Source of the DNA: Escherichia phage Ec_Makalu_001
Reading direction: 5' to 3' (one strand)
Length of the DNA stretch: 64,000 nt
Sequence record: MN894885.1
Shown: positions 1-64,000 of the stretch, piece by piece
Layout: each line of letters starts with the position of its first letter
How positions within the stretch are numbered: position 1 is the stretch's first letter
Translations under genes and position numbers: made by a program
The notes under the pieces: model-generated
Database searches by the model: none
What the model saw: only the letters and a program-made list of their open reading frames with translations
What the model was told of the DNA's origin: nothing

Positions 1-878
1 CTTGTTGCAACTTCTACTGTTTCATCTTCGATCTGTTGATATAGTTTAGCAACACACCAGAATTTGGCTGTGTCATCGTAAGTAGCACTCTCTTTGAACA
101 GATGACCGTCTAGCATGATAGAAAATCCTTCCAGTGCTTCGCCGACCTCACTACCGATTAGAGTCGGTGACAGTTGTCCTTCGCGCTGCAAATACCAGTT
201 ATGTTTGATCGTCAATGTAGGCATACCGCTAGAATCGCCTACAATGTCCTCTGACACAACATAATTAAGTGAGATCTCATTACCTAGTGCCACGGTCTTT
301 GATTCCACCACATCCTGTTCTACGTTCATTGTTGCCAGCATGATTTTAGTCGATGCGCTATCGGCTGAATCTTCCGACTCACCCCACACTTTTACAGTAT
401 ACACGCCGTTTTTATCTGCTGTAAATTTTTGGATCGTAATATCCTGTGTTGTGTCTATAACTTCTTCGCCCTTACTCCAACTATAATGTAGTTCATAGTT
501 GTCTGCTGGAGTCTTCCCACCCGAAAATTTTACTGTTGCATGTAATTCTACGTTTGTTTGTGATGATACGTAGAATTGCTGCGGTTCGGTGATATTTACG
601 ATTAATTCAGCTTCTTCCATGAGGAAAACTTCAGATTCTACTGATTCCATCGTATCGGTATCTTGTACCGTTACTTTATAGCTACCCGCATTTTCACTTG
701 TTGCGTCTGCTACAGTTAGCGTAGCTGTGCTATTTTCATGCGGTTGGTCGTCTTTTGTCCATGTATATGTCAAATTGCTGGGTAATGGTTCGTCACCCGC
801 TACAGTCGCCGTTAAGGTGAAACCATCTCCAGCAAGAAAACATCTTTTGTTGGATTGTATTGATACTGTGAAAGCCAT
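1..878 (-). CDS. hoc: Hoc-like head outer capsid decoration protein with Ig-like repeats (partial; 3' end lies beyond window start)
   Basis: Manual minus-strand translation from ATG at 876-878 (MAFTVSIQSNKR...) spot-checked at both ends; remains open at position 1; N-terminus resembles T4 Hoc (MTFTVDI...); synteny hoc-inh-uvsW. Confidence 0.5.
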   Translation of the reverse strand, partial: MAFTVSIQSNKRCFLAGDGFTLTATVAGDEPLPSNLTYTWTKDDQPHENSTATLTVADATSENAGSYKVTVQDTDTMESVESEVFLMEEAELIVNITEPQQFYVSSQTNVELHATVKFSGGKTPADNYELHYSWSKGEEVIDTTQDITIQKFTADKNGVYTVKVWGESEDSADSASTKIMLATMNVEQDVVESKTVALGNEISLNYVVSEDIVGDSSGMPTLTIKHNWYLQREGQLSPTLIGSEVGEALEGFSIMLDGHLFKESATYDDTAKFWCVAKLYQQIEDETVEVAT

Positions 879-973
879 ATAAAGCCACTCCCATAGAAAA
901 TCCGAATTTAATTAATTGAAATAGTTGATTGCCATCAACCAGATAACCATTGCGAGATTCCAATACATGAGTA

Positions 974-1138
974 TTAGAATAGTGATGTAACGAGGCCGAA
1001 ATAGTATCGATCTCGTCTTGGTATTTGTTCTGTTATAAAGTCTGCTGTACTAACAACAATCTTTAACAGAAGTGGATGACCAACGGAGCCATAAACCGGA
1101 CCTTCTGTTTGATGTAATACATTGATTTTGTTAGACAT
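974..1138 (-). CDS. hypothetical small protein (54 aa)
   Basis: Manually found ORF below the 60-aa track cutoff; ATG at 1136-1138; position between hoc and inh. Confidence 0.25.
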   Translation of the reverse strand: MSNKINVLHQTEGPVYGSVGHPLLLKIVVSTADFITEQIPRRDRYYFGLVTSLF

Positions 1139-1216
1139 GTAGTATCCTCTTTTAATTGCATAACGGAACTACAATTAAAATTATAACAAATATTTCACAA
1201 CTTTTATCACCCAAAA

Positions 1217-1942
1217 TTACTTGAGTGTGTGGAATTGGCTATGTTTAGTCTCTCGCACCTTGACAGACCCATCGCGTTTGATATAATAGATCAGTGACTT
1301 GAGGGTGTCGTGTACATACGCGTGCGGGAAACGCTCTGGATACTTCTTCCAATCTGGAGTATTAACGATCCAGTCGAAAATCCACCACGGGCAGGAGTAG
1401 TAACCACGACCGCCACCGATCAAGCAAATGGTCGGACGGAAACCAGTAAGATCACAAAATGAATCAGTGTCATGTGCAGGAGAACGATGCTCTGCTTCGT
1501 CAGAGAAAATGTTTGCTACCGGAGATTCCACTTTAACTTCCGGTGCTTCTTCAACATCTGACTTAACTTCTTCGACCACTGGTTCAACTGCTGGAGATTC
1601 TTCTTTTGTTTCTTCAATGACGATCTCAGGTTCTTTCATTGCTTCAACCAGAGACGGATCAACTTCGTCGAATACCACTTTATCATCTGCGGTATCTGCT
1701 GCCAGAATAAGGTCGTTAATACTGGTTCCTTCTGCCGGAGTTTCTTCTTCCATTTCGGAAGCCAGTTTAGTTAATTCGGTTTCTACGAACTCGATCATGT
1801 TCTCTAGTGATAAAGTCTTTTTGACCTTGATATCAAATTGTTTTGCATAGTCTGCTAATTCTGTTTTAGCTGTTTTCTGTGCTTCTTTGTCGTCGGACGC
1901 CGCAATAGCGCGGAGTTCTTCGAAATATTCTTTATCAAACAT
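1217..1942 (-). CDS. acidic protein, possible Inh-like inhibitor of prohead protease
   Basis: 241-aa ORF; position between hoc and uvsW as for T4 inh; acidic central region; no strong motif recognised. Confidence 0.35.
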   Translation of the reverse strand: MFDKEYFEELRAIAASDDKEAQKTAKTELADYAKQFDIKVKKTLSLENMIEFVETELTKLASEMEEETPAEGTSINDLILAADTADDKVVFDEVDPSLVEAMKEPEIVIEETKEESPAVEPVVEEVKSDVEEAPEVKVESPVANIFSDEAEHRSPAHDTDSFCDLTGFRPTICLIGGGRGYYSCPWWIFDWIVNTPDWKKYPERFPHAYVHDTLKSLIYYIKRDGSVKVRETKHSQFHTLK

Positions 1943-1968
1943 GCTATTCTCCTGATTGGGGGTGTTTG

Positions 1969-1976
1969 TATAAATA
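1969..1976 (+). promoter_or_regulatory. T4-type late promoter motif TATAAATA upstream of uvsW
   Basis: Exact TATAAATA ~20 nt upstream of uvsW ATG. Confidence 0.5.
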
Positions 1977-1997
1977 TTTGTATACTGTATTTATTGA

Positions 1998-3515
1998 GTG
2001 AGGCTATTCGCTATGCAAGATATTAAAATTCACTTTCTGAACTACTCCCACGTTCAAATTGAATGTAGCGATTCAATTTTATTAGAAATGCGAGATTATT
2101 TTAGTTTTGAAGTCGAGGGAGCGCGGTTTCAAAAAAGATTTAAGTATGGCGGATGGGATGGGCGTATTCGTCTTTTAGATTACAATGGAAAGTTGCCAAT
2201 CGGACTAACTAAAACCGTTGGTATCTTCGCTAAAAATATGGGTTATTCTGTTTGGGTAGACCCTCGCTTATTCGAGAAAGAACAGGTTACAGAAGAAGAG
2301 ATCACAAAATGGTGTAACGACTTAGAATTATATTCCGGTGCTAACAGGATCACCCCGCATTGGTATCAATCAAAGGCTGTCTTTGAAGGTATTCATCATA
2401 AACGCCGTATGTTAGTTTTGCCTACGTCCGCTGGTAAATCTGCGATTGCTTGTATGTTGTCTCGCTGGTACTTAGAGAACTACGAAGGGAAAGTGCTGAT
2501 CATCGTTCCTACCACGTCTCTAGTGCTGCAAATGCGAGATGACTTTGTTGATTATCGCCAGTTTCCTTATGAAGCAATTCATACTATCATGAGCGGTACT
2601 AGTAAACACGTAGGTGATCGCCTGATCGTTGTTAGTACGTGGCAATCTGCATGTAAACAACCTCGTGAGTGGTTCCAACAATTCGGGATGGTTATTGTTG
2701 ACGAATGTCACAAGGCCACGGCTAAAAACCTGCTAAACATCGTTACTGATATGGATCATTGCCAATTTAAGATCGGTATGACTGGTTCCCCTCGTGACGG
2801 GAAAGCTAACATGATGCAGTATGTCGGGCTTTTCGGTGATATTTCTAAGATCGTGAGTATTGACCGCCTGATGGAAGAAGGTCAAGTGACAAAACTGAAA
2901 ATTAACTGTCTTTTTCTTCGTTATACCGATGAGGAATGTAGCGCGGTTAAGGGGAGAGAATATGCGGAAGAGATCAAGTATATTACATCTAACCCACGAC
3001 GTAATAAGTTTGCTTGCAATTTGGCGCTAAAACTCGCTAAGAAGGGCGAAAACGTATTCCTGATGTTCCGCAACACTAAGCACGGAAAACTTATGTATGA
3101 TGCGTTACAGAAGGTACATGACAAGGTTTATTATATTGACGGTGGAGTTAAGACAGAAGAACGTGATGAATTTAAGAAAATGGCGGAAGGTGACACCGGG
3201 ATCATTTGTGTTGCGTCTTATGGTGTGTTCTCTACTGGTGTTTCCATCAAGAACTTGCATCATGTTATTTTCGGTCATCCAGTGAAGGAATCAACCATCG
3301 TTCGTCAGAGTATCGGTCGTGCATTGCGTAAACATGGTTCTAAGGATATTGCTACCGTTTGGGATCTTATCGATCATTTGGCGGTGAAGACAAAGAGCAA
3401 GAATGCTAAGAAACAGTTTAGTCACCTTAATTATGCTCTTAAACACGCGCTTTTGAGGATACAGCTTTACAATACCGATAAATTTGAGTATGCCACGAAA
3501 ACCATCGAGATTTAA
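1998..3515 (+). CDS. uvsW: UvsW RNA-DNA and DNA-DNA helicase (SF2)
   Basis: 505 aa; strong similarity to T4 UvsW along whole length (Walker A LPTSAGKS, DECH box, helicase C motifs); TATAAATA late-promoter motif upstream. Confidence 0.9.
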   Translation: MRLFAMQDIKIHFLNYSHVQIECSDSILLEMRDYFSFEVEGARFQKRFKYGGWDGRIRLLDYNGKLPIGLTKTVGIFAKNMGYSVWVDPRLFEKEQVTEEEITKWCNDLELYSGANRITPHWYQSKAVFEGIHHKRRMLVLPTSAGKSAIACMLSRWYLENYEGKVLIIVPTTSLVLQMRDDFVDYRQFPYEAIHTIMSGTSKHVGDRLIVVSTWQSACKQPREWFQQFGMVIVDECHKATAKNLLNIVTDMDHCQFKIGMTGSPRDGKANMMQYVGLFGDISKIVSIDRLMEEGQVTKLKINCLFLRYTDEECSAVKGREYAEEIKYITSNPRRNKFACNLALKLAKKGENVFLMFRNTKHGKLMYDALQKVHDKVYYIDGGVKTEERDEFKKMAEGDTGIICVASYGVFSTGVSIKNLHHVIFGHPVKESTIVRQSIGRALRKHGSKDIATVWDLIDHLAVKTKSKNAKKQFSHLNYALKHALLRIQLYNTDKFEYATKTIEI

Positions 3516-3558
3516 TAAATAGGGGCTTTAATGCCCCTTTATTCTACGGAGATTAAAA

Positions 3559-3795
3559 ATGATTAGCTTTAAACGTTTTTTGGTTGAGGCCGCTATTGAC
3601 GGTTTCATGAGTAAGATTTATTCTTGTAATACTATCGAGGGATTGAATGAACTTGAGGCATATTATGAGAAGCGCAAGAAAGAAACAGAATTGAAACCTG
3701 CTGATGATATTTCGATCCGTGATGCCATCGCCGGACGCCGTAAGCAACTGGAGGCCGACAACGAGCCAGAAGAGGAGCCGGAAGAGGATTTTTAA
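3559..3795 (+). CDS. uvsW.1: UvsW.1-like small acidic protein
   Basis: 78-aa ORF immediately downstream of uvsW, separated by a stop codon and hairpin; position-based. Confidence 0.5.
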   Translation: MISFKRFLVEAAIDGFMSKIYSCNTIEGLNELEAYYEKRKKETELKPADDISIRDAIAGRRKQLEADNEPEEEPEEDF

Positions 3796-3858
3796 GATAT
3801 AAAAAAGCCCCATCAATGATGGGGCAAAATAAACCAATTAAAATCGGTTATCAACAAA

Positions 3859-4035
3859 TTACATTAACAGCATTGTTTGCTCTACGAGTTGTTCTTGTTC
3901 TTCGCCGTTCGCATCTTCACTAATCGAACGTTCTGTTACTAGCTGTAAGCAGTAGCCAGTGTGAACAACGCCGTTTTCTGTCTGGACGGCTAACGCATCC
4001 TCGACAGGTTGTTTACAACAAATACAGATTTTCAT
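3859..4035 (-). CDS. hypothetical Cys-rich small protein (58 aa)
   Basis: Manual ORF, ATG 4033-4035 with GGAGG RBS; downstream of uvsY on same strand; followed by a minus-strand hairpin plus T-run at ~3807-3825. Confidence 0.3.
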   Translation of the reverse strand: MKICICCKQPVEDALAVQTENGVVHTGYCLQLVTERSISEDANGEEQEQLVEQTMLLM

Positions 4036-4055
4036 AAAATTCCTCCTGCATGTAT

Positions 4056-4463
4056 TTAGCGACCAGATTCCAGCATACGCAATTCTATTGCATTCTTGAT
4101 CGCAAAGCCACGAGATTTAACGATATCAAGTGCGCGACCAGCGAAATCCATTACCATCTGGTAATATGCAATTTTCGTATCAAGTGGTAAGATCTCGTCA
4201 TCTGCTGCCATGACAACTTTCAATTCTGATTTCTCATACTCAGCGCGACACCAGTCATCACTACGGTTAGTGTAAAAGTCAAGACGATTTTTCATAGCCT
4301 TTTTCTTTTTAGCCTCAAGAGCAATCGTCTCTCGCTTCGCCTCGCTGTAAATCCTTAACCACTTTGAGTATACTACCGGATTATTCAGCGCCTCCCATTG
4401 CAACTTAGTCGCATCGATCTTCATGTCAGCTTCTAATTGTTCTTTCAAATCGTTTAGGTCCAT
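4056..4463 (-). CDS. uvsY: UvsY recombination mediator protein
   Basis: 135 aa; similarity to T4 UvsY (DLxxLxExL... KSRGFAIK motif); conserved position upstream of gene 25. Confidence 0.8.
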   Translation of the reverse strand: MDLNDLKEQLEADMKIDATKLQWEALNNPVVYSKWLRIYSEAKRETIALEAKKKKAMKNRLDFYTNRSDDWCRAEYEKSELKVVMAADDEILPLDTKIAYYQMVMDFAGRALDIVKSRGFAIKNAIELRMLESGR

Positions 4464-4510
4464 AATATCCCCTTATTCACACTAAGACCTATATCATATC
4501 ACACGCAAAA

Positions 4511-4909
4511 TCATTTTGCAAGTCTTATGCGTAGTTGTTCAAGATCATCTGGGTTATCTATTACTGAAAAGTAGATTGATACTATGATTGAATTATCGTC
4601 GTACTGCGGAGTTACTTCTACTGTCAGGTTTCGGACCCGTGGTTCATAGTTTCGGATTGCCTCATTAATGTTTTTTGATAAGGTATCCACTGTCAGTGGG
4701 TTCATGTTCTCAAACAGTGATTTATTGAGGTCACATCCAAACAGTGGATCAAATGGACGAGATCCCTTGCGAGTAGTCACGATCAGTAGAATAGAATCCT
4801 TAACCGCTTTAATTCCTATGTTCTTTTTAACGTCGTTATTCCACGATCTGGATATATTGAGATCCAAATCAGTATACATCTGATTAATTGTTGCCATGTT
4901 ATACCTCAA
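4511..4909 (-). CDS. 25: baseplate wedge subunit gp25
   Basis: 132 aa, same length as T4 gp25; strong similarity (TRKGSRPFDP.FGCDL, YFSVIDNPDD). Confidence 0.85.
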   Translation of the reverse strand: MRYNMATINQMYTDLDLNISRSWNNDVKKNIGIKAVKDSILLIVTTRKGSRPFDPLFGCDLNKSLFENMNPLTVDTLSKNINEAIRNYEPRVRNLTVEVTPQYDDNSIIVSIYFSVIDNPDDLEQLRIRLAK

Positions 4910-5535
4910 AGAATTTTAAGGAAACTGGATAGACCTGATAATGAATATACACCAGATTCCCCGCATTCGCATTTGATCGGTACTGCCAGCGTGATTTGAT
5001 TTCTTGTTAGCTCGTCGATCACTTCTTCCACTTTATCCGTGGTAAGCATATCCAACACGCGGTCAAAGTCCTGCGCGTTCAGGTCGTCTATATTGAATTG
5101 CTGATCGCCGATCACGATATATTCGATACATGCAATTACCATCTGCATAATATCAACATCTTCTGTAAACTTAGGTTGACGAAACTTGATTTTTACTTGT
5201 CCTAAGTCTAGAATATACGGTTCGACTTCTGGTATCTGTGTGCGTGAAACATCAAGAGAATATACTTTCTCTTTATTGCATACACCACACACCCAAGTAG
5301 CATCAATTTTCATCTTATTGAGGCTGTGACACCATAAGAGAAGAAAAATATATTCTGCTTCGCATTTCTCTAGCTCTAATGCATTGATCCCCGTACATTC
5401 GTATATAATCTCTATAACAACATCTGACAGCTTGCCAGTCTCTTTTGCTGCTACCAGTTTTTGAAATTCGCCGAAGGTGAAAGCACGGGCGTGTATCAAC
5501 TTTTCGCCTATTTGGATCTTGAAAAAGTATTGCAT
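4906..5535 (-). CDS. 26: baseplate hub subunit gp26
   Basis: 209 aa; ATGA overlap with gene 25; T4 synteny. Confidence 0.6.
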   Translation of the reverse strand: MQYFFKIQIGEKLIHARAFTFGEFQKLVAAKETGKLSDVVIEIIYECTGINALELEKCEAEYIFLLLWCHSLNKMKIDATWVCGVCNKEKVYSLDVSRTQIPEVEPYILDLGQVKIKFRQPKFTEDVDIMQMVIACIEYIVIGDQQFNIDDLNAQDFDRVLDMLTTDKVEEVIDELTRNQITLAVPIKCECGESGVYSLSGLSSFLKIL

Positions 5536-5577
5536 AATAAAACACCCTTTATAAACACATAGAATTATTTAGTATTT

Positions 5578-5585
5578 TATAAATA
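5578..5585 (+). promoter_or_regulatory. T4-type late promoter motif TATAAATA upstream of gene 51
   Basis: Exact TATAAATA ~20 nt upstream of ATG at 5606. Confidence 0.5.
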
Positions 5586-5605
5586 CCCGAAAGGGGGATT
5601 ATACC

Positions 5606-6376
5606 ATGAATATTATCCGAATAAAACTACCGGAAGGTGTACAGCGATTTAAACCATTCACGGTAAAAGATTATAGAGATTTCCTTCTGGTGTCAACTGA
5701 AATTAAGATGAATCCAGAAGAAGAACAAACTATACTGGATGAGCTACTAGAAGAAATATATCCAGACGTAGACCCTGCATTTCGTGAATATATTTTCCTG
5801 AACGTTTTTACTAGCTCAATAGGTAAAACAAAGATACCGCTTTGCTTTACTTGCCCGACTTGCAACAAAGAAAGAAAAATGTTGCTCAACTTACAGGTCG
5901 AAGCACTAAAACCAATCGTTCTGGAGGCCGCAGGGCTTAAAATAACTTTCCGGTATGTGAAACCATCAACCGACTATGCAAAAACGTTTCTAGATGCGAT
6001 AGAGCGTGTCTCTGATGGTGTTAATGATTATCTATGGACTGAATTACCGGAAGAAGTTAGAGATCAGGTTATCGATTCAATCTCATTTGCTGAATTTGAA
6101 GAAGTTGTTAAGCAGATGCACACGATCAAGATCGAACAAAAGATATCTTGCTGTGAAAGTCATGACCTGAAATACATAGGTCTTCTTCCATTATTCAAAT
6201 TGTTGTTGAATCCAGATGAGTTATTCATCTTTTATCGAATAAACCATCTATTGGCAAAATCAAATTATTCTATCAGTGATCTTATGGACATGTTACCCGT
6301 CGAGAGAAACATTGCACTGACACTGGTCGAGAAAGACGTAAAAGAGGCAAACAATGCAAAGAACGGGGTTTCCTAA
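5606..6376 (+). CDS. 51: baseplate hub assembly catalyst gp51
   Basis: 256 aa; divergent from 26; TATAAATA late promoter at 5578-5585; T4 synteny. Confidence 0.6.
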   Translation: MNIIRIKLPEGVQRFKPFTVKDYRDFLLVSTEIKMNPEEEQTILDELLEEIYPDVDPAFREYIFLNVFTSSIGKTKIPLCFTCPTCNKERKMLLNLQVEALKPIVLEAAGLKITFRYVKPSTDYAKTFLDAIERVSDGVNDYLWTELPEEVRDQVIDSISFAEFEEVVKQMHTIKIEQKISCCESHDLKYIGLLPLFKLLLNPDELFIFYRINHLLAKSNYSISDLMDMLPVERNIALTLVEKDVKEANNAKNGVS

Positions 6377-7463
6377 TGTCTCAATAAAACTTTATCAGGA
6401 TTATGAGGCATTTCTAAATCATCGCTTTATAGAATTGGGTGCTACCTTTGTTACAATGACTCTGCGTGATTCGATTCGTGGGGTGAACGAAGGATTGTTG
6501 CAATTCTATGATAATAAAGCGATGCATACAAAATTAAACGGGCGGGAGATCATTCAGATTTCGTTATCTACTGCCAACACAGATGAAGTGTTCAACCGAA
6601 TCTATGGGATCTCTCATAGTAATGTAACGATTGACCAAAAATCCGACAACATTTTAACATTCCAGTTAAAGAGCTATCACGAAACACTAAACCTTAAATT
6701 TTCTCGCGCATTGACAAATAACGCTGTTAATAACGTAACCAGTATGATTGATGCCATCTATAAGGAAGTCCCTTTATGGAAACCAGCTATAAAAGGTGAT
6801 AACGTTGTTATTCCTCGTTGTCCGTGGGTTAGTACCATAAATGACTATATGGATTTTGTGAGGGCATACGGGCAAAGCGTAGAAACCGAGTCTTTCGTGT
6901 ATTGTTGGGAAGATTTTGATGGTATAACTATAGCCGGACACGATACAATATTAAAAAATGAGCCAATACCAGCTATAATCTGTGAGCCTAGACTCATGGG
7001 GCAATTTATTGATATGTCACCTAATCTGATGGTTTTTAATTTCGAGTGGCAGACTAAGAGCAATGCTAAAGTTAAAAATTCATTTAACAATGTGACATAC
7101 ACGACTATTGATTTTGTTACTAAGCAGTATAATAAAATTGTTGTTGGTAACGGGGATAACATTGCTCATTTTGCACATGGTGGCGCTTATGGGGAGTTGA
7201 CTTATAAGAATGCATTTTTGGAAGGTTCTAAACTTGCCACAATAGAACAGTATGATTCATATGCTACCGCCGTGTGTCATGGTAATTTTTCATTGCGTCC
7301 TGGTATGGTAATTCGATTCTTTGACGAGAAGCAACAAGCACGCAATGATTTTATTGTTGACGAAGTGGTGCATGAAATTAGCCGAGAACAATCATTAACT
7401 CACCTGTATATGATCGGTAACAGCGAAGAATTACAGGAAGTCAAATTTGAAGGTAAGATATAA
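6354..7463 (+). CDS. 27: baseplate hub subunit gp27
   Basis: 369 aa; T4 synteny 51-27-28-29; size close to T4 gp27. Confidence 0.65.
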   Translation: MQRTGFPNVSIKLYQDYEAFLNHRFIELGATFVTMTLRDSIRGVNEGLLQFYDNKAMHTKLNGREIIQISLSTANTDEVFNRIYGISHSNVTIDQKSDNILTFQLKSYHETLNLKFSRALTNNAVNNVTSMIDAIYKEVPLWKPAIKGDNVVIPRCPWVSTINDYMDFVRAYGQSVETESFVYCWEDFDGITIAGHDTILKNEPIPAIICEPRLMGQFIDMSPNLMVFNFEWQTKSNAKVKNSFNNVTYTTIDFVTKQYNKIVVGNGDNIAHFAHGGAYGELTYKNAFLEGSKLATIEQYDSYATAVCHGNFSLRPGMVIRFFDEKQQARNDFIVDEVVHEISREQSLTHLYMIGNSEELQEVKFEGKI

Positions 7464-7981
7464 TGACAGAAACTAAACCTATGTTAAAATTTGTTGTTCC
7501 TGTAAAAACTTTAGAGATAAACGGGAAACATATCAAGATCCCAAAAATGGGTATTAAGCAACATCGATTATTAAAAGATGTTCGTAGCTGCGATGAAACA
7601 TTAAAGATTCTTCTTGATTCAATCTGCCCTGGGTTAAACGCTGCTGAGTCTGAATTGGTTATGCTTAATCTTTGTGCGTTTAATGGTAAATGTCTGGAAG
7701 AAAAAGACGGTCTTAAACTATCTGATGTGTATATTTGTACAGAAACTGAATTTGATTTAAATGGCAAAACATTTAAATTTAAAAATCCGATGTATACTTC
7801 TGACCCCATTATCGATGACGCTGATTTCTTGAGTCATCATTATCACGATCCTAGTGTAGACTTCCATGACTTCCCAGCTTTTATTATGGATTGGGCTACA
7901 GGATTAAGAAAAACTATTGCACTGGATACGCCGGAAGGTACTATCTATGGTGGAATTAACATATTGGATCGCCTATCATGA
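7463..7981 (+). CDS. 28: baseplate hub distal subunit gp28
   Basis: 172 aa; overlapping start/stop with gene 27; T4 synteny. Confidence 0.6.
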   Translation: MTETKPMLKFVVPVKTLEINGKHIKIPKMGIKQHRLLKDVRSCDETLKILLDSICPGLNAAESELVMLNLCAFNGKCLEEKDGLKLSDVYICTETEFDLNGKTFKFKNPMYTSDPIIDDADFLSHHYHDPSVDFHDFPAFIMDWATGLRKTIALDTPEGTIYGGINILDRLS

Positions 7982-9711
7982 ATGACGCATTAACATCATT
8001 TCGCGGGATGCGCAAGGAAGCGGAAGAAAATCCGATTGATAAACTTAACAAATTAGATAAACTTGATTCTATTGATAATTTGCAAGCCGCTACCGAATTG
8101 GTGGCGGAGACAGTAGAACAAAAATCTAATGAAGTTGTTGGTGCGGTAGAGGATAACACCGCAGCCAATGAATTAACGGCAGAGAATACACAATCTACCG
8201 CTGGCAATACCCAAAAAACTTATGAAGAATTGCAAAAACTCAATAATTTCTCTTCTCAGATGAATGAGAAATTACGTGGTTTTGGCGTTATGATGGAACG
8301 TAGATTTGGTGTTGTCAGTAAAATGGCGAGCGGTATTGGTGCGATTGAAGAAGCACTGAAAAAACCGGAACAACCGCAAACAATGCCATCACCTCAGCCA
8401 GTTTTGCCTACTGTACCGGAACAGCCTAATAATGACAACTATCAAGGTCTTCCAAAGAAAAAACCAGATGTTGATGACCGAAAGAAAAAGAACGCCACAG
8501 ATAAGCGTAATGCGGATTCTATGGAGAATCTTATTAAAGTTGTTCGTGGTGGATTTAAAGAAACCATAGGAATCTCTAATAAGGTCTTAGGGATGTTATT
8601 TAAGATCACCTTAACCGCAATGGCAGAAGCCGCAAAATGGGGTGCTATTTTGATGGGTATTGTTTTCGTCATTGATACCCTGATGGTTCATTTCAGATAT
8701 TGGAGCGATTTATTCGAAACAAAATTCGATGATTTTATGGATAAGGCCGGAGAATGGGCTGGACCAATTAGTGATATTCTAACAACTATTCGTCAAGTTC
8801 GAGATTATTGGTCTAAAGGCGAATATGGAGAATTAATTAAATCTCTTGTTATGGGTATTGGTGATGCATTCTATAAAACCTTTATCCAACTTGATCGAAT
8901 TATCACTACTGGTATTGCTAAAATTCTTCGCATGATTCCTGGTATGGGTGATTATGCCGATAAGTTAGAATATGGTGCTTTAAAATCTGCTGTCGCTCAA
9001 GGATATACGCCAAATGAAAGAGAACTCGAATTAATGGATAAGGTCGAGTCTGAACACGAAAAAGACAAGTATGGAGAGCGCACAGGGTGGACCGGAAAAG
9101 CCCGTGATATTGGCGAAGCTATCGGGGATTCTATTAAGGATAAAGTTAACGAAGGTCTTGTTAGTCTGGGTTGGCGAGATCAAAAGGATGTTGACGCAGA
9201 GAAGCGACAAGAAGAATTAAAGCGCGGAGAATATGAGTCTGTTTCTGCTGAACAACGATCTGCTAGTCGTAAACTTAGAATTAAAAGTGAGGGCGCGATC
9301 AACAATATTAATGAAGTTATGGAGAATTTGAGCGGTGACTATGACAAAGAAAGAATGGGAGAGTTGAAAAAGGATATTGATGTTTACCGTGAGAAAGTTC
9401 AAGATCCTACATTAGTTGAAAGTGATCGTTCTCAGTTAGAGCGTCTTATTGAAAAATTTGATGAGATGTATGCTGATAAAACTAAGGGTGTTGTGCAAAC
9501 ACAGCCAGTTCCTGCAACTGAAACGGAAACAGCAAAACAAGCGGAACGTACTGAACAAATGCAGAAACAAGCTGCAATCCAGCAACAAACGACAAATCAG
9601 ACCTCAAACGTAAATAATACACAAATTGTAACAAACAATAGAACTATTAAACAGGGTGCACCAACAACTAGAATTGATGCCCCAGGTACAATTAATATGG
9701 GGAACTTTTAA
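7978..9711 (+). CDS. 29: baseplate hub subunit / tail length determinator gp29
   Basis: 577 aa (T4 gp29 ~590 aa); coiled-coil-rich, Q/N-rich C-terminus; synteny. Confidence 0.7.
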   Translation: MNDALTSFRGMRKEAEENPIDKLNKLDKLDSIDNLQAATELVAETVEQKSNEVVGAVEDNTAANELTAENTQSTAGNTQKTYEELQKLNNFSSQMNEKLRGFGVMMERRFGVVSKMASGIGAIEEALKKPEQPQTMPSPQPVLPTVPEQPNNDNYQGLPKKKPDVDDRKKKNATDKRNADSMENLIKVVRGGFKETIGISNKVLGMLFKITLTAMAEAAKWGAILMGIVFVIDTLMVHFRYWSDLFETKFDDFMDKAGEWAGPISDILTTIRQVRDYWSKGEYGELIKSLVMGIGDAFYKTFIQLDRIITTGIAKILRMIPGMGDYADKLEYGALKSAVAQGYTPNERELELMDKVESEHEKDKYGERTGWTGKARDIGEAIGDSIKDKVNEGLVSLGWRDQKDVDAEKRQEELKRGEYESVSAEQRSASRKLRIKSEGAINNINEVMENLSGDYDKERMGELKKDIDVYREKVQDPTLVESDRSQLERLIEKFDEMYADKTKGVVQTQPVPATETETAKQAERTEQMQKQAAIQQQTTNQTSNVNNTQIVTNNRTIKQGAPTTRIDAPGTINMGNF

Positions 9712-10769
9712 TGAAAATTAGTGTTATCAATGATGCCGTTGATAGCTTTAAAGCGGGGGTTAAAACCTCCGCTGGTTTTACCTCAAAAAATAAAGGGAAA
9801 ACATTAACCGCTCAATTCCCCGCTGAACGTGCTAGCGGTAATGATGCTAGCGGTTATTATATCAACGACTTATATAATAATGGTCTGTTATTCACTGCAT
9901 ACGATTATACATCTCGTACTACCGGATCGTTGCGTGATTTCAGGAAAAAGAAAAATGTTGCTAGTGGTTTTGGTGGTAGCGTTAATATCGCTGGTTTTGA
10001 TTTAAATTTGGGTGGGAGAAATGCTGCATTTGACCGAGAGGCAATTGCTAATATTCTTCTTCCTCGTAGTCAATCTGACGTTGACGCTGCTAGCCATAAG
10101 TTTAATGATGTTGGTGAATCTGTTATTTCTCGCGGTGGTGGTACTTTAGGAGGTGCTCTTTCTAATATGGCATCTACTGCCGTTTTTGGTGGTATCGAAA
10201 GTATTACTGGTGGATATCTTGCCGATCACGGTGAACAGATTTATAATACTGCTCGAAGCATGTATGCTGGTGCTGACGCACGAACTAAAAACTACGTATG
10301 GCATCTAACCCCACGTAGTATTGAAGACCTTCGCAATATTCTAATCATATACGAAACGTTTTTAGAATTGTCTTATGGTTCTAGTGGTATTTCCAGCACC
10401 GCAAAAGAATTAAAAGCGGAAGTTGATGCGTGGTATAAAAATACACTATTGAGAAAATCCACCCCAGAGGAAGCGAAGAGAAACGATACTCTGTTTGAAG
10501 GGATCACCGATTTTCTATCAAACGTAATTACTGTATCTAACCCGACAATATGGATGATCTCTAACTTCGGCAAGCGTACATCGTTTGAAGGGCGTAGCGA
10601 TGCATTTGGTCCCGCTCAGATCTCAAGTGTACGTCTGGACAAGTCGCCTGATGGTAAGTTTAATGGCCTTGCTATTTCTCCTAACTTGCCGAGTACCTTT
10701 GTTCTGGAAGTATCATTTAGAGAGATCTTGACACTTTCCCGTGGTACTATATTTGGGAGTGCGGCATAA
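9711..10769 (+). CDS. 48: baseplate tail tube cap gp48
   Basis: 352 aa; ATGA overlap with gene 29; T4 synteny. Confidence 0.7.
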   Translation: MKISVINDAVDSFKAGVKTSAGFTSKNKGKTLTAQFPAERASGNDASGYYINDLYNNGLLFTAYDYTSRTTGSLRDFRKKKNVASGFGGSVNIAGFDLNLGGRNAAFDREAIANILLPRSQSDVDAASHKFNDVGESVISRGGGTLGGALSNMASTAVFGGIESITGGYLADHGEQIYNTARSMYAGADARTKNYVWHLTPRSIEDLRNILIIYETFLELSYGSSGISSTAKELKAEVDAWYKNTLLRKSTPEEAKRNDTLFEGITDFLSNVITVSNPTIWMISNFGKRTSFEGRSDAFGPAQISSVRLDKSPDGKFNGLAISPNLPSTFVLEVSFREILTLSRGTIFGSAA

Positions 10770-11701
10770 TGTTTGATTTAAATGACTTTAACGAACAAGC
10801 CGCTAACCTTGACTTTCAGCGATCTAACTTATTCAGCGTGGCATTTGCCACCACTCCAAGTAATAAGACACAAGCGATCCTAGAAAGTATGGGCGGTGCG
10901 GTATATGATATTATACCAAATGCATTAAATGACTATTTCGGGATTACTCGTGGTGATTATACTGACGCATTAACAAATCTTGCTGTACAGGGTGTTAGGC
11001 GTGCTGTTGATTCATCCGGTGTCAAAAAGTATCTTTTAGGTGCAATGTCATCCCGCGTAGTTCAATCTCTTCTGGGGCAATTTGATGTTGGTACATATGC
11101 GCTTGACTGGTTCAATATGGCATATAAGACAAGCGGTCTTCTGGTGTATGCTGTTAAGGTTCCAGAAAACAGATTGAATTATGAAATAGACCGTAACCAC
11201 AATGCGCCAAACATTCGAATTACCGGACGTGATTTTGATCCGCTTGTATTGAGCTTTAGAATGGACTCTAGCGCATCAAACTATAGAGCAATGCAGGATT
11301 GGGTTAACTCAGTAGAAGACCCAGTTACAGGGCTTCGTGCGCTTCCTGTTGACGTTGAAGCAGATATTCAGGTTAACTTACATAACCGAATGGGAGTTCC
11401 TCACACGATCATGATGTTTAATGGTTGTGTTCCTGTTGGTGTGAGTGCACCGGAATTAACCTATGAAAATAACAACGAAATTACAACATTCGATGTTACT
11501 TTTGCGTATAGGACTATGCAAACTGGTGCTGTAGGAGAGCAAGCCGCGCGAGAATGGATTGAGGATAAGGCAATAAACGCAATAACAAACACTTTCGGCA
11601 ACAATTTACTTGATAGTGGGTTATCTGCTGCTGGTAATGCTTTATCGCGTCTAAATGGCGTCGGTGGGCGTGTGGTGAATACTGTCACTAACTGGTTCTG
11701 A
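10769..11701 (+). CDS. 54: baseplate tail tube initiator gp54
   Basis: 310 aa; ATGA overlap with gene 48; T4 synteny; followed by terminator hairpin. Confidence 0.7.
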   Translation: MFDLNDFNEQAANLDFQRSNLFSVAFATTPSNKTQAILESMGGAVYDIIPNALNDYFGITRGDYTDALTNLAVQGVRRAVDSSGVKKYLLGAMSSRVVQSLLGQFDVGTYALDWFNMAYKTSGLLVYAVKVPENRLNYEIDRNHNAPNIRITGRDFDPLVLSFRMDSSASNYRAMQDWVNSVEDPVTGLRALPVDVEADIQVNLHNRMGVPHTIMMFNGCVPVGVSAPELTYENNNEITTFDVTFAYRTMQTGAVGEQAAREWIEDKAINAITNTFGNNLLDSGLSAAGNALSRLNGVGGRVVNTVTNWF

Positions 11702-11708
11702 TAAGCGA

Positions 11709-11737
11709 AAGGCGGGGACAATCACCCGCCTTTTTAT
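11709..11737. terminator. rho-independent terminator hairpin between convergent gene 54 and lipoprotein gene
   Basis: GGCGGG-loop-CCCGCC followed by T-run. Confidence 0.6.
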
Positions 11738-12219
11738 TTTGCTAAATCATTGCAATATTTTAGTGCCTTAGTTTGAAACTCTGCGCTGTTAAGTTCTTCA
11801 TAACGGTCATAATCACCGTTTAATGCTGCCTTTCTTGCTTCTTGTTCTATCTGCATGTCAGACATGATAATACAACGATCCCGCGCTTTCATCTTCTCAA
11901 GTTGTATAGACTCTTCTTGTTGCTTGCGCAATTCTTCTTGATGCTTCTTTTCTTCTCGTGCTTTCTCTTCCCGCGCTTCTTTGATTGCATCTTTGAACAT
12001 CTGCGTTTGTGGTGCTAAACCAACTTTAACGCGATCCACGTCTCGACGTTCCATTTTAGAAATAAAGCATGATTCGATCTGGTCATCGCTTGCATATGCT
12101 GCTTTACATTCACGAAGCAAGAAAACCGGATCTGATTTAGCATTCATCATAGCTTCCATGTTAGTACAACCAGTAAGCATGAATGCAGCCGCAAGACCAA
12201 TCAGTTTAATCATTTTCAT
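11734..12219 (-). CDS. putative lipoprotein (signal peptide with lipobox LTGC)
   Basis: 161 aa; N-terminus MKMIKLIGLAAAFMLTGC; charged coiled-coil-like remainder. Confidence 0.5.
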   Translation of the reverse strand: MKMIKLIGLAAAFMLTGCTNMEAMMNAKSDPVFLLRECKAAYASDDQIESCFISKMERRDVDRVKVGLAPQTQMFKDAIKEAREEKAREEKKHQEELRKQQEESIQLEKMKARDRCIIMSDMQIEQEARKAALNGDYDRYEELNSAEFQTKALKYCNDLAK

Positions 12220-13040
12220 TTAGTCACCTCACCGAAAATTGTAAATTGTCTACGATTCTCATCGCCGAAAGATTCTACTACGTCGTTTACCTTGATGCAA
12301 GTCCCGCGCGGTAAAATTACTTCACATTCGCAAGGATTCCATGCAATAGACCCAACAACAAAACCTTTATGATCTTTTACGTCAATTACCCATGATACAT
12401 TACAAGAATGTTGCATCTTTCCGGTCATTGATTCATATCGATTCTCACAATAAAGGCTAGTGCTGTTTGAAAGCCATCCTCCAAAGATGATCGGTGTCAT
12501 GCTGGTCGATACAAAGTTTTTAAAGGTAAATTCCTTATCTTCAATAATACGCTCTATTGTCTGAATGTCAAGATGTTGACCGCGATAAAGAGTACCGTTT
12601 AACTTTTCGGTTTTATCCATGACACAATCCATCAAATCGACAATCTCTGATATCTCATCGGTCATGTCTTCTTCCCCTAAGAGAGCACCATTTACCCATT
12701 CGTATTGTTCAGACACATAATCGCAGATTGCATTATATTCTGCTGGGGTTATGTTGTTATGTTTGTAATGTTTGAATACATTATCTCCAAAATCTTCGGA
12801 ATGTACTTCATACATCACATTAATGATTTTCTTGACAAATCCATAATCTTGCGTTTCTCGCTCAAGGAAACGGATAACTTTCACGTAATCATCAAAGTTA
12901 ATATGATCGCTGATCATTTCAGTGATCATGTAACCATTAATCCCCTCAATGCCATATGTTTCGATGTAATTATCCATACGTTCCATCATTGATTCGCGTG
13001 ATTCTTCTGAAAGGCGAAAATCCTGTAATTTCTTGAACAT
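12216..13040 (-). CDS. ADP-ribosyltransferase domain protein (Alt/Mod-like, short form)
   Basis: 274 aa; R-S-E triad pattern shared with adjacent Alt: LYRG, FVSTS, CECEVILPRG. Confidence 0.6.
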   Translation of the reverse strand: MFKKLQDFRLSEESRESMMERMDNYIETYGIEGINGYMITEMISDHINFDDYVKVIRFLERETQDYGFVKKIINVMYEVHSEDFGDNVFKHYKHNNITPAEYNAICDYVSEQYEWVNGALLGEEDMTDEISEIVDLMDCVMDKTEKLNGTLYRGQHLDIQTIERIIEDKEFTFKNFVSTSMTPIIFGGWLSNSTSLYCENRYESMTGKMQHSCNVSWVIDVKDHKGFVVGSIAWNPCECEVILPRGTCIKVNDVVESFGDENRRQFTIFGEVTK

Positions 13041-13059
13041 TTTAAACCTCCCATATAAC

Positions 13060-13093
13060 AGAAAACGGGGCTAGTATAAAACTAGTCCCCGTT
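13060..13093 (-). terminator. rho-independent terminator after alt
   Basis: Stem AACGGGGCTAGT / ACTAGTCCCCGTT with T-run on minus strand. Confidence 0.5.
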
Positions 13094-13119
13094 TGAGTCA
13101 ACCATTATTTCTTAAAAAA

Positions 13120-15171
13120 TTACATTTTAAATTTATCCGGCATAGCGTCTACAGACACAAGATCAGCGATAAGCTGACGTAGAGTTGCCTTATCTGCTTT
13201 CTTACGTTCGGTTTTAGCTTCGGTAATGAAGCTGGAGAAAGACAGGTCAGAAGCAGGTTTAACAACACCTTCACGGATGAATGCATCACCGTCCGCGATC
13301 ATCTCACCAGATTCTTGTAATGCTGCCAGTTCATTTTTGTTCATAATATGTGCCTCGATGTAATAAGTTTCTTGTGAATCCGTCGATGCCGTAGCACGAG
13401 TTACCGTATCAAAGGATAACACAACACCGCGAGGAAGTAAAATCTCGCATTCTTTGTAAGCAAATGCTTTGTTACCTACTGGCAATACAGGGATGTTTTC
13501 CGCGCCAGCAATGGAGAAAGCAACATTAGCGCCACCTTCACCGCGAGATCCAGCCATAGAATCAACACCAGCAACGGCACTAGCCACGTTTGCATTCCAT
13601 CCACCAAAAATATTAGGTGCAAGGGAAGTGCTCACATAGTTTTTAAAGTAAAACGCTTTTTGCTTACGTGCAGTTTCCCACATTTGAGAACGGAAGTCCA
13701 TACCACGATACAAGATAGTACCTGGATCAAGTTTAACACCATAGTTAGCAAATGCGTTATCCAGTGCATCACACATCTTGACCAATTCTTCTGGGTCTGC
13801 GATGCCTTCAAACTCTTCCAGCTTACGGTCGGTTAGGAAGTTGTTCATATTGATGTATGCTGCATCCGCATATTCGCTCAACACAAAACCTTCCGCGCCA
13901 GGCAGATCAAGATCAATATCTGCCATCATTTCACCCATGTTGCTAGCAATTGCTTCAAACATACCGGAAGCAACATTACGCAGGGCATCGGTTTTAATCT
14001 GCGTGATGTGACTACGCAGCATTTCAGCTTTTACATCTGCTGGCATAGACTGGTCGACGCGATCCATTGCTAGGGCGGTGATCTTGTTTTCAAACACTTC
14101 TTCATTCATGATTTCTTTTAAGCGTTTGATTGATGCTGCGATAACTTCCGCAGACAACGGATCATATTGATCCTGAACTTTTACCAGTTCGCTTACTGCG
14201 TATTTTGCATCGGCTTCGCTTTCAAAAATAGTACGCATGAAACCATAGCGAGTGATAATATCACTTGTCCAGTCATTCAGAGAACGGGCGGTTGAACGTT
14301 CTAAGGCTTGACGGTCAATCAGAGTATTAAACTGTTTCTTAGGTTCTGCTTCGGTGATATCTTCTTCCGGTTTAAGATTAATTTTTTCTGGATGATTCAC
14401 ATAGTCGCTGTTATAGGTCGCTTGAGTTTTCAGCATTTCTTCTTTAGTCAAACGAGATTTAGCCGCTACGCGTTGTTCTGCTTCCGCGTTTCGTTCTTCT
14501 TCTGACACAAGACTAGCCGCATACGCCTCATCTTTAGTCAGAGATTCACCAGTAGCCTTAGATACCCAGCGATCACCTAAATCACTTTCTACTTTAGTGA
14601 ACAGGGATTCATCGAGTTTAATCCCTTTAATCTTATCAATCGCCATCCCGCGACGTTTGACAACAACTAAAGCGATCTTTTTGCTGGTCATTACTTCCTG
14701 CTGGAATACTTCAAACTTCGGTGTACGACGCACCAAACGCTCTATAACGCGCTTAACCAGTTCGGTCTTACCTTTCATGCGGGATACGTTAAAACGGAAC
14801 ATAACAGCGTCTAATTGCGCTTTACGGGCTGTTTCCATAACCACATCAAAAGCACTTGACATAACTGCAATTGGGTTATCTCCTAGACCATTTTTAAGCT
14901 GTACAATACGACCGCTTTTGTTCATTTCGCACAGTACAACATGTGCGGTCTTGTCACCCATACGAATGATTTTAGGTGTTTTGTTGGTGAAGTTACAAAG
15001 ACGGACAATCACATCTTTATCGCGTGTCTGTACTGCAAAAAGCTGTTTAGGATTCTGCTTAGGCTTTAAGCACTGTACCGGAGCAATACTGCCAAAGTTT
15101 TCTTCCTCTTCCGTCAACAGCCATTTCTCGAAAGATTCAATCATTAGATCGTCGATTTCTAAGTTAAACAT
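13120..15171 (-). CDS. alt: Alt ADP-ribosyltransferase (packaged, RNA polymerase-modifying)
   Basis: 683 aa (T4 Alt 682 aa); motifs YRG / YVSTSL / ECEILLPRG; T4 synteny. Confidence 0.85.
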   Translation of the reverse strand: MFNLEIDDLMIESFEKWLLTEEEENFGSIAPVQCLKPKQNPKQLFAVQTRDKDVIVRLCNFTNKTPKIIRMGDKTAHVVLCEMNKSGRIVQLKNGLGDNPIAVMSSAFDVVMETARKAQLDAVMFRFNVSRMKGKTELVKRVIERLVRRTPKFEVFQQEVMTSKKIALVVVKRRGMAIDKIKGIKLDESLFTKVESDLGDRWVSKATGESLTKDEAYAASLVSEEERNAEAEQRVAAKSRLTKEEMLKTQATYNSDYVNHPEKINLKPEEDITEAEPKKQFNTLIDRQALERSTARSLNDWTSDIITRYGFMRTIFESEADAKYAVSELVKVQDQYDPLSAEVIAASIKRLKEIMNEEVFENKITALAMDRVDQSMPADVKAEMLRSHITQIKTDALRNVASGMFEAIASNMGEMMADIDLDLPGAEGFVLSEYADAAYINMNNFLTDRKLEEFEGIADPEELVKMCDALDNAFANYGVKLDPGTILYRGMDFRSQMWETARKQKAFYFKNYVSTSLAPNIFGGWNANVASAVAGVDSMAGSRGEGGANVAFSIAGAENIPVLPVGNKAFAYKECEILLPRGVVLSFDTVTRATASTDSQETYYIEAHIMNKNELAALQESGEMIADGDAFIREGVVKPASDLSFSSFITEAKTERKKADKATLRQLIADLVSVDAMPDKFKM

Positions 15172-15210
15172 TTTATATCCTCTAGTTGATAACCTATAAA
15201 CCTATATTTA

Positions 15211-15233
15211 TGAAAAAGGGGCTTAACGCCCCC
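15211..15233 (-). terminator. rho-independent terminator (GGGGC-TTAAC-GCCCC)
   Basis: Hairpin followed by T-run on minus strand; same hairpin core recurs at ~19234-19255. Confidence 0.5.
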
Positions 15234-15238
15234 ATTTA

Positions 15239-15451
15239 TTATAATGCACCATCGAGCAATTGCTCTAAGGTGTATCCTGAATAGTCTTTTTCAATCAGGA
15301 TATATTTTCCTACTCGTTTAATACAACCGCGCATTTCAACGTATTCTGCGTAGTTGATGGTGCGAGTTGTTCCATCTTCTAGTAAAGCAGTACCGATTTC
15401 GTTAATGCGGTCATAAGTTACGTCGGTAATGATGATTTCGATGTTAGCCAT
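15239..15451 (-). CDS. hypothetical protein (70 aa)
   Basis: ORF with RBS and upstream early promoter-like motif; hairpin terminator downstream at ~15211-15233. Confidence 0.4.
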   Translation of the reverse strand: MANIEIIITDVTYDRINEIGTALLEDGTTRTINYAEYVEMRGCIKRVGKYILIEKDYSGYTLEQLLDGAL

Positions 15452-15522
15452 TTGATACTCCTTAGTAGTTCGTTTCGGTATGGGTGTATTATGATATACA
15501 CCCTCTGTTATGTCAACAACTT

Positions 15523-15702
15523 TTAGAACATTTTTGAAATTAATTCTGCTTTGATTTCGCAGAGAACATCTAAAGATTTCTCGTCACCCGCTTTTGCTGC
15601 TTCTGCTTGCATTTTTGAAATGGCTTCAATGTCAGTGCAATTATAAGCCGCTTGAACTTTAGCGATTGCGATGATTGCCGATTCGATGGTTAAGTGTTTC
15701 AT
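15523..15702 (-). CDS. hypothetical protein (59 aa)
   Basis: Manual ORF below track cutoff; ATG 15700-15702 preceded by GGAGAATCA RBS and promoter 15735-15763. Confidence 0.35.
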   Translation of the reverse strand: MKHLTIESAIIAIAKVQAAYNCTDIEAISKMQAEAAKAGDEKSLDVLCEIKAELISKMF

Positions 15703-15734
15703 GTTTGATTCTCCTTTCGTTTCGGTATGTGTGC

Positions 15735-15763
15735 AGTACAGGGGATCGCCGATCCCCTGTCAA
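15735..15763 (-). promoter_or_regulatory. early sigma70-like promoter, palindromic spacer (TTGACA-GGGGATCGGCGATCCCC-TGTACT)
   Basis: Read on minus strand; -35 consensus, 17-bp inverted-repeat spacer with two GATC, weak -10. Confidence 0.45.
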
Positions 15764-15770
15764 CAACTTT

Positions 15771-16289
15771 TTAGTTATTTTTTAATTGCTCATCTTGCAA
15801 TAGGGCAATCACATGCTGGCGATGTTCTTCCGATTGAGGAACACCGAAAAAGTTTGTTTTGTAGAAATACTCTAATCGGTCTTCTCGTGTGCTCTCTTCC
15901 ATCATGATCGCGGGTAGTCCGAGATTTCGGAAACGTCGCTTTTCTGCTGGCGTAAAATCACTGTAATACAACATAGAATCATCATTACCAGCAATGCTAA
16001 ACTCATCCTTCATAAAGGAGAATATTGCGTTTAAACGCTGTTTACCGTCCACGATTTCGATCTCATAGCGAGAGCCATCATCAATCTTAGCCATTGCGAT
16101 AGCACCAACCGGAAAATCATTAATCAGGTTTTCGATAAACATACGTTTGTTTTCGGTGTCCCATACCAAAGGACGCTGATAATCTGGGTTCATGTTGATA
16201 TAGCCATCTTCTAACCACGCCTCATAAACAGAGATGACAAAGTTTTTAGTATTGGTATAGTAACGGCGTTTAGGCGTTAAACGGTTCAT
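15771..16289 (-). CDS. DUF262 / ParB-like (GmrSD N-terminal type) domain protein
   Basis: Motifs NPDYQRPLVW and IVDGKQRLNAI match the DUF262 signature (xQRxxxW ... DGQQR); start chosen at internal ATG 16287-16289 with AGGAG RBS, overlapping upstream stop. Confidence 0.55.
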   Translation of the reverse strand: MNRLTPKRRYYTNTKNFVISVYEAWLEDGYINMNPDYQRPLVWDTENKRMFIENLINDFPVGAIAMAKIDDGSRYEIEIVDGKQRLNAIFSFMKDEFSIAGNDDSMLYYSDFTPAEKRRFRNLGLPAIMMEESTREDRLEYFYKTNFFGVPQSEEHRQHVIALLQDEQLKNN

Positions 16290-16290
16290 G

Positions 16291-16623
16291 TTATAGTCTC
16301 CTGAATGGATCATCACGTAAATCAATATCTTTTAAGAACTCATCCCATGAATGGCGGATATTGTTCTTAATTCTCCAGATAAGCGCAGGGATTGAACGCT
16401 CTCCCATCTGGAAGTAAGGATCATATGATCCATATGCCCAATATGCTACTACAATTCCACAATCGGCGCAATAATATTCTATTTCACTTGCTGGCGACCA
16501 AAGTCCATCAATATGATCACGGATCTTGCTTTCGATGTTATGGCTATGGCAATCAGGGCAACGGATGCAATGACCTTGTTTATCGTAATTTGACGTTAGC
16601 GAATACTTAAACAATCTCATCAT
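16291..16623 (-). CDS. zinc-ribbon protein (CxxC...CxxC)
   Basis: 110 aa; CIRCPDCHSH ... CADCG; ATGA overlap with upstream gene. Confidence 0.45.
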   Translation of the reverse strand: MMRLFKYSLTSNYDKQGHCIRCPDCHSHNIESKIRDHIDGLWSPASEIEYYCADCGIVVAYWAYGSYDPYFQMGERSIPALIWRIKNNIRHSWDEFLKDIDLRDDPFRRL

Positions 16624-17336
16624 AGATCCTTATTGGCTTCAAATACTGCCTTTGCGAATCCTCGCGGGGTAAGTGACCTGATAGTCTTTGTTCTGGTTCC
16701 TTTCCCGCCTAGCTTAGAATGCTGTTTACTGTACCCTTTATTAATCTGCAACGGTTTCTTTTCTGGCATTATAAAGCCTTGTCCGGTCCATAAGCAAGTC
16801 TTTTTCGGGTACATATCACGGGCGGCAATATACTCAGGAAACGTAGGATGCTTATCATCTTCCGGCAAATAACCGCCATATTCCCACGGATGGAACATGT
16901 AATCAGGCTTACGCCACATGCTAGAGATAACGCTTACAGGATTCTCTATCATGTAGGGAACTCCTAGCCATTCACCCAAATAAGCGGTTATTTTAGCTGC
17001 CCTTACATCATGAACTTGAATTAATGGTCCTTGTTCTCGTTTCTTTCGTTCAAAGTGCGCAGCGCCACTAACAGCTAAATTGGTGCATGGTGGGAATGCA
17101 AAGATAATATCCGGTTTCCCCCATTCAAGGTCCATTGCTCTTTCCAGCCAATTTAAATCAATCCATGTGTTTACATATGTAATGTTTGGATGTTCAAATC
17201 GGGTATTATATTTTTTGTATGTACCGTGGTCGCCATCGTCAGCATTAAAGCAGATCACCTTATGACCTGCTTTAGCCCATTCTAACCCCATTATCCCCGA
17301 TCCGTCAAAGTTGCAGAATATTAATTTTTGTTTCAT
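16620..17336 (-). CDS. putative DNA (cytosine-5) methyltransferase-like protein (short)
   Basis: 238 aa; motif I-like FCNFDGSG, motif IV-like FAFPPCTNLAVSG (Pro-Cys), motif VI-like MIENP; no clear motif VIII/X. Confidence 0.4.
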   Translation of the reverse strand: MKQKLIFCNFDGSGIMGLEWAKAGHKVICFNADDGDHGTYKKYNTRFEHPNITYVNTWIDLNWLERAMDLEWGKPDIIFAFPPCTNLAVSGAAHFERKKREQGPLIQVHDVRAAKITAYLGEWLGVPYMIENPVSVISSMWRKPDYMFHPWEYGGYLPEDDKHPTFPEYIAARDMYPKKTCLWTGQGFIMPEKKPLQINKGYSKQHSKLGGKGTRTKTIRSLTPRGFAKAVFEANKDL

Positions 17337-17578
17337 ATACGCCCCTTTAACCCAACACAGATTTTAGAAGGTTCTTTGCCGTGCCACATTAAGTAAATTC
17401 CGTTAATGCGTCCTTGTTTTGTATATGATTCTTTTCTGATCTTCTTATAGTGTCGTGCTTCCTCAGCCGATTGTTTAGAATGTCGATCATAAAGGAAGAG
17501 GAACAAAGGCCAACCATTAGCGGCCTTAATGCAGTTATTCAAAAATTCCTTATTTCGTTTAATTAATTTTCTTTTCAC
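17333..17578 (-). CDS. hypothetical basic protein (81 aa)
   Basis: ATGA overlap on both sides; member of the coupled cassette. Confidence 0.4.
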   Translation of the reverse strand: MKRKLIKRNKEFLNNCIKAANGWPLFLFLYDRHSKQSAEEARHYKKIRKESYTKQGRINGIYLMWHGKEPSKICVGLKGRI

Positions 17579-17826
17579 GCTGCCCCCATTGGTTTGATAG
17601 TAACAGAATCTAAAAGACCTTTGTTAGCCAGTTCGCGGCAAGTTTTCAGATCCGCAACTTCCCAGCCAGCCGCAATAAGGTTATCAATGAGGCTGTTAGC
17701 AACTTCTTCGCTCATGAAAGAGCACTGTTTGCCGATGGTGTAGCGTACACGCTGTAATTTCAGTTTACGGAAGCCTTTAACGTTCAGGTCTTTAGCGATT
17801 TTCTTTGCGGTTTCGATGTTAGCCAT
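17575..17826 (-). CDS. hypothetical protein (83 aa), first gene of coupled cassette
   Basis: RBS GGAGAATCA; promoter 17867-17895 upstream. Confidence 0.45.
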   Translation of the reverse strand: MANIETAKKIAKDLNVKGFRKLKLQRVRYTIGKQCSFMSEEVANSLIDNLIAAGWEVADLKTCRELANKGLLDSVTIKPMGAA

Positions 17827-17866
17827 TGTTTGATTCTCCTAAGTGGTATCTCGTCTTGATGGTTGT

Positions 17867-17895
17867 ATTGTAGGGGAGTTATCCTCCCCTGTCAA
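17867..17895 (-). promoter_or_regulatory. early sigma70-like promoter, palindromic spacer (TTGACA-GGGGAGGATAACTCCCC-TACAAT); drives 5-gene cassette
   Basis: Minus-strand -35/-10 with 17-bp inverted-repeat spacer, A-rich UP region. Confidence 0.55.
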
Positions 17896-17909
17896 CACTT
17901 TTTATAAAA

Positions 17910-18077
17910 TTATTTGTTAATTTCTGGTGCGTTGCTAGGATAGTAACCTTCTTTAACTCCGAGGTATTTCGCAACCATCCCTACAATCTTCTGTGCTACT
18001 ACAATGTCAAATTTCAGATAATCTTCGCCGTGGGTTTCAATGATATATGCTTCACATGCTGCTTTAGTCTCGAACAT
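17910..18077 (-). CDS. hypothetical protein (55 aa), duplicate copy A
   Basis: Manual ORF MFETKAACEAYIIETHGEDYLKFDIVVAQKIVGMVAKYLGVKEGYYPSNAPEINK; near-identical to 21193-21360. Confidence 0.45.
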   Translation of the reverse strand: MFETKAACEAYIIETHGEDYLKFDIVVAQKIVGMVAKYLGVKEGYYPSNAPEINK

Positions 18078-18110
18078 TTTGATTCTCCTATTTCGTTTCG
18101 GTATGTGTGT

Positions 18111-18139
18111 ATTATAGGGGATCTCCCGATCCCCGTCAA
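18111..18139 (-). promoter_or_regulatory. early sigma70-like promoter, palindromic spacer (TTGACG-GGGATCGGGAGATCCCC-TATAAT)
   Basis: Minus-strand; consensus -10; two GATC in spacer. Confidence 0.55.
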
Positions 18140-18153
18140 CAACTTTTTTAAAA

Positions 18154-18435
18154 TTATTCGTGATTAGTTTCGATATTGTGCATTTTGCACCAGTTCAGCC
18201 AATCGCCAAGATCTTGATAGTTGATGCTTTTATCTGCTGCCATCGTTTTTGTCTTGATACCCATATGTGCGTTATGAGTAAGCATTTTTACAGTGAACTC
18301 AATTTTATCGCCTTTAGCTTTAACATCAACCAGTTTGGTCCACTGGCTACCAGCACCGCGAATGTTCATACCAACGATGTTTCCGATGTATGCTTCTTTG
18401 TTGTTCAGGATTTCGGTTGCTTTGATGAATTTCAT
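18154..18435 (-). CDS. hypothetical protein (93 aa)
   Basis: ORF with RBS and upstream promoter 18111-18139. Confidence 0.45.
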   Translation of the reverse strand: MKFIKATEILNNKEAYIGNIVGMNIRGAGSQWTKLVDVKAKGDKIEFTVKMLTHNAHMGIKTKTMAADKSINYQDLGDWLNWCKMHNIETNHE

Positions 18436-18505
18436 TTTTGATTCTCCAGTTCGTTTCGGTATGGGTGTATTATGCTATGTTCTTACTTTGGTGTCAACAA
18501 CTTTT

Positions 18506-18775
18506 TTAGATATTTTCAGAAATAAATTTTAAAACTTGACGTAAATGTTTCTCATCTTTGATAGTCGCCGGAAGTTCTTCTTTTACTTCCTGTGCAAGAT
18601 AGATATTTCCGTTCCAAGTGAAAGACCCGTCTTCGTTTACGCGATAGCTGAACATCCATTCGCAATCATTTTCGATTTCATATACACACAGAAGGGTGTA
18701 ATCTTCAAAGCTATTGATTTCAAGGTCGAAGCCGTGGCGTTTTGCAAAGTTGGTAGTGGTTTTAGTCAGTGCCAT
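18506..18775 (-). CDS. hypothetical protein (89 aa)
   Basis: ORF with GGAGAATCA RBS and upstream promoter-like motif. Confidence 0.45.
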   Translation of the reverse strand: MALTKTTTNFAKRHGFDLEINSFEDYTLLCVYEIENDCEWMFSYRVNEDGSFTWNGNIYLAQEVKEELPATIKDEKHLRQVLKFISENI

Positions 18776-18901
18776 TGTTTGATTCTCCTAAGTGGTATCT
18801 CGTTTCGATGGGTGTATTATGCTATAGGCGTGATCAGGTGTCAATGCCTTTTTTAAAATTTTATGCAATAAAAAAGCCGACACTAAGGTCGGCTAATAAA
18901 A

Positions 18902-19210
18902 TCATTTAGGCAAATAATCATTCAGTGCAATCCGGTCGGCATGTTCCGGCGTTACATCAATCGCAATCACTTTAACGCGTGCTTTCTTGCGACCTGGGTT
19001 TTCTCGTAACCAGTGCTCATGACCGTGAACATTTTTATACTGCGATGCTTCTTCGAAGGTACGGATCGGACCAGGGTAATCAGCGTAAAGGATCTCTAGG
19101 TCATCGGTGATGTAAAAATATACGTTGTAATTACTGTTCTCTAGCTTAAGCAGAGACTTTCGGAACATTGGGAGATTTTCGCGGGTAAATTCAAAAGTAA
19201 TATCTTTCAT
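18902..19210 (-). CDS. HxHW-family small protein (paralogue A)
   Basis: Start chosen at ATG 19208-19210 with RBS; motif HGHEHW ... VIAIDV. Confidence 0.4.
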   Translation of the reverse strand: MKDITFEFTRENLPMFRKSLLKLENSNYNVYFYITDDLEILYADYPGPIRTFEEASQYKNVHGHEHWLRENPGRKKARVKVIAIDVTPEHADRIALNDYLPK

Positions 19211-19233
19211 AGTATTATCCTCAATAGTTGGAT

Positions 19234-19255
19234 GAAAAGGGGGCTTAACGCCCCA
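19234..19255 (-). terminator. rho-independent terminator (repeat of GGGGCTTAACGCCCC hairpin)
   Basis: Hairpin followed by T-run on minus strand. Confidence 0.5.
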
Positions 19256-19259
19256 TATA

Positions 19260-19547
19260 TTAAAACAGTCCTTCCTGTACACCGTAGTAGAGTTCGTCGC
19301 TGATAATTTCATTAATGCGACGGTGTGCATATTCCTGATTTGCGAAGTTGTCAGCAAGTTCTACTTTAGTTTCACCGTCATGAGTCCATTTAGTGATAAC
19401 TTTACCATCTGCAAATTTGAAGTTGAACTCTTTAGCTACTGCATCGCGTACCAGACGTGCGAACTTGTTGTTACGGATTGCATTATCGGTTTCGTGTGCA
19501 GCGTGAGCAAATTTGTTAACTTTCAGAGTGATAGTGATGTATGCCAT
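19260..19547 (-). CDS. hypothetical protein (95 aa)
   Basis: ORF with GGAGAATCA RBS; hairpin terminator downstream. Confidence 0.45.
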   Translation of the reverse strand: MAYITITLKVNKFAHAAHETDNAIRNNKFARLVRDAVAKEFNFKFADGKVITKWTHDGETKVELADNFANQEYAHRRINEIISDELYYGVQEGLF

Positions 19548-19630
19548 AATTTGATTCTCCTAGTTAGAAAGTGTATCTCGTTTCGATGGGTGTATTATGC
19601 TATACACCCGATCTTATGTCAACACTTTTT

Positions 19631-19909
19631 TTATAAAATAATTTTTTGATATTTTTCTATGATGTTTGTGTAATCCACATCAACCGCTATCACCGTTGCT
19701 TCGAATCCACCGTTTAGCCAATGGCTATGGTCATGATCGTGAAAGAAACCAAGACCAGTACGAAGACCTTCTTTATATTCGGCGCGTACATTTAGATCAT
19801 CATCGATAAACAGATAAAACCATGAATTTTTACTAGGATTGATGATACAACCTTTCAGATTAGGGAGAATATCACGACTAAGAATAAACTTATCACCTAC
19901 TTTGAACAT
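19631..19909 (-). CDS. HxHW-family small protein (paralogue B)
   Basis: Start at ATG 19907-19909 with GAGGA RBS; motif HDHSHW ... VIAVDV. Confidence 0.45.
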   Translation of the reverse strand: MFKVGDKFILSRDILPNLKGCIINPSKNSWFYLFIDDDLNVRAEYKEGLRTGLGFFHDHDHSHWLNGGFEATVIAVDVDYTNIIEKYQKIIL

Positions 19910-19913
19910 AATA

Positions 19914-20234
19914 TTAGTCCTCACTTATAAGGTCAAACCAATTGTTTTTCGCATAATGCTTAATGCGTGCTTGATCTGCTTCCGCTGGTGATAGATTCCA
20001 TGCAACCACTACAACTTCTGACGCGTCGTCATCCGTTTCTGATACCCAATGATTGTGATTCATACAGTTATTTGCGATCGAGTGAGCAAATGATTTCATC
20101 ACTGGAGACGTATAATCATAGTAACGGATTTTCAGATTTTCATCAACATACAAGTAGATCGTATAAGGTTTATATTCAGTAACCAGTAACAGACAGTTAC
20201 GCAATTCTGGGAAAATCTTTTTAGTTAATTTCAT
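19914..20234 (-). CDS. HxHW-family small protein (paralogue C)
   Basis: Start at ATG 20232-20234 with GAGGA RBS; motif NHNHW ... VVVVAW. Confidence 0.4.
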   Translation of the reverse strand: MKLTKKIFPELRNCLLLVTEYKPYTIYLYVDENLKIRYYDYTSPVMKSFAHSIANNCMNHNHWVSETDDDASEVVVVAWNLSPAEADQARIKHYAKNNWFDLISED

Positions 20235-20235
20235 T

Positions 20236-20454
20236 TTATAATCCTCGGTCGCGGCTATAGTACACGGTACGCCATACAATTTCATGTTTCGTGTCGCTCC
20301 AGCACACGATCTCATTTACTCTTAAATCTTTGTTATCAACAAAAGATGAACATTGTGACGCTTCTTTCATCATTTTATCTGCTGTTTTCTCATCAAATAC
20401 AGCACAGATTTCTTTATACACTCGATAATCTTTGAATTGACTCTGGATACCCAT
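20236..20454 (-). CDS. hypothetical protein, paralogue of 20414-20671
   Basis: Shared pattern QFKDYRVYKEICAVFDEKTADKMMKEASQC vs KFKDYKAYQQILRVYDAEFAEKMMEDASKC; start assigned to internal ATG. Confidence 0.35.
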   Translation of the reverse strand: MGIQSQFKDYRVYKEICAVFDEKTADKMMKEASQCSSFVDNKDLRVNEIVCWSDTKHEIVWRTVYYSRDRGL

Positions 20455-20671
20455 AATTAACACCATTCCAACCAATTGTTTTTGAGAAAACGTTTATCCA
20501 CTGTTGAGTGTAGCATGTTTCTTTCCATGATACAATACGAGTAGAATAATGGTTTTTGTTTCCAGAAAAGGACGGGCATTTTGATGCATCTTCCATCATC
20601 TTTTCGGCGAACTCCGCGTCATATACCCGCAGGATCTGTTGATATGCTTTATAATCTTTAAATTTGCTCAT
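20414..20671 (-). CDS. hypothetical protein, paralogue of 20236-20454
   Basis: 85-aa ORF; tandem paralogue pair. Confidence 0.4.
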   Translation of the reverse strand: MSKFKDYKAYQQILRVYDAEFAEKMMEDASKCPSFSGNKNHYSTRIVSWKETCYTQQWINVFSKTIGWNGVNYGYPESIQRLSSV

Positions 20672-20936
20672 AATTGTTAACTACCTTATCAGCTTCTTTT
20701 ATTGTTTTTACATCAACTGCGATAATCCGTAAAGGTTCGTCGAAGGTCCACCAGTGGTCATGAATATCAGCTTGTGATTTATCACCAAAGGAATCACGAA
20801 TATCATTTTTACATTTATAGCTAATATGGCCTTCATAGTCAACATAAAGGTAATTATCGAAAATCGGCGTTTTTAAGATCATACCGAAAAATCTTTCTTT
20901 GTGTGTCTTATCCAGTGTTGCAGTAATTCGCATCAT
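20658..20936 (-). CDS. HxHW-family small protein (paralogue D)
   Basis: 92 aa; motif HDHWW ... IIAVDV; GAGGA RBS. Confidence 0.45.
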   Translation of the reverse strand: MMRITATLDKTHKERFFGMILKTPIFDNYLYVDYEGHISYKCKNDIRDSFGDKSQADIHDHWWTFDEPLRIIAVDVKTIKEADKVVNNYEQI

Positions 20937-20948
20937 AATATATTCCTC

Positions 20949-21128
20949 TTAGAAAGGGATGGTCATTTCTTGAGCTTGTACATTCTCGTTAGGATTAAAC
21001 TTCATCCAACCGATATTGTCTACCAGCATATGTACATTTTTATCATATCCTACGTGAGTAGTCAACACTAAATGTGCTTTGCCTTCAACGATGATTTCCA
21101 TGTACTTCTGAACTTCGATAGCTTTCAT
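20949..21128 (-). CDS. hypothetical protein (59 aa)
   Basis: Manual ORF below track cutoff; GGAGAATCA RBS; promoter-like motif upstream. Confidence 0.3.
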   Translation of the reverse strand: MKAIEVQKYMEIIVEGKAHLVLTTHVGYDKNVHMLVDNIGWMKFNPNENVQAQEMTIPF

Positions 21129-21192
21129 TTTGATTCTCCGTTTGTTTTCTTGATGGGAGTATCTTACTACTCCCTTTAATCATTGTCAACTA

Positions 21193-21360
21193 TTATTTGT
21201 TAATTTCTGGTGCGTTGCTCGGATAGTAACCTTCTTTAACACCCAGATATTTTGCAACCATTCCGGTGATCTTCTGTGCTACTACGATATCGAATTTCAG
21301 GTAGTCTTCACCGTGGTTTGCTACAATGTATGCTTCGCATTCTGCTTTAGTCTCGAACAT
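21193..21360 (-). CDS. hypothetical protein (55 aa), duplicate copy B
   Basis: MFETKAECEAYIVANHGEDYLKFDIVVAQKITGMVAKYLGVKEGYYPSNAPEINK; start at ATG 21358-21360 with GGAGAATCA RBS; promoter 21395-21423. Confidence 0.45.
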   Translation of the reverse strand: MFETKAECEAYIVANHGEDYLKFDIVVAQKITGMVAKYLGVKEGYYPSNAPEINK

Positions 21361-21394
21361 TTTTGATTCTCCTATATCTCGTTGGTATGTGTGT

Positions 21395-21423
21395 AGTATA
21401 GGGGATCTGCGATCCCCTGTCAA
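21395..21423 (-). promoter_or_regulatory. early sigma70-like promoter, palindromic spacer (TTGACA-GGGGATCGCAGATCCCC-TATACT)
   Basis: Minus-strand; upstream of duplicate copy B. Confidence 0.5.
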
Positions 21424-21428
21424 CAACT

Positions 21429-21723
21429 TTATAATGCTTTATACGCGTATTTCATAAATTTGTCTGCCACTTCATTGGCATGTTCAGATTCTACGCCTGA
21501 TTCGAGAACAATAGCTAGGTCGGTTTCGTCATTCCCGCCGTACCAATGATTTGATGTTCGATTTTTTTCAATTGGAAATTGGTCACTTTTATCTGTGCGA
21601 CAAAATACATCTAAATGCTCGTCGATGTAAAAGATCCAATCTTCATAAAGAATAACGGTATTAGCAAGATTTTTATTGCCTTCAACGAAAGGTTCCGCGA
21701 CAAATAGCTTAGTTTGTTCCATA
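21429..21723 (-). CDS. HxHW-family-like small protein (paralogue E, divergent)
   Basis: Motif YIDEHL ... SNHWYGG ... LAIVLE; start at ATG 21721-21723 with GAGGA RBS. Confidence 0.35.
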
Positions 21724-21738
21724 GTAATTTCCTCAAAA

Positions 21739-21930
21739 TTATACAGTTTCGTAAACTTCCCAATGTTCAGCGCCAACACGCTTAACGAAAAGGTTTTCTT
21801 TGATGTTATTCATAAACGTCTGGATGGATTTAATGCGGTTTGAAGGTTTCCATTCTTCGTTGGCATTGCGTCGATACATCATAACATTACCAGTTCGCTT
21901 ATATTCAGCAACCATTTTAAGACCACACAT
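21739..21930 (-). CDS. hypothetical protein (63 aa)
   Basis: ORF with GAGGA RBS. Confidence 0.3.
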   Translation of the reverse strand: MCGLKMVAEYKRTGNVMMYRRNANEEWKPSNRIKSIQTFMNNIKENLFVKRVGAEHWEVYETV

Positions 21931-21987
21931 AATATTATCCTCAATTTGTGGGAGAGTATTACCCCTCCCAATGATTGTTATGTTATA

Positions 21988-22308
21988 TCACACAAAATGG
22001 CGTGTCAATGCTTCTTTTGCGGTTCCGCTAAGACTTTCAATCTCGCCTGGCATAACATCAACCGCCAGAACTTCTACAACATCTTCGGACCCTAACCAGT
22101 GAGTATGGCCTTTGTAGAACTTGATAACCAGACCACCTTCCTCGTCCCATTTAACGCTATCGCTAGCCCACCACACATCACCGTCGATAAAGTTGATGTA
22201 AAGCACACTACGCCACATTGAATTAATTACTTTCAATACTGCGCCTTTCATCTCTTCCACGGTATGGTCTTCCATTTTGAAGACCTCACCTACCTGAACT
22301 TTTGCCAT
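21988..22308 (-). CDS. HxHW-family small protein (paralogue F)
   Basis: 106 aa; motif GHTHW ... VLAVDV; GAGGTGA RBS. Confidence 0.45.
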   Translation of the reverse strand: MAKVQVGEVFKMEDHTVEEMKGAVLKVINSMWRSVLYINFIDGDVWWASDSVKWDEEGGLVIKFYKGHTHWLGSEDVVEVLAVDVMPGEIESLSGTAKEALTRHFV

Positions 22309-22325
22309 TTAGTCACCTCTCTTTA

Positions 22326-22505
22326 TTACATAACAATCACGCCAGCCGTTGAAAGTTGATGTTTCAACTGAGCATTTTCTGCTACCGTCAAATCAATGAT
22401 TTCTTGTGACGCTGCAATCATATATCCATTGGTGATATTGTTTTGCATCAGTTCAATGGTCTCTTCGTTGTAGCGGATTTTAGCGATGATTTCGTTGAAG
22501 TTCAT
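22326..22505 (-). CDS. hypothetical protein (59 aa)
   Basis: Manual ORF below track cutoff; promoter 22540-22569 and GGAGAATCA RBS. Confidence 0.3.
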   Translation of the reverse strand: MNFNEIIAKIRYNEETIELMQNNITNGYMIAASQEIIDLTVAENAQLKHQLSTAGVIVM

Positions 22506-22539
22506 GTTTGATTCTCCTAGTTCGTTTCGGTATGTGTGT

Positions 22540-22569
22540 ATTATAGGGGAGTTTAACCTCCCCTGTCAA
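22540..22569 (-). promoter_or_regulatory. early sigma70-like promoter, palindromic spacer (TTGACA-GGGGAGGTTAAACTCCCC-TATAAT)
   Basis: Minus-strand; 18-bp inverted-repeat spacer. Confidence 0.5.
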
Positions 22570-22577
22570 CAACTTTT

Positions 22578-22889
22578 TTAAAGTTTTTCCATGATAACGG
22601 TCATAATTACATCTTCTGCGCGAGCGGTCAGATTATCAGCGTCAGTATGTGGGCGGTTGGTTGTTACAGAGATAACACCGTTGCGCACTGGTTTGATATT
22701 GATATCAAGATGATCCGCGAAACGTTCGCCAGTTACAGAATGAATTTTGGTGTTAAATTCTTTTGCCAGTGCCTTGCGAACTTCACGAATCAGGATAGCG
22801 TTTTTCAGTTGGTTCTCCGCGCTCATGGTCTTCTGAGTGTTCATGGTTCCGTCGAAGTCAATCATTGGCAGCGTTACGATGTATTTCAT
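22578..22889 (-). CDS. hypothetical protein (103 aa)
   Basis: ORF with GGAGAATCA RBS; promoter 22935-22963. Confidence 0.45.
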   Translation of the reverse strand: MKYIVTLPMIDFDGTMNTQKTMSAENQLKNAILIREVRKALAKEFNTKIHSVTGERFADHLDINIKPVRNGVISVTTNRPHTDADNLTARAEDVIMTVIMEKL

Positions 22890-22934
22890 TTTTGATTCTC
22901 CGTTTAAGAAAGTGTGTTTCGTTTTGATGTGTGT

Positions 22935-22963
22935 AGTATAGGGGATACGTGATCCCCTGTCAA
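22935..22963 (-). promoter_or_regulatory. early sigma70-like promoter, palindromic spacer (TTGACA-GGGGATCACGTATCCCC-TATACT)
   Basis: Minus-strand; upstream of 103-aa gene. Confidence 0.5.
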
Positions 22964-22976
22964 CAACTTTTTTGAA

Positions 22977-23453
22977 TTATTTTTCTTGATGCTCGCGCTC
23001 GTACTTTTCGAAATAAAATTCTACTGGCTGGTCATGAATTGACAGCAAGCCAAAGCGTTTAGCCGCTCGCAATCCCATATTGCGCTGAATGTACTTCTGG
23101 AAGTTCTCGCGTATACACTTACGCCAGTATTCTAAGCCCATACAGCTTTTATAAAGATTGCATTGCACACACGCCGGATTCATGTTATCAAGTATATCAT
23201 GCTCCGGTTTATGCATTCCTACAACCTTATACTTCCACGATCCATCATCGTTACGGGCAATGCGACCATTTTCATCATAGACTACTTTTGAGCGTCGTAA
23301 TACTGGTTTGATGTGGTCTGCGTGCCAGCGATCCCCTAGTTCCTCACCACAATAGGCACAACGTCCACCGTATTTCATTTTCAGGATCTGGCGTTGCTCT
23401 TTCTTTGACAATTTTTTAGGTTTAGGGGCTTTCGCCCCTTCATTATCACACAT
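22977..23453 (-). CDS. HNH endonuclease
   Basis: 158 aa; CAYCGEELGDRWHADHIKPV ... N ... CVQCNLYK (Cys4 / H-N-H pattern). Confidence 0.6.
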   Translation of the reverse strand: MCDNEGAKAPKPKKLSKKEQRQILKMKYGGRCAYCGEELGDRWHADHIKPVLRRSKVVYDENGRIARNDDGSWKYKVVGMHKPEHDILDNMNPACVQCNLYKSCMGLEYWRKCIRENFQKYIQRNMGLRAAKRFGLLSIHDQPVEFYFEKYEREHQEK

Positions 23454-24948
23454 CGAATACCTCTTTTACTGTATTTGCAGTGGTCTTGTCGTAGCGAATA
23501 CGTTTGATGATTGGGAGAAATAAAGAGAACTCCGGTTCATCTTCTTTACGTGATTTGCTGCGAATGTACCCGTTGCATGTCATCTCAATGACTTTTCCAA
23601 TCAGGTTATGACGGTCAGCCCATAACATTTCTCGGTCGAGTTCATTTCGACGATCGAACGGAATTACACGTTCAATACCATCATCATCTTTTTCGGTTGT
23701 GGTGTCGGTCAATCCCGATCCGGTGTTAGTCGTCATTCGTCCGCACGCACTACGGACAGTAAAACCGCCTACCTTGTTAGGATCTTTACTATGCGGATAT
23801 ACATCAACAATTTCCGCGTCGAAGTCAATCACTTCTTTAAATTTAACCTGATCTTTACTGCGACGATCTTCAAATACACCATGTAAATTTTTAAGGATAA
23901 TACCTTCCAATCCCATGTTTACATAGCGATGATATACTTCGCGAGCTTCATCGATATTGTTAACTACAGTGTTTTCGATTATCTGAACACGAGGATCGTT
24001 AAGTTCTTCAACAATCTGTTTTAGTTCTTCGAATCGATCTTTATATTGCTTCGTTGCTTTCTCGTTTCCGTAATACACATCACGGTCGATAACATCCCAG
24101 ACAGTGTAAACAATACATTGGGCTTCTTCTTTTGGAATAGTTCCTTTCAGTGATTTGTTGAGGATACCATTTCCGGTCTGACGGTCTGCAACAACGGATT
24201 CTTTCACTGCTTCCGCTACTGGCGTTAATGGCATTTCCTCTTCTTCAAATATCCATGATAGAGTACCATCATAAACGCTCTCAACGAAGTTCTGCGCTGG
24301 TGTTTGAGAAAGGGTAGGCATATATACCAACTCACCATCTAAAACAATTCCACGGCCTCGTAGACGCTCTAAAACAGCAAACAAATCATCCAGCCCCTGA
24401 TAGGTATTACCTGAACGGGTATAGATTGCTAATGTTTCTCCGTCAATATCAGCCATACCACGAGCGCCATCGCTTTTAAGTTGTGCATACGCCGGATATT
24501 TGATATTGGCAATAGTCTTATCAGAACATGACGATGCAAGGTGGCAAGGTTGCTGAGGAATCAGCTTCTTCCATACCTTGTTTGCGGTGGTAGCGGAACA
24601 ACCGCATTCCAGATCACGATTCAGGACCATCATTGCAACTTTAGCATCATCTTCTGACAAGCAAGTCAGAGTATCGGTAACTAGCTGTAATGCAGCATTA
24701 CCAGTTACTTGACGCGTGGCAAGTTTATTTTTAAAGACCTGTAATGCACCGGATAAAGACAATACAGACGAATAGCGAGACGGTTTATCGTATTTCTTTA
24801 CGCCAAACGTAACCTGCTTGCAATATGCCAGATAAAAGCATTCTTTCAGCGTTTCATTGCTTGCAGATTCTTTCAGGATCTTTTCTTTCAGCGATGTTTT
24901 GTCAGTGGCTGCAAGCTGATTAATGATATTAAGAATTGACATTTTCAC
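23446..24948 (-). CDS. 30: ATP-dependent DNA ligase gp30
   Basis: 500 aa; similarity to T4 DNA ligase incl. FPAYAQLKSDGARG (KxDG adenylation motif) and DGELVY. Confidence 0.9.
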   Translation of the reverse strand: MKMSILNIINQLAATDKTSLKEKILKESASNETLKECFYLAYCKQVTFGVKKYDKPSRYSSVLSLSGALQVFKNKLATRQVTGNAALQLVTDTLTCLSEDDAKVAMMVLNRDLECGCSATTANKVWKKLIPQQPCHLASSCSDKTIANIKYPAYAQLKSDGARGMADIDGETLAIYTRSGNTYQGLDDLFAVLERLRGRGIVLDGELVYMPTLSQTPAQNFVESVYDGTLSWIFEEEEMPLTPVAEAVKESVVADRQTGNGILNKSLKGTIPKEEAQCIVYTVWDVIDRDVYYGNEKATKQYKDRFEELKQIVEELNDPRVQIIENTVVNNIDEAREVYHRYVNMGLEGIILKNLHGVFEDRRSKDQVKFKEVIDFDAEIVDVYPHSKDPNKVGGFTVRSACGRMTTNTGSGLTDTTTEKDDDGIERVIPFDRRNELDREMLWADRHNLIGKVIEMTCNGYIRSKSRKEDEPEFSLFLPIIKRIRYDKTTANTVKEVFDV

Positions 24949-25408
24949 CTCGTTTTGTTAAACGTTCACGAATATCGTTTAGGATACTACAAAATTCCGA
25001 TTCGGTCAATATGGTCTTTAACGGATCAGTTCCACCTATGCTATGACGCAATTTCTTATTTCCGGTAGCGAGCAATGCTTTACAAAAATCTGGGTTATTT
25101 CGTGCCATCGTAACAAATGCCAGATGTACCAGTCTGTAATAATGCTCACTCATTCGATGAATCGGGCGACCCTGAAAATATAGCATGTGATTCTCTATCT
25201 TTTCAGTCCTTCCGGTTCTTTTTGCTTTGCAGCCGTGCATCAAAAAGATTTCTCTTTGTCTCTGAGGGTTCTTAAATCTTAGCCCCTGTAAAAATCCTTC
25301 TGTGCTGTTAATATCGCAACCAAATAGACGGAATGGCCTTTTATTGAAATTACTCAACTCGCCAGATGGATAAGGTCCACCCGCATAGATATCAATTTCA
25401 GAAGTCAT
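24929..25408 (-). CDS. NADAR / YbiA-like domain protein
   Basis: 159 aa; pattern resembling E. coli YbiA family (SNF...F, EGFLQ, ALLATGNKKL). Confidence 0.45.
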   Translation of the reverse strand: MTSEIDIYAGGPYPSGELSNFNKRPFRLFGCDINSTEGFLQGLRFKNPQRQREIFLMHGCKAKRTGRTEKIENHMLYFQGRPIHRMSEHYYRLVHLAFVTMARNNPDFCKALLATGNKKLRHSIGGTDPLKTILTESEFCSILNDIRERLTKRGENVNS

Positions 25409-25562
25409 TGAAACTAATCTCGCTAATCAGAGAGAACGGATCATAATCGTCATGAGGAATATCGATAGTAATCGAGTGAGGATTTACCCATACACCAAAC
25501 TGGTCTTCTTCGGTGAATACTTCGGTATGGATTTCGTGGATGTTTACATTCATAGTTTTCAT
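25398..25562 (-). CDS. hypothetical protein (54 aa)
   Basis: Manual ORF below track cutoff; AGGAA RBS; overlaps start of downstream NADAR-like gene. Confidence 0.3.
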   Translation of the reverse strand: MKTMNVNIHEIHTEVFTEEDQFGVWVNPHSITIDIPHDDYDPFSLISEISFNDF

Positions 25563-25645
25563 AATAAAAATTCCTTAATAATCAATAACTTACAAAATCA
25601 TATAGCCAAAATATAGGCGGGATTATTTCCCGCCGTTTAAACTCA

Positions 25646-25969
25646 TTAACCGTAAACTACCACAATATTCTGTTTGTGTGTTACAGTCCATTTCAGGTCG
25701 ATCTCTTCTTCCTTCTTAACGCCGTTAATAACGTCTGGATGAGGAACTTTATTCATCTTGCCGTGTGGCAGTAGAACAGTTTTACCCAGCAATTCTTTAT
25801 CTACAGTTTCACCAATATCAATAATCTTACCTACCAGCGGAATCTCGCCCATAGTGCGCTTTTGCTCAATAATGATCCCCATAGAGCTTTTTACTTCGGT
25901 TCCTGCGCTTTCTGCTTTAGCTTCGATAATTACATAATCACCAAGTGCTTTAGGAGTTTTAACGGTCAT
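25646..25969 (-). CDS. 31: co-chaperonin gp31 (GroES-like)
   Basis: 107 aa; similarity to T4 gp31 (GDYVII, VPHPDV); synteny with cd and pseT. Confidence 0.75.
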   Translation of the reverse strand: MTVKTPKALGDYVIIEAKAESAGTEVKSSMGIIIEQKRTMGEIPLVGKIIDIGETVDKELLGKTVLLPHGKMNKVPHPDVINGVKKEEEIDLKWTVTHKQNIVVVYG

Positions 25970-26009
25970 AATTTCTTACCTCTTCAAATCAATACAGTTT
26001 AATGATGAA

Positions 26010-26330
26010 TTATTTATAAATTTCGACGATCTGCGCTGGAGTCAGCCCGTCTACATTAATCAGACTATCAAGCCCAAAACTACGGAAACCTTCAACTGCA
26101 ATTTCATATACTGGCAAAGATGTTTCTGATTCTTTACGCGGTTTTTCTACATTAGGAACTAACCATTTTTCGTATGTTTCAAAAGGCATCAGTACCGGAT
26201 CTCGCGTGGCGATCATCTCGCGGACAGTACCATCTTTCTTAGTAAACTGCAAAGAGTGAGTACCGACCGAAAACATTTTCTTTAGTGCTTCACGAAGTGC
26301 GATAATATCAATTTGTTCAGTCATTATCAA
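26010..26330 (-). CDS. hypothetical protein (106 aa; 31.1 position)
   Basis: ORF between cd and 31. Confidence 0.4.
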   Translation of the reverse strand: MIMTEQIDIIALREALKKMFSVGTHSLQFTKKDGTVREMIATRDPVLMPFETYEKWLVPNVEKPRKESETSLPVYEIAVEGFRSFGLDSLINVDGLTPAQIVEIYK

Positions 26331-26844
26331 TACCCTTCAAATCAGTCAGTAATGCTTTTGGAATACGCGTAACCGTAATGTCAGCTTTATCCAAAATATC
26401 AGCCCAATCACGCCCACCATTTCGATCATATGTGTCGCAATAGTATAGATGTTTAATTCCACTGTTTGCAATTGCTTTAGCGCAATCTGGACACGGTGAA
26501 GCCGTACACCACATACTAGCTCCTTCAATCGATACACCGCTACGGGCAGCAAACAAAATAGCATTTAATTCAGCATGGATCTCGTTTTTCTGTGACCATG
26601 CACTATGCTCTGGTCGTTTTTCTGGGATCATTTTACCTTCATCATCCAGCCAACCGCTTTTATGTGCATGACAGCTACAGTTTTCTTGTCCTGCTGGAGT
26701 ACCATTAAATCCAGTAGAAATGATTCGCCCGTCTTTTTCAATTAGTGCGCCTACCTTCCACGAAACACATTTAGAGTTCTTTGCGATCAGGTAGGCGATC
26801 TGCATGTAAGTTTGTGATAACATAATATAATCCTCACATATCAA
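26317..26844 (-). CDS. cd: dCMP deaminase
   Basis: 175 aa; zinc-binding deaminase motifs CSCHAH/HAELNA and SPCPDCAKAI. Confidence 0.85.
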   Translation of the reverse strand: MICEDYIMLSQTYMQIAYLIAKNSKCVSWKVGALIEKDGRIISTGFNGTPAGQENCSCHAHKSGWLDDEGKMIPEKRPEHSAWSQKNEIHAELNAILFAARSGVSIEGASMWCTASPCPDCAKAIANSGIKHLYYCDTYDRNGGRDWADILDKADITVTRIPKALLTDLKGIDND

Positions 26845-27048
26845 TTAACCGTATACGCGAAAGTATTCTACTGACCCGTCGCTATACTGTTTTACATTGA
26901 ATGTATTCACACCATGATTATTTCTCATGATGACATATAAACTACGACGTTCATCGCTAAACGGCATAACTGGTGCTGGTTCAATGTCAACATTAAAACC
27001 ACGTTTAGCAAGTGCTTCGCCTAATTTCTTGATTTTATCGGTAAACAT
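26845..27048 (-). CDS. hypothetical protein (67 aa)
   Basis: ORF abutting cd and pseT. Confidence 0.35.
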   Translation of the reverse strand: MFTDKIKKLGEALAKRGFNVDIEPAPVMPFSDERRSLYVIMRNNHGVNTFNVKQYSDGSVEYFRVYG

Positions 27049-27926
27049 TAAAAGTCTCCGTAGTTAACCTGAAAACATTCTACACCGATTGTGCGGTACA
27101 TGTCAACCACTTGGTCACGGTCATCCACTGCCAAAACAACATGATAACGTGGTGCAATTTCCGAGAAAAAGATCTCTTTCTTCACTTCATGATCTGGACG
27201 TCGATCATTAGTTTCACGCTGGAAGTGATCGCTAGGTTCAATACCCTGTTCACGCAACCATTGCAGCGTATCTTCTTCGCAAACATCCTCACGCCCTGAG
27301 CATGTAATGATACGATAACCATTATCACGATACAGTTTAAGCATTTCGATCACTTGCGGACGCGGTTTATCTTCTTTGACCTTTGTCCAGTCAAACGGAT
27401 GACGACCGCCCTTATCCGCTAATGTTCCATCAATATCAAAGATCACTGCCTTTGGCAGCATGGTATTCGGTTTGTATACTTCTTGACCCATATATTCCTG
27501 CATCAGATAAAATTGGTTACGCAAATGAGATAGCGGAATTGCTTTCTCGCCGCGATAGAAATTACGTTTCTTTAGTGTCTCAAACGGTTCATTGAACACT
27601 TGTTCAGTATACACCGCATTAAATTCTTTTGCAAGTTCTTTGTAGAATACACGATGTTTTTCTTTCAGGTTGGTATCAGAGATAATGATACTCAATCCGC
27701 GTGATAGAGTCTCGCGAGCAATCATTCTCTGAACAGACTCTACCAGCTTTTCCTTTTCCTTAGTATATTTGTATTTCAAAGGTGAGTCAACACCAAACAA
27801 CATAAGACGAAGATCATCACGATTCACATTACGATAATTACTAAACCGTTTACACGTTTCCATAGCCCATGTAGTTTTACCGGACCCAGAACAACCAACG
27901 GTTAAAATCACTTCACATTTCGGCAT
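27048..27926 (-). CDS. pseT: polynucleotide 5'-kinase / 3'-phosphatase
   Basis: 292 aa; strong similarity to T4 Pnk (P-loop GCSGSGKTTWA; phosphatase motif VIFDIDGTLA; C-terminus GVECFQV). Confidence 0.9.
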   Translation of the reverse strand: MPKCEVILTVGCSGSGKTTWAMETCKRFSNYRNVNRDDLRLMLFGVDSPLKYKYTKEKEKLVESVQRMIARETLSRGLSIIISDTNLKEKHRVFYKELAKEFNAVYTEQVFNEPFETLKKRNFYRGEKAIPLSHLRNQFYLMQEYMGQEVYKPNTMLPKAVIFDIDGTLADKGGRHPFDWTKVKEDKPRPQVIEMLKLYRDNGYRIITCSGREDVCEEDTLQWLREQGIEPSDHFQRETNDRRPDHEVKKEIFFSEIAPRYHVVLAVDDRDQVVDMYRTIGVECFQVNYGDF

Positions 27927-28378
27927 TATTTCTCCTTCGGTTTACACCGTTCCTCATTGAGTTCTTTGCGATAATAACACATGATCAACTTACTTTCAAG
28001 TGTATATCTCTTAATATCAGCCAACCAGACTCTAAATTTTTGGGAGTCCTCCCATGACATAGAAACTCTAGGCTTACCGTCTATTGTATCCACATTCAGG
28101 TCAATGTCAACTTTTTCTATTGGTGCTGGTAGTGGTGGATGTAATTTCGGTTCCTGTGAATAATGGTCCAGTGTACACGAAGAAAGAGCAAATACAATAG
28201 GCACAGCGAAGACATGGATTATGGCGGTCTGAAAATTCTTATGTGTTTTCTTAAATATCCAGTGTATCACGAAAATTGAAAACACCATCAGGATAATAAT
28301 GCTTGCACCTATCCACAGATAATCAACCAGATTAAAATTGCTTATCTGCTCTTGCGTAGGCAATATTTCTATGCTCAT
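27926..28378 (-). CDS. membrane protein (one N-terminal TM helix)
   Basis: 150 aa; hydrophobic segment LWIGASIIILMVFSIFVIHWIF. Confidence 0.45.
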   Translation of the reverse strand: MSIEILPTQEQISNFNLVDYLWIGASIIILMVFSIFVIHWIFKKTHKNFQTAIIHVFAVPIVFALSSCTLDHYSQEPKLHPPLPAPIEKVDIDLNVDTIDGKPRVSMSWEDSQKFRVWLADIKRYTLESKLIMCYYRKELNEERCKPKEK

Positions 28379-28698
28379 TTAGTAGCCTCCTTTAATTCTT
28401 CGGTAAACTCCTTAAATGAGTCATTAAGCTGTTTCTCTACCAACTTGGGTTTTTGTGCTACTACATAGCCTCGTGTAGCGTCTTTCATTGCTTTGTTTTG
28501 TTCTTCTGCAAACTTAGTTCTTATTCCGTACATATCCTTTTGTAGTGAGTCTACGACCTTCATCTTTTCATCTGTCTTTTTCTTATACTCTGTAAATTCC
28601 TGATTCAGTCGATCTACCTCCTTTTTATTTTCCCACCACATATTGCCACCTACCCCCAGCAACACAGATATGATAACAATGTATATCAGCTTTGACAT
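28375..28698 (-). CDS. membrane-anchored coiled-coil protein
   Basis: Start assigned to internal ATG 28696-28698 (MSKLIYIVIISVLLGVGG...). Confidence 0.4.
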   Translation of the reverse strand: MSKLIYIVIISVLLGVGGNMWWENKKEVDRLNQEFTEYKKKTDEKMKVVDSLQKDMYGIRTKFAEEQNKAMKDATRGYVVAQKPKLVEKQLNDSFKEFTEELKEATK

Positions 28699-28742
28699 AT
28701 TACCCCCAACGACAAAAGGCGGGGAACTAGCCCCGCTTATTA

Positions 28743-29912
28743 TTACCAATCAATCTTATCAGCCGGAATAAGTTTCTTATAATTCCGTAGATAGTAAGTT
28801 TTCATTGAATCCAGAATACGGTCATAATCAAGGCCATCAAATGCAATCATCAGACACATGAAAATATATGCTTGTGCATCACCATGTTTACGTGATTCGA
28901 TAGTCGCATTTGATGCATATGTCTTTCTGTCTTCTCCAGCGTGTGCGTTATAAAATTCTGTTGCTGTCGTGAAGGCATTGCGAAGAATAGACCTGAATGC
29001 TTCCTCGAATAGCTCGATTCGTTCCAGTGCTCCCGGTTCGCCTTCATATGCAGCACGCAAATCATCGGTTTCGCTTTCTACGACATAGTAGATCAAGTTA
29101 TTAGGAAACATCGATGTATTTTTAATGTTATGCACACCAATATACCATTCACTTTTCACCTTGAACATCTGTCCGTCTTTGGTTCGTGCAACAATTCCTT
29201 CGATACCTTCTGCGGTCCGAACTTCGTCAAGAATATTGCCAAAACGCGCTGAATCAACCTGTAACGCATTTACCAGATGAGGACGTAGGATTGCGTCAGC
29301 AAATAGCATTTGATGCGGTACGTACTCTCCTGTGACGTTATGGCGTACATTCAGAAGTGTTAGCGACGGTTCAGAATATTCTACAACAATTCGGTTGCTG
29401 GGTGCTGTATATTCAAAGTTGAAAGTATAATCAGATCCAATATCGGCGATCTTAGCACGTAGTTCCGCATACTTCTCTGAATACAGAAGACCGTTTGCTC
29501 TCTCTGCCTGGCTTGAGTACAAGGCCGCTTTAGACTTCAACTGAACATAGCCGTTATCAATGTATGTGCTTACTAGACTACCGTCCATTTTGTCCATGAC
29601 CATTTCCACATCTTCCGGCTTAAAGCGAGCGCGATCATTCTCGCCTAAATTAAAAAACTTCTCCATAGGACGAGATGCAATGCGGACCGGACGACCTTTA
29701 TCGTCAATTTCAAACATGATCCCGCGACACTCTAACGCATCTGGTTTATTCCACATTTCCGGTTTGCTCAAGTACAGATAGCTAAAAATGCGCATACGGG
29801 TTTGCATCGCCGTAATTTCATCTTTGTAATAGAACGTATCAGATCCGTCACATAGTGCCATCAGATTTTTGAACAATGCTAAAACTTTTTTGTTGTTTTC
29901 TTTTGTTGACAT
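28743..29912 (-). CDS. rnlA: RNA ligase 1
   Basis: 389 aa; strong similarity to T4 Rnl1 (DALECRGIMFE, RIASRPMEKFFNL, KxDGSLVS). Confidence 0.85.
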   Translation of the reverse strand: MSTKENNKKVLALFKNLMALCDGSDTFYYKDEITAMQTRMRIFSYLYLSKPEMWNKPDALECRGIMFEIDDKGRPVRIASRPMEKFFNLGENDRARFKPEDVEMVMDKMDGSLVSTYIDNGYVQLKSKAALYSSQAERANGLLYSEKYAELRAKIADIGSDYTFNFEYTAPSNRIVVEYSEPSLTLLNVRHNVTGEYVPHQMLFADAILRPHLVNALQVDSARFGNILDEVRTAEGIEGIVARTKDGQMFKVKSEWYIGVHNIKNTSMFPNNLIYYVVESETDDLRAAYEGEPGALERIELFEEAFRSILRNAFTTATEFYNAHAGEDRKTYASNATIESRKHGDAQAYIFMCLMIAFDGLDYDRILDSMKTYYLRNYKKLIPADKIDW

Positions 29913-30309
29913 AATTTGTGTTCCATTCTGGTTTAAATTTGGTGATCAAAACAGGTTCTTCGATATCGGCAGTGCTTATAATATCCTTACCCGTTGGATT
30001 CTCAATATATAACTCAAAGCACTGGCGGTAATAGAATGTTACTGTCTTACCTTCCTCTAGCGCCTTATGAATATTCTTACTCTTGCGAGTATCCGCTGTT
30101 GGTGTTTGTCTGTTAATGCTAGTCCGATAATAATTGATCCTCTTTCTGAGATTGACAGTCTGACCAATGTATACCAGTTCATCATCAACCGCAATAGCGT
30201 AAAGAACGTTTAAACGGTTCTTCTGAGGAGGCAGAATCACATCACCATCTTTACACTCTAAACATGAATATTTAACGAATCCATAGTTTTCTATTAGCTC
30301 ATTAACCAT
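29848..30309 (-). CDS. denA: endonuclease II (GIY-YIG family)
   Basis: 153 aa; near-identical core to T4 DenA (NVLYAIAVDDELVYIGQTVNLRKRINYYRT). Confidence 0.85.
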   Translation of the reverse strand: MVNELIENYGFVKYSCLECKDGDVILPPQKNRLNVLYAIAVDDELVYIGQTVNLRKRINYYRTSINRQTPTADTRKSKNIHKALEEGKTVTFYYRQCFELYIENPTGKDIISTADIEEPVLITKFKPEWNTNYVNKRKQQKSFSIVQKSDGTM

Positions 30310-30359
30310 TATCCTTTCCTCACGTCACAACAAAGGCGGGATTTCTCCCGCCCACCTTA

Positions 30360-30758
30360 TTAACTTTCCAGAATATCGCGAGCTTCGTTACGCTCCTTGA
30401 TGATTTTCAGGACAAATTCCAGTTTTTCTTTGTTTAGTGTTCCGTTTTCCATTGCTTCTTTGACGGTAAACACTCCGCCACCTTGCCCGTATACAGTGAC
30501 AGTGATTTCACCTAACATCGTGGTATGAAAACCTCCAATTTTCGGTGATTCGAAAGAAACAATTACCTCGCGGACAGTATTACCGTCGTTGATTTCTGAG
30601 AGGGTAATGTCGTTTTTGTAGGCGGTTGCTTTAACCATACGGATCAACATAGTCTGATCTGGGGAGATGGTCATTTTGTCCATTGCATGTTGCAATGCAG
30701 CGTAACCGAAAACTTTAACGAAGTCCAGAACGTCTTTGCGAGTTTGAAATTTAATCAT
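30360..30758 (-). CDS. hypothetical protein (132 aa)
   Basis: ORF with RBS; promoter-like motif upstream; hairpin terminator downstream. Confidence 0.45.
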   Translation of the reverse strand: MIKFQTRKDVLDFVKVFGYAALQHAMDKMTISPDQTMLIRMVKATAYKNDITLSEINDGNTVREVIVSFESPKIGGFHTTMLGEITVTVYGQGGGVFTVKEAMENGTLNKEKLEFVLKIIKERNEARDILES

Positions 30759-30828
30759 CTTGATACTCCTTAGTTGTTTTGGGATGGGAGTATCTTACTA
30801 CTCCCGTGATATGCTGTCAACTGCTTTT

Positions 30829-30978
30829 TTATGCAACCGCAAACATCAACATTTGAACATTCTTGGCTGTCTGGCTTTCAAAGTTCTGACATTCTTTGAT
30901 AATGTCCTCTACTTTCTCGCCGGAGATCTCCGCGTAAGTTTCGATTGCCATTTTCAGTACCGCGTCAAAGTTGTTCAT
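30829..30978 (-). CDS. hypothetical protein (49 aa)
   Basis: Manual ORF; GGAGAATCA RBS; promoter-like motif upstream. Confidence 0.25.
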   Translation of the reverse strand: MNNFDAVLKMAIETYAEISGEKVEDIIKECQNFESQTAKNVQMLMFAVA

Positions 30979-31045
30979 TTGATTCTCCTTAAAGTGTATT
31001 TCGTTTCGATGGGGGTATATTACTACCCCCGTTTCATGCTGTCAA

Positions 31046-31264
31046 CTACTTTTTAATGACAAGTTCGAATTTTGCTACCTTGCGTCCTCGTTTATTGAAA
31101 GCAACCCACGGACGGTTTTCAATGTAGAACAATTCTTCGCCAATAATGAATACTGGCTGATTGTAAAGGCGACCCATCAGGTCACGCTGGCGAATGGTAT
31201 TAGATTCGTATACTTCGCCTACTACAAAGTGCTTGCTGATAGAGTCGGTGCAAGTAAATTTCAT
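31046..31264 (-). CDS. hypothetical protein (72 aa)
   Basis: ORF with GGAGAATCA RBS and promoter-like motif. Confidence 0.4.
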   Translation of the reverse strand: MKFTCTDSISKHFVVGEVYESNTIRQRDLMGRLYNQPVFIIGEELFYIENRPWVAFNKRGRKVAKFELVIKK

Positions 31265-31333
31265 TTTGATTCTCCTTTGTTTCGTTTCGATGGGAGTATC
31301 TTACAACTCCCAATATTCAGTGTCAACTGCTTT

Positions 31334-31552
31334 TTACTTGTTGTATTCATTCCACCAACGAGTAAGTTTATCGATTATTTTTGTGTTTCTATCCAATTTC
31401 TCCCACCGTTTACGCGGGTTTATAAGCCGGAATAGGTAGGGTGTACTTGTTAAGTGAACTCGGTCAAAATAATGGTTGATAAGCTGGCATTCAATTCTCA
31501 ATTTCATCTTTTTACGATGAAAATATGCAATTACTTGTTCTTCTGTTTCCAT
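31334..31552 (-). CDS. hypothetical protein (72 aa)
   Basis: ORF with RBS and promoter-like motif. Confidence 0.35.
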   Translation of the reverse strand: METEEQVIAYFHRKKMKLRIECQLINHYFDRVHLTSTPYLFRLINPRKRWEKLDRNTKIIDKLTRWWNEYNK

Positions 31553-31652
31553 ATGTTCCTCCGTTTCGATGCGTGCATTATGCTATGGCAAGATCCGATT
31601 GTCAACACCCAATAACAAAAAAGTCGCCACTATGGGCGACTTAGGTTAAACA

Positions 31653-32129
31653 TTAATCATGACCGTGGTTGGCAAGATCCGCTCGTGTCTTATCTTTGTG
31701 ATTTCCTACGTCAAAGACACGATAGCCGTTTTCTCGGAGAACTTTAATCACTTCTGGGTTATCCTCAAAGACTCCCACCACTTCATCTTTATCAAATGAT
31801 TTAATTACCTCTAATTTGATGTGATAGTCTTTACGGGAATCGGTACGGCCTCTCATAAAGATTTTATCAAAACGCACCCCGTTAGAAATTAACCAATCAA
31901 TTGTTTCCATGTAAGCATGTGAACTTCGTCCGGTGAGGATGTAAATCAAATGACCGTTGTCCGAAAGAGCATTGATAACACGAATTACATCGTAAATGGG
32001 GGAATCTCCCCCACATGCCTTGTTATATTCGATCCATGACTCGACTTTATCAAGATTTTCGGTTGGCATCTTTGCTAGTCGATGCGTTGGATCTGTGATC
32101 GTAAAATCTAAATCGACAAAATATATCAT
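31653..32129 (-). CDS. HAD-like phosphatase
   Basis: 158 aa; N-terminal DxD-type motif FVDLDFTIT and GR-type motif ILTGRS; coupled to nrdB. Confidence 0.45.
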   Translation of the reverse strand: MIYFVDLDFTITDPTHRLAKMPTENLDKVESWIEYNKACGGDSPIYDVIRVINALSDNGHLIYILTGRSSHAYMETIDWLISNGVRFDKIFMRGRTDSRKDYHIKLEVIKSFDKDEVVGVFEDNPEVIKVLRENGYRVFDVGNHKDKTRADLANHGHD

Positions 32130-33286
32130 AGATATTTCCCGAATCGGTTGTAGTCGTCGTCTGTTAAATCGGTATTAACCTGAGATACCAGATACATAAT
32201 CTCTACTTCTTGCGCCGCGTTTTGAACTTCGTCAGAGTTTAACCACTTACGCATCCACGGTAAAGGATGACGACGAACACTAAACGGGCTTTTCAGTCCG
32301 GCAGCACGCATACGGGAATCTGCCAGGTATTCTACATAGGTTTTCAGAATTTCCGGTGACAGGTTAGGAATTGCCCCCATTGCGAATAAGTGATCTACCC
32401 ATTCTTTTTCTTGCTCGACAACATCCAGAAAGATTTTCGTTGCTTCGTCTTCAAGTTCTTCCGCAATCTGTTTCCACTCATCACCATCAGCCCCCGTTTG
32501 CCATTGACGAATAATGTATTGTGTTCCTTTTAAGTGAAGTTGTTCATCACGCGCAATAAATTTCATGATCTTCGCGTTACCTTCCAGTAAACCACGTTCG
32601 GCAAAGCTGAAAGTACATGCAAAGGACACATAAAAACGGATTGCTTCCAAAGCATTAACGCAGTGTGCACACAGATAAATCGACGCCATCAGATCTCGTT
32701 TTGTATCTTCAAAAACTCTTCTTGCATCATCTAATGCTGTCTGGTCGTCTCGTTCTTCCCAATAGCGGAGATCTTCTTTTGCGTTCTCATACTTACGAAT
32801 CCAATAAAGAACATCATCATAATATTGCCCGATAGATTCCGCTCGCTTCATGATAGCAGGGTTATCGATGATCTGGTCAAACTCACTAGCCGGATCAATG
32901 AAACAGTTACGCATAATGTGAGTATAACTGCGGCTATGAATTGTCTCGCTGAATGTCCAGGTTTGTAACCATGTATCGAGAGTTGGATCAGATACAATTG
33001 GACCAAATGCTGCGGACGGTGCGCGACCTTGAATAGAATCAAGTAATGTCTGATACTTCAAGTTTTCTGTAAAGAAACGTTTTTCAACATCGCCCATATT
33101 CAGATATTGAATGCGGTCGGTTGCAAGTGAAATCTCTTCTGGACGCCAGAAAAATGACAGAGATTTTTCAATTAATTCTTCAAATACTTGATGACGCTGA
33201 ATGTCATAGCGAGCAATCCCTAAATCACTACCCAGAAACATTGGTTCGTTCATAATATCAACATGTTCGCGGTTAAATACGCTCAT
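32126..33286 (-). CDS. nrdB: ribonucleotide reductase small subunit (class Ia beta)
   Basis: 386 aa; di-iron ligand regions and C-terminal tail typical of NrdB; uninterrupted ORF. Confidence 0.9.
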   Translation of the reverse strand: MSVFNREHVDIMNEPMFLGSDLGIARYDIQRHQVFEELIEKSLSFFWRPEEISLATDRIQYLNMGDVEKRFFTENLKYQTLLDSIQGRAPSAAFGPIVSDPTLDTWLQTWTFSETIHSRSYTHIMRNCFIDPASEFDQIIDNPAIMKRAESIGQYYDDVLYWIRKYENAKEDLRYWEERDDQTALDDARRVFEDTKRDLMASIYLCAHCVNALEAIRFYVSFACTFSFAERGLLEGNAKIMKFIARDEQLHLKGTQYIIRQWQTGADGDEWKQIAEELEDEATKIFLDVVEQEKEWVDHLFAMGAIPNLSPEILKTYVEYLADSRMRAAGLKSPFSVRRHPLPWMRKWLNSDEVQNAAQEVEIMYLVSQVNTDLTDDDYNRFGKYL

Positions 33287-33301
33287 TAATTCACCTCACT
33301 A

Positions 33302-33469
33302 TCACTTTTTAATACAAAAGAACTTAGTATTTCTGTTTATGTCTCTATCCTGTTGCAATTCCTGCATGGCTTCAAAACAACTTTGATGTGATGAAAACTC
33401 TACGCTGGTAACAGTTCCTTTATTATATACCCCGACACTAACGGAAAGCAATAACCATAATGTAGCCAT
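33302..33469 (-). CDS. small hydrophobic-N-terminus protein (55 aa), tandem paralogue 1
   Basis: Manual ORF MATLWLLLSVSVGVYNKG...; TAATG start/stop overlap with paralogue 2. Confidence 0.35.
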   Translation of the reverse strand: MATLWLLLSVSVGVYNKGTVTSVEFSSHQSCFEAMQELQQDRDINRNTKFFCIKK

Positions 33470-33642
33470 TAGTTCACCTTCTGCTTTTCAATGCAATACA
33501 GATTCATAAAGCGTTTATTGTCTTCGCGGATAATCTCGCGAGCTTTAACGCAATCCTGCTTTGTTGCAAACTCAATGCTTGACATATTTCCGTAATTATA
33601 CATTGAATTGCTTATTGCAATCAATAACCATACAGTAGCCAT
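33469..33642 (-). CDS. small hydrophobic-N-terminus protein (57 aa), tandem paralogue 2
   Basis: Manual ORF MATVWLLIAISNSMYNYG...; TAATG overlap with upstream 76-aa ORF. Confidence 0.35.
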   Translation of the reverse strand: MATVWLLIAISNSMYNYGNMSSIEFATKQDCVKAREIIREDNKRFMNLYCIEKQKVN

Positions 33643-33872
33643 TATCCGACAACCTCAAAACATTTATCATCAGGAAGAATAGCCCATTCTACGCCGTATT
33701 CATCCTTAACGTAGTAGCAAGTCCCATCATGTCGAGCATCATATTCATCACCGACAACAAAGCTATCAGCTAGCTCAAAATCTACAGCAACACATTTTAA
33801 TTTTGCCATAATAAAATCCTCATTTGTTTTTGATGGTTGCATTATAGCGGGGATTTCTCCCCGCGTCAACAC
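33642..33872 (-). CDS. hypothetical protein (76 aa)
   Basis: ORF with promoter (TTGACG - palindromic spacer - TATAAT) at ~33845-33875. Confidence 0.4.
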   Translation of the reverse strand: MLTRGEIPAIMQPSKTNEDFIMAKLKCVAVDFELADSFVVGDEYDARHDGTCYYVKDEYGVEWAILPDDKCFEVVG

Positions 33873-33877
33873 TTATT

Positions 33878-36121
33878 TTACAGTTTGCAAGATGAACATT
33901 CGCTAGCGTCTTCCGTACCATCAGCACCATCACGCACGTTAGCGTAATACAGTGTCTTGAGGCCGTAATATTGAGCAAACAGCATATCATCTAACACATC
34001 AGCAATATCGACTTTACCAGTCTTATAAGTGCTTGGATCGTAGGATGTATTGGAACTAATCGCCTGATCTACAAACTTCTGCATGATCGCTGCCAGTGTC
34101 AGATAAGGTTTGTTACCTTTCTTGATCAGTGTCCAAAGCAGGTCAATAACATCAGCATTATTCTCTACGTTCGGAATAACCTGATTAAATTGTCCTTCCT
34201 TTGATCCTTTAACCGATACAATCCCGCGAGGCGGTTCTATTCCATTGGTGCTATTAGATACCTGAGAAGACGACTCACAAGGCATCAGCGCCGATAGTGT
34301 ACTGTTACGAATGCCATATTTTTTCAGGTCTTCGCGCAGTTCTTCCCAATCCATCTCATACACCGGGTCAACCAGTTCATCTACTGTCTTTTTGTACCAG
34401 TCAATAGGAAGTTCACCGCGACCATAACGTGTTTCGTGCATCAGTTCGCAAGCGCCCTTCTCTTTTGCTAGCTGCACACTAGCTTTAATCAGAGCATATT
34501 GCAAGCGTTCAAACGTTTTATGCGTAAACTCGTTAGCGTCTTCATATGTGAAGAAATTATCCGCCAGATATGATGCAAAGTTAGTCACACCAACACCCAG
34601 AGAGCGACGTTTCTTAGCTGTCAGTGCTTGTTTTACAGGATAATCCTGATAATCTAACAGGTTATCAAGTGCACGCACCATAACCATAGCGATCCGCTCT
34701 ACTTCTTCCATGTTTTCGATATCGAAATTACCTAAAACATATGCTGCCAAAGTGCATAGGCTGATCTCTGAATCATCACGACCCATCGGTTTTGTCGGCA
34801 GAGCGATTTCACAACACAGGTTAGATTGTTTAATCGGTGCTACATTACGAATAAACGCCCCGTGATTGTTCATGTTGTCTGTGAACGCTGGATAGATTCG
34901 ACCAGTGTTAAAACGTTCAATTGCCACCGCTAAAAACAGGTCTTCGGCTTTAACACGAGTTTTACGAACACTCGGATCTTTTTCCAGTTTTTCATAAAGC
35001 TGGCGGAATCCTTCCTCATCTCGGAAGTACAGATCCCACAACAAGCCACCCGCAACATCTGGACTAAACAGAGTAATGTAATCACGTTTAAGGAATCGCT
35101 CTACCATCAGGTTATTAATCTGTACGCCGTAATCAAGATGACGAATGCGGTTATCTTCTACCCCTTTGTTGTTCTTCAACACAATAAGACTTTCAAACTC
35201 TAAATGCCACATTGGGTAATAGAGAGTCGCCGCCCCGCCACGAATACCGCCTTGTGAGCATGACTTAACGGCAGTCTGAAAATGTTTCCAGAATGGGATA
35301 ACGCCAGTATGACGAACTTCACCATGCCCGATCTTAGATCCTTCCGCTCGAATCATACCAGCATTGATACCGATACCAGCACGCTTACTAATATACTTGA
35401 TGATTGCATTTGCTGTTTCGTTGATGCCCTGCAATGAGTCATCACTTTCAATCACCACACACGAACTAAATTGTCGTGTTGGAGTACGCACACCAGCCAT
35501 AATCGGAGTAGGCAGAGAAATTTGCTTATTCGCAACAGCATTATAAAAATCAATCACATGTTCAAGTCGATTTTCTGTCTCTTCTTGATGTAAGCACATA
35601 CCGATCAGCATATAAGCAAATTGCGGTGTTTCAATGATTTTCTTAGTGCTGCGATCCTGAACAAGATATTTCTCTTTTAACTGCATTGCACCAGCATAGG
35701 TCATTTTAAAGTCAAGTTTATGGTCGATGAATTTCTCCAGATATTCCACTTCTTCACGGGAATACTTTTGCAGAATTTCGCGATCATATTTTCCGGTTGC
35801 AATATTACGCTCAATATGGCTGTAAAAATCAATTGGTTGGAATTGACCGTATACTGATTTACGAAGCGCGAACATTGCAAGGTTACTTGCTACATATTGA
35901 TAATCAGGTGTTTCTACAGTAATGTTATCTGCGGCGACCTTAATCAATACTTTCTGGATATCGTTAGTAGACATACCTTCTGTCAGAAGTGGTTCAACCA
36001 TATCAAACAATTCATATGGATCAACGTTATGACCTTCGGCTGCCGCTTCCAGAATTTTCATTACTTTTTCTCTTTCAAACGGAACAGTCAGACCGGAAGA
36101 CTTAACAACATTTTTAATCAT
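33878..36121 (-). CDS. nrdA: ribonucleotide reductase large subunit (class Ia alpha)
   Basis: 747 aa; catalytic NLCCEIALP region, C-terminal CSSC-type tail. Confidence 0.9.
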   Translation of the reverse strand: MIKNVVKSSGLTVPFEREKVMKILEAAAEGHNVDPYELFDMVEPLLTEGMSTNDIQKVLIKVAADNITVETPDYQYVASNLAMFALRKSVYGQFQPIDFYSHIERNIATGKYDREILQKYSREEVEYLEKFIDHKLDFKMTYAGAMQLKEKYLVQDRSTKKIIETPQFAYMLIGMCLHQEETENRLEHVIDFYNAVANKQISLPTPIMAGVRTPTRQFSSCVVIESDDSLQGINETANAIIKYISKRAGIGINAGMIRAEGSKIGHGEVRHTGVIPFWKHFQTAVKSCSQGGIRGGAATLYYPMWHLEFESLIVLKNNKGVEDNRIRHLDYGVQINNLMVERFLKRDYITLFSPDVAGGLLWDLYFRDEEGFRQLYEKLEKDPSVRKTRVKAEDLFLAVAIERFNTGRIYPAFTDNMNNHGAFIRNVAPIKQSNLCCEIALPTKPMGRDDSEISLCTLAAYVLGNFDIENMEEVERIAMVMVRALDNLLDYQDYPVKQALTAKKRRSLGVGVTNFASYLADNFFTYEDANEFTHKTFERLQYALIKASVQLAKEKGACELMHETRYGRGELPIDWYKKTVDELVDPVYEMDWEELREDLKKYGIRNSTLSALMPCESSSQVSNSTNGIEPPRGIVSVKGSKEGQFNQVIPNVENNADVIDLLWTLIKKGNKPYLTLAAIMQKFVDQAISSNTSYDPSTYKTGKVDIADVLDDMLFAQYYGLKTLYYANVRDGADGTEDASECSSCKL

Positions 36122-36132
36122 ATTACCTCACT

Positions 36133-36435
36133 TCATATATCAAGCGTATTTTCTGGAGTATCGCCGAAAACTCTATTAACGAGATCCGCCAATACTTCAC
36201 CGTGGCATTTCTTAGGGTAGCAAGTACAACCTAAGCGCATATGTCTTAATACTTCTAAATGCGCCCGTGTTATCTCACCATTTCGAATCTTATTATACAA
36301 CCACTCTTTGTATAATGCAATAGCTTTCTCTCGTCCGTATTCTTTGGCGGTGTATGGATTTCCCCACATAGTACCACGCTGAATATTAACATCAAAATCG
36401 CTATTGTATTTGTTTACAACGCGGCATATTTTCAT
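36133..36435 (-). CDS. hypothetical protein (100 aa)
   Basis: ORF between td and nrdA; Cys/His cluster CTCYPKKCH. Confidence 0.4.
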   Translation of the reverse strand: MKICRVVNKYNSDFDVNIQRGTMWGNPYTAKEYGREKAIALYKEWLYNKIRNGEITRAHLEVLRHMRLGCTCYPKKCHGEVLADLVNRVFGDTPENTLDI

Positions 36436-36471
36436 TTGATACTCCTTGCGGGGATTCCTCCCCGCATTTGT

Positions 36472-37704
36472 TTATACTGCCATTTGAGCGGTGATTGCCG
36501 GATGGCTTTGATAGTTGTGAATTTTAAAGTCTTTCGGAGTTTTTGTCAATACCTCATCTAAAGATTTAAATTCCGGCAACTCAATTGTTGGTTTATCAAA
36601 CGGAACACGGCTTAACTGTTCCATCACTTGGTCAAAGTGATTTTTGTAAATGTGAGTATCTCCGCCGGAGAAAATCAGTTCTCCTACTTCGAGATCACAC
36701 ATTTTCGCTATGATGTGAGTTAACAGCGCATAGCTGGCGACGTTAAAGGGCAAGCCCAAAAAGCTGTCTACGCTTCGCTGAAACCACATACAAGACAGTT
36801 TACCCTCATTGACATAGAATTGCACGAACGGATGACATACACCTAATACAGCATTATGTGTTCCTTGTACGTTCCATGAGTCAATGATGATACGTCGATC
36901 CGTTGGATTGTTTTTAATTTGTTCAATCACGTTTTGTAACTGGTCTTCCCAAATCTTCGGGCGATAGACATATTCTTCATCGTCTTTAGTGCTCGATGTG
37001 TCTATGTCCATACTAGCAAAGATCGTGGTATCTGGCGCTAAAATATCCCCGCCTAGATAATCACTATCAAGCAGATAACCGAAATAACCATCATCTACCC
37101 ATTCCTGGAATCCCCACAAGCAATATGCATCATTAACAAAATTAGATTGAGTCTTCCAGTGGTCTGCTACTAAGAATTGATTATATTCAGAATCAAACTC
37201 TTCATAACGCATACCACGCCAGATAGCACATAAACGGTCTTCTGTGTCGTTGGTTGGCGTAAAGTCTTCTACCCACGGGTGTTTAAATGTATGTGTATAT
37301 TTGCTCTTAACGCGCTTAATTTTGATTTCACCGTGTGGATGAATCGGTTTGCGTCGCCACGCCATACCATACATATTGCCGACATTATAACCATTGAATC
37401 GCAAGGGATTCTTTTCTTTCATATCAAGACAGTTGCCGCGCCAAATATCAAATGCTTCCTCGTCAAACTTTCCGCGTGTAATTTCCTGTAAGCGACGGCG
37501 GTCAAGTGATCCCTCCATAAACCATAGCAATTCGCCAATTACAGAGGCTGTAGCCATCTTTTTAGTGGTCAGTAATGGGAAACCCTTGCTTAAATCAATT
37601 CGCATCTCTGTGCCGAATTTAGAGAGCGTACCTACCCCCGTTCGGTCTTCACGAGGCCAGCCATTATCAAGAACATCACGCAATAGTTTCAAATATTCTT
37701 TCAT
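36472..37704 (-). CDS. td: thymidylate synthase with large internal insertion
   Basis: 410 aa; N- and C-terminal thirds align to ThyA/T4 Td (DRTGVGT, catalytic Cys in LGVCHPFVQFY, LGLPFNVASYALL, C-terminus PKDFKIHNYQSHPAITAQMAV); ~120 extra residues between WRRKP and DRRIIIDSWN. Confidence 0.8.
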   Translation of the reverse strand: MKEYLKLLRDVLDNGWPREDRTGVGTLSKFGTEMRIDLSKGFPLLTTKKMATASVIGELLWFMEGSLDRRRLQEITRGKFDEEAFDIWRGNCLDMKEKNPLRFNGYNVGNMYGMAWRRKPIHPHGEIKIKRVKSKYTHTFKHPWVEDFTPTNDTEDRLCAIWRGMRYEEFDSEYNQFLVADHWKTQSNFVNDAYCLWGFQEWVDDGYFGYLLDSDYLGGDILAPDTTIFASMDIDTSSTKDDEEYVYRPKIWEDQLQNVIEQIKNNPTDRRIIIDSWNVQGTHNAVLGVCHPFVQFYVNEGKLSCMWFQRSVDSFLGLPFNVASYALLTHIIAKMCDLEVGELIFSGGDTHIYKNHFDQVMEQLSRVPFDKPTIELPEFKSLDEVLTKTPKDFKIHNYQSHPAITAQMAV

Positions 37705-37945
37705 CCCACATCACCTTTTTCTTATTGATTGCTTTCTTACGCAGTTTTGCTACTGTCTCGTCAATATCGATAAAGACAACGCCACGGTCGAATATAGTAG
37801 CAGGTCTTGAGATATCGCTATTTTCTTGCACAGGAAGCCATGATGCGCTCGCTTCATCATAGAGATATTGTAAACCGTAATAATCTACGGCTACTGCGTA
37901 GTTTTCACTGGTAGCCGTCCATAATTGAATAATACCGACTTTCAT
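37676..37945 (-). CDS. hypothetical protein (89 aa from internal ATG)
   Basis: ORF overlapping td start; start assigned at ATG 37943-37945. Confidence 0.3.
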   Translation of the reverse strand: MKVGIIQLWTATSENYAVAVDYYGLQYLYDEASASWLPVQENSDISRPATIFDRGVVFIDIDETVAKLRKKAINKKKVMWDERIFETIA

Positions 37946-38037
37946 TATTGTTCCCGTCCGCAATGTAAACACCGACTACCAGCAAACATCAAAGATTCAC
38001 CACAATGTTTGCACTCATAATCTGTAAGAATTTTCAT
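37945..38037 (-). CDS. mini zinc-ribbon protein (30 aa)
   Basis: Manual ORF MKILTDYECKHCGESLMFAGSRCLHCGREQ; tightly spaced between frd stop and next gene. Confidence 0.25.
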   Translation of the reverse strand: MKILTDYECKHCGESLMFAGSRCLHCGREQ

Positions 38038-38038
38038 G

Positions 38039-38608
38039 TTACGCCTTCTTACGTTCTAAAATTTGTTCGCTGATCAGGTAATTATCAAGGAAGTAATTAT
38101 GTTCTTCTTTGGTTACAAAGTCAAAATACAATTCCTGAATCATTTCCTTAGAGATACCAACATCATATTCAAATGGATCGTTGATCCCTGAACGCTGAAC
38201 ATACGTTAACACAATACGGTCCGCAAAGTCAACCGCTTTTTCAATCAGGGAAGGTCCTCCGATAACACTTACCAAACCTTGCGTTTTCTCCAGGACTTTT
38301 AACAGATCCTTTAATTCAATTCCAGTATACACATTAGGCTGGTCGCCGTTTTTGGCTTTCGGTGTCGGCTTGCTGGCATCGGTACTAATAACCACATTAA
38401 GACGACCTTCCAGTGCTTTAGGGAGACTTTCAAAGGTATTACGTCCCATTACAACCGCCGCAAGATCAACATCTCCCATAGTGCGCATTTTAAAGTTTTC
38501 CATGTCCTTTTTGATTGGACGACCCCACGGTAAACCGCCTTTAAAACCAAAAGCCCAATTTTCATCTGACATTTTAGTGTCACCAATCGCAAATACACAT
38601 TGAATCAT
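38039..38608 (-). CDS. frd: dihydrofolate reductase
   Basis: 189 aa; DHFR motifs (N-terminal AIG, GGLPW, VMGRNTFESLP). Confidence 0.85.
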   Translation of the reverse strand: MIQCVFAIGDTKMSDENWAFGFKGGLPWGRPIKKDMENFKMRTMGDVDLAAVVMGRNTFESLPKALEGRLNVVISTDASKPTPKAKNGDQPNVYTGIELKDLLKVLEKTQGLVSVIGGPSLIEKAVDFADRIVLTYVQRSGINDPFEYDVGISKEMIQELYFDFVTKEEHNYFLDNYLISEQILERKKA

Positions 38609-38623
38609 AATATAAATCTCCCA

Positions 38624-38953
38624 TCAAATCAGTTTGAAATAGTTTTCGTTTACATTTTCTTCTGTGATTGCTGTCTTAAATTCTTGACCGTTATCCGGTG
38701 TGATGAAATAACGGTCAGAATAATCACGAAAACGTTTTAAGTGAGATACCCCAACATTAACACCATTTTCCCAAAAACGAAAGGTAATCATTTTTGGTTC
38801 ATATCGATAGTCGCTGGTTAACACAGTGCCATCACCGCGACGGGCTTCATAAACCATAATACATTCACGGTTAGCGGCTTTAATACATTCTTCAATAGTG
38901 CCACATGCGATAATACTTACTGTTTCATCTACGATTTGTTCTACAGTCCACAT
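38624..38953 (-). CDS. hypothetical protein (109 aa)
   Basis: ORF with promoter-like motif at ~38960-39010. Confidence 0.4.
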   Translation of the reverse strand: MWTVEQIVDETVSIIACGTIEECIKAANRECIMVYEARRGDGTVLTSDYRYEPKMITFRFWENGVNVGVSHLKRFRDYSDRYFITPDNGQEFKTAITEENVNENYFKLI

Positions 38954-39008
38954 AATATAATCCTCACTTTGTTTCGATGTTTGTATTATACATCATCTGT
39001 GTTCGGCG

Positions 39009-39338
39009 TCAACCTTTTTGTTCCATGAAAAGCGGTGCTGTTTCTTCTTTCAGTTTAATAACTAGCGCGGAAACTTCATCAAGAAAATCTTTTTCCATAT
39101 GAGCAAGCAATGATTTAGAATCTTTGATAACTTTCAAAGAATATTCACTTAGATTTCCTTTTCCTAACAATAATGCAGGGTACACACTATGCGGTATCTC
39201 GATTTCATGATATTCACTCATAGTATAATATTTGTGAATTTTTAAATCTATATTTCTTCGTTGTACGTCTACATCAGCAATGACATACAGAAGTTCGATT
39301 TTATCACTTTTCTGGGAAAGGGTAGCATTCAAAAACAT
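39009..39338 (-). CDS. hypothetical protein (109 aa)
   Basis: ORF with promoter-like motif at ~39345-39400. Confidence 0.4.
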   Translation of the reverse strand: MFLNATLSQKSDKIELLYVIADVDVQRRNIDLKIHKYYTMSEYHEIEIPHSVYPALLLGKGNLSEYSLKVIKDSKSLLAHMEKDFLDEVSALVIKLKEETAPLFMEQKG

Positions 39339-39383
39339 TGTTAATCCTCCGTTGTTTCGATGAGTTCATTATACACTATTGGG

Positions 39384-40607
39384 TTACGCTGTCAACTCTT
39401 TTTCAAAAGATTTTACGATATACATGATAGTGCTCAATTCAGACGGCGCTACTGTTTCGGTGTAGCCATCCGGCATATCTTCTTTCGAGATATAGGAAGT
39501 CTTGCCTTTCATCGCTTCCTTGATCTTGTTCTCTAATTCTAAGATCTTTTGACCGTCTTGTAAAGTCAATTCATAAAAGATCTCGTGACCGAACTTTGAA
39601 ACACGAGATTGGTTTCTCATGCGCTCATGTGTTTCTTTGTTTGTTATTCCAAATTTCACGCCAACAAAGGAATCATTGTTGGTTAATTTCTGTATATAAA
39701 GAGTTCCTGTCTTTAATGCCTGATAACCATGCTTAGAACACAACGGGCAGCGTGTTCCGCGATTAACAAAATTATCAATAGTTACATCCCATTCATGGTT
39801 ACGTTCGCATGTCAGAAGTATTCTTGTTAATGCACCTTTCCACTTTCCTGAAATCCCAATAAATTTTAGTCTGTTGGTTTCGCATATTTTTTCAATTTGT
39901 TTTAATCGGTCACTTTTTGTTATTGGTGCTGTTCCGCTACATTTGCGACACCGACGACCTAGTTTGAACTTATCATAACTTTGTTCGTAAATGTGATTAT
40001 TAGGACACTCAAATTTAAGTTTAGTTTTTGTTCCTCTCCATTCCCCAATTATACCCAAAAATTTATAATCTCCTTTATTTTCATTTATATAAGATAAGGA
40101 ATCTTCTTTATCATGCATCTTGCCCCCGTTACATAAAGGACATCTTGTTTTTTGATGAATGAAATCTGTATATGTTGGTTGGTATGTGTGTCCGTTTGTA
40201 CAGTTCATAATGAGTCTTGTTCTGCTATTTTTATACTCCCCACCAACAAAACCAACAAATACATCGTTTGTTTCTTGTTTTATTCTTTCTATCACATTGT
40301 TTGGGTTTAATCTTTGAGAATCAACCACACATTTCTTACACGAAACTTTTTTCCTGATATTTGCTAGAGTTGATGTGTATTCATGCTTGTTATTACATAA
40401 TATAAGAGCTTTTGTTTTGAGACCAGACCATTCTCCAACAAACCCCATGAAAGAATAACCAACTTCCAAACATGAATTTTTTACAACATTTTCCCAATAG
40501 AAGGGAGTTTTCGTGTTTCCTTTTATTTCTATACGAATCTCATGTGCTTGACGTACTAACATATTTTTATCCTCCGTTGTTTCGATGTGTGTATTATACA
40601 TTACCAC
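39384..40607 (-). CDS. protein with four tandem zinc-ribbon modules and C-terminal GIY-YIG-like (T5orf172-type) domain; putative homing-endonuclease-like
   Basis: 407 aa; four ~55-aa repeats each F/I-x-G-x-x-G-E/K-W ... C-x-x-x-H ... C-x-x-C; C-terminus LYIQKL...VGVKFGITNKETHERMRNQ. Confidence 0.45.
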   Translation of the reverse strand: MVMYNTHIETTEDKNMLVRQAHEIRIEIKGNTKTPFYWENVVKNSCLEVGYSFMGFVGEWSGLKTKALILCNNKHEYTSTLANIRKKVSCKKCVVDSQRLNPNNVIERIKQETNDVFVGFVGGEYKNSRTRLIMNCTNGHTYQPTYTDFIHQKTRCPLCNGGKMHDKEDSLSYINENKGDYKFLGIIGEWRGTKTKLKFECPNNHIYEQSYDKFKLGRRCRKCSGTAPITKSDRLKQIEKICETNRLKFIGISGKWKGALTRILLTCERNHEWDVTIDNFVNRGTRCPLCSKHGYQALKTGTLYIQKLTNNDSFVGVKFGITNKETHERMRNQSRVSKFGHEIFYELTLQDGQKILELENKIKEAMKGKTSYISKEDMPDGYTETVAPSELSTIMYIVKSFEKELTA

Positions 40608-40648
40608 ATCAGCACGTCAACACCTTTTTCATAAAATTTTAGGCAATA

Positions 40649-40672
40649 AAAAAGCCTCCCCGAAGGGAGGCT
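40649..40672 (-). terminator. rho-independent terminator after gene 32
   Basis: GCCTCCC-CGAA-GGGAGGC followed by T-run on minus strand. Confidence 0.6.
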
Positions 40673-40682
40673 TTAAAATTCA

Positions 40683-41630
40683 TTACATCGCTAACAGAGA
40701 ATCCAGGTCATCCAGATCAGAAGCGGAGGAAGTACCGCCACTCAGGTCCAGAGATGCCATCAGGTCATCAGCGGAAGAATCTAACGCCGTGCTAGCGGCG
40801 GTAGTACCAGCGTCGAATGCATTCATCTGTGCGTCAAAATCGTCAAGCTGGCTGTTAATCGCTGCCGCAGCACTGGAAGCCGCAGCACCAGCTACCATAG
40901 ACACGCCCATAGTTTTCTTAAATTTGGTTTCCAGTTCGTCAAACGGTTTAAACTGGCTAGGTGCTACAATCTCACCCAAATCAACCATGTTTTCCATCAG
41001 ATATTTCTGGTATGCTTCGTCTTCAATTTTCGGAAGCTGTGATTGCTGCATGAAACGAGAATCATCATAGTTCTGGTGTTTATCAACCTTCTTAGCTTTC
41101 AGGAGGAAGTTAGCGCCAGAGAACACACAAGTTACATCTACCGGAACTTCGCCCATGTCGGTATTCACGTTCACCATCGCAACGATCTTATCATAAATTT
41201 TCTGACCGAAGCGGAATTTAAATACCTTGCCTTCGTTTTCTGGTGCTTGAGGATCTTTCAGTACCAGAATGTTTGCGTAGTAAGACGCTTTACGCTTAAT
41301 CAGTTGCCATTCGGTTTTATCGGTATTGTACAAATCTTTTTCGTTAATATATTTGCACACAGGGCAAGAATCAAAATCACCGTGGGTGCTGGAGCAGTTT
41401 TCCCAATACCATTTTCCATTAACTTTGAAGGAATGGTTTACCAGTTTCACAATCGGCAGACCGTCTTCTGTCTTAGACGGCAGGAAGCGAATCAGGGCTT
41501 CACCGTTACCTGCTGCATCAGTCTTAATCTTCCACTCTTTCGGGTCTTCTTTGGAGAAACCGTTGCCACCTTTCAGTGCGGCCAGTTGAGCTTGCAGTTT
41601 GGAAGAATCTTGGCGTTTAAACATATTCAC
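40683..41630 (-). CDS. 32: single-stranded DNA-binding protein gp32
   Basis: 315 aa; strong similarity to T4 gp32 ([22 protein letters not shown], acidic C-terminus). Confidence 0.9.
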
Positions 41631-41642
41631 TATTCCTTCTTT

Positions 41643-41690
41643 TGATTAATTTACGAGACTATTATACAGATTTAAATTTACTTGTCAACT
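41643..41690 (-). promoter_or_regulatory. sigma70-like promoter upstream of gene 32 (TTGACA-16 bp-TATAAT)
   Basis: Minus-strand reading TTGACAagtaaatttaaatctgTATAAT; coordinates approximate. Confidence 0.45.
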
Positions 41691-42365
41691 ATTTGTTTCG
41701 GCTTTTAATTGAGATATTTCTTTACACTCTTTAACGACTTTAACAAATAATGCTCTTGCTTTTGCGGCGTCAATAACAAGTAGTTTCTTGTACGCCTTCA
41801 TTTTAACACTATAAGTTTGCCAAATCAAGTCTTTGGCTACCTTGTCGTGTTCGTCGATTATATTTAGAAAGCTATCTAACAACATAAACGACTCAAACGA
41901 TATAATCCGATTTTGCAGTAGTTTAAAGATACCGCTAGTTTCGGTTGCGGGATTGTATGTAATTAGCTCTTTAAGAGTAACCCCGCGTTTCTCGGAGAAG
42001 TATACCAGACTTTTAATGTCATCGTCAAATCGTGTTGCCGCATCGGTTATCTTTCCTATGTATTCCATATAAAAGCCGTATGCGTCAACATCAGTGATTT
42101 CACCTACCCATGCATCGGTATTAGCTACCAGATTGCTTAGGAATAGGAAGTATAATTCTCTTAGATTGTACTTTTCCGCTAATTTCGCGAAATAATACTT
42201 ATCTCTGCGTTTATTGAATGCGGCATCAGATAACCGCATCCTCCAATTGTATTTTACGCAATCATAACGCCCGTTCATATGAGCTTTCATCATGCAATAT
42301 AACATATACACAGATTTAGCATTAATTCGCATATCTGGATCTGGAGGAAGACGGTTTCTGATCAT
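41685..42365 (-). CDS. 59: helicase loader gp59
   Basis: 226 aa; similarity to T4 gp59 (KSVYMLYCMMKAHMNGRYD, KYNW.MR.SDAA..KRRDKY). Confidence 0.85.
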   Translation of the reverse strand: MIRNRLPPDPDMRINAKSVYMLYCMMKAHMNGRYDCVKYNWRMRLSDAAFNKRRDKYYFAKLAEKYNLRELYFLFLSNLVANTDAWVGEITDVDAYGFYMEYIGKITDAATRFDDDIKSLVYFSEKRGVTLKELITYNPATETSGIFKLLQNRIISFESFMLLDSFLNIIDEHDKVAKDLIWQTYSVKMKAYKKLLVIDAAKARALFVKVVKECKEISQLKAETNS

Positions 42366-42374
42366 ACATACCCC

Positions 42375-42644
42375 TTAAATATCGAGAGTGTTGGTCGGTT
42401 CGTCGATCACTCCCTTCCTGAGCGTTCTATTTACTATACATTCTTGTGTGATCTTGTCAATAATGGACACCGGAATATACTTCTGATAGTGACCATATTC
42501 GATAGAGTTTTCCTCTACAAACTGCGTTGTCGCTTCAAGATAAGTCAATCCCTCTTCAACAACCAGTTTTTCGATTGCAAGACCGTTTGCTGTTTTGTTC
42601 GCGGCTTTTACCGCATGTTCATTAAGCATTGAACACCCGATCAT
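42375..42644 (-). CDS. possible gp33 late transcription accessory protein (position-based)
   Basis: 89 aa; position between 59 and rnh region as in T4; no motif confirmed. Confidence 0.3.
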   Translation of the reverse strand: MIGCSMLNEHAVKAANKTANGLAIEKLVVEEGLTYLEATTQFVEENSIEYGHYQKYIPVSIIDKITQECIVNRTLRKGVIDEPTNTLDI

Positions 42645-42897
42645 AGAGTTCTACCGCTTCGTCGCGTTCTGCTTCGAAGGTTTCGCGCTGTTGCTGGTGA
42701 TATAGTTTAAACAGAATACCCCACATTTTACCATCTACGCCTAATTCTTCTTTAGCACGCTGTTTGATCTCTTTGATCTTATCGCCGTATGCTTCTTGAA
42801 TGGTTTTCTGATCGCTGGCTTCTTTAATCAGTTGTGCCAGGGTATTTCCGTGCACTGCTTCGTCAAATACTACTTTTTCTTTTTTCTGTTCAGTCAT
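42622..42897 (-). CDS. possible DsbA dsDNA-binding protein (position-based)
   Basis: 91 aa; size and position as T4 dsbA; no motif confirmed. Confidence 0.3.
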   Translation of the reverse strand: MTEQKKEKVVFDEAVHGNTLAQLIKEASDQKTIQEAYGDKIKEIKQRAKEELGVDGKMWGILFKLYHQQQRETFEAERDEAVELYDRVFNA

Positions 42898-42901
42898 AAT
42901 A

Positions 42902-43501
42902 TTAACCCTCTTTAGTCATTAATTGAAAACCACGTTCAGCTTTTGAGATTTCGCTAGGACGTAAATCATCATCTACATATTCTAGCATCATTTCTCTGAT
43001 AATGTCAAGTGCTTTTTCATCACCTGATTTTAACTCGAACTCAAGTTCATAATGAGCAGTGTCGCCCAATCCTTCGCCTACTTTGCCATAATAGAAAGTG
43101 TCTTTGCACATTTCCACTATACCACAACCCATATCTAGAGTCAATGACTTGCGATATGTCATTACTTGCATTATTGTAGTGATATAGTCTGAGTTTACCC
43201 CTAGACTATCAATAAAATGGACGAACTCATCCCAATTTGAAAATGTCATTTCCTCGCGGTTGAATAGTCCAGATTCATTATCACCCATTTTGACCATGAT
43301 CTCTGATTTTCTACAGTCAAGTCGTGCATAAATTCCTTTTTGACGTAGCGCATGGTCTTCGGTATCATAATAAAATTCGTGTTTTAATATGTTATCTCGA
43401 TCTACGATATTATAACCGTCATACATTGCCACCCACAAATCACAGATGGTTTCGACGCCAATTTGTGAGTGTGCATAGTATTTTAACTCAAGTTCTTTCA
43501 T
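42902..43501 (-). CDS. CYTH-like (triphosphate tunnel metalloenzyme) domain protein
   Basis: 199 aa; N-terminal ExExK (ELELK), later acidic strand YELEFELK; absent from the canonical T4 dsbA-rnh interval. Confidence 0.4.
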   Translation of the reverse strand: MKELELKYYAHSQIGVETICDLWVAMYDGYNIVDRDNILKHEFYYDTEDHALRQKGIYARLDCRKSEIMVKMGDNESGLFNREEMTFSNWDEFVHFIDSLGVNSDYITTIMQVMTYRKSLTLDMGCGIVEMCKDTFYYGKVGEGLGDTAHYELEFELKSGDEKALDIIREMMLEYVDDDLRPSEISKAERGFQLMTKEG

Positions 43502-43511
43502 GTGTCAACCC

Positions 43512-44459
43512 TTAGAACTCACCAATTTTCTGCAACATTTTAACTAGCGCATTTGTTACAAAATAGTTATAAATTTTACCGCGTGGTGCTGGTTTAGATT
43601 TTTCCCATGCTAACAAAATTTCATATTCGATGTTATCAGGAATAAATTCAAAATCAATAAGTTCGCGGTTTTCGTCAAAGCGTCGTGCTTCTTCCTCTGT
43701 CATCAAAGACTTTGGATCTTCGGCATCGAAAATTTGCTCTAACCATTTGGTTGCAATTGGTTTAGCTCGTTCCCCTTCCAGCCGTGAGATAATGAAATCA
43801 CTACGGCACTTGATAGAAGCTACACCGTCTTTTGCGTCACCCTTAACACATTTTACCATAAGGTCTTTGTAAGGACTACCATATTTGCATTTCTTCCATG
43901 CTTTCTGTACTGGTGCCCACTGTTTCACATTTTTGTATTTGTGCAACTGTGTGTAGTCACCATCGCCGGAGTTGATTAGCACCTGGCGACCTTCTACAGA
44001 AAACTTTTTAGTTAACACAGCGATTATATCATCTGCCTCAACTTTGTCAACCTTAATAACGTGATAAGGCATGTTCTCTTTAAACTCTTCGGTGATCTTA
44101 TTGATTGCAGCAAAGATCATCTCCCAATCACGCGGATCTGCGTCTCGCTTTTCCTTACGGTTACGCTTGTAATAAGGTGCGATATCACGTCGCCAGTAAC
44201 CTTTGCTAGAGTCAAAGGCAAGTACCGTAATCGGGTATTGCTCTTTGAATTTTGTCATATTATAACGCATGGTGTCAAGGATAAGATGACGAATCATACC
44301 TTCGCTAATCGGATCTTCCGGCTTAAATGTATGAGAGATAGTAGCAATCATAAGCTGCGACATATCAATCAAATGCACACCTTCCGGCAGTTTATCTTCT
44401 GGATCGTCGAAGAAATCATTAAGTGTAGCGGTAGTTTTTGTAAACGGGTTATACGTCAT
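43512..44459 (-). CDS. rnh: RNase H / flap endonuclease
   Basis: 315 aa; similarity to T4 RNase H (GYWRRD..YYKRNR, DGDYTQL, KPAPRGKIY). Confidence 0.85.
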   Translation of the reverse strand: MTYNPFTKTTATLNDFFDDPEDKLPEGVHLIDMSQLMIATISHTFKPEDPISEGMIRHLILDTMRYNMTKFKEQYPITVLAFDSSKGYWRRDIAPYYKRNRKEKRDADPRDWEMIFAAINKITEEFKENMPYHVIKVDKVEADDIIAVLTKKFSVEGRQVLINSGDGDYTQLHKYKNVKQWAPVQKAWKKCKYGSPYKDLMVKCVKGDAKDGVASIKCRSDFIISRLEGERAKPIATKWLEQIFDAEDPKSLMTEEEARRFDENRELIDFEFIPDNIEYEILLAWEKSKPAPRGKIYNYFVTNALVKMLQKIGEF

Positions 44460-44461
44460 AA

Positions 44462-44674
44462 TTAAGTTCTCTCCACTCTCACAACAACATATTCGCCAAA
44501 CGAGTTAGATACTTCACGGTCATACCCGTATTTCTCCATAACTCGCAGAATTGCATTGTTTAATTCAGCACGGAAATAATTGTAATCCTTATCTGGGATT
44601 CTGTCAACTATCCATTTTGCACCGTCTGACAAATCAACTTTAACCATAATATCATCCTCTTTTGTTTCTATCAA
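44462..44674 (-). CDS. hypothetical protein (70 aa)
   Basis: ORF abutting rnh start. Confidence 0.4.
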   Translation of the reverse strand: MIETKEDDIMVKVDLSDGAKWIVDRIPDKDYNYFRAELNNAILRVMEKYGYDREVSNSFGEYVVVRVERT

Positions 44675-44683
44675 GCCTCATTT

Positions 44684-44691
44684 TATAAATA
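44684..44691 (+). promoter_or_regulatory. T4-type late promoter motif TATAAATA upstream of gene 34
   Basis: Exact TATAAATA ~28 nt upstream of ATG at 44720. Confidence 0.55.
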
Positions 44692-44719
44692 TGAACATAC
44701 TATAAAAGGAGACCCAATA

Positions 44720-47700
44720 ATGGCAGATTTTTCTCAACATTTCAAGGCCACATTTGGCTTTGACGCTGGTAATGAAAAGGTCGTCAATGTAGCATTGGCT
44801 GATAAGAATGTCAACACCGATGCGGTCAACGTTGAATTTTTCAATTACCATAATGGTATTACTCAGTATGACACAACTCGCGGTTATGATCAATACGGAA
44901 CTACAATCTATCAAAACCGTCCGTATTATGCAAAAGAAGATATCACAAAGCCAGCAGGTGATTTTGACCCGACTAAATGGCAAGCACTGCGCACGGACCC
45001 ACGTTGGGATTATATTGCAGCAACTTCCGGTGATACTCCTTTAAAGTCTGGTGATTATATCGCAGCAGATGGTCAATTTGCAAACTTGACTTTCTCTATG
45101 CCAACTAAACCAGCAGAGGGAGACACTATAACAGTAAAAGATATCGGTGGCAAGTGTGGTGTTAACGAATTATCGTTCTTGAGTTCAGGACATGAGTTTT
45201 ACCATAACGGTAATGTGTATAACCGAAAATGGTATTGCACTACCCCGTATGCAATGAACTATTTCATCTTTGTTCGTAATCGTTGGCATGTTTATCAGAC
45301 AGGAACAGAGCCACGCGGTGTGTACGCACAGCCAGCGATTGATGCTATTCAAATGCAGAATGGTGACCAGGTATTTCGTCGTAGTTCGTTGGGTAATATT
45401 ACCTTAGTGCTTCCTAAGTTTGCCAACAATGGCGACATGATCCAGACTACAGACCTTGACGGATTAACCGCAACCAACCACGTTACGGTTAAAGTTCATG
45501 AGCACGCAGAAGAACAATCAATTGGCACGTCCGGTCTAAAAGAGATTATCGGTAAGCGTAGCGGTCATGGTGTATTCATCTTTGACAAGACGGAAAACTT
45601 ATGGCGTTTGTGGGATGGTGATCAGTCTGTTCGTCTTAAACCGATCATCGATGACACTCGCTTGCAACCTAATAGCTATGTTGCTGTATTTGGTGATCGT
45701 GATGTTACTCTGACGCTGCCGACCAATGTCGAGCCGGGTGATCGTATTCAAGTTTCTATGCAGTATATGAACGGAAACCAGAATTGCCGTATTATCACCG
45801 CCACAGAGGATACAAAAATCCTTATGCAGAAAAACATGGTTCAGTTTCCTAAGCGTAGCGAGTACCCATTCAATGGGACCGATACATGGACGGGAGTATC
45901 TGAATTGTCTTTCAACGCTGCAAATGATTATGTACCTTATCTGGAGTTCTCTTATTCAGAAGGTGATGATGGTAAGAAATACTGGTTGGTGGCACATGCT
46001 CACCCGATTGTAGAACGAGTAGATCCGACTCGTAAAGATCGTGTTGGTGTAATTGCACTGGCTACCCAGACTGAAACGAATAAAAACCATGAAGAGAATC
46101 CTAGCGACGAAGTTGCGGTGACTCCAAAGGTTCTGGCTAATAAAACAGCCAACGAAACTAGACGCGGTATTGCTCGCATTGCGACTCAAGCGGAAACGCA
46201 TCAAGATACTGGTTCTATCTTCCTGGATGATGTTATCGTTACGCCTAAAAAGTTAAATGATTGTGTTGCTACCGAAGCCCGTCGTGGCGTGATGGAAATT
46301 GCAACCCAGCACGAAACAAATGAAGGTTTAGACGATACCCGCGCTATTACTCCTAAGAAATTAGAAGAACGTCGCGCTTCCGAAGATCTCGCTGGTATTG
46401 CTGAAATTGTTCAGGCTGGCGGTAGTGCTGCCGCTCGACGTGGCGAAGCTGGTACAGGGATCTATAACATCAACGACCATGTTAAAATTGTTACGCCACA
46501 AAACATCAACGAAGTCAAGGCGACCGAAACTTCCCGTGGTGTTGGCTATCTGGCAACTGACGCGGAAGTGCAAGGGGCTACAGAATCAACCCCGCAAGAT
46601 GCTTTACTAATCACGACTCGCACGCTAACGAAACGTACTGCTACCGAATCGCGCACTGGTATCGCTGAAATTGCAACTCAGGAAGAAACAAACTTAGGTC
46701 AAAGTGATAACCATATCATCACGCCTAAAAAGCTGCATACTCGCCGCGCAACGGAAACTTTACATGGTTTAGCAGAAATTGCAACTCAGCCGGAATTTGA
46801 CGCAGGTCTTGACGATGCTCGCATTTCTACCCCATTGAAGATTAAAACCTTCTTTGAGAATGCACAGCGTTTGAAAGTAGATCCGACTCAGGGGCTTAAC
46901 CTTACTGGTGATTTGTGGCAAGGTATCATGATTCGCGGTCTGGATGCAACAGAAGACACAAAAGGTGTCGCTAAAGTTGCTACTACTCAGCTTACTGACG
47001 CTGGTCAAGATGATACTACAATCATCACTCCTAAAAAGCTGCAAGGCAAAAAGGCCACCGAAGGTAAAGAAGGTATTATCCGAGTTGGTACTCAAGCCGA
47101 AACCGTGGCTGGTACACTGGCTAATGTAGCAATTTCTCCGAAGAACTTCAAATATGTTGTTCAGACAGAGGATACATGGAAAGCAACCGAAGCTCGTCGT
47201 GGTTTCTTGAAAGTTGCTACTCAGGAAAACTGTTTTGTTGGTGACAATCTGCAAGGTTCTACTCAAGAACTAGGAAACTACCAGCATGACGGAATTGCTG
47301 TTACTCCGAAAGGATTAAACTACGCACTTGCTAATTTCTTGCCTAAGATGGCAACCGCTCAGAATAGTTTGAAATTGGGTAACGTAGAGGCCGCTAAATG
47401 GGCGCGTAGAGACATTGACCAGACCATAGAGAGCAATTACACGTTTAATAAAAACGTTAACGTGAAGGGCGATTTAGAGTGCTTAAAATCAGGTTCCTTT
47501 GAAACTCTGTATGTGACTAAGAACTCTACTGATGATCCGAGTAATGGTCATCTGGTGTTGGGTGAGCGTGGAGTTGACGGTCACACCGGAATTACTCTGC
47601 ATGGCACAACCGCATCGGAAGGCATGAAAAACTCCTGGTCTATTATCGTTGGTGGTACTGGAACGGCGCAAGCAGTTAATAGTGGCGCTATCGCTTTCGG

Positions 47701-48460
47701 TCAAATCAATGATGGTGGAGTCGTCGAGCATTACGCCTTTGCTATGGAACACAATGGCGACGCGACAGCATATAGAGACTTTATTGCAGGTCGTAACCTG
47801 TATGCGAAACAAGGCGGTTTATACATTGTTGACCAGTCTAATCCGGCAATGACTCGTTCCCCAGATGGTATGCTGAATATCGGTCACGGTGGAAGTGTTA
47901 ACATCAAGGCAGGTTCTCAAACGTTAACTACAGAGATCGCCGGACAGAAATATCAGATCGTACACGCAGGAAACGCCGACGAAGTTCTTAACCGTCGGTT
48001 TGTTAAGAATGCTGGCGATACAATGGTCGGTAAGCTGACTATGGATAATGCGCCTATTGTTTCTGTTAAACATGAAGCTAGCGCGGCAACCGCTCCGGCA
48101 ATTGGTAACATCGGTTTCTGGAATATGCGAGTTACTACCCAGAACATCAAAGAAACTTATCCAGAGAAGAAAAACGGTACTCTGATGCAATGGGGTACTG
48201 ACGCGGACGGGCTTACCCAGCTTTGGTCCCCTGATGGTACTCATAAACATTATATCCGTTCCGGTACTGGTGGTCAATGGACCGCATGGGGTGAAATTTA
48301 CACCAAACAGAATAAGCCTACCGCTCAGGAAATCGGGGCGGTAGTTGCAGAAGGTGGTTTAATGAACTCTATGACGGTTCGTGATTGGATTAAAGTTGGT
48401 AATGTTAAAATCATCGCCAATAATCTGACTCGTACCGTAGACTTTATCTGGGAAGACTAA
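44720..48460 (+). CDS. 34: long tail fibre proximal subunit gp34
   Basis: 1246 aa; MADFSQHFKATFGFDAGNEK N-terminus; repeated TPKKL..ATE..GIAEIATQ.E motifs; TATAAATA late promoter at 44684-44691. Confidence 0.8.
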   Translation: MADFSQHFKATFGFDAGNEKVVNVALADKNVNTDAVNVEFFNYHNGITQYDTTRGYDQYGTTIYQNRPYYAKEDITKPAGDFDPTKWQALRTDPRWDYIAATSGDTPLKSGDYIAADGQFANLTFSMPTKPAEGDTITVKDIGGKCGVNELSFLSSGHEFYHNGNVYNRKWYCTTPYAMNYFIFVRNRWHVYQTGTEPRGVYAQPAIDAIQMQNGDQVFRRSSLGNITLVLPKFANNGDMIQTTDLDGLTATNHVTVKVHEHAEEQSIGTSGLKEIIGKRSGHGVFIFDKTENLWRLWDGDQSVRLKPIIDDTRLQPNSYVAVFGDRDVTLTLPTNVEPGDRIQVSMQYMNGNQNCRIITATEDTKILMQKNMVQFPKRSEYPFNGTDTWTGVSELSFNAANDYVPYLEFSYSEGDDGKKYWLVAHAHPIVERVDPTRKDRVGVIALATQTETNKNHEENPSDEVAVTPKVLANKTANETRRGIARIATQAETHQDTGSIFLDDVIVTPKKLNDCVATEARRGVMEIATQHETNEGLDDTRAITPKKLEERRASEDLAGIAEIVQAGGSAAARRGEAGTGIYNINDHVKIVTPQNINEVKATETSRGVGYLATDAEVQGATESTPQDALLITTRTLTKRTATESRTGIAEIATQEETNLGQSDNHIITPKKLHTRRATETLHGLAEIATQPEFDAGLDDARISTPLKIKTFFENAQRLKVDPTQGLNLTGDLWQGIMIRGLDATEDTKGVAKVATTQLTDAGQDDTTIITPKKLQGKKATEGKEGIIRVGTQAETVAGTLANVAISPKNFKYVVQTEDTWKATEARRGFLKVATQENCFVGDNLQGSTQELGNYQHDGIAVTPKGLNYALANFLPKMATAQNSLKLGNVEAAKWARRDIDQTIESNYTFNKNVNVKGDLECLKSGSFETLYVTKNSTDDPSNGHLVLGERGVDGHTGITLHGTTASEGMKNSWSIIVGGTGTAQAVNSGAIAFGQINDGGVVEHYAFAMEHNGDATAYRDFIAGRNLYAKQGGLYIVDQSNPAMTRSPDGMLNIGHGGSVNIKAGSQTLTTEIAGQKYQIVHAGNADEVLNRRFVKNAGDTMVGKLTMDNAPIVSVKHEASAATAPAIGNIGFWNMRVTTQNIKETYPEKKNGTLMQWGTDADGLTQLWSPDGTHKHYIRSGTGGQWTAWGEIYTKQNKPTAQEIGAVVAEGGLMNSMTVRDWIKVGNVKIIANNLTRTVDFIWED

Positions 48461-48493
48461 TTAAAGGGGGCGAAAGCCCCCTATGGGGTTATT

Positions 48494-49633
48494 ATGACAC
48501 AAGAGATAGAATTACGCAACACTGGAATTAGGTTTGCGCATTTCGATGAGGACTCCGCGACATTTACCAGCATTTCAGAAAACAACTCTGTGATGTATAA
48601 GCTGGAAGTGCGCGGATCTAATGCGGATTCTACCAAACCAGCAAGGATTAGATTTAATGGAGTGGAGATCGTTGGTACTGGCTATGAAAATGGCCTAAAT
48701 TTTAAAGTTCTTACTCCAACTGGACAACTACACGAAGAAAAGGTATTCTATGGTCGCGGTGCTGTTTTGGCAATGCGTGATTATCTTTCTTTGCTGAAAG
48801 GTGACTATATCATTGCGATGGCAACGCATGGAGAATTGTTTGCAGATCCGGTAAGTGATGTTGTATTTTCTAAGCTGGGATCTGTATCATTCCCGAATCA
48901 CATTTTGTTACAGCAAATGCCTCGTGTATCCTATGCAGCAATTTATTCTACGAAAATGGGTAAAATTGTGTGCGAAGGTATGCAAGCGACCCACGGGGAA
49001 GGACAAGATTCATCTATACAAATTGAGAAAGTCTATGATACTATAGATGATCTTGCTATAACAGGAACACCACAACGATTTTTAGATTATCCGGTTGAGT
49101 ATGTTAGCGAAGATGCCGAACATTTCGAGCTAATACAATGGCCTCACGATGAGATCAGCGCCCCACTTGAGGATTTTAACATAAAGGCAGGTGACAAACT
49201 ATCAATATCCTTTGAATTGTTCCGTGATAGTGCCGCAGCCGCAGCCAACGTAACAGCGCGTTTCTATCACAACTACTTCACCGATGGACAATATAAAACT
49301 GGTGTTCGATACAATGCCAGCAAAAAAGATCAATGGGAAAAGTTTGAAGCCGTCTATACCGTACCGGAAGGAGTTGATAGTGTAGTAACTGGTTGTATCA
49401 GATATCCAACCAACTCAAATGAAGGTATTGTTAAAATTAGAAACATACTAATAACGCCGATCAGTGGAGTCGTCAAAACTACTGGTCCTACTTCATTTGG
49501 TGTTAATGGTGTTAGAACAACTCATATTCAGGATAACGGTGATTTTACTAACCCTGTAATGAGTCTTCTTAAGCTGCCTAGAGACAATAAACATATCACA
49601 TCCAACAACTTTAAAGAGTTCGATGTTGATTAA
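48494..49633 (+). CDS. 35: long tail fibre hinge connector gp35
   Basis: 379 aa; position between 34 and 36. Confidence 0.6.
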   Translation: MTQEIELRNTGIRFAHFDEDSATFTSISENNSVMYKLEVRGSNADSTKPARIRFNGVEIVGTGYENGLNFKVLTPTGQLHEEKVFYGRGAVLAMRDYLSLLKGDYIIAMATHGELFADPVSDVVFSKLGSVSFPNHILLQQMPRVSYAAIYSTKMGKIVCEGMQATHGEGQDSSIQIEKVYDTIDDLAITGTPQRFLDYPVEYVSEDAEHFELIQWPHDEISAPLEDFNIKAGDKLSISFELFRDSAAAAANVTARFYHNYFTDGQYKTGVRYNASKKDQWEKFEAVYTVPEGVDSVVTGCIRYPTNSNEGIVKIRNILITPISGVVKTTGPTSFGVNGVRTTHIQDNGDFTNPVMSLLKLPRDNKHITSNNFKEFDVD

Positions 49634-49643
49634 CATTTTTTAC

Positions 49644-49674
49644 AAGCCGATCCATGTGGTCGGCTTTATTTTTA
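49644..49674 (+). terminator. rho-independent terminator after gene 35
   Basis: AGCCGA-loop-TCGGCT followed by TTTATTTTT. Confidence 0.55.
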
Positions 49675-49794
49675 TACAGTTGGTTAAAATGTAACCAAAA
49701 CGAAGAAAGATCTTTAGAATAATAGAAAATTTGTTTCGGTTAAAAATTAGTCAGTGCCTACGGCACGTCGCGAAGCGATATTTTGTTAACATTC

Positions 49795-49802
49795 TATAAA
49801 TA
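49795..49802 (+). promoter_or_regulatory. T4-type late promoter motif TATAAATA upstream of gene 36
   Basis: Exact TATAAATA ~33 nt upstream of ATG at 49836. Confidence 0.55.
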
Positions 49803-49835
49803 CTCGGAACTATAACTAATTTTTGAGGTTACTTT

Positions 49836-51326
49836 ATGGCAGATTTGAAATATGGATCTACTGTAGGTGGATCTCCCATTTGGACGCAAGGAAACTTGAC
49901 GATCCAGCCAGCGGGGGATCAGCTTTTCTACAAAGGTCATAAAATCTATACCGCTTTTGATAGACCTTCGGCTACCGATTTTGATGCTGTTAGTGCATCC
50001 GAAGGTGGCACATTTCAAAAGCAAGTTCATTTCGAGGAAGGTTTAAGCGTAGGTAGCGCATCGGCTGGAGAAACCAAAAAGAATGGTATCTTTAAAGGTC
50101 AGAGTGACGCTGCTAATTTTGACGGTGTAAGCTGGGGTTTGCATTCATGGAAGTCAATCGGCTTTGTTAATGCCCGTGATGGCGTTATCATGGCTTATAT
50201 TGACACCACAACGGGCGAATTTAAGTCTAAAGGGACTATCGAAGGGACAACCATTAAAGACACAGGTCAACGCGTCTATAGCCCTGTTAATAAACCAACG
50301 AATAATGATTTAGATTTGGTGTCTCGTCGCGGTGATACCCTCACAGGAACATATAATTTAAACACTGTCACTGTTAAACTATCGGTTGATTCGAAATTAA
50401 TTGCAAGGGAACGTGATTTAATTAATTTTGATGCGACTAAGATCTATTATGGTAACGTTCTTGATACGTTGGTATTCCGAAGTAAAGATGAGCCTACCAT
50501 TTTTGTTAATGGCAAAGAAGGTCGTTTTTATCACACCAACAATAAACCAACTAAAGCCGATGTGGGACTAGGCAATGTCACCAATGATGCACAGGTTAAA
50601 CGTGCTGGTGATATTATGGAAGGTAACTTGCAAGCGCCTAGAATGTTGGCGACAAACGATCCTGCTGGTCCGAATGAATTGGTTCGTTTGAGCTACTTTG
50701 AGAGAAAATCAATGGTAGCAAATCCAACCATCATAGGAAACGTTGATTGGAACACTCTTATTAATCGCGGTATCTATCGTGTGGAAAATGCGGGATCAGG
50801 TACTAATAAACCGTCTGATAGCTATTATAACGGCGTTTTGATGGTATACCGACCAGAAGATGCGGTCGGTACTCGTCGAATTGTTCAGGTGTATTATCCT
50901 GAATCTATTGACCATCCGATGTGCTGGCGTTCTTGTTCTAATGAATCGTGGACTGCATGGAACTATGTGGATCACCGTAAATTAGCCGATATTCGCTATG
51001 TTAACGTAACTGGAGATACCATGACAGGGCCGTTAACTGTTCCGGCTGCAAATGGCGTTAGAACGGCTAGAGGTGCATATAATGGTGATAACTACTATGC
51101 TGGGTTAAATAGTGCCGATGGCACGGCTATGATTCACCGTATCAGCGATATTAAAGCCACCGAAAAATTGGGGATCACCCACGACTCAAAGGTCGTGTTT
51201 TTCCGTTCTAGAAACAATACTCAAACCGTGGATCGCTATCAGCTTTATCATGAAGGTAATAAACCTACTCCGGCTGATGTTGGTGCGGTTCCACTTAATG
51301 CGGTGATTGATTTTGGTACTTTCTAA
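49836..51326 (+). CDS. 36: long tail fibre distal connector gp36 (enlarged)
   Basis: 496 aa; N-terminus MADLKYGSTVGGSPIWTQGN resembles T4 gp36 MADLKVGSTTGGSVIWHQGN; TATAAATA late promoter at 49795-49802. Confidence 0.7.
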   Translation: MADLKYGSTVGGSPIWTQGNLTIQPAGDQLFYKGHKIYTAFDRPSATDFDAVSASEGGTFQKQVHFEEGLSVGSASAGETKKNGIFKGQSDAANFDGVSWGLHSWKSIGFVNARDGVIMAYIDTTTGEFKSKGTIEGTTIKDTGQRVYSPVNKPTNNDLDLVSRRGDTLTGTYNLNTVTVKLSVDSKLIARERDLINFDATKIYYGNVLDTLVFRSKDEPTIFVNGKEGRFYHTNNKPTKADVGLGNVTNDAQVKRAGDIMEGNLQAPRMLATNDPAGPNELVRLSYFERKSMVANPTIIGNVDWNTLINRGIYRVENAGSGTNKPSDSYYNGVLMVYRPEDAVGTRRIVQVYYPESIDHPMCWRSCSNESWTAWNYVDHRKLADIRYVNVTGDTMTGPLTVPAANGVRTARGAYNGDNYYAGLNSADGTAMIHRISDIKATEKLGITHDSKVVFFRSRNNTQTVDRYQLYHEGNKPTPADVGAVPLNAVIDFGTF

Positions 51327-51330
51327 TTTT

Positions 51331-51355
51331 AGCGGGGATTCTCTCCCCGCTTTTC
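51331..51355 (+). terminator. rho-independent terminator after gene 36
   Basis: GCGGGGA-TTCTC-TCCCCGC followed by TTTT. Confidence 0.6.
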
Positions 51356-51396
51356 TAAATAATATTATTCTAATAACCGTTTAAGGATTTTATAAA

Positions 51397-54339
51397 ATGG
51401 CAGATTTAAGCAGAATCCAATTTAAACGTACTAGCACTAAAGGCCGTCGACCTGATGCTGGTACGATGAATCCGGGGGAATTGGCAATCAACCTTGCGGA
51501 TCAATATCTTCTTACTAAAAATGATTCCGGCGCTATTATCAATTTAAGTTGTCCTCCGGTTTATGACCGTGATGTTACAATGGCGGGTAAGGTTAAAGGA
51601 AATAATTATATTTTAAGTAAAACCGCCAATTATCTGGAAGACCAGACAGCGAGAGATCTTAACTACTTTGGTGCTTTCCGTACCAATAGTCTAGATGGAC
51701 TCATGGATCTAACCCTTAACGTTCCTCACTCTTCCGGTAAAGCGCATGGTCGAGGATTTACTTTCCGTTATGGGACTGGCGGATCTCGTGTTGAAACCTA
51801 TGGTTTTGATGTTCAGGGACAAAAAGCATTTAGTTATAAAATGTATCATGAAGGGGATAAACCGACTCCCTCAGAATTGAACGTTTATAGCAAACAAGAA
51901 GTTGACCGTATGTTTGTTAAAACCGTTAAACTTGCTACAGTTCCTGTTGATATCGTTGACGGTTATTTTAAATTAGCAACTGCATTGATTCCGCAAAACG
52001 GTCGTAGTGTATTTTTCCGTATTCATGGTGGTAACGGATATAACGTTACTGCATACGATCAAGTTGATATTGTAGAAATTGTTATTCGCAGTGGAAATAA
52101 TCGTCCTAAAGGTGTTAACGTTATTGCATACCGCCGAAATACAAACAAAGCATTTGATGTTTTGGCTGTTAATACTTCTGGTGATAACTATGATATCTAC
52201 GTGAAATATCAGCGTTACACTGATAACGTTATTGTTGAATTTGGTAAAAGTGTTGATGTTGATCTGGTGGTTCATGACGTTCCAGACTTTGTTGTTGATC
52301 GTCCTGTTGGTGATAATGTTATTGGCGGTCGCGCGGTAACTCTTTTTAACACCGAAAACAAACGAGGTGTGTTGAGTTTTGACGATAACACACAAAATAG
52401 TTATGATATTGTTCACTTGAGTAATGATAAAGGTACTGGAAGGAAATATATTCGTAAATTCCGTAGTAACTATAATGAAATGATCTGGCATGAGACGGTT
52501 CAAGGTTCCAGTTATCGACTCGCCACGGGTAGTACAGATGCTCAGGAAATTATAACTATTGAATCTAGTAGCTCAATTGCTGGAACTCATAAAGGTAATA
52601 TTATTTCTGGTCGTATGCTGTTAAATGGCGGATCTAATGCCATTACACTACGCCGACCTGCTGGTCAGTCTAATCATATCGCTTTTCAGGATAACCGCAC
52701 CGGAGATATTACTCGTCAAGGATGGATCGGTTATGCAAACGCTGATACTAACGTTTTTGAATGGTATAGTGATGTAGGCGGTAGTTCTATTCGTCAACAT
52801 ATTGACGGCCAGATAGAACTTCAAACTGGCAATATGAAGCGAGTTTATACTAACGCTCAATTCATCTCAATGAATAGCGACGCCTACCGTATGCTCTATG
52901 GTAATTATGGTGCATTCTGGCGTAATGACGGCGTTAAAGTTTATCTTCTTTCTACTGCCGAAAATGATAAATTGGGCGGATGGAATACTTATCGTCCATT
53001 CATTTATGATTTAACTTCCGGTAACGTTCAATTAGGTGGTGATGGTAACGAAGATGCATTAACTTTAGAATGTGCTTCTCGTGCCGCTCGCTTTAGTAAT
53101 GACGTTTACATTAAGAAAGGGCTTTTGACTTTCGACGCTGGGCGCGCTGGGTCTCGCGATTATATTCGATTTAATCATTGGGGTGATAGCAATAATGCTC
53201 GTGATAACGTTTTGTACATAGAAGATAGTCAAGGCCGACATTTTAGCACAGAACGTGCGATGGGTACTGGTGCTCTTAAAGCATACTTCTTAGGCGATCT
53301 TGAAGTCGGTGGTAAGTTTACTTGGGGTAAAAATACAGCTACATCTAGCTTTAATATTCGTGCATGGGGTAGTGATTCTCGTAAGCAAGTATTAGAATGC
53401 GCGGATGAAAGTGGTTGGCATTGGTATACCCAGCGACCGGGCGGTCCGGGTACTTCGGCAATTGAGTTTGCCATCAACGGTACTGTTAAGCCTCAAGCAA
53501 TTCATACTGGCGGCAATATTCTTTTGAACGGTGCCGATATTGAATTTCGTCGCACCGGTAATAAGCATTTGTGGTTTAGAGATCCAGACGGTTTAGAGTT
53601 AGGCTTGATGTACTGCGATGATGCTGGTGCTATTCGCTTCCGTGGTCAGAAACAAGCCCAGACGTGGAAATTTGCAGATAAAATGATCCAGTTGGAATCT
53701 GGTACTGTATCTGGTGGCGGTAATGGCCTGATTCGTGGTGAAGTTGCTGGCGGTAGTTGGGCTAGCTGGCGTGACCGTCCTGCTGGTCTTATGGTTGGGT
53801 GTCCTCAATCCGTTGACTCGGCACATAACGTATGGAAAGCGACGCATTGGGGTAAATATCATATCGCAGCAATGGGTGTACATGTTCCTAGTGGTACTAT
53901 TACCAATGCTTTAGCTCGCCTAAACGTTCATGACGCCAACTTTGACTTTAGCGCCTCCGGTGACCTGTCGGTAGGTCGTAATGGTTCGTTTAACGATGTT
54001 TATATTCGTTCTGATGCTCGCCTTAAAATCAACAAAGAAGAGTATAAAGAGAATGCCACCGATAAAGTTAATCGCTTGACGGTATACACCTATGACAAGG
54101 TTAAATCTTTAACCGACCGTACTGTCATTGCTCATGAAGTTGGTATTATTGCTCAGGAACTTGAAAAAGAATTGCCGGAAGCAGTAACAACTTCTAAGGT
54201 CGGCGATCCTGATAAGCCAGAAGAGATCTTAACAATTTCTAACTCTGCTGTCAACGCTCTTTTAATTAAGGCGTTTCAGGAAATGAGCGAAGAATTGAAA
54301 GCCGTTAAAGCTGAACTAGCGGAACTTAAAAAGAATTAA
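51397..54339 (+). CDS. 37: long tail fibre distal subunit gp37 with C-terminal intramolecular chaperone-like domain
   Basis: 980 aa; position after 36; C-terminal ~120 aa (SDARLKINKEEY...VGIIAQELEKELPEAV...coiled-coil) resembles the self-cleaving chaperone domain of endosialidase/T5 pb1-type fibres. Confidence 0.7.
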   Translation: MADLSRIQFKRTSTKGRRPDAGTMNPGELAINLADQYLLTKNDSGAIINLSCPPVYDRDVTMAGKVKGNNYILSKTANYLEDQTARDLNYFGAFRTNSLDGLMDLTLNVPHSSGKAHGRGFTFRYGTGGSRVETYGFDVQGQKAFSYKMYHEGDKPTPSELNVYSKQEVDRMFVKTVKLATVPVDIVDGYFKLATALIPQNGRSVFFRIHGGNGYNVTAYDQVDIVEIVIRSGNNRPKGVNVIAYRRNTNKAFDVLAVNTSGDNYDIYVKYQRYTDNVIVEFGKSVDVDLVVHDVPDFVVDRPVGDNVIGGRAVTLFNTENKRGVLSFDDNTQNSYDIVHLSNDKGTGRKYIRKFRSNYNEMIWHETVQGSSYRLATGSTDAQEIITIESSSSIAGTHKGNIISGRMLLNGGSNAITLRRPAGQSNHIAFQDNRTGDITRQGWIGYANADTNVFEWYSDVGGSSIRQHIDGQIELQTGNMKRVYTNAQFISMNSDAYRMLYGNYGAFWRNDGVKVYLLSTAENDKLGGWNTYRPFIYDLTSGNVQLGGDGNEDALTLECASRAARFSNDVYIKKGLLTFDAGRAGSRDYIRFNHWGDSNNARDNVLYIEDSQGRHFSTERAMGTGALKAYFLGDLEVGGKFTWGKNTATSSFNIRAWGSDSRKQVLECADESGWHWYTQRPGGPGTSAIEFAINGTVKPQAIHTGGNILLNGADIEFRRTGNKHLWFRDPDGLELGLMYCDDAGAIRFRGQKQAQTWKFADKMIQLESGTVSGGGNGLIRGEVAGGSWASWRDRPAGLMVGCPQSVDSAHNVWKATHWGKYHIAAMGVHVPSGTITNALARLNVHDANFDFSASGDLSVGRNGSFNDVYIRSDARLKINKEEYKENATDKVNRLTVYTYDKVKSLTDRTVIAHEVGIIAQELEKELPEAVTTSKVGDPDKPEEILTISNSAVNALLIKAFQEMSEELKAVKAELAELKKN

Positions 54340-54379
54340 GGAAACTCCCAGGGAAGGGAACTACTAAGGAGAAACGGCT

Positions 54380-54619
54380 ATGGTCTATAATATCGTCATT
54401 GGTGCTTTGTCTAATTTCGGAATGAAATTATTGTCAAAGTTAATTAGTGAAAAGATGCTCACTAAAATTTTCTTCTATTGCGCTCGTCGTCTTGCGGCTT
54501 ATACCAATACGCCAATTGATGATCGTTTTGTGGAAGAACTTTATAAGGAGTTTAATAAAGATCAGTCGGAAGATAGTAACGAGCAAGATAAACCTAGTGA
54601 TAGTCAACTACCTAAATAA
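54380..54619 (+). CDS. hypothetical protein (79 aa), hydrophobic N-terminus
   Basis: ORF between 37 and t; no similarity to gp38 recognised. Confidence 0.35.
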   Translation: MVYNIVIGALSNFGMKLLSKLISEKMLTKIFFYCARRLAAYTNTPIDDRFVEELYKEFNKDQSEDSNEQDKPSDSQLPK

Positions 54620-54652
54620 GAGTACACTGTCATAGTTATCTTAGGGCATTAT

Positions 54653-55309
54653 ATGCAAGTTTCTGAAAAAGGGAAAGACTTTGCTATCTCAAATGTCCTG
54701 CGCGCTATTTTCACAACTAAAAGCACGGAGTTGCTCGTACTTCGTGTTTTTGCTGCCGTCGTGTTGTCCATATTAGCATTTGTCGTTTATAGTAAAAACG
54801 AGTTATTCGCGCTTTATAAAGAGACTCGTTATGAGACTTATGCTCACATTCTCCAGGTAGAGAAAGACCGCAATTTTGATAATGCAGCACAGGAGCAGTT
54901 ACAGATAGTTCATGTATCGGCTGATGCCGATTTTTCTGCTGTTTTTAGTTTTCGTCCGAAAAACCTAAACTATTTTGTTGATTTGGTGGCATATGAAGGA
55001 AAGCTACCGCATACAATCGATGAAAAAAATTTAGGCGGATTCCCTATCAATAAAACGAGTGAAGAATATCGTAGGCATCTTTTAGGTAAATCCTATTTTA
55101 CCGATAAAGATTTCCAGTATATTCCATCGAGGGAGAAAAAATTAGAGAATATTGATATAGGGTTTATGTATTCTTGTCCTATATTCAATCTCGATAATGT
55201 CTATTCTGGTAGTATTGCCATTTCATGGAAGAATAAACCAGATATTGATATCGAGAATTTAGATACTCTTTGTAATCAATCTGCCAGAATCCTCGGAAGG
55301 ATTAGATAA
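54653..55309 (+). CDS. t: holin (T-type)
   Basis: 218 aa, same length as T4 T; strong similarity (ETRYETYAHIL, QIVHVSADADFSAVFSFRPKNLNYFVDLVAYEGKLP, CNQSARILGR). Confidence 0.85.
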   Translation: MQVSEKGKDFAISNVLRAIFTTKSTELLVLRVFAAVVLSILAFVVYSKNELFALYKETRYETYAHILQVEKDRNFDNAAQEQLQIVHVSADADFSAVFSFRPKNLNYFVDLVAYEGKLPHTIDEKNLGGFPINKTSEEYRRHLLGKSYFTDKDFQYIPSREKKLENIDIGFMYSCPIFNLDNVYSGSIAISWKNKPDIDIENLDTLCNQSARILGRIR

Positions 55310-55313
55310 CTTA

Positions 55314-55347
55314 AAGGGGAAGCCTTTCGGCCTCCCCTTCTTTTTTA
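55314..55347. terminator. terminator hairpin after holin t (possibly bidirectional)
   Basis: GGGGAAGCC-TTTC-GGCCTCCCC followed by T-run; convergent genes on both sides. Confidence 0.55.
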
Positions 55348-55593
55348 TTGGCGCATAGAATCCCCTGAATCACATTTTGACGCTGTATGATGAAAACAGG
55401 TAGCGTACCAGTCATCGGCTTGTTTGTCTTCGTCAGAAAACGCGTAATTTCGTTGTATGCCGTTTTCTACTTTGACCAGTGCAATAGCTGTTTCTGGAAG
55501 ATCGATCAATCGGACAAAATCACCATCTTCCCACTCTACACGAGCAATATCATAGCCCATCTCAAAGTATACAATCGCTTGTTCTAGTTTCAT
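55345..55593 (-). CDS. hypothetical protein (82 aa)
   Basis: ORF. Confidence 0.35.
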   Translation of the reverse strand: MKLEQAIVYFEMGYDIARVEWEDGDFVRLIDLPETAIALVKVENGIQRNYAFSDEDKQADDWYATCFHHTASKCDSGDSMRQ

Positions 55594-55922
55594 TTTGGAA
55601 ACTTCCCGTAAATGTTTTCTGCCAGCTTACGTGCATCGATGATAATGTCATTCATGCTATGCCCGTAGTGTTCAGCCATTGACATAATACAATCAACAAA
55701 GAAATTATATCGGCAACGATTCAAGATTTGCTCTTTGCTGTAAACTTCATACTTGACGGTCGCGTGTACTTTCTCGATTGCCTTAATCGCTGTATTGACT
55801 TCACTGATAATGGTTTTCGCATTGTATGCACCACGACGGATCAGGATTTGAGTCAATTCTCTTGCAATATCTTGCATTTCTTCATATTCATGTTCAAGCA
55901 TAATTAACCTCTCAAAATACAA
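55590..55922 (-). CDS. hypothetical protein (110 aa)
   Basis: ORF, ATGA-coupled to downstream gene. Confidence 0.4.
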   Translation of the reverse strand: MYFERLIMLEHEYEEMQDIARELTQILIRRGAYNAKTIISEVNTAIKAIEKVHATVKYEVYSKEQILNRCRYNFFVDCIMSMAEHYGHSMNDIIIDARKLAENIYGKFPK

Positions 55923-55925
55923 TAA

Positions 55926-56258
55926 TTACAGATGAAACCCTGTTACGATCACCGCGTCGATCATACCGCTAGGGATAAACGGTTCACCCTCTTTTATCTC
56001 AACTTTGAATTGATGCCATTTCGCTAATACTTCTTCCGGTACACCCAGCGATTCGGCATCTGCTTTAGTTTCATCCATAATCCAGCTAGGCTGCATGAGA
56101 GCATAGTTTACATAGTCCATTTCTGGGGTCATGTCATCAATGTTAATATATTTGCAGTTGACGCGTTTCAGAATTTCAAATTCTTTTTCATCAACCTGTA
56201 TCATGTATAATTCAGTAGTTTCTGGAATCAGTTCCCACACAATCAGTACATTTTTCAT
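55926..56258 (-). CDS. hypothetical protein (110 aa)
   Basis: ORF. Confidence 0.4.
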   Translation of the reverse strand: MKNVLIVWELIPETTELYMIQVDEKEFEILKRVNCKYINIDDMTPEMDYVNYALMQPSWIMDETKADAESLGVPEEVLAKWHQFKVEIKEGEPFIPSGMIDAVIVTGFHL

Positions 56259-56266
56259 AGTTCACC

Positions 56267-56635
56267 TCACTTAACAAAGATTTTCTTTAATGCTTTCAGG
56301 ATCGTTGCTTCCGGCGCTTCTTCCGGTGGAGGAAGCAATTCTACCACTTCCTCTTCCAACTCGATATAGTCTACCAGATATTCTACATAGAATGCAAGTG
56401 CTTCCATGAAATTAGATGCTACATCCGATTCACCACAAGCGCCTACATGCATTGTATAAACGTCACTGCGATCAAGTTTGTGGATGCTTCCCAGATAGTT
56501 CCGGTTATACCAGACTTCCCACACTTTCAGTTTTCCGGTTTTGGTTGCTGTCTTATAATCTGTTTCGTAGTGGTGCAGTTGACGTTGCAGATCATTGATA
56601 ATAACACATTTTTCGTAATTGTTTTGAATTTCCAT
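56267..56635 (-). CDS. hypothetical protein (122 aa)
   Basis: ORF. Confidence 0.4.
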   Translation of the reverse strand: MEIQNNYEKCVIINDLQRQLHHYETDYKTATKTGKLKVWEVWYNRNYLGSIHKLDRSDVYTMHVGACGESDVASNFMEALAFYVEYLVDYIELEEEVVELLPPPEEAPEATILKALKKIFVK

Positions 56636-56645
56636 GATGTAATCC

Positions 56646-56837
56646 TCACTTATCGTTAAGAAGTTCTAAAACTTTCTGTCGTACTTTGTCAATATTAGTT
56701 GACTCAAATACTGTACGGTATCCACAACTTTGACCGTATGATCGAGAGCAATCCCCGTATCCCCATTGTTCAACCTGATAGTATTCAAGGAATGGGTGTT
56801 GCCGAACTATGATACCATCGCGATTAAAAATTACCAT
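56646..56837 (-). CDS. hypothetical protein (63 aa)
   Basis: ORF. Confidence 0.3.
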   Translation of the reverse strand: MVIFNRDGIIVRQHPFLEYYQVEQWGYGDCSRSYGQSCGYRTVFESTNIDKVRQKVLELLNDK

Positions 56838-56860
56838 AATATAATCCTCACGTCAACAAA

Positions 56861-57139
56861 CTATTTTCGGTTATACTTCTGCCACTTTCGGTAATACTGC
56901 TTGTAATGTTGTTTAATGTTTGGCGGTTCGTCACTATACATGTTATCAACCATCATGTCAATAAGACCCTCCGGTGTTTGATAGCTCCCCGCTCGAATAA
57001 GTTCCTTAATTAAAAGATCTTGCGTCGCTTTATACTCTACAATAACAACTGTCTTTTCTGCCTTTCCAATTCCGATCCGGTCGTTAGCTCTCATAGCATC
57101 CCACCAGTCTTTTTTAAACTTCATGTTATTGAATTGCAT
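56861..57139 (-). CDS. hypothetical protein (92 aa)
   Basis: ORF. Confidence 0.4.
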   Translation of the reverse strand: MQFNNMKFKKDWWDAMRANDRIGIGKAEKTVVIVEYKATQDLLIKELIRAGSYQTPEGLIDMMVDNMYSDEPPNIKQHYKQYYRKWQKYNRK

Positions 57140-57150
57140 AATTTAACCTC

Positions 57151-57909
57151 TTACTTGCAAACGTATTGATCTACATCAATTGCGCCACCGAATGTAGGAT
57201 GACGTTTTTCAAATCGAATCGTTCCGTCGTTTGGTTCGAAAACGGAGTATTCATATAGATCTTTCTTGCCAACATTCTTATAAAACCCGCCTTTAGTCAT
57301 AACGGTTTCTTGTACGTTTGCTTTGTGTACATTGTATTCATCAATGTACACAAAATCAACCATCTTCCCATTTTTAATAGTTACTTTAAGATCCCCTGGC
57401 TGGTTTCCATATTTTGCATACAGTGGAGATTCTTTAATTTTGGTGGAAATTCCATCTTTCATACTCCACTCATAACGAACGGTGCATTGATAGGTAAAAG
57501 TTTCGACCTTCGGTTCTTCCACCACTTTTTCTTCCTGTTTCGGTTGTTCTTCTTCAATCTTCGCAGAAGTCTCTGAATCGCTTTCTGACGCGGTTTCTTC
57601 TTTAGGTAATACATTCATTAAGTTTTGGATTTGAGCGTTATATACAGCCTCCAGTGGCTGAATCTGCCCGATATTGATCATTGTATCACGAACAGTTTTA
57701 TTCCAGTTGCGTTGCTCTTGTTTCAGAGACGGATCAATCTTAACAGCCTTAACATATACTTCATGAAGTTTAGAATCAAGTGCGGAGATTGACTCGTTAG
57801 CACAAATAAACTTCTCTGATTTGGTAGTAGCCTTAGTGCAATCAAAGGACGCAGCATTAGCACCGATGGCAGTAGCAGAAAGAAAGATAGCAGCGATAAT
57901 GTTTTTCAT
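57151..57909 (-). CDS. secreted protein with N-terminal DUF1311 / LprI-like (lysozyme-inhibitor-like) domain
   Basis: 252 aa; signal peptide MKNIIAAIFLSATAIGANA; pattern C..A....E.FIC....L..LD..L..VY ... EQRNW; promoter-like motif upstream. Confidence 0.45.
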   Translation of the reverse strand: MKNIIAAIFLSATAIGANAASFDCTKATTKSEKFICANESISALDSKLHEVYVKAVKIDPSLKQEQRNWNKTVRDTMINIGQIQPLEAVYNAQIQNLMNVLPKEETASESDSETSAKIEEEQPKQEEKVVEEPKVETFTYQCTVRYEWSMKDGISTKIKESPLYAKYGNQPGDLKVTIKNGKMVDFVYIDEYNVHKANVQETVMTKGGFYKNVGKKDLYEYSVFEPNDGTIRFEKRHPTFGGAIDVDQYVCK

Positions 57910-57979
57910 AATATATTCCTCAATGTCTTGTCTTGATGGGAGTATCTTACTACTCCCTTAATCCGGTGTCAACTACTTT

Positions 57980-58135
57980 TTAAATTTCTTCTACAGTAAA
58001 GTCTTCAATGTTGTTGTGCTCGGAGAACGTTGCCAGACCAGCATTCCATGCATCATCCTCAGAGAAGAATACACCGTAACGTTCATATCCTTTAGCGCCT
58101 TCAAATTTAATCATTAATTTGTGAGTATGTTTCAT
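57980..58135 (-). CDS. hypothetical protein (51 aa)
   Basis: Manual ORF; GGAGAATCA RBS; promoter 58167-58195. Confidence 0.3.
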   Translation of the reverse strand: MKHTHKLMIKFEGAKGYERYGVFFSEDDAWNAGLATFSEHNNIEDFTVEEI

Positions 58136-58166
58136 TTTGATTCTCCATCGTTGTCTTGATGAGTTT

Positions 58167-58195
58167 AGTATAGGGGATCACCGATCCCCTGTCAA
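58167..58195 (-). promoter_or_regulatory. early sigma70-like promoter, palindromic spacer (TTGACA-GGGGATCGGTGATCCCC-TATACT)
   Basis: Minus-strand; upstream of 51-aa gene. Confidence 0.5.
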
Positions 58196-58204
58196 CAACT
58201 ATTT

Positions 58205-58417
58205 TTAATTTTTACCCACGCGTAAATTAATGCGCATTTTCTGCATAGCCATGATCTGGTTTACTGCTTCTTCTTTACGCTCTTTCGTGATAATGTGACC
58301 AGATTCCGCAAACGCTTCCGCAACTTCTTCTACGATCTCGCGAACTTGAGAACGTCCAAAGATGCGATTTCCTTCGTAGCTCATAAACTCTGTTACTACT
58401 TGCTCAATAGATTTCAT
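58205..58417 (-). CDS. hypothetical protein (70 aa)
   Basis: ORF with RBS and promoter-like motif. Confidence 0.4.
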   Translation of the reverse strand: MKSIEQVVTEFMSYEGNRIFGRSQVREIVEEVAEAFAESGHIITKERKEEAVNQIMAMQKMRINLRVGKN

Positions 58418-58482
58418 GTGATTCTCCTTTCGTTTGGTATGGGAGTATCTTACTACTCCCTTTTCTTTACGTCAACTGGTTT

Positions 58483-58724
58483 TTAGAAATTTTTCGCTTC
58501 TTCTTCGGTCATCATAACCGAGCATTCGTGCATAACTTTGAAAACCGGGTCAATCATGTCGAATGCTTCGCGGGACAGTTTACGAGAAGCGATTTTGATT
58601 GCTTCTACGTCTTCTACTACAGGAACAAAAACAGTTTTCAGTTCATCGAGCACAGCAGCTTCTTTTTCATTCAGGAAGATCCCAGCGTCGTACAGTGCAA
58701 CTTCGATAACATTAACTTTAACCA
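58483..58724 (-). CDS. hypothetical protein (80 aa from internal ATG)
   Basis: Start assigned at ATG 58722-58724 with GGAGG RBS. Confidence 0.4.
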
Positions 58725-58788
58725 TTTTTATTTCCTCCAGTTCGTTTCGGTATGGGAGTATAATACTACCGATGACCTTTGGCGTCAA

Positions 58789-58989
58789 CTAGTTTTTATT
58801 ATTTTCGTGAAAATTTTTCGTCGCCTCATGTGCTTTTCGCTGGGCTTCTTGTTGTGCTTGCTGGCGTGCTGCCTCTTGTGAAGCCATAACGGAAGCATTT
58901 GCAGCAGTTACAGCCGCTACCATCGCTGCGGTATTAGCATTTACAGTACATGCACTAGCCAGCAAAGCAATTGCAATCATTTTCTTCAT
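58789..58989 (-). CDS. small secreted protein (66 aa) with signal peptide
   Basis: MKKMIAIALLASACTVNA...; Q/A-rich mature part. Confidence 0.4.
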   Translation of the reverse strand: MKKMIAIALLASACTVNANTAAMVAAVTAANASVMASQEAARQQAQQEAQRKAHEATKNFHENNKN

Positions 58990-59171
58990 AGTTTCCCCTT
59001 TAGGTTATCTTCGACCTTCATCCATTCCGAGTATTCTTGCGCAGCTACTTTCGGATTTAGTCCGTCTTCGTACATTGCATCGAGTAATTCTTCGTCGGTG
59101 GGCTTATACCCTAGATAAGCCTCCACCTGATTTTTCCAAATTTTATACCAGTTCATATTATCACCAATCAA
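58986..59171 (-). CDS. hypothetical protein (61 aa)
   Basis: ORF, ATGA-coupled. Confidence 0.35.
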   Translation of the reverse strand: MIGDNMNWYKIWKNQVEAYLGYKPTDEELLDAMYEDGLNPKVAAQEYSEWMKVEDNLKGKL

Positions 59172-59433
59172 GAGCGCGTGTCTCTGCGTCTTCCCATGCT
59201 TGATCCATTACAGCCTTAAAAACATACTCTAAGGTATCATCTTTAGAGAATCCGAAGACTTTAGACGGAATATCTTCGATTGCCACTCCCGCAACTTCTG
59301 CATTACGCGCTTGGCAATAATGCAACTCTAAGTTATCGAGATAGCGACCGCCTAATTTCTCCATATCGTCCCAGCATTTCCAATAACCGACTTTATCGGC
59401 AATTGCTAACACTTTGCTGTTTTTGTTGCTCAT
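59161..59433 (-). CDS. hypothetical protein (90 aa from internal ATG)
   Basis: Start assigned at ATG 59431-59433 with GGAGAATCA RBS. Confidence 0.4.
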   Translation of the reverse strand: MSNKNSKVLAIADKVGYWKCWDDMEKLGGRYLDNLELHYCQARNAEVAGVAIEDIPSKVFGFSKDDTLEYVFKAVMDQAWEDAETRALDW

Positions 59434-59499
59434 CTTTGATTCTCCTTTTGTTTGGTGTGGGAGTATTTTACTACTCCCTTGTTCTGGTGTCAATAGACT

Positions 59500-59706
59500 T
59501 TATTTGATTATTTCAAATTTTGCTACCGGGTCGCCGTTTCTTTTGTTGGCAGTAAGTTGTTGCTTGTCAAAGTAAAACCAAATATAGTCACCATGAACTA
59601 CATCAAATGTATTTCCGCTATTGTCCGTGAATACATCAACATCATAATCACACCCGACACTAAAGCTATAATTGATGTGGTCGGTTTCAATGCAACGTAC
59701 TTTCAT
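59500..59706 (-). CDS. hypothetical protein (68 aa from internal ATG)
   Basis: Start assigned at ATG 59704-59706 with RBS. Confidence 0.35.
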   Translation of the reverse strand: MKVRCIETDHINYSFSVGCDYDVDVFTDNSGNTFDVVHGDYIWFYFDKQQLTANKRNGDPVAKFEIIK

Positions 59707-59817
59707 TTTTTGATTCTCCTGTTGTTTCAGTTTGGGTGTATTATGCAATGTTTGATTATGGGAGTCAACAACTTTTCAAATAAAAAAGCCGACCACAAGG
59801 ATCGGCTTAATAATCAA

Positions 59818-60213
59818 TTACTTACTAAATTTCTTTTTGGCTTCGTCTACTGCATGAGATGCTAGTACCGCTGCCGCATGTGCACTTTTATCTGTGTTAC
59901 AGAGAACACCCAGATAAACATCACGCCAAAGTTTAATCATCTCGTAGATCATATCAATATCATTTTCTTGTTTGTTGGCGATGCTATTCGTCGTTATCTG
60001 GTAAGGCAACGGCTTGATCTGTACTGGTTCCGCCATCGGGCTAATCGGTTTCGGATCGGTCATAATAGGTGCTGTTGTCGGTGATGTTTTCCATACGCCA
60101 TTATCCCACGGTTTAATCGTTGTATCGTACAGTTTATAAGGATTTTTGTCTGGATTAACCATCCATGCATGATGATTACCCAAACCATTTGCAGTGATGC
60201 GTCGTTCAGTCAT
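59818..60213 (-). CDS. hypothetical protein (131 aa)
   Basis: ORF downstream of 52 operon. Confidence 0.4.
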   Translation of the reverse strand: MTERRITANGLGNHHAWMVNPDKNPYKLYDTTIKPWDNGVWKTSPTTAPIMTDPKPISPMAEPVQIKPLPYQITTNSIANKQENDIDMIYEMIKLWRDVYLGVLCNTDKSAHAAAVLASHAVDEAKKKFSK

Positions 60214-60216
60214 AAT

Positions 60217-60420
60217 TTATTTCCTCTCTGATAATTCTTTCATCAAGCTGTCGATCTTTGCTCTGTGTTCTGGCGTGTTTGTCATCTCTGCTAATTTGCT
60301 CAGAGATTCACTGGTGATCCGGTTGGATTCTTCCAGTGTTTCAACGACCATTGGCACAATCTTTTTATTTTTGTACACAAATGCAATATAACCTCCTTCT
60401 GGATACTCTTTCATAATCAA
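60217..60420 (-). CDS. hypothetical protein (67 aa)
   Basis: ORF coupled to gene 52. Confidence 0.4.
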   Translation of the reverse strand: MIMKEYPEGGYIAFVYKNKKIVPMVVETLEESNRITSESLSKLAEMTNTPEHRAKIDSLMKELSERK

Positions 60421-61796
60421 CCCTTCTTAAGTTCTTTAAGATCTTTCTTATATTCCTTCATTGCGGTCGTCTTTGTCCAATACTCATATTCACTATGATG
60501 TTTATCGGCATCTTTGACCAGTCGATCATACTCTTCTTGGGTAACGCTGTACAATGGCATAGAAACTAGCTTATCGGCGTATGGACGCAGTTTTTCATGT
60601 CCATTGATGGATTGCATTACCTCGGACTTTTTCTTTCCCTGTAGCTCGATTTCGCCCTTAATTACGCGATCGATAAATTCTGCTTTAGCCATTGCATAAT
60701 TGTATGCTTCCAGTGTTTCGGCTTGCATCAATTCAATGCGTTTATCTACATAGCCTAATCGGATTTCGACGAATCGACGGATCAGATCGCTCGCTTTCTC
60801 GAATACTTCAACTAAACCACGTTCGTTAACTACTACGATATTTTGGGCTACTAACTGCGTTAGTTTAAAATCCTTCATGATTTGCTCATGTCGAGCGGAT
60901 TCATCTTCGCTTTTGAAATAATCGCGTTTCAGTGTTACTTCAAATCTGAATCCATCCTTAGAGCAACGGTCATTATACGATACAATCAGATCTTTTTCTT
61001 CCAGTGCATCCAGTACCGCTACATATTCTTCACGGTCGAACTTATAAGGAACTTCTGATATTGTCAGCTTAGTCTTGCCGTTTAGTTCATATGTACCCTC
61101 AAGAATCACACCATCGCGATCATCTCGCGGGATAACTTTACCCGTGAATTTCGGGAATTGAACAGTAGGTTCTTTATCCAGTTTTCCGGCAAGTGCTAGC
61201 TCTGTGCATTCGATGAGGCTTTCCAGTGAATGCGGTAAAATGTCAGTTTTATACCCGGTAGCAATACCACTAATACCATTAGCCAATACCATTGGTACAA
61301 CTGGCAAGTAGAATGCTGGCGGGATGTGTTCCAGATCTTCGTGCTTAGGTGCGCAATTCATATCTTTATAGATTTTAAAGAAGTTTTCATGCACACGAGC
61401 AAAGATATAACGTGCTGCCCCCGCTTTCTGGACTAAACGCGATCCAAAGTTACCTTGACCGTCAAGCAGGGGAGTATTATTGCTCCATGTATTCGCCATG
61501 AGTGATCCGGCTTCGACCGCGTTAGTTTCGCCGTGGTGATACCCCAACTCAGCAACACCAGATCCAATATCTGCCATCTTACGGAATTTCTTACGGTCGC
61601 CTTTACTCTTTTGTAAAGCACATTCCATAACAAAGCGTTGCACTGGTTTAAGCCCATCTACTAATTGAGGAATCCCGCGTTCCTCGGCAGAATAGATCGC
61701 ATATTCCTTAGCTTCATTGTGTACAATGCTTTCAAGGCTACGGTAAGTAATTGTGTTTATAATTTGACTAATTTTATCCATCTTCACCTCATACAC
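60417..61796 (-). CDS. 52: DNA topoisomerase II medium subunit gp52
   Basis: 459 aa; strong similarity to T4 gp52 (DGLKPVQRFV, LGYHHGE, LLDGQGNFGSR, ARYIFAR, HIPPAFYLP). Confidence 0.9.
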   Translation of the reverse strand: MYEVKMDKISQIINTITYRSLESIVHNEAKEYAIYSAEERGIPQLVDGLKPVQRFVMECALQKSKGDRKKFRKMADIGSGVAELGYHHGETNAVEAGSLMANTWSNNTPLLDGQGNFGSRLVQKAGAARYIFARVHENFFKIYKDMNCAPKHEDLEHIPPAFYLPVVPMVLANGISGIATGYKTDILPHSLESLIECTELALAGKLDKEPTVQFPKFTGKVIPRDDRDGVILEGTYELNGKTKLTISEVPYKFDREEYVAVLDALEEKDLIVSYNDRCSKDGFRFEVTLKRDYFKSEDESARHEQIMKDFKLTQLVAQNIVVVNERGLVEVFEKASDLIRRFVEIRLGYVDKRIELMQAETLEAYNYAMAKAEFIDRVIKGEIELQGKKKSEVMQSINGHEKLRPYADKLVSMPLYSVTQEEYDRLVKDADKHHSEYEYWTKTTAMKEYKKDLKELKKG

Positions 61797-62151
61797 GCTT
61801 ACAAATCACATTCTTGACTTTATCAGATTTATCAGCCCAATCCAATAGCCATTTTAACGGAAGGATGGAAACAATAAACGGGGCAGCAATCAAAGCAAAC
61901 ATGATACACCGGATAATCAGGAAAACGCAAGTAACAAAGCTAGCGATAGTGATCCCGACAAAACAAAATACCATAGAAAACAGAGTAATGATATAGAAAG
62001 GCCAGAATACCCACTCCCGCATCTTAACGCCTTTGTATTCCCTGAATTGCTTAAAGTCTACAAACAATTCGCGGATAGACGCATACAGAACAGAAAAATC
62101 ATCTTTCATTGCTCTGAATGAGCAATCTTCTATTTTAGAATGACCTAGCAT
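61789..62151 (-). CDS. membrane protein (two predicted TM helices)
   Basis: 120 aa; hydrophobic stretches WVFWPFYIITLFSMVFCFVGITIASFV and IMFALIAAPFIVSILPL. Confidence 0.45.
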   Translation of the reverse strand: MLGHSKIEDCSFRAMKDDFSVLYASIRELFVDFKQFREYKGVKMREWVFWPFYIITLFSMVFCFVGITIASFVTCVFLIIRCIMFALIAAPFIVSILPLKWLLDWADKSDKVKNVICKRV

Positions 62152-62153
62152 TA

Positions 62154-62447
62154 TTAACCGCCTTTCATCATTGATACTGGAATTGTTTTCTGGTTTGTGT
62201 ATAGGTGTCCTACTTCAAATTTTTCTTGAATCACCACAACGTTACAATATCCGCTGTCTTTAAGTTTTCTGATAATGTCTCGCTTTTGTTCGTCGGTGAT
62301 AGGATTGACGGTTCGAACAAGTTCACCGCAAATAATAGCACCATCTTTACAATTACCAGTAACTTTCATGCTACGACCGTGAACAACAACCACATCACCG
62401 TAAATCACATTTTCGTCGTCGTATTTGGTAATAATCGTGACCGTCAT
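62154..62447 (-). CDS. hypothetical protein (97 aa)
   Basis: ORF. Confidence 0.4.
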   Translation of the reverse strand: MTVTIITKYDDENVIYGDVVVVHGRSMKVTGNCKDGAIICGELVRTVNPITDEQKRDIIRKLKDSGYCNVVVIQEKFEVGHLYTNQKTIPVSMMKGG

Positions 62448-62492
62448 AATATATTCCCTCTAAGAAAGGCCGCGCAAAGCGGCCTACGTTGA

Positions 62493-62816
62493 TTATTGTT
62501 CTACAGTATAACCGTTGTTTTCAAGCCATGCAATAACAATCTTTTCGCCAATTTCATCGAGCATTTCATCAGCGCCATATTCTTTAATGAAAGTCGATGG
62601 ATCATTATTGCTTACTACATGCTGAATAACAACATGTTCAGGGATTGCGTCTAACAGTTCATCATGGTCATACTCGTTAGCAATATCTTCAACGGTAACA
62701 TTATTAGCCAGATCCACATCGTCTAAAGTCACCGTAACGCGATGAGATGGATATAATACCTGTTCTACTTCAACATGTGCACTTTCGCAAGTAACCTTCA
62801 TATCAATCATAATCAA
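62493..62816 (-). CDS. hypothetical acidic protein (107 aa)
   Basis: ORF. Confidence 0.4.
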   Translation of the reverse strand: MIMIDMKVTCESAHVEVEQVLYPSHRVTVTLDDVDLANNVTVEDIANEYDHDELLDAIPEHVVIQHVVSNNDPSTFIKEYGADEMLDEIGEKIVIAWLENNGYTVEQ

Positions 62817-62824
62817 TTCCTCTG

Positions 62825-63826
62825 TTAGTAATGGCTAAAACCTTCGGTTACATCTTCAACCACATAGTAACGATGACAGCGCATTTTGGCATTCGCATAA
62901 TCTTTCGGGATACTTACAACGTGACGCGGGTCAACTTTACATTTAATGATTCGGCCTCGTCCACCGCCATAGTGTGGAATATAGTGTTTCGCTGCAACGT
63001 GGAGGCCATTAGAGCAAGTGCGATCATCATCTGGGTCCACGTCTTTACGCTTCATTTTAACCGTGCGCCCTGGGCTATTATCAAACGTATGCGTAAAGAA
63101 ATCTTTATAATCAACATCAACACGTTTCCATGCATAGAAACAACCATCTTCCCCGATCTCAATGTCGTTGTGCTCTAAGAAGTCAAACAGACGATCTACC
63201 GCCTTAAGGCTAGGATTCTTCTTGCACTTCTCAAAGAAGTTCAGATAGTGCGTATATGGCTTATTCTCTTTAATCGACTCAACAACTCGACGAGTCAGAT
63301 TATTATCAAGAACAATATTATGATAATACACAATACCATTTTCGATACGGAAAGCGCCGTGATAATATACTTCAACCGCTTTCTTAATGTCAATCAGCGT
63401 AATAGCTTTGATGAAATCATTTTGTTTAATCGCTTCCAGTGCTTCATTAAAGTTAACATGTGATGGGTCAGCAGTATAAACAATGTCACCACATGTAATA
63501 GTAATGAATTTAGATGAGGCTATTGCTACGATTTTTGAGGAAGTGGTCACGGGCTTTTTTGCGCGTTCACCGCCTTTTCCTTTACTGGTTTTACGGCGTG
63601 CTTTACGGTTTTCCAGTGCCTTGCGACCTTCCGCTACTGCGTCTTTCTGAATCAGTAATACACGGGAGGCAGTGCGACGAGATACACCAAATGCTGCCGC
63701 AAGTGCTTCGCGGGTAGTAAACTTACCTTCGCCCCACTGTTTAGCCAGTTTGATTTGTTTCGCAGAGTCTAGGCATTGAACGTTACGGTCAGAGACGGTG
63801 ATTTTTGCTTTAGTCATAGTATTCAT
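62825..63826 (-). CDS. putative DNA-binding protein with N-terminal helix-turn-helix
   Basis: 333 aa; HTH-like segment TTREALAAAFGVSRRTASRVL; Cys/His-containing C-terminus. Confidence 0.4.
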   Translation of the reverse strand: MNTMTKAKITVSDRNVQCLDSAKQIKLAKQWGEGKFTTREALAAAFGVSRRTASRVLLIQKDAVAEGRKALENRKARRKTSKGKGGERAKKPVTTSSKIVAIASSKFITITCGDIVYTADPSHVNFNEALEAIKQNDFIKAITLIDIKKAVEVYYHGAFRIENGIVYYHNIVLDNNLTRRVVESIKENKPYTHYLNFFEKCKKNPSLKAVDRLFDFLEHNDIEIGEDGCFYAWKRVDVDYKDFFTHTFDNSPGRTVKMKRKDVDPDDDRTCSNGLHVAAKHYIPHYGGGRGRIIKCKVDPRHVVSIPKDYANAKMRCHRYYVVEDVTEGFSHY

Positions 63827-63879
63827 TCCTCTATTAGTGGGCGACTATCGCCGCCCGATTCACAACATTATACCCGAAT

Positions 63880-64000
63880 TATTTTGCTTCGACAACCTTG
63901 CGGATCGTGCGGTCTGATACATTATAGATTCGTGCCAGTTCGCCTTTAGTCAAGCCGCGAGCGTATTGTTTACGGATGGTTTCTTTCTGGATAGCGGTCA
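63880..64000 (-). CDS. HTH-domain protein (partial, C-terminal 39 codons; 5' end beyond window)
   Basis: Manual translation ...LTKGELARIYNVSDRTIRKVVEAK*; HTH-like. Confidence 0.3.

Follow-up and report, generated by a model that had tools for sequence, protein, structure and literature searches.

The gene at positions 42902 to 43501 on the minus strand of Escherichia phage Ec_Makalu_001 (record MN894885.1; the window referred to below is the whole stretch of 64,000 nucleotides that was analysed) encodes a protein of the CYTH, or triphosphate tunnel metalloenzyme (TTM), family. Judged from its residues, this is probably a standalone YgiF-type enzyme, a two-metal triphosphohydrolase whose substrate has probably shifted away from plain inorganic triphosphate (PPPi), and it almost certainly cuts phosphate off some triphosphate. 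The new elements are a YxRxD signature that sets the clade apart, a conserved tunnel within a protein that diverges elsewhere, an allele island that covers most of the gene, and a slot between rnh and dsbA in which the gene has persisted.

A CYTH gene between rnh and dsbA

The gene starts with ATG, has 199 codons and stops with TAA at 42902-42904; its product begins MKELELKYY. The coordinates and the two motifs reported in the initial annotation (the ExExK of MKELELKY, and YELEFELK) agree exactly with the ORF translation. The gene and its surroundings are as follows.

42902..43501, minus strand: CYTH / triphosphate tunnel metalloenzyme gene, 199 aa, orthologue of RB49ORF244c; YgiF-type tunnel domain without CHAD
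43512..44459, minus strand: rnh, T4-type RNase H / 5'-3' exonuclease (Pfam RNaseH_C, E 2.6e-37, and 5_3_exonuc_N)
43502..43514, minus strand: rnh/CYTH junction, with the rnh stop codon TAA, then GGGTTGACAC, then ATG
42622..42897, minus strand: dsbA, dsDNA-binding late-transcription protein (Pfam Phage_DsbA, E 5.4e-22)
42375-42644, minus strand: gene 33 (Pfam Trans_coact)

The upstream neighbour, rnh, is transcribed in the same direction as the CYTH gene, and a 10-nt gap carrying a Shine-Dalgarno-like AAGGG separates its stop codon from the CYTH start. Downstream, the ATG of dsbA lies 4 nt past the CYTH stop codon, and the dsbA Shine-Dalgarno sequence (AGAGGG) is inside the final CYTH codons. 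No terminator was found at the rnh/CYTH junction, nor any convincing one elsewhere between rnh and dsbA. In T4, Aeromonas phage 44RR2.8t and a Jiaodavirus, dsbA directly follows rnh with no gene between them, which confirms the earlier proposal that the CYTH gene is inserted at a point where T4 has none.

Over 2.4 kb, this region shares 99.2% identity with Escherichia phage Ec_Makalu_003 and 95-97% with Phi1, ECD7 and other Krischvirus of the RB49 group. By tblastn, the CYTH gene was found in 58 phage records among 50,697, all of them Krischvirus. A word-indexed protein search returned the narrow family alone, an exhaustive HMM search of 1.84 billion representatives gave just six clusters below E 1e-10, and IMG/VR held three loci, all near-identical. 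Three metagenomic relatives share 52%, 41% and 34% identity with the phage protein (global alignment), and in each of them dsbA and then 33 come directly after the gene. On L003, the single contig that extends upstream, rnh precedes the CYTH gene. The rnh-CYTH-dsbA slot is old within the lineage.

The family assignment is correct but was already public. The GenBank note on RB49ORF244c reads 'similar to P45267, P30871, HI1598, ygiF', and Nolan et al. 2006 list this ORF as 'CYTH domain' (PMC1524935). The database entry for this very protein is QHJ73464.1, 'inorganic triphosphatase [Escherichia phage Ec_Makalu_001]', and the UniProt name for its relatives is 'CYTH domain-containing protein'. The relatives' own records mostly read 'hypothetical protein', and a few read 'adenylate cyclase'.

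Matching to consensus gave 21 sigma-70-type promoter-like sites on the minus strand of 2.5 kb, against 7.6 +/- 2.8 in shuffled sequences. The sites of most relevance to the CYTH gene and its neighbours are listed here.

44579..44607, minus strand: promoter-like TTGACA-17-TACAAT upstream of rnh; candidate early promoter of the rnh-CYTH-dsbA unit
44023-44050, minus strand: promoter-like site inside rnh, with a 12/12 consensus match
42979..43008, minus strand: promoter-like TTGACA-18-TAGAAT with an upstream TG, in the conserved 3' part of the CYTH gene; candidate dsbA promoter

The site at 42979..43008 lies about 80 nt upstream of dsbA and is also present in RB49 and Skers. Two distant relatives, L004 (12/12) and L005 (11/12), have promoter-like sites too, at other positions, within the 3' end of the CYTH gene or just past it. 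The rnh-dsbA cluster of T4 is expressed at early and middle times. The CYTH gene is probably expressed early and co-transcribed with rnh and dsbA, the two grounds for this being the analogy with T4 and the matches to promoter consensus.

Fold and active site

Membership of the CYTH family, as claimed in the initial annotation, is borne out by profile, fold and residue evidence. The protein matches Pfam CYTH (PF01928) with E 1.4e-7; it scores 32 bits where the gathering score is 23.2, and the match spans profile positions 21-179 of 179. When 17 family members were made into a profile, it aligned over its full length (residues 3-195) with the E. coli YgiF tunnel domain (PDB 5a60), and the profile comparison with CYTH proteins that had been proposed as a check, run as hhalign against 41 YgiF-like CYTH proteins, gave a probability of 99.8% and E 2.9e-28. 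The AlphaFold2 model (pLDDT 92.9, pTM 0.86) is built of eight long strands together with helices, and the eight-stranded antiparallel beta-barrel of the tunnel fold is present in the phage protein. The earlier claim had been made to depend on the detection of a CYTH fold by profile or structure prediction, and both a CYTH profile match and the fold were found. No CHAD domain is matched in Pfam, the protein stopping at residue 199 right after the plug helix, and an NCBIfam scan returned no matches. The family profile failed to recover a weak phmmer match (E 0.03) to 7zhm, the TriTu immunity protein, and the match was taken as chance.

Active-site positions were compared in a MAFFT alignment of 45 clade members and 143 YgiF-like outgroup domains. 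The motifs concerned are the following.

43481..43495, minus strand: ExExK motif (E3, E5, K7) on strand beta1, equivalent to YgiF Glu-4/Glu-6, ligands of metal site 2
43316..43330, minus strand: Y58-A-R60-L-D62 clade motif on beta3; R60 equivalent to YgiF Arg-56 and AtTTM3 Arg-52, D62 at the second-Arg position
43034..43048, minus strand: ExExE on strand beta8 (E152, E154, E156), equivalent to YgiF Glu-158/160/162, with ligands of metal sites 1 and 2
42929..42946, minus strand: C-terminal plug-helix motif SKAERG (K187, R190), conserved across YgiF-like CYTH domains

In YgiF, Glu-4, Glu-6 and Glu-162 are ligands of metal 2 and Glu-160 is a ligand of metal 1, while Arg-56 is essential and Lys-69 contributes to substrate binding (Martinez et al. 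2015, PMC4641920). The ExExK motif is the same in every one of the 45 clade members, and its conservation in the 143 outgroups is 99%. The YELEFELK stretch carries E152, E154 and E156, of which E154 and E156 align with YgiF Glu-160 and Glu-162; all four metal-ligand glutamates, these two included, are invariant across the clade. Of 17 positions with an outgroup conservation of at least 87%, the clade keeps 16, with position 62 as the sole exception (kept positions as listed: E3, E5, K7, Y44, D46, R60, K71, R82, E84, R117, E130, D134, E152, E154, E156, K187 and R190).

At position 62 the clade has Asp (44/45) or Asn (1/45), as against Arg in 129 of 137 outgroups and D or N in none. Position 58 is Tyr in 42 of the 45 clade members (V, I or S in the other three) and in just one of 137 outgroups; at this point, two residues ahead of the catalytic Arg, the outgroups carry Ala, Ser or Gly. 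The clade signature is thus YxRxD versus (A/S/G)xRxR in YgiF-like relatives, and the solved relatives read aLRiR in the alignments. A single-sequence HMMER alignment placed Y58 on YgiF Arg-56, which would mean that the catalytic Arg has been lost. This was ruled out. Between the 'xxDT' strand and RxR, 117 of 118 outgroups have a spacing of 12 residues, and the next hairpin varies from 4 to 16; hhalign, the 12-residue spacing and MAFFT agree in showing R60 to be the catalytic Arg and D62 the replacement of the second Arg.

A further difference is found at positions 115 and 136, which are Phe and Gly in the outgroups and Thr and Phe in the clade (MAFFT). From the hairpin register the two positions are predicted to lie on neighbouring strands. 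F136 was considered as a gained tunnel aromatic; it appears to be a side chain moved from 115, and so was not counted as evidence.

E. coli YgiF (PDB 5a60/5a61), an inorganic triphosphatase with an N-terminal CYTH/TTM domain, has 433 residues versus 199 in the phage protein, which lacks both the linker and the CHAD domain. The second tunnel Arg of YgiF, Arg-58, is Asp in the phage protein, the Gly/Ala/Ser of the YgiF type two residues ahead of the catalytic Arg is Tyr, and the beta3-beta4 hairpin is 2 residues shorter. Since identity to YgiF is merely about 22-23%, the phage gene is not a recent capture of the host ygiF.

Set beside the W/YxRxR motif of the mammalian 25-kDa ThTPase (PDB 3bhd, 5a64), the phage protein has Y58-x-R60, with Y58, a residue that varies in the wider clade, at the position of the W/Y, but the last Arg of the motif (mouse Arg-57) is Asp, and overall similarity is below that to YgiF. 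According to Vogt et al. 2021 (PMC8233210), ThTPases make up a sequence cluster of their own (cluster 8), apart from the other triphosphatases, and their aromatic at this position stacks on the thiazole ring. Strand parity and homology to ThTPase and YgiF would place Y58 and D62 relative to the substrate in a corresponding manner.

Class IV cyclases (CyaB, YpAC-IV; PDB 2fjt, 3n0y) are marked by HFxxxxExExK, by substitution of the central Arg with a small residue, and by ExA on beta8 (Vogt et al. 2021, PMC8233210). By contrast, HF before ExExK was found in none of 191 clade and outgroup sequences, and just M-K precede ExExK in the phage protein; the central Arg R60 is retained and invariant, and beta8 reads E154-F-E156, that is ExE. 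Because HF is absent and the central Arg and ExE are kept, a substrate orientation of the cyclisation type is not expected.

The TTM fold and an acidic-patch metal site are also shared with the Cet1-type RNA triphosphatases (mimivirus 2qy2/2qze, Cet1 1d8h, vaccinia D1), and the phage protein is not structurally nearer to these than to small-molecule TTMs. The Cet1-type enzymes are the only viral TTMs with known function. Other phage CYTH proteins, all uncharacterised, occur in large myoviruses (Aeh1ORF004c, Aeromonas phages 65.2 and D3, Klebsiella phage Eowyn, and uncultured Caudovirales). They are remote structural matches only (Foldseek E 5e-8 to 6e-3, TM 0.35-0.51) and were not recovered by sequence searches with the Krischvirus clade; the ORF number of Aeh1ORF004c, the one with a published position, would put it well away from the rnh-dsbA region. 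The occurrence of these proteins shows that phages have acquired the CYTH fold repeatedly.

Allele replacement and selection on the gene

The CYTH gene is far more variable than its surroundings, and the variation is concentrated in its core.

43040..43490, minus strand: divergent gene core, about aa 10-150; allele-replacement island between near-identical flanks

In 60-nt sliding windows, DNA identity within the core is 73-88% to RB49 and 43-70% to Skers, versus 95-100% in the flanks. The breakpoints are sharp and lie inside the gene, whose opening ~30 nt and closing ~140 nt match the flanks in conservation. Core dS reaches 0.46 with RB49 and is saturated with Skers, the flanks having 0.05-0.30, and core dN/dS is ~0.27. 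Given this high core dS and the low dN/dS, the core is an old allele that has been exchanged by recombination and is under purifying selection, not decaying. The proteins follow the same pattern: identity to RB49 and Skers is 84% and 57% for the CYTH protein versus 96-100% for the products of the flanking genes, and on the distant contigs it is 34-52% versus 70-82% for the neighbours.

Within the clade, tunnel-facing strand positions have a mean entropy of 0.71 bits versus 1.6-1.7 bits elsewhere, and 14 of 40 tunnel-facing positions are invariant versus 5 of 110 others (Mann-Whitney p = 2e-9). A fixed tunnel with a fast-changing exterior fits an active enzyme. In the isolate vB_EcoM_G2494 the CYTH gene is split in two pieces, which suggests that it is dispensable in culture.

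Substrate and possible role

The clade carries the TTM hydrolase signature of ExE on beta8 together with the central Arg R60, and from these residues a reaction can be proposed. A Mg2+/Mn2+-triphosphate complex would be held in the beta-barrel tunnel by K7, R60, K71, R82, R117, K187 and R190. E154 would hold metal 1, and the second metal, on E3, E5 and E156, would activate a water molecule, which would attack the terminal phosphate and release Pi.

As for what is bound there, D62, Y58 and the PPPase activity already given by host pyrophosphatase and YgiF would make a small organic triphosphate (nucleotide or nucleotide-like, possibly ThTP-like) the more likely physiological substrate than free PPPi. 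Among the candidate substrates, organic or nucleoside triphosphates are a tentative first choice and PPPi or short polyP a possible second; some other substrate is unlikely, and an RNA 5'-triphosphate end more so. No biochemical or genetic work on any clade member, and no functional study of any phage CYTH protein, was found in the literature.

The alternative that survives best, possible though doubtful, is simply a specific inorganic triphosphatase of the YgiF or NeuTTM kind, which would clear PPPi and recycle phosphate during infection; the PPPi, as an equally tentative part of this reading, might come from, e.g., dGTP/dNTP triphosphohydrolases or polyP turnover. YgiF is a fairly specific PPPase that is slow on ThTP and inactive on ATP, GTP, ITP, PPi and polyP65 (PMC3440374). 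It is the nearest relative by sequence and by structure and the closest that has been characterised, so PPPase activity is the simplest function to transfer to the phage protein. All the catalytic residues are kept, and the name is already on some GenBank and IMG records. AtTTM3 R54A, which has lost the equivalent of the second Arg, is still active, Arg-54 being dispensable for PPPase activity (PMC4641920); loss of the second Arg alone thus leaves a hydrolase function possible, and the change of R to D need not alter the substrate. Nevertheless, with a substrate as highly anionic as PPPi it is unexpected that a tunnel Arg conserved at 98% should have its charge reversed and that an aromatic should occupy the ThTPase stacking position. 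In E. coli extracts most PPPase activity comes from the ordinary pyrophosphatase, and PPPi has not been demonstrated in E. coli (PMC3440374). With pyrophosphatase and YgiF supplying a PPPase activity that is already high, a plain PPPase would be largely redundant in the host and its benefit to the phage unclear.

Rather improbable is a role in counter-defence or in sanitising the nucleotide pool, in which the enzyme would hydrolyse an immune or antiviral triphosphate, e.g., dITP (Kongming, RADAR) or the ddhNTPs of viperin. The surface of the protein evolves fast, its core has been swapped between alleles and its tunnel is constant, a pattern often seen in conflict genes, and Y58 with D62 would suggest a nucleoside-type substrate. 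According to the Kongming preprint, dITP is a bona fide immune messenger made via phage dNMP kinases; the preprint has no phage enzyme that degrades dITP, and the sole counter-measure in it depletes dAMP, not dITP. Iyer and colleagues proposed that the CYTH triphosphatases of jumbo phages might degrade unwanted NTPs (PMC7824862). These points are, however, wholly circumstantial. In a PADLOC scan at E <= 1, no family was matched by the window protein, P0044 or P0045; the literature has no link, and CYTH proteins are not mentioned in a published structure-based screen for viral signal-manipulating proteins. The dN/dS of the core gives no sign of overt positive selection, and the clade is rare, both among phage records and in IMG/VR. 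The triphosphorylated p3diT of Clover was rejected as a target, since it is an inhibitory signal whose degradation would hurt the phage. An anti-defence role is accordingly speculation, and nothing computed links dITP to the CYTH gene. The more specific proposal, that the YxRxD clade is a new CYTH specificity class that hydrolyses a conflict-relevant nucleoside-type triphosphate (e.g., dITP or ddhNTP), is less probable still. If it were true, this would be the first phage counter-defence enzyme with a triphosphate-tunnel fold, and the fast-changing surface and swapped alleles would represent escape from host recognition.

Action on the 5' triphosphate of RNA is likewise improbable. The enzyme might trim the 5' triphosphate on Okazaki primers before they meet the RNase H / 5'-3' exonuclease encoded next to it or, with no better prospects, convert the 5' ends of host or phage mRNA to diphosphates and so modulate decay that depends on RppH and RNase E. 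This reading draws on the position of the CYTH gene directly after rnh in the same operon, an order kept in relatives down to ~34% identity, and on the giant-virus TTMs, which are RNA triphosphatases and detectable structural relatives. It is very unlikely that the protein is a catalytically inactive binder (a sponge) or regulator that sequesters a phosphorylated ligand: the tunnel Arg to Asp change could in principle impair turnover, but the catalytic Arg is present as R60 and the metal-ligand glutamates do not vary. A class IV (CyaB-type) adenylate or nucleotidyl cyclase making a cyclic nucleotide to manipulate the host can be practically dismissed, as the protein fails all three motif tests of Vogt et al. 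(HF, central Arg, ExA; PMC8233210) and YgiF, its nearest relative, has no cyclase activity (PMC3440374), so that of the triphosphate activities suggested in the initial annotation the CYTH metalloenzyme core stands and the cyclase falls.

The main consequence of the triphosphohydrolase reading is a correction of annotation: members of the clade are better described as YgiF-like CYTH/TTM triphosphohydrolases, not as "adenylate cyclase", and the label "inorganic triphosphatase" on the clade is a transferred, putative function. To our knowledge, no phage CYTH protein has a demonstrated role. The Krischvirus clade offers a compact, easily expressed example of 199 residues, modelled with confidence and having one sharp deviation in the active site (Arg to Asp, plus the Tyr). 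If the substrate is PPPi, the question is why a phage would remove PPPi where the host already does so. If it is a signalling or antiviral nucleotide, the protein would bring a new enzyme fold to the counter-defence tools of phages.

Recombination and promoter-like sites in the CYTH gene

The CYTH gene contains internal recombination breakpoints, which set the segments 42902-43040 and 43472-43501 against a core at 43040-43490. Conservation of approximately 30 nt at the 5' end of the gene and 140 nt at its 3' end is equal to that of the flanking genes, and amino acids 152-199 of the protein are unchanged even in the allele of the related phage Skers, which is only 57% identical overall. As judged from sequence comparison, the core is an exchanged and deeply diverged allele.

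Two promoter-like sites (matches to a sigma-70-type consensus) lie within or at the border of the gene:

42979-43008 (-), TTGACA-18-TAGAAT with TG, within the conserved 3' portion of the CYTH coding sequence, a short way 5' of dsbA
43480-43508 (-), TTGACA directly 5' of the CYTH ATG, paired with TAAAAT in codons 6-8

The first of these may place an additional constraint on the 3' segment. Strong promoter-like sites are also found within the 3' end of CYTH, or beyond it, in two distant relatives (L004 and L005), at positions that differ from that in the window. The TTGACA preceding the ATG is kept in RB49, Skers and a distant metagenomic contig (L003), and L005 has a perfect TTGACA-17-TATAAT, the -10 element of which overlaps the CYTH ATG. 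Any transcript from these start-proximal sites would begin within the ORF, and the sites could be due to chance.

Genes towards gene 32 and gene 34

Downstream of gene 32 there is a long ORF in which repeats were seen by eye:

39384-40607 (-), 407-aa ORF downstream of gene 32

By this inspection, it comprises several tandem repeats of approximately 60 aa with paired Cys motifs (F.GF.GEW.G..TK....C...H.Y....C..C). The RB49 ORF at this position, RB49ORF239c, is listed as DUF723 (Nolan 2006, PMC1524935), and the annotation of its Skers counterpart is putative GIY-YIG nuclease; the window ORF is probably a homing-endonuclease-like gene. An HNH homing endonuclease gene separates genes 59 and 32 in Skers (L002 5802-6398); it is missing from the window (at ~41630-41685). 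DNA identity to Skers collapses at ~41616-41723 of the window.

A small divergent patch is present in the 3' part of rnh (43583-43672, minus strand), where DNA identity to RB49 and Skers is 63-75%; the remainder of rnh is 93-100% identical to both. Two further features are found between rnh and gene 34:

44462-44674 (-), small ORF, 70 aa from a TTG start
44684-44691 (+), T4-type late promoter consensus TATAAATA, ~30 nt 5' of the gene 34 start (44720)

The small ORF, for which a shorter form of 61 aa is likely, corresponds to RB49ORF246c (hypothetical in the RB49 annotation). It has no Pfam match and no counterpart at the same position in T4, is conserved in Skers, and is probably conserved in L003 too. 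A late promoter consensus at this position is what a late tail-fibre gene should have; the motif occurs in 5 copies across the window, which is not above chance.

Other CYTH alleles in the databases

A Skers-type CYTH allele is filed at NCBI under E. coli (hypothetical protein AAHF58_000195 [Escherichia coli], on a contig of 163,765 bp, about as long as a phage genome). Its source is probably a Krischvirus genome that was assembled together with, or labelled as, the host. In vB_EcoM_G2494 (MK327935.1) the CYTH gene is annotated as two ORFs and the tblastn match falls into 2 pieces; a fragment of 66 aa is deposited. The split reflects either a natural frameshift or an error in sequencing, and in the former case the allele would be a ready-made knockout.

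Follow-up and report, generated by a model that had tools for sequence, protein, structure and literature searches.

The distal long-tail-fibre and lysis region of Krischvirus phage Ec_Makalu_001: a gp37 precursor with an intramolecular-chaperone domain, a gp38 gene inferred at a distant locus and a P18-like gene before holin t

In Escherichia phage Ec_Makalu_001 (MN894885.1) the gene for the distal subunit of the long tail fibre, g37, is followed by a 79-aa open reading frame (ORF) and then by t, with no g38 beside it. How, then, is the fibre tip matured, where does receptor specificity reside, and what does the small ORF encode? We analysed a stretch of 64 kb of the genome, hereafter the window, to which all coordinates refer. 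Our data suggest that this RB49-type locus very probably encodes a self-cleaving gp37 precursor, that the gp38 adhesin is encoded far off, and that the 79-aa ORF is a lysis accessory gene of the P18 type.

The window belongs to a Krischvirus (RB49-like) and was matched by 60 Krischvirus-type records in a megablast search. The best of the matches listed, Ec_Makalu_003, has 96.5% nucleotide identity across g37-t, and none of those listed is identical to this region. The locus is the standard, already described distal long-tail-fibre and lysis end of the Krischvirus genome, and all main points on the RB49-type fibre locus have been published already. Its features are as follows.

49795-49802, + strand: T4-type late promoter motif TATAAATA, upstream of g36 (pattern search)
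51397-54339, + strand: gene 37, long tail fibre distal subunit precursor, 980 aa, 108.5 kDa (phrog_1699, E=5e-196)
52711-53007, + strand: Gp34_trimer-like trimerisation domain in the gp37 shaft, aa 439-537 (PF21446, E=2.3e-23)
53737-54009, + strand: tip module of mature gp37, aa 781-871, ending in the strand NDVYIR871 (homology to SYGD1 gp37; DVYIR^SD motif)
54010-54336, + strand: C-terminal intramolecular chaperone (IMC) / Peptidase_S74 domain, aa 872-980, 109 aa, 12.2 kDa (PF13884)
54010-54012, + strand: codon of Ser872, predicted nucleophile (invariant in alignment A1; analogy of the cleavage site, PMC7917993)
54025-54027, + strand: codon of Lys877, predicted general base (invariant in alignment A1)
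54380-54619, + strand: 79-aa ORF with an AAGGAG ribosome-binding site upstream (phrog_402, E=5e-20)
54653-55309, + strand: gene t, T4-type holin (Pfam Phage_holin_T, E=4.5e-61; phrog_860)

A late transcript covering g36, g37, the 79-aa ORF and t is likely to start at the TATAAATA motif. This assignment is based on position and T4 precedent because the number of copies of the motif in the window is not above chance. The only other nearby late-promoter copy on the + strand is at 44684, before g34, and the pattern search found none between g36 and t, that is, before g37, the 79-aa ORF or t. Scans for generic promoters and terminators in this region gave no excess over the shuffled expectation.

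gp37 ends in a genuine S74 intramolecular-chaperone domain that has the catalytic Ser-Lys dyad. The first-pass annotation had described such a domain by the strings SDARLKINKEEY, NRLTVYTYDK and VGIIAQELEKELPEAV, all of which are present in the translation of ORF 51397-54339; the domain stands, and its length is corrected from the approximately 120 aa claimed to the 109 aa between Ser872 and the C-terminus. Specifically, the Pfam profile Peptidase_S74 (PF13884) matches aa 872-931 with E=1.3e-11 (45.1 bits, with a cut-off of 22), and the dyad Ser872/Lys877 lies where the domain begins, within the motif DVYIR^SDARLK (the caret marks the predicted cut) with a Ser-Lys spacing of five residues. Lys877 is presumably the general base of the dyad, as we take from the endosialidase and T5 pb1 literature. 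Moreover, S872, D873 and K877 are invariant in an alignment of 23 homologous sequences (A1), and NDVYIR^SDARLK is kept in all seven Krischvirus gp37 proteins compared. The AlphaFold monomer model of the domain has pLDDT values of 86-93 and agrees with the family fold, a small beta-rich core and then a long C-terminal helix (here aa 949-979), which in this family makes a trimeric coiled coil. Its best Foldseek matches are the MyRF ICA (7DC3, E=5.6e-5), the GA-1 neck appendage (3GUD, E=0.03) and the CIMCD of endosialidase K1F (3GW6, E=0.06). Of the checks suggested earlier, the profile match to Peptidase_S74 was obtained with Pfam. These three proteins and T5 pb1 are like gp37 in belonging to the Peptidase_S74 family, in the Ser-Lys motif and the fold, and in the C-terminal position of the domain behind a trimeric beta-structure. 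They differ in that their mature end is itself the functional tip or enzyme, whereas the mature end of gp37 is predicted to be an adhesin platform.

By analogy, the IMC is predicted to be auto-cleaved between Arg871 and Ser872 and to be missing from virions, and NDVYIR871 would be both the new C-terminus and the gp38 docking surface of mature gp37. In Salmonella phage S16, gp37 is cut at DLNVS^SDRRIKK, which exposes the docking surface for gp38, and a DVYIR^SD variant has been described (PMC7917993); this variant is the same as in the gp37 studied here, the sequence upstream of the cleavage site being DVYIR instead of DLNVS. S16 and T2-type phages likewise have a C-terminal IMC with SDxRxK, and their tip, once bared by cleavage, binds the N-terminal domain of gp38; the S74 domain of the present gp37 aligns with the S16 gp37 tip construct (6F45_A), SDxRxK included. 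No mass-spectrometric record of Krischvirus gp37 cleavage was found in the literature searched. T4 gp37 resembles the present protein in genome position, in its N-terminal ~70 aa (46% identical) and in the late promoter before g36, but it has neither the S74 domain nor the SDxRxK motif.

A gp37 that carries a gp38 adhesin, as in S16 and the T2 type, characteristically has an S74 domain (PMC9569957; PMC7917993), and the presence of one on this gp37 therefore speaks for the use of gp38 and not against it. The tip module together with the IMC is 62.5% identical to that of gp37 of Tequatrovirus SYGD1 (49% over aa 574-974), in which gp37 is followed directly by gp38 and then by t, and the N-terminal domain of SYGD1 gp38 is 50% identical to that of RB49 gp38. 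Siphoviruses without gp38 have the same tip and IMC module at the end of their side fibres; over its full length it is 39-42% identical to the ends of fibres in T5-like Salmonella phages and in Drexlerviridae, where gp38 is not nearby. Because of this, the DVYIR tip alone is no proof of gp38 docking. The DVYIR strand was at first weighed as evidence specific to gp38 and then dropped, since it is also present in homologues that include fibres of gp38-less phages.

Within the genus, RB49, Phi1, JSE and GEC-3S have the order g36-g37-orf-t and the NDVYIR^SDARLK motif in common with Ec_Makalu_001, and their IMC is 98-100% identical over aa 881-980. The gp37 shaft of RB49 and JSE is another mosaic, with an identity of 32-52% in aa 361-480, and that of GEC-3S is 12-45% identical in aa 561-760.

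The earlier reading that no recognisable gp38 is present holds inside the window and fails for the genus. With tblastn against the whole 64-kb window, neither RB49 gp38 (T2 type; best E=8) nor T4 gp38 (best E=0.49) gave a match, and nothing homologous to T4 gp38, a non-structural chaperone unrelated to the T2-type adhesin family, was found in RB49 between 1 and 100 kb. RB49 encodes its gp38 as RB49p079 (45367-46143 of RB49; Pfam GP38, E=7e-72, plus Gp38_N), and a T2-type gp38 is found at this distant locus in 29/29 relatives checked, including Makalu_003 (29 of the closest 30 were surveyed). The Makalu_003 protein is 83% identical to RB49 gp38, with nearly identical N-terminal domains, and the N-terminal domain GW(V/I)GSSA..ETGQRWMS is common to Krischvirus and T2-type gp38. 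In S16 and T2, g38 lies directly downstream of g37, whereas in Krischvirus it is ~104 kb from g37 (~58 kb in the opposite direction on the permuted genome), at ~45-47 kb in the records of RB49, Phi1, JSE and GEC-3S. The expected position is ~53 kb before the start of the window, and the presence of g38 in Ec_Makalu_001 itself is extrapolated from these relatives. The literature on displaced gp38 in RB49-like phages agrees with the genome comparison. No late-promoter motif was found upstream of the displaced g38 in RB49 or Makalu_003.

Where receptor specificity resides follows a similar line. The first-pass annotation had placed it in gp37 itself, and this is contradicted by the RB49 host-range mutations, which map to gp38 (E230K) (PMC9569957), by receptor screens of five Krischvirus phages that assigned specificity to gp38, and by the gp38 genes of the relatives. 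Its further suggestion of chaperone-independent fibre folding is unsupported, a gp57A-type general fibre chaperone being annotated in RB49. A phage without gp38, in which fibre folding depends on nothing but the S74 domain and the receptor is bound by the mature tip (aa 781-871) as in T5 L-shaped fibres, would agree with the lack of either gp38 type in the window and with the similarity of the tip and IMC to the siphovirus fibre ends. We nevertheless judge it extremely improbable: the window is ~39% of the genome with the g38 region outside it, a syntenic distant gp38 is present in every relative checked, the closest of which is 96.5% identical in g37, and both the RB49 mutants and the five-phage screens point to gp38. 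That virions instead keep the S74 domain on an uncleaved gp37, as a foldon-like or trimerisation cap, with no new tip exposed, appears highly improbable. A monomer model such as the one used here cannot show catalysis; against the cap are the Ser, Asp and Lys of SDxRxK, which do not vary in 23/23 homologues and 7/7 Krischvirus proteins, the cut at the aligned position of the related S16 gp37 (PMC7917993), and the need of gp38 for an exposed tip.

As had been noted from the sequence, the 79-aa ORF is the sole ORF between g37 and t (ORF list) and is not gp38: it has no traits of T2-type gp38 (PF05268), that is, no Pfam GP38 match and no glycine runs, besides the negative tblastn searches. Our comparison identifies its product as a homologue of the lysis protein P18 (gp l; PF26925) of corticovirus PM2, an assignment that goes through its relatives: homologues at 61-92% identity carry a precomputed PF26925 (Phage_PM2_Gpl) match, and a family profile matched PM2 gp l in hhalign (87%, E=4e-6), a remote similarity (20% identity in 41 columns). 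The 79-aa ORF itself, when scanned against Pfam and NCBIfam, gave nothing usable and no PF26925 match. RB49 and Felix O1 were listed among phages with P18 homologues in 2007 (PMC1950889). Like P18, an outer-membrane-disrupting lysis factor, the product is small with a moderately hydrophobic N-terminal helix (hydropathy 1.3-2.1, borderline for a membrane span) and its gene adjoins a holin-like gene; unlike P18, it has 79 aa rather than 51 and an acidic tail. The AlphaFold model of the product has three helices, with a pLDDT of 60 that is too low to base a fold search on. Since the window encodes an Rz-like spanin pair as well, an outer-membrane role of the 79-aa ORF would be additional. To our knowledge the P18-like gene is unstudied in tailed phages, though the family was described in 2007. 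The gene is conserved across several hundred genomes of phages.

The gene neighbourhood suggests that the 79-aa ORF probably serves lysis as an accessory gene alongside holin t and is not part of the fibre. Homologues adjoin holins or endolysins in three phage lineages. Family members lie directly upstream of holin T in this phage, in contig L013 and in L014; in the Ounavirinae the family is upstream of the annotated holin in Mordin, and phiEa21-4 has the same family (phrog_4038). The alternative of a new fibre-specific chaperone or mini-adhesin in place of gp38 has in its favour that the ORF fills the g38 slot, that Trojet et al. discussed such a role as possible for small ORFs following g37 of other T4-like phages, and that in Ounavirinae, Lahexavirus and Grimontviridae the family comes after a needle- or fibre-like gene, in the latter two within a virion module with no lysis-cassette link. 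Such a role is nonetheless quite unlikely. The related metagenomic contig L013 has the order gp37-IMC, GP38, P18-like ORF, holin T, so that the ORF coexists with gp38 and lies between it and t, and in L014 the P18-like ORF precedes holin T behind a fibre without an S74 domain. In Vibrio phages the family follows an endolysin with no fibre gene nearby, and the ORF is 97-100% identical among the Krischvirus phages RB49, Phi1, JSE and GEC-3S, with their differing gp37 and gp38; membership of the PM2 P18/gp l lysis family also speaks against a fibre chaperone.

Returning to the self-cleaving precursor with a distant adhesin, we propose that gp37 would be made as a 980-aa protein whose S74 domain (aa 872-980) first nucleates the trimer at the fibre tip and then removes itself by a Ser872/Lys877-catalysed cut at the Arg871-Ser872 bond. 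The exposed DVYIR tip would be capped by one copy of a T2-type gp38, encoded outside the window at the distance given above, whose hypervariable loops would recognise OmpA, Tsx or certain O-antigens as receptor. In the place that g38 once held, the 79-aa ORF would provide a lysis accessory protein of the PM2 P18/gp l type that travels with the holin gene.

Finally, the tip-proximal module of gp37 (~aa 721-871) is swapped among Krischvirus phages independently of gp38 and is homologous to the receptor-binding ends of the gp38-less siphovirus side fibres. We regard it as unlikely that this module carries a glycan-binding site of its own. If it did, the RB49-type fibre would bind receptors through two elements, O-antigen through gp37 and porins through gp38, which would account for the puzzling multi-O-antigen recognition reported for RB49-like phages. 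More generally, a g38 missing beside g37 in T4-like phages does not mean that the adhesin is absent, and where gp37 has an S74 domain, the fibre can be expected to be capped by gp38 and not to be self-sufficient. For host-range prediction or engineering of this phage, the target is gp38 at the distant locus.

Two ORFs occupy the interval 51397-54619, gp37 and an ORF of 79 aa, and these are followed by the holin gene t. The names gp34, gp35, gp36 and holin t were confirmed using PHROGs and Pfam, and the features of the locus are:

44684, T4-type late-promoter motif TATAAATA ahead of g34
44720-48460, gp34, upstream of g37
48494-49633, gp35, upstream of g37
49795, T4-type late-promoter motif TATAAATA ahead of g36
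49836-51326 (+), gp36, upstream of g37
51397-54339 (+), gp37 ORF, 980 aa
54380-54619 (+), 79-aa ORF with an AAGGAG ribosome-binding site ahead of the start
54653-55309, holin t, downstream of the 79-aa ORF

Since a motif search detected TATAAATA ahead of g36 but not ahead of g37, the 79-aa ORF or t, these four genes probably constitute a single late transcript. Of phage records, 60 matched the g37-t stretch, and essentially all of them are RB49-like (genus Krischvirus). Ec_Makalu_003 was the best match (96.5%), and by alignment with it the window covers approximately the final 64 kb in the standard genome record. Among the neighbouring genes, gp36 (496 aa) is more than twice as long as T4 gp36 (666-nt gene, ~221 aa) and its Phage_T4_gp36 match is sub-threshold (21.4 bits vs a cut-off of 26). 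Directly past t and on the opposite strand, an 82-aa ORF (55345-55593, -) matched Pfam Tad2-like (Thoeris anti-defence 2; 27.9 bits vs a cut-off of 25), and its syntenic counterpart in the metagenomic T4-like contig L013 gave the same weak match. A 252-aa protein (57151-57909, -) has a hydrophobic N-terminus resembling a signal peptide and scored 26.5 bits (vs a cut-off of 22) for the LprI (lysozyme inhibitor) domain; this phage protein is possibly secreted or periplasmic.

The first-pass annotation had flagged a chaperone-like (S74) end on gp37, the 79-aa ORF as the sole ORF before t, and no gp38 at this site, and all of this was confirmed. Peptidase_S74 was predicted at aa 872-931 (Pfam, E=1.3e-11; 45 bits, above the cut-off of 22), and the last 180 aa can be aligned, across the SDxRxK motif, to 6F45_A, the tip construct of S16 gp37. 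In an AlphaFold model of aa 781-980 the pLDDT is 86-93 across the S74 domain, with a terminal helix at aa 949-979, and the top PDB matches were 7DC3, the ICA domain of MyRF (E=5.6e-5), and two chaperone domains from phages, 3GUD and 3GW6. Ser872, Asp873 and Lys877 are invariant in an alignment of 23 sequences of database homologues; the predicted scissile bond is Arg871-Ser872 within NDVYIR^SDARLK, and cleavage there would give a mature protein of 96.3 kDa and a released domain of 109 aa and 12.2 kDa (computed). The intramolecular chaperone (IMC) on gp37, the displaced g38, the small ORF in its place and the P18 homology have all been published previously.

The 79-aa ORF has homologues in 391 phage records and is 97-100% conserved among the full-length Krischvirus matches listed. 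Database homologues 61-92% identical to it carry PF26925 (Phage_PM2_Gpl), its family profile matches PM2 gp l (hhalign probability 87%, E=4e-6), and a 2007 study (PMC1950889) had already described P18 homologues from both RB49 and Felix O1. Gene context is mostly in agreement with a lysis role: this P18-like ORF lies directly ahead of holin T in the window and in two metagenomic T4-like contigs, ahead of an annotated holin in Mordin, before a member of that same family in phiEa21-4, and after the endolysin in Vibrio phages. Counting against this, the family resides in the virion (head-tail) module in Grimontviridae and Lahexavirus, behind a needle- or fibre-like gene, a placement that does not fit a purely lysis-linked role; at L004 3501-3683, L005 2992-3192 and L008 2992-3183 the gene follows a tail-needle-knob or tail-protein gene and precedes a virion structural protein gene. 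Because an Rz-like spanin pair is likewise present in the window, any outer-membrane role of the P18-like gene would be auxiliary:

27926-28698 (-), Rz-like spanin pair adjoining pseT, phrog_739 (107 aa) and phrog_812 (match covering aa 53-150 in an ORF of 150 aa that has an internal ALSSC resembling a lipobox)

L013 carries gp37-IMC, then GP38, then the P18-like ORF and finally holin T; with both genes present, the P18-like ORF is, judging from gene content, not the replacement of gp38. The metagenomic T4-like contigs L014 and L015 have the order gp36, distal fibre, P18-like ORF and holin T, where the 524-aa fibre (L014 1722-4286, L015 1702-4266) has a Gp10_C domain and there is neither S74 nor gp38; this slot thereby shows a fibre end of a third type.

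Using tblastn, neither a T2-type gp38 (RB49 gp38 as query; best E=8) nor a T4-type gp38 (best E=0.49) was found in the 64-kb window. The earlier reading of no recognisable gp38 holds for the window, but a gp38 homologue is encoded at a syntenic site near rI and tk in all 29 relatives checked, namely the 30 closest except Aragogtheria (including Makalu_003, ECD7, Phi1, JSE, GEC-3S, Sf20, E26, Delraymugoa and W115). In RB49 the protein is RB49p079 (45367-46143), which is 258 aa long and carries Pfam GP38 (E=7e-72), Gp38_N and the typical glycine-rich motifs. The distance between g38 and g37 in the relatives is ~104 kb along the record and ~58 kb the other way round, i.e. beyond the window, and gp38 has been placed ~55 kb from gp37 in five Krischvirus phages (bioRxiv 10.64898/2026.04.02.716166). 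Just upstream of the g38 ribosome-binding site in RB49 (L001 46144-46200, -) and Makalu_003 (L012 2440-2500) GCCCCTTAATTGGGGC forms a hairpin with a T-run directly behind it; no TATAAATA late promoter was seen by it in either phage, and the element may represent a promoter/stem-loop shuffling cassette of the type known from T4-like phages. PaulHMueller (MZ501098.1), a 170-kb phage outside the Krischvirus match set, without a match to the g37-t stretch of the window, encodes a gp38 (64167-64925) sharing 90.5% identity with RB49 gp38, which indicates that T-even lineages have recently exchanged the adhesin.

Comparison of gp37 per 40-aa block with six Krischvirus copies (L020-L025) revealed a strong mosaic. 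Within the genus, conservation is highest in the IMC (98-100%) and NDVYIR^SDxRLK is retained in every copy compared, while identity drops to as low as 8-50% in shaft segments and the Cognac tip-proximal module (Cognac aa 721-840, 8-25%; GEC-3S aa 561-760, 12-45%; RB49, JSE and Delraymugoa aa 361-480, 32-52%). The gp38 of Cognac is still 94% identical to RB49 gp38, and the tip-plus-IMC module is over its full length 39-42% identical to side-fibre ends of T5-like phages and Drexlerviridae that have no gp38 nearby. These comparisons leave a small probability of a separate binding activity in the gp37 module, the sole non-trivial reading besides the main one to keep any probability.

The first-pass annotation had suggested chaperone-independent folding and receptor specificity in gp37 itself. 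Neither is implied by an S74 domain: RB49p127 is annotated as a gp57A-like "tail fiber chaperone", and RB49 host-range mutants are located in gp38 (E230K), such that published genetics within the same genus contradict this functional suggestion, which is not supported. The gp38 proteins of RB49 and Makalu_003 differ mainly between the glycine-rich motifs, and the N-terminal attachment motif GW(V/I)GSSA..ETGQRWMS is common to all gp38s compared. In S16, cleavage at DLNVS^SDRRIKK takes off 113 residues and uncovers the gp38 docking surface, and the aligned motif of fPS phages, DVYIR^SD (PMC7917993), is identical to that of the gp37 studied here. In Tequatrovirus SYGD1, gp37 (49% identical over aa 574-974, tip and IMC included) is directly followed by gp38 and then t, and this gp38 shares 50% identity with its RB49 counterpart in the N-terminal domain. 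In the light of the cleavage motif, the SYGD1 gene pair and the RB49 mutants, the S74 domain speaks for a gp38-capped fibre, not against one.
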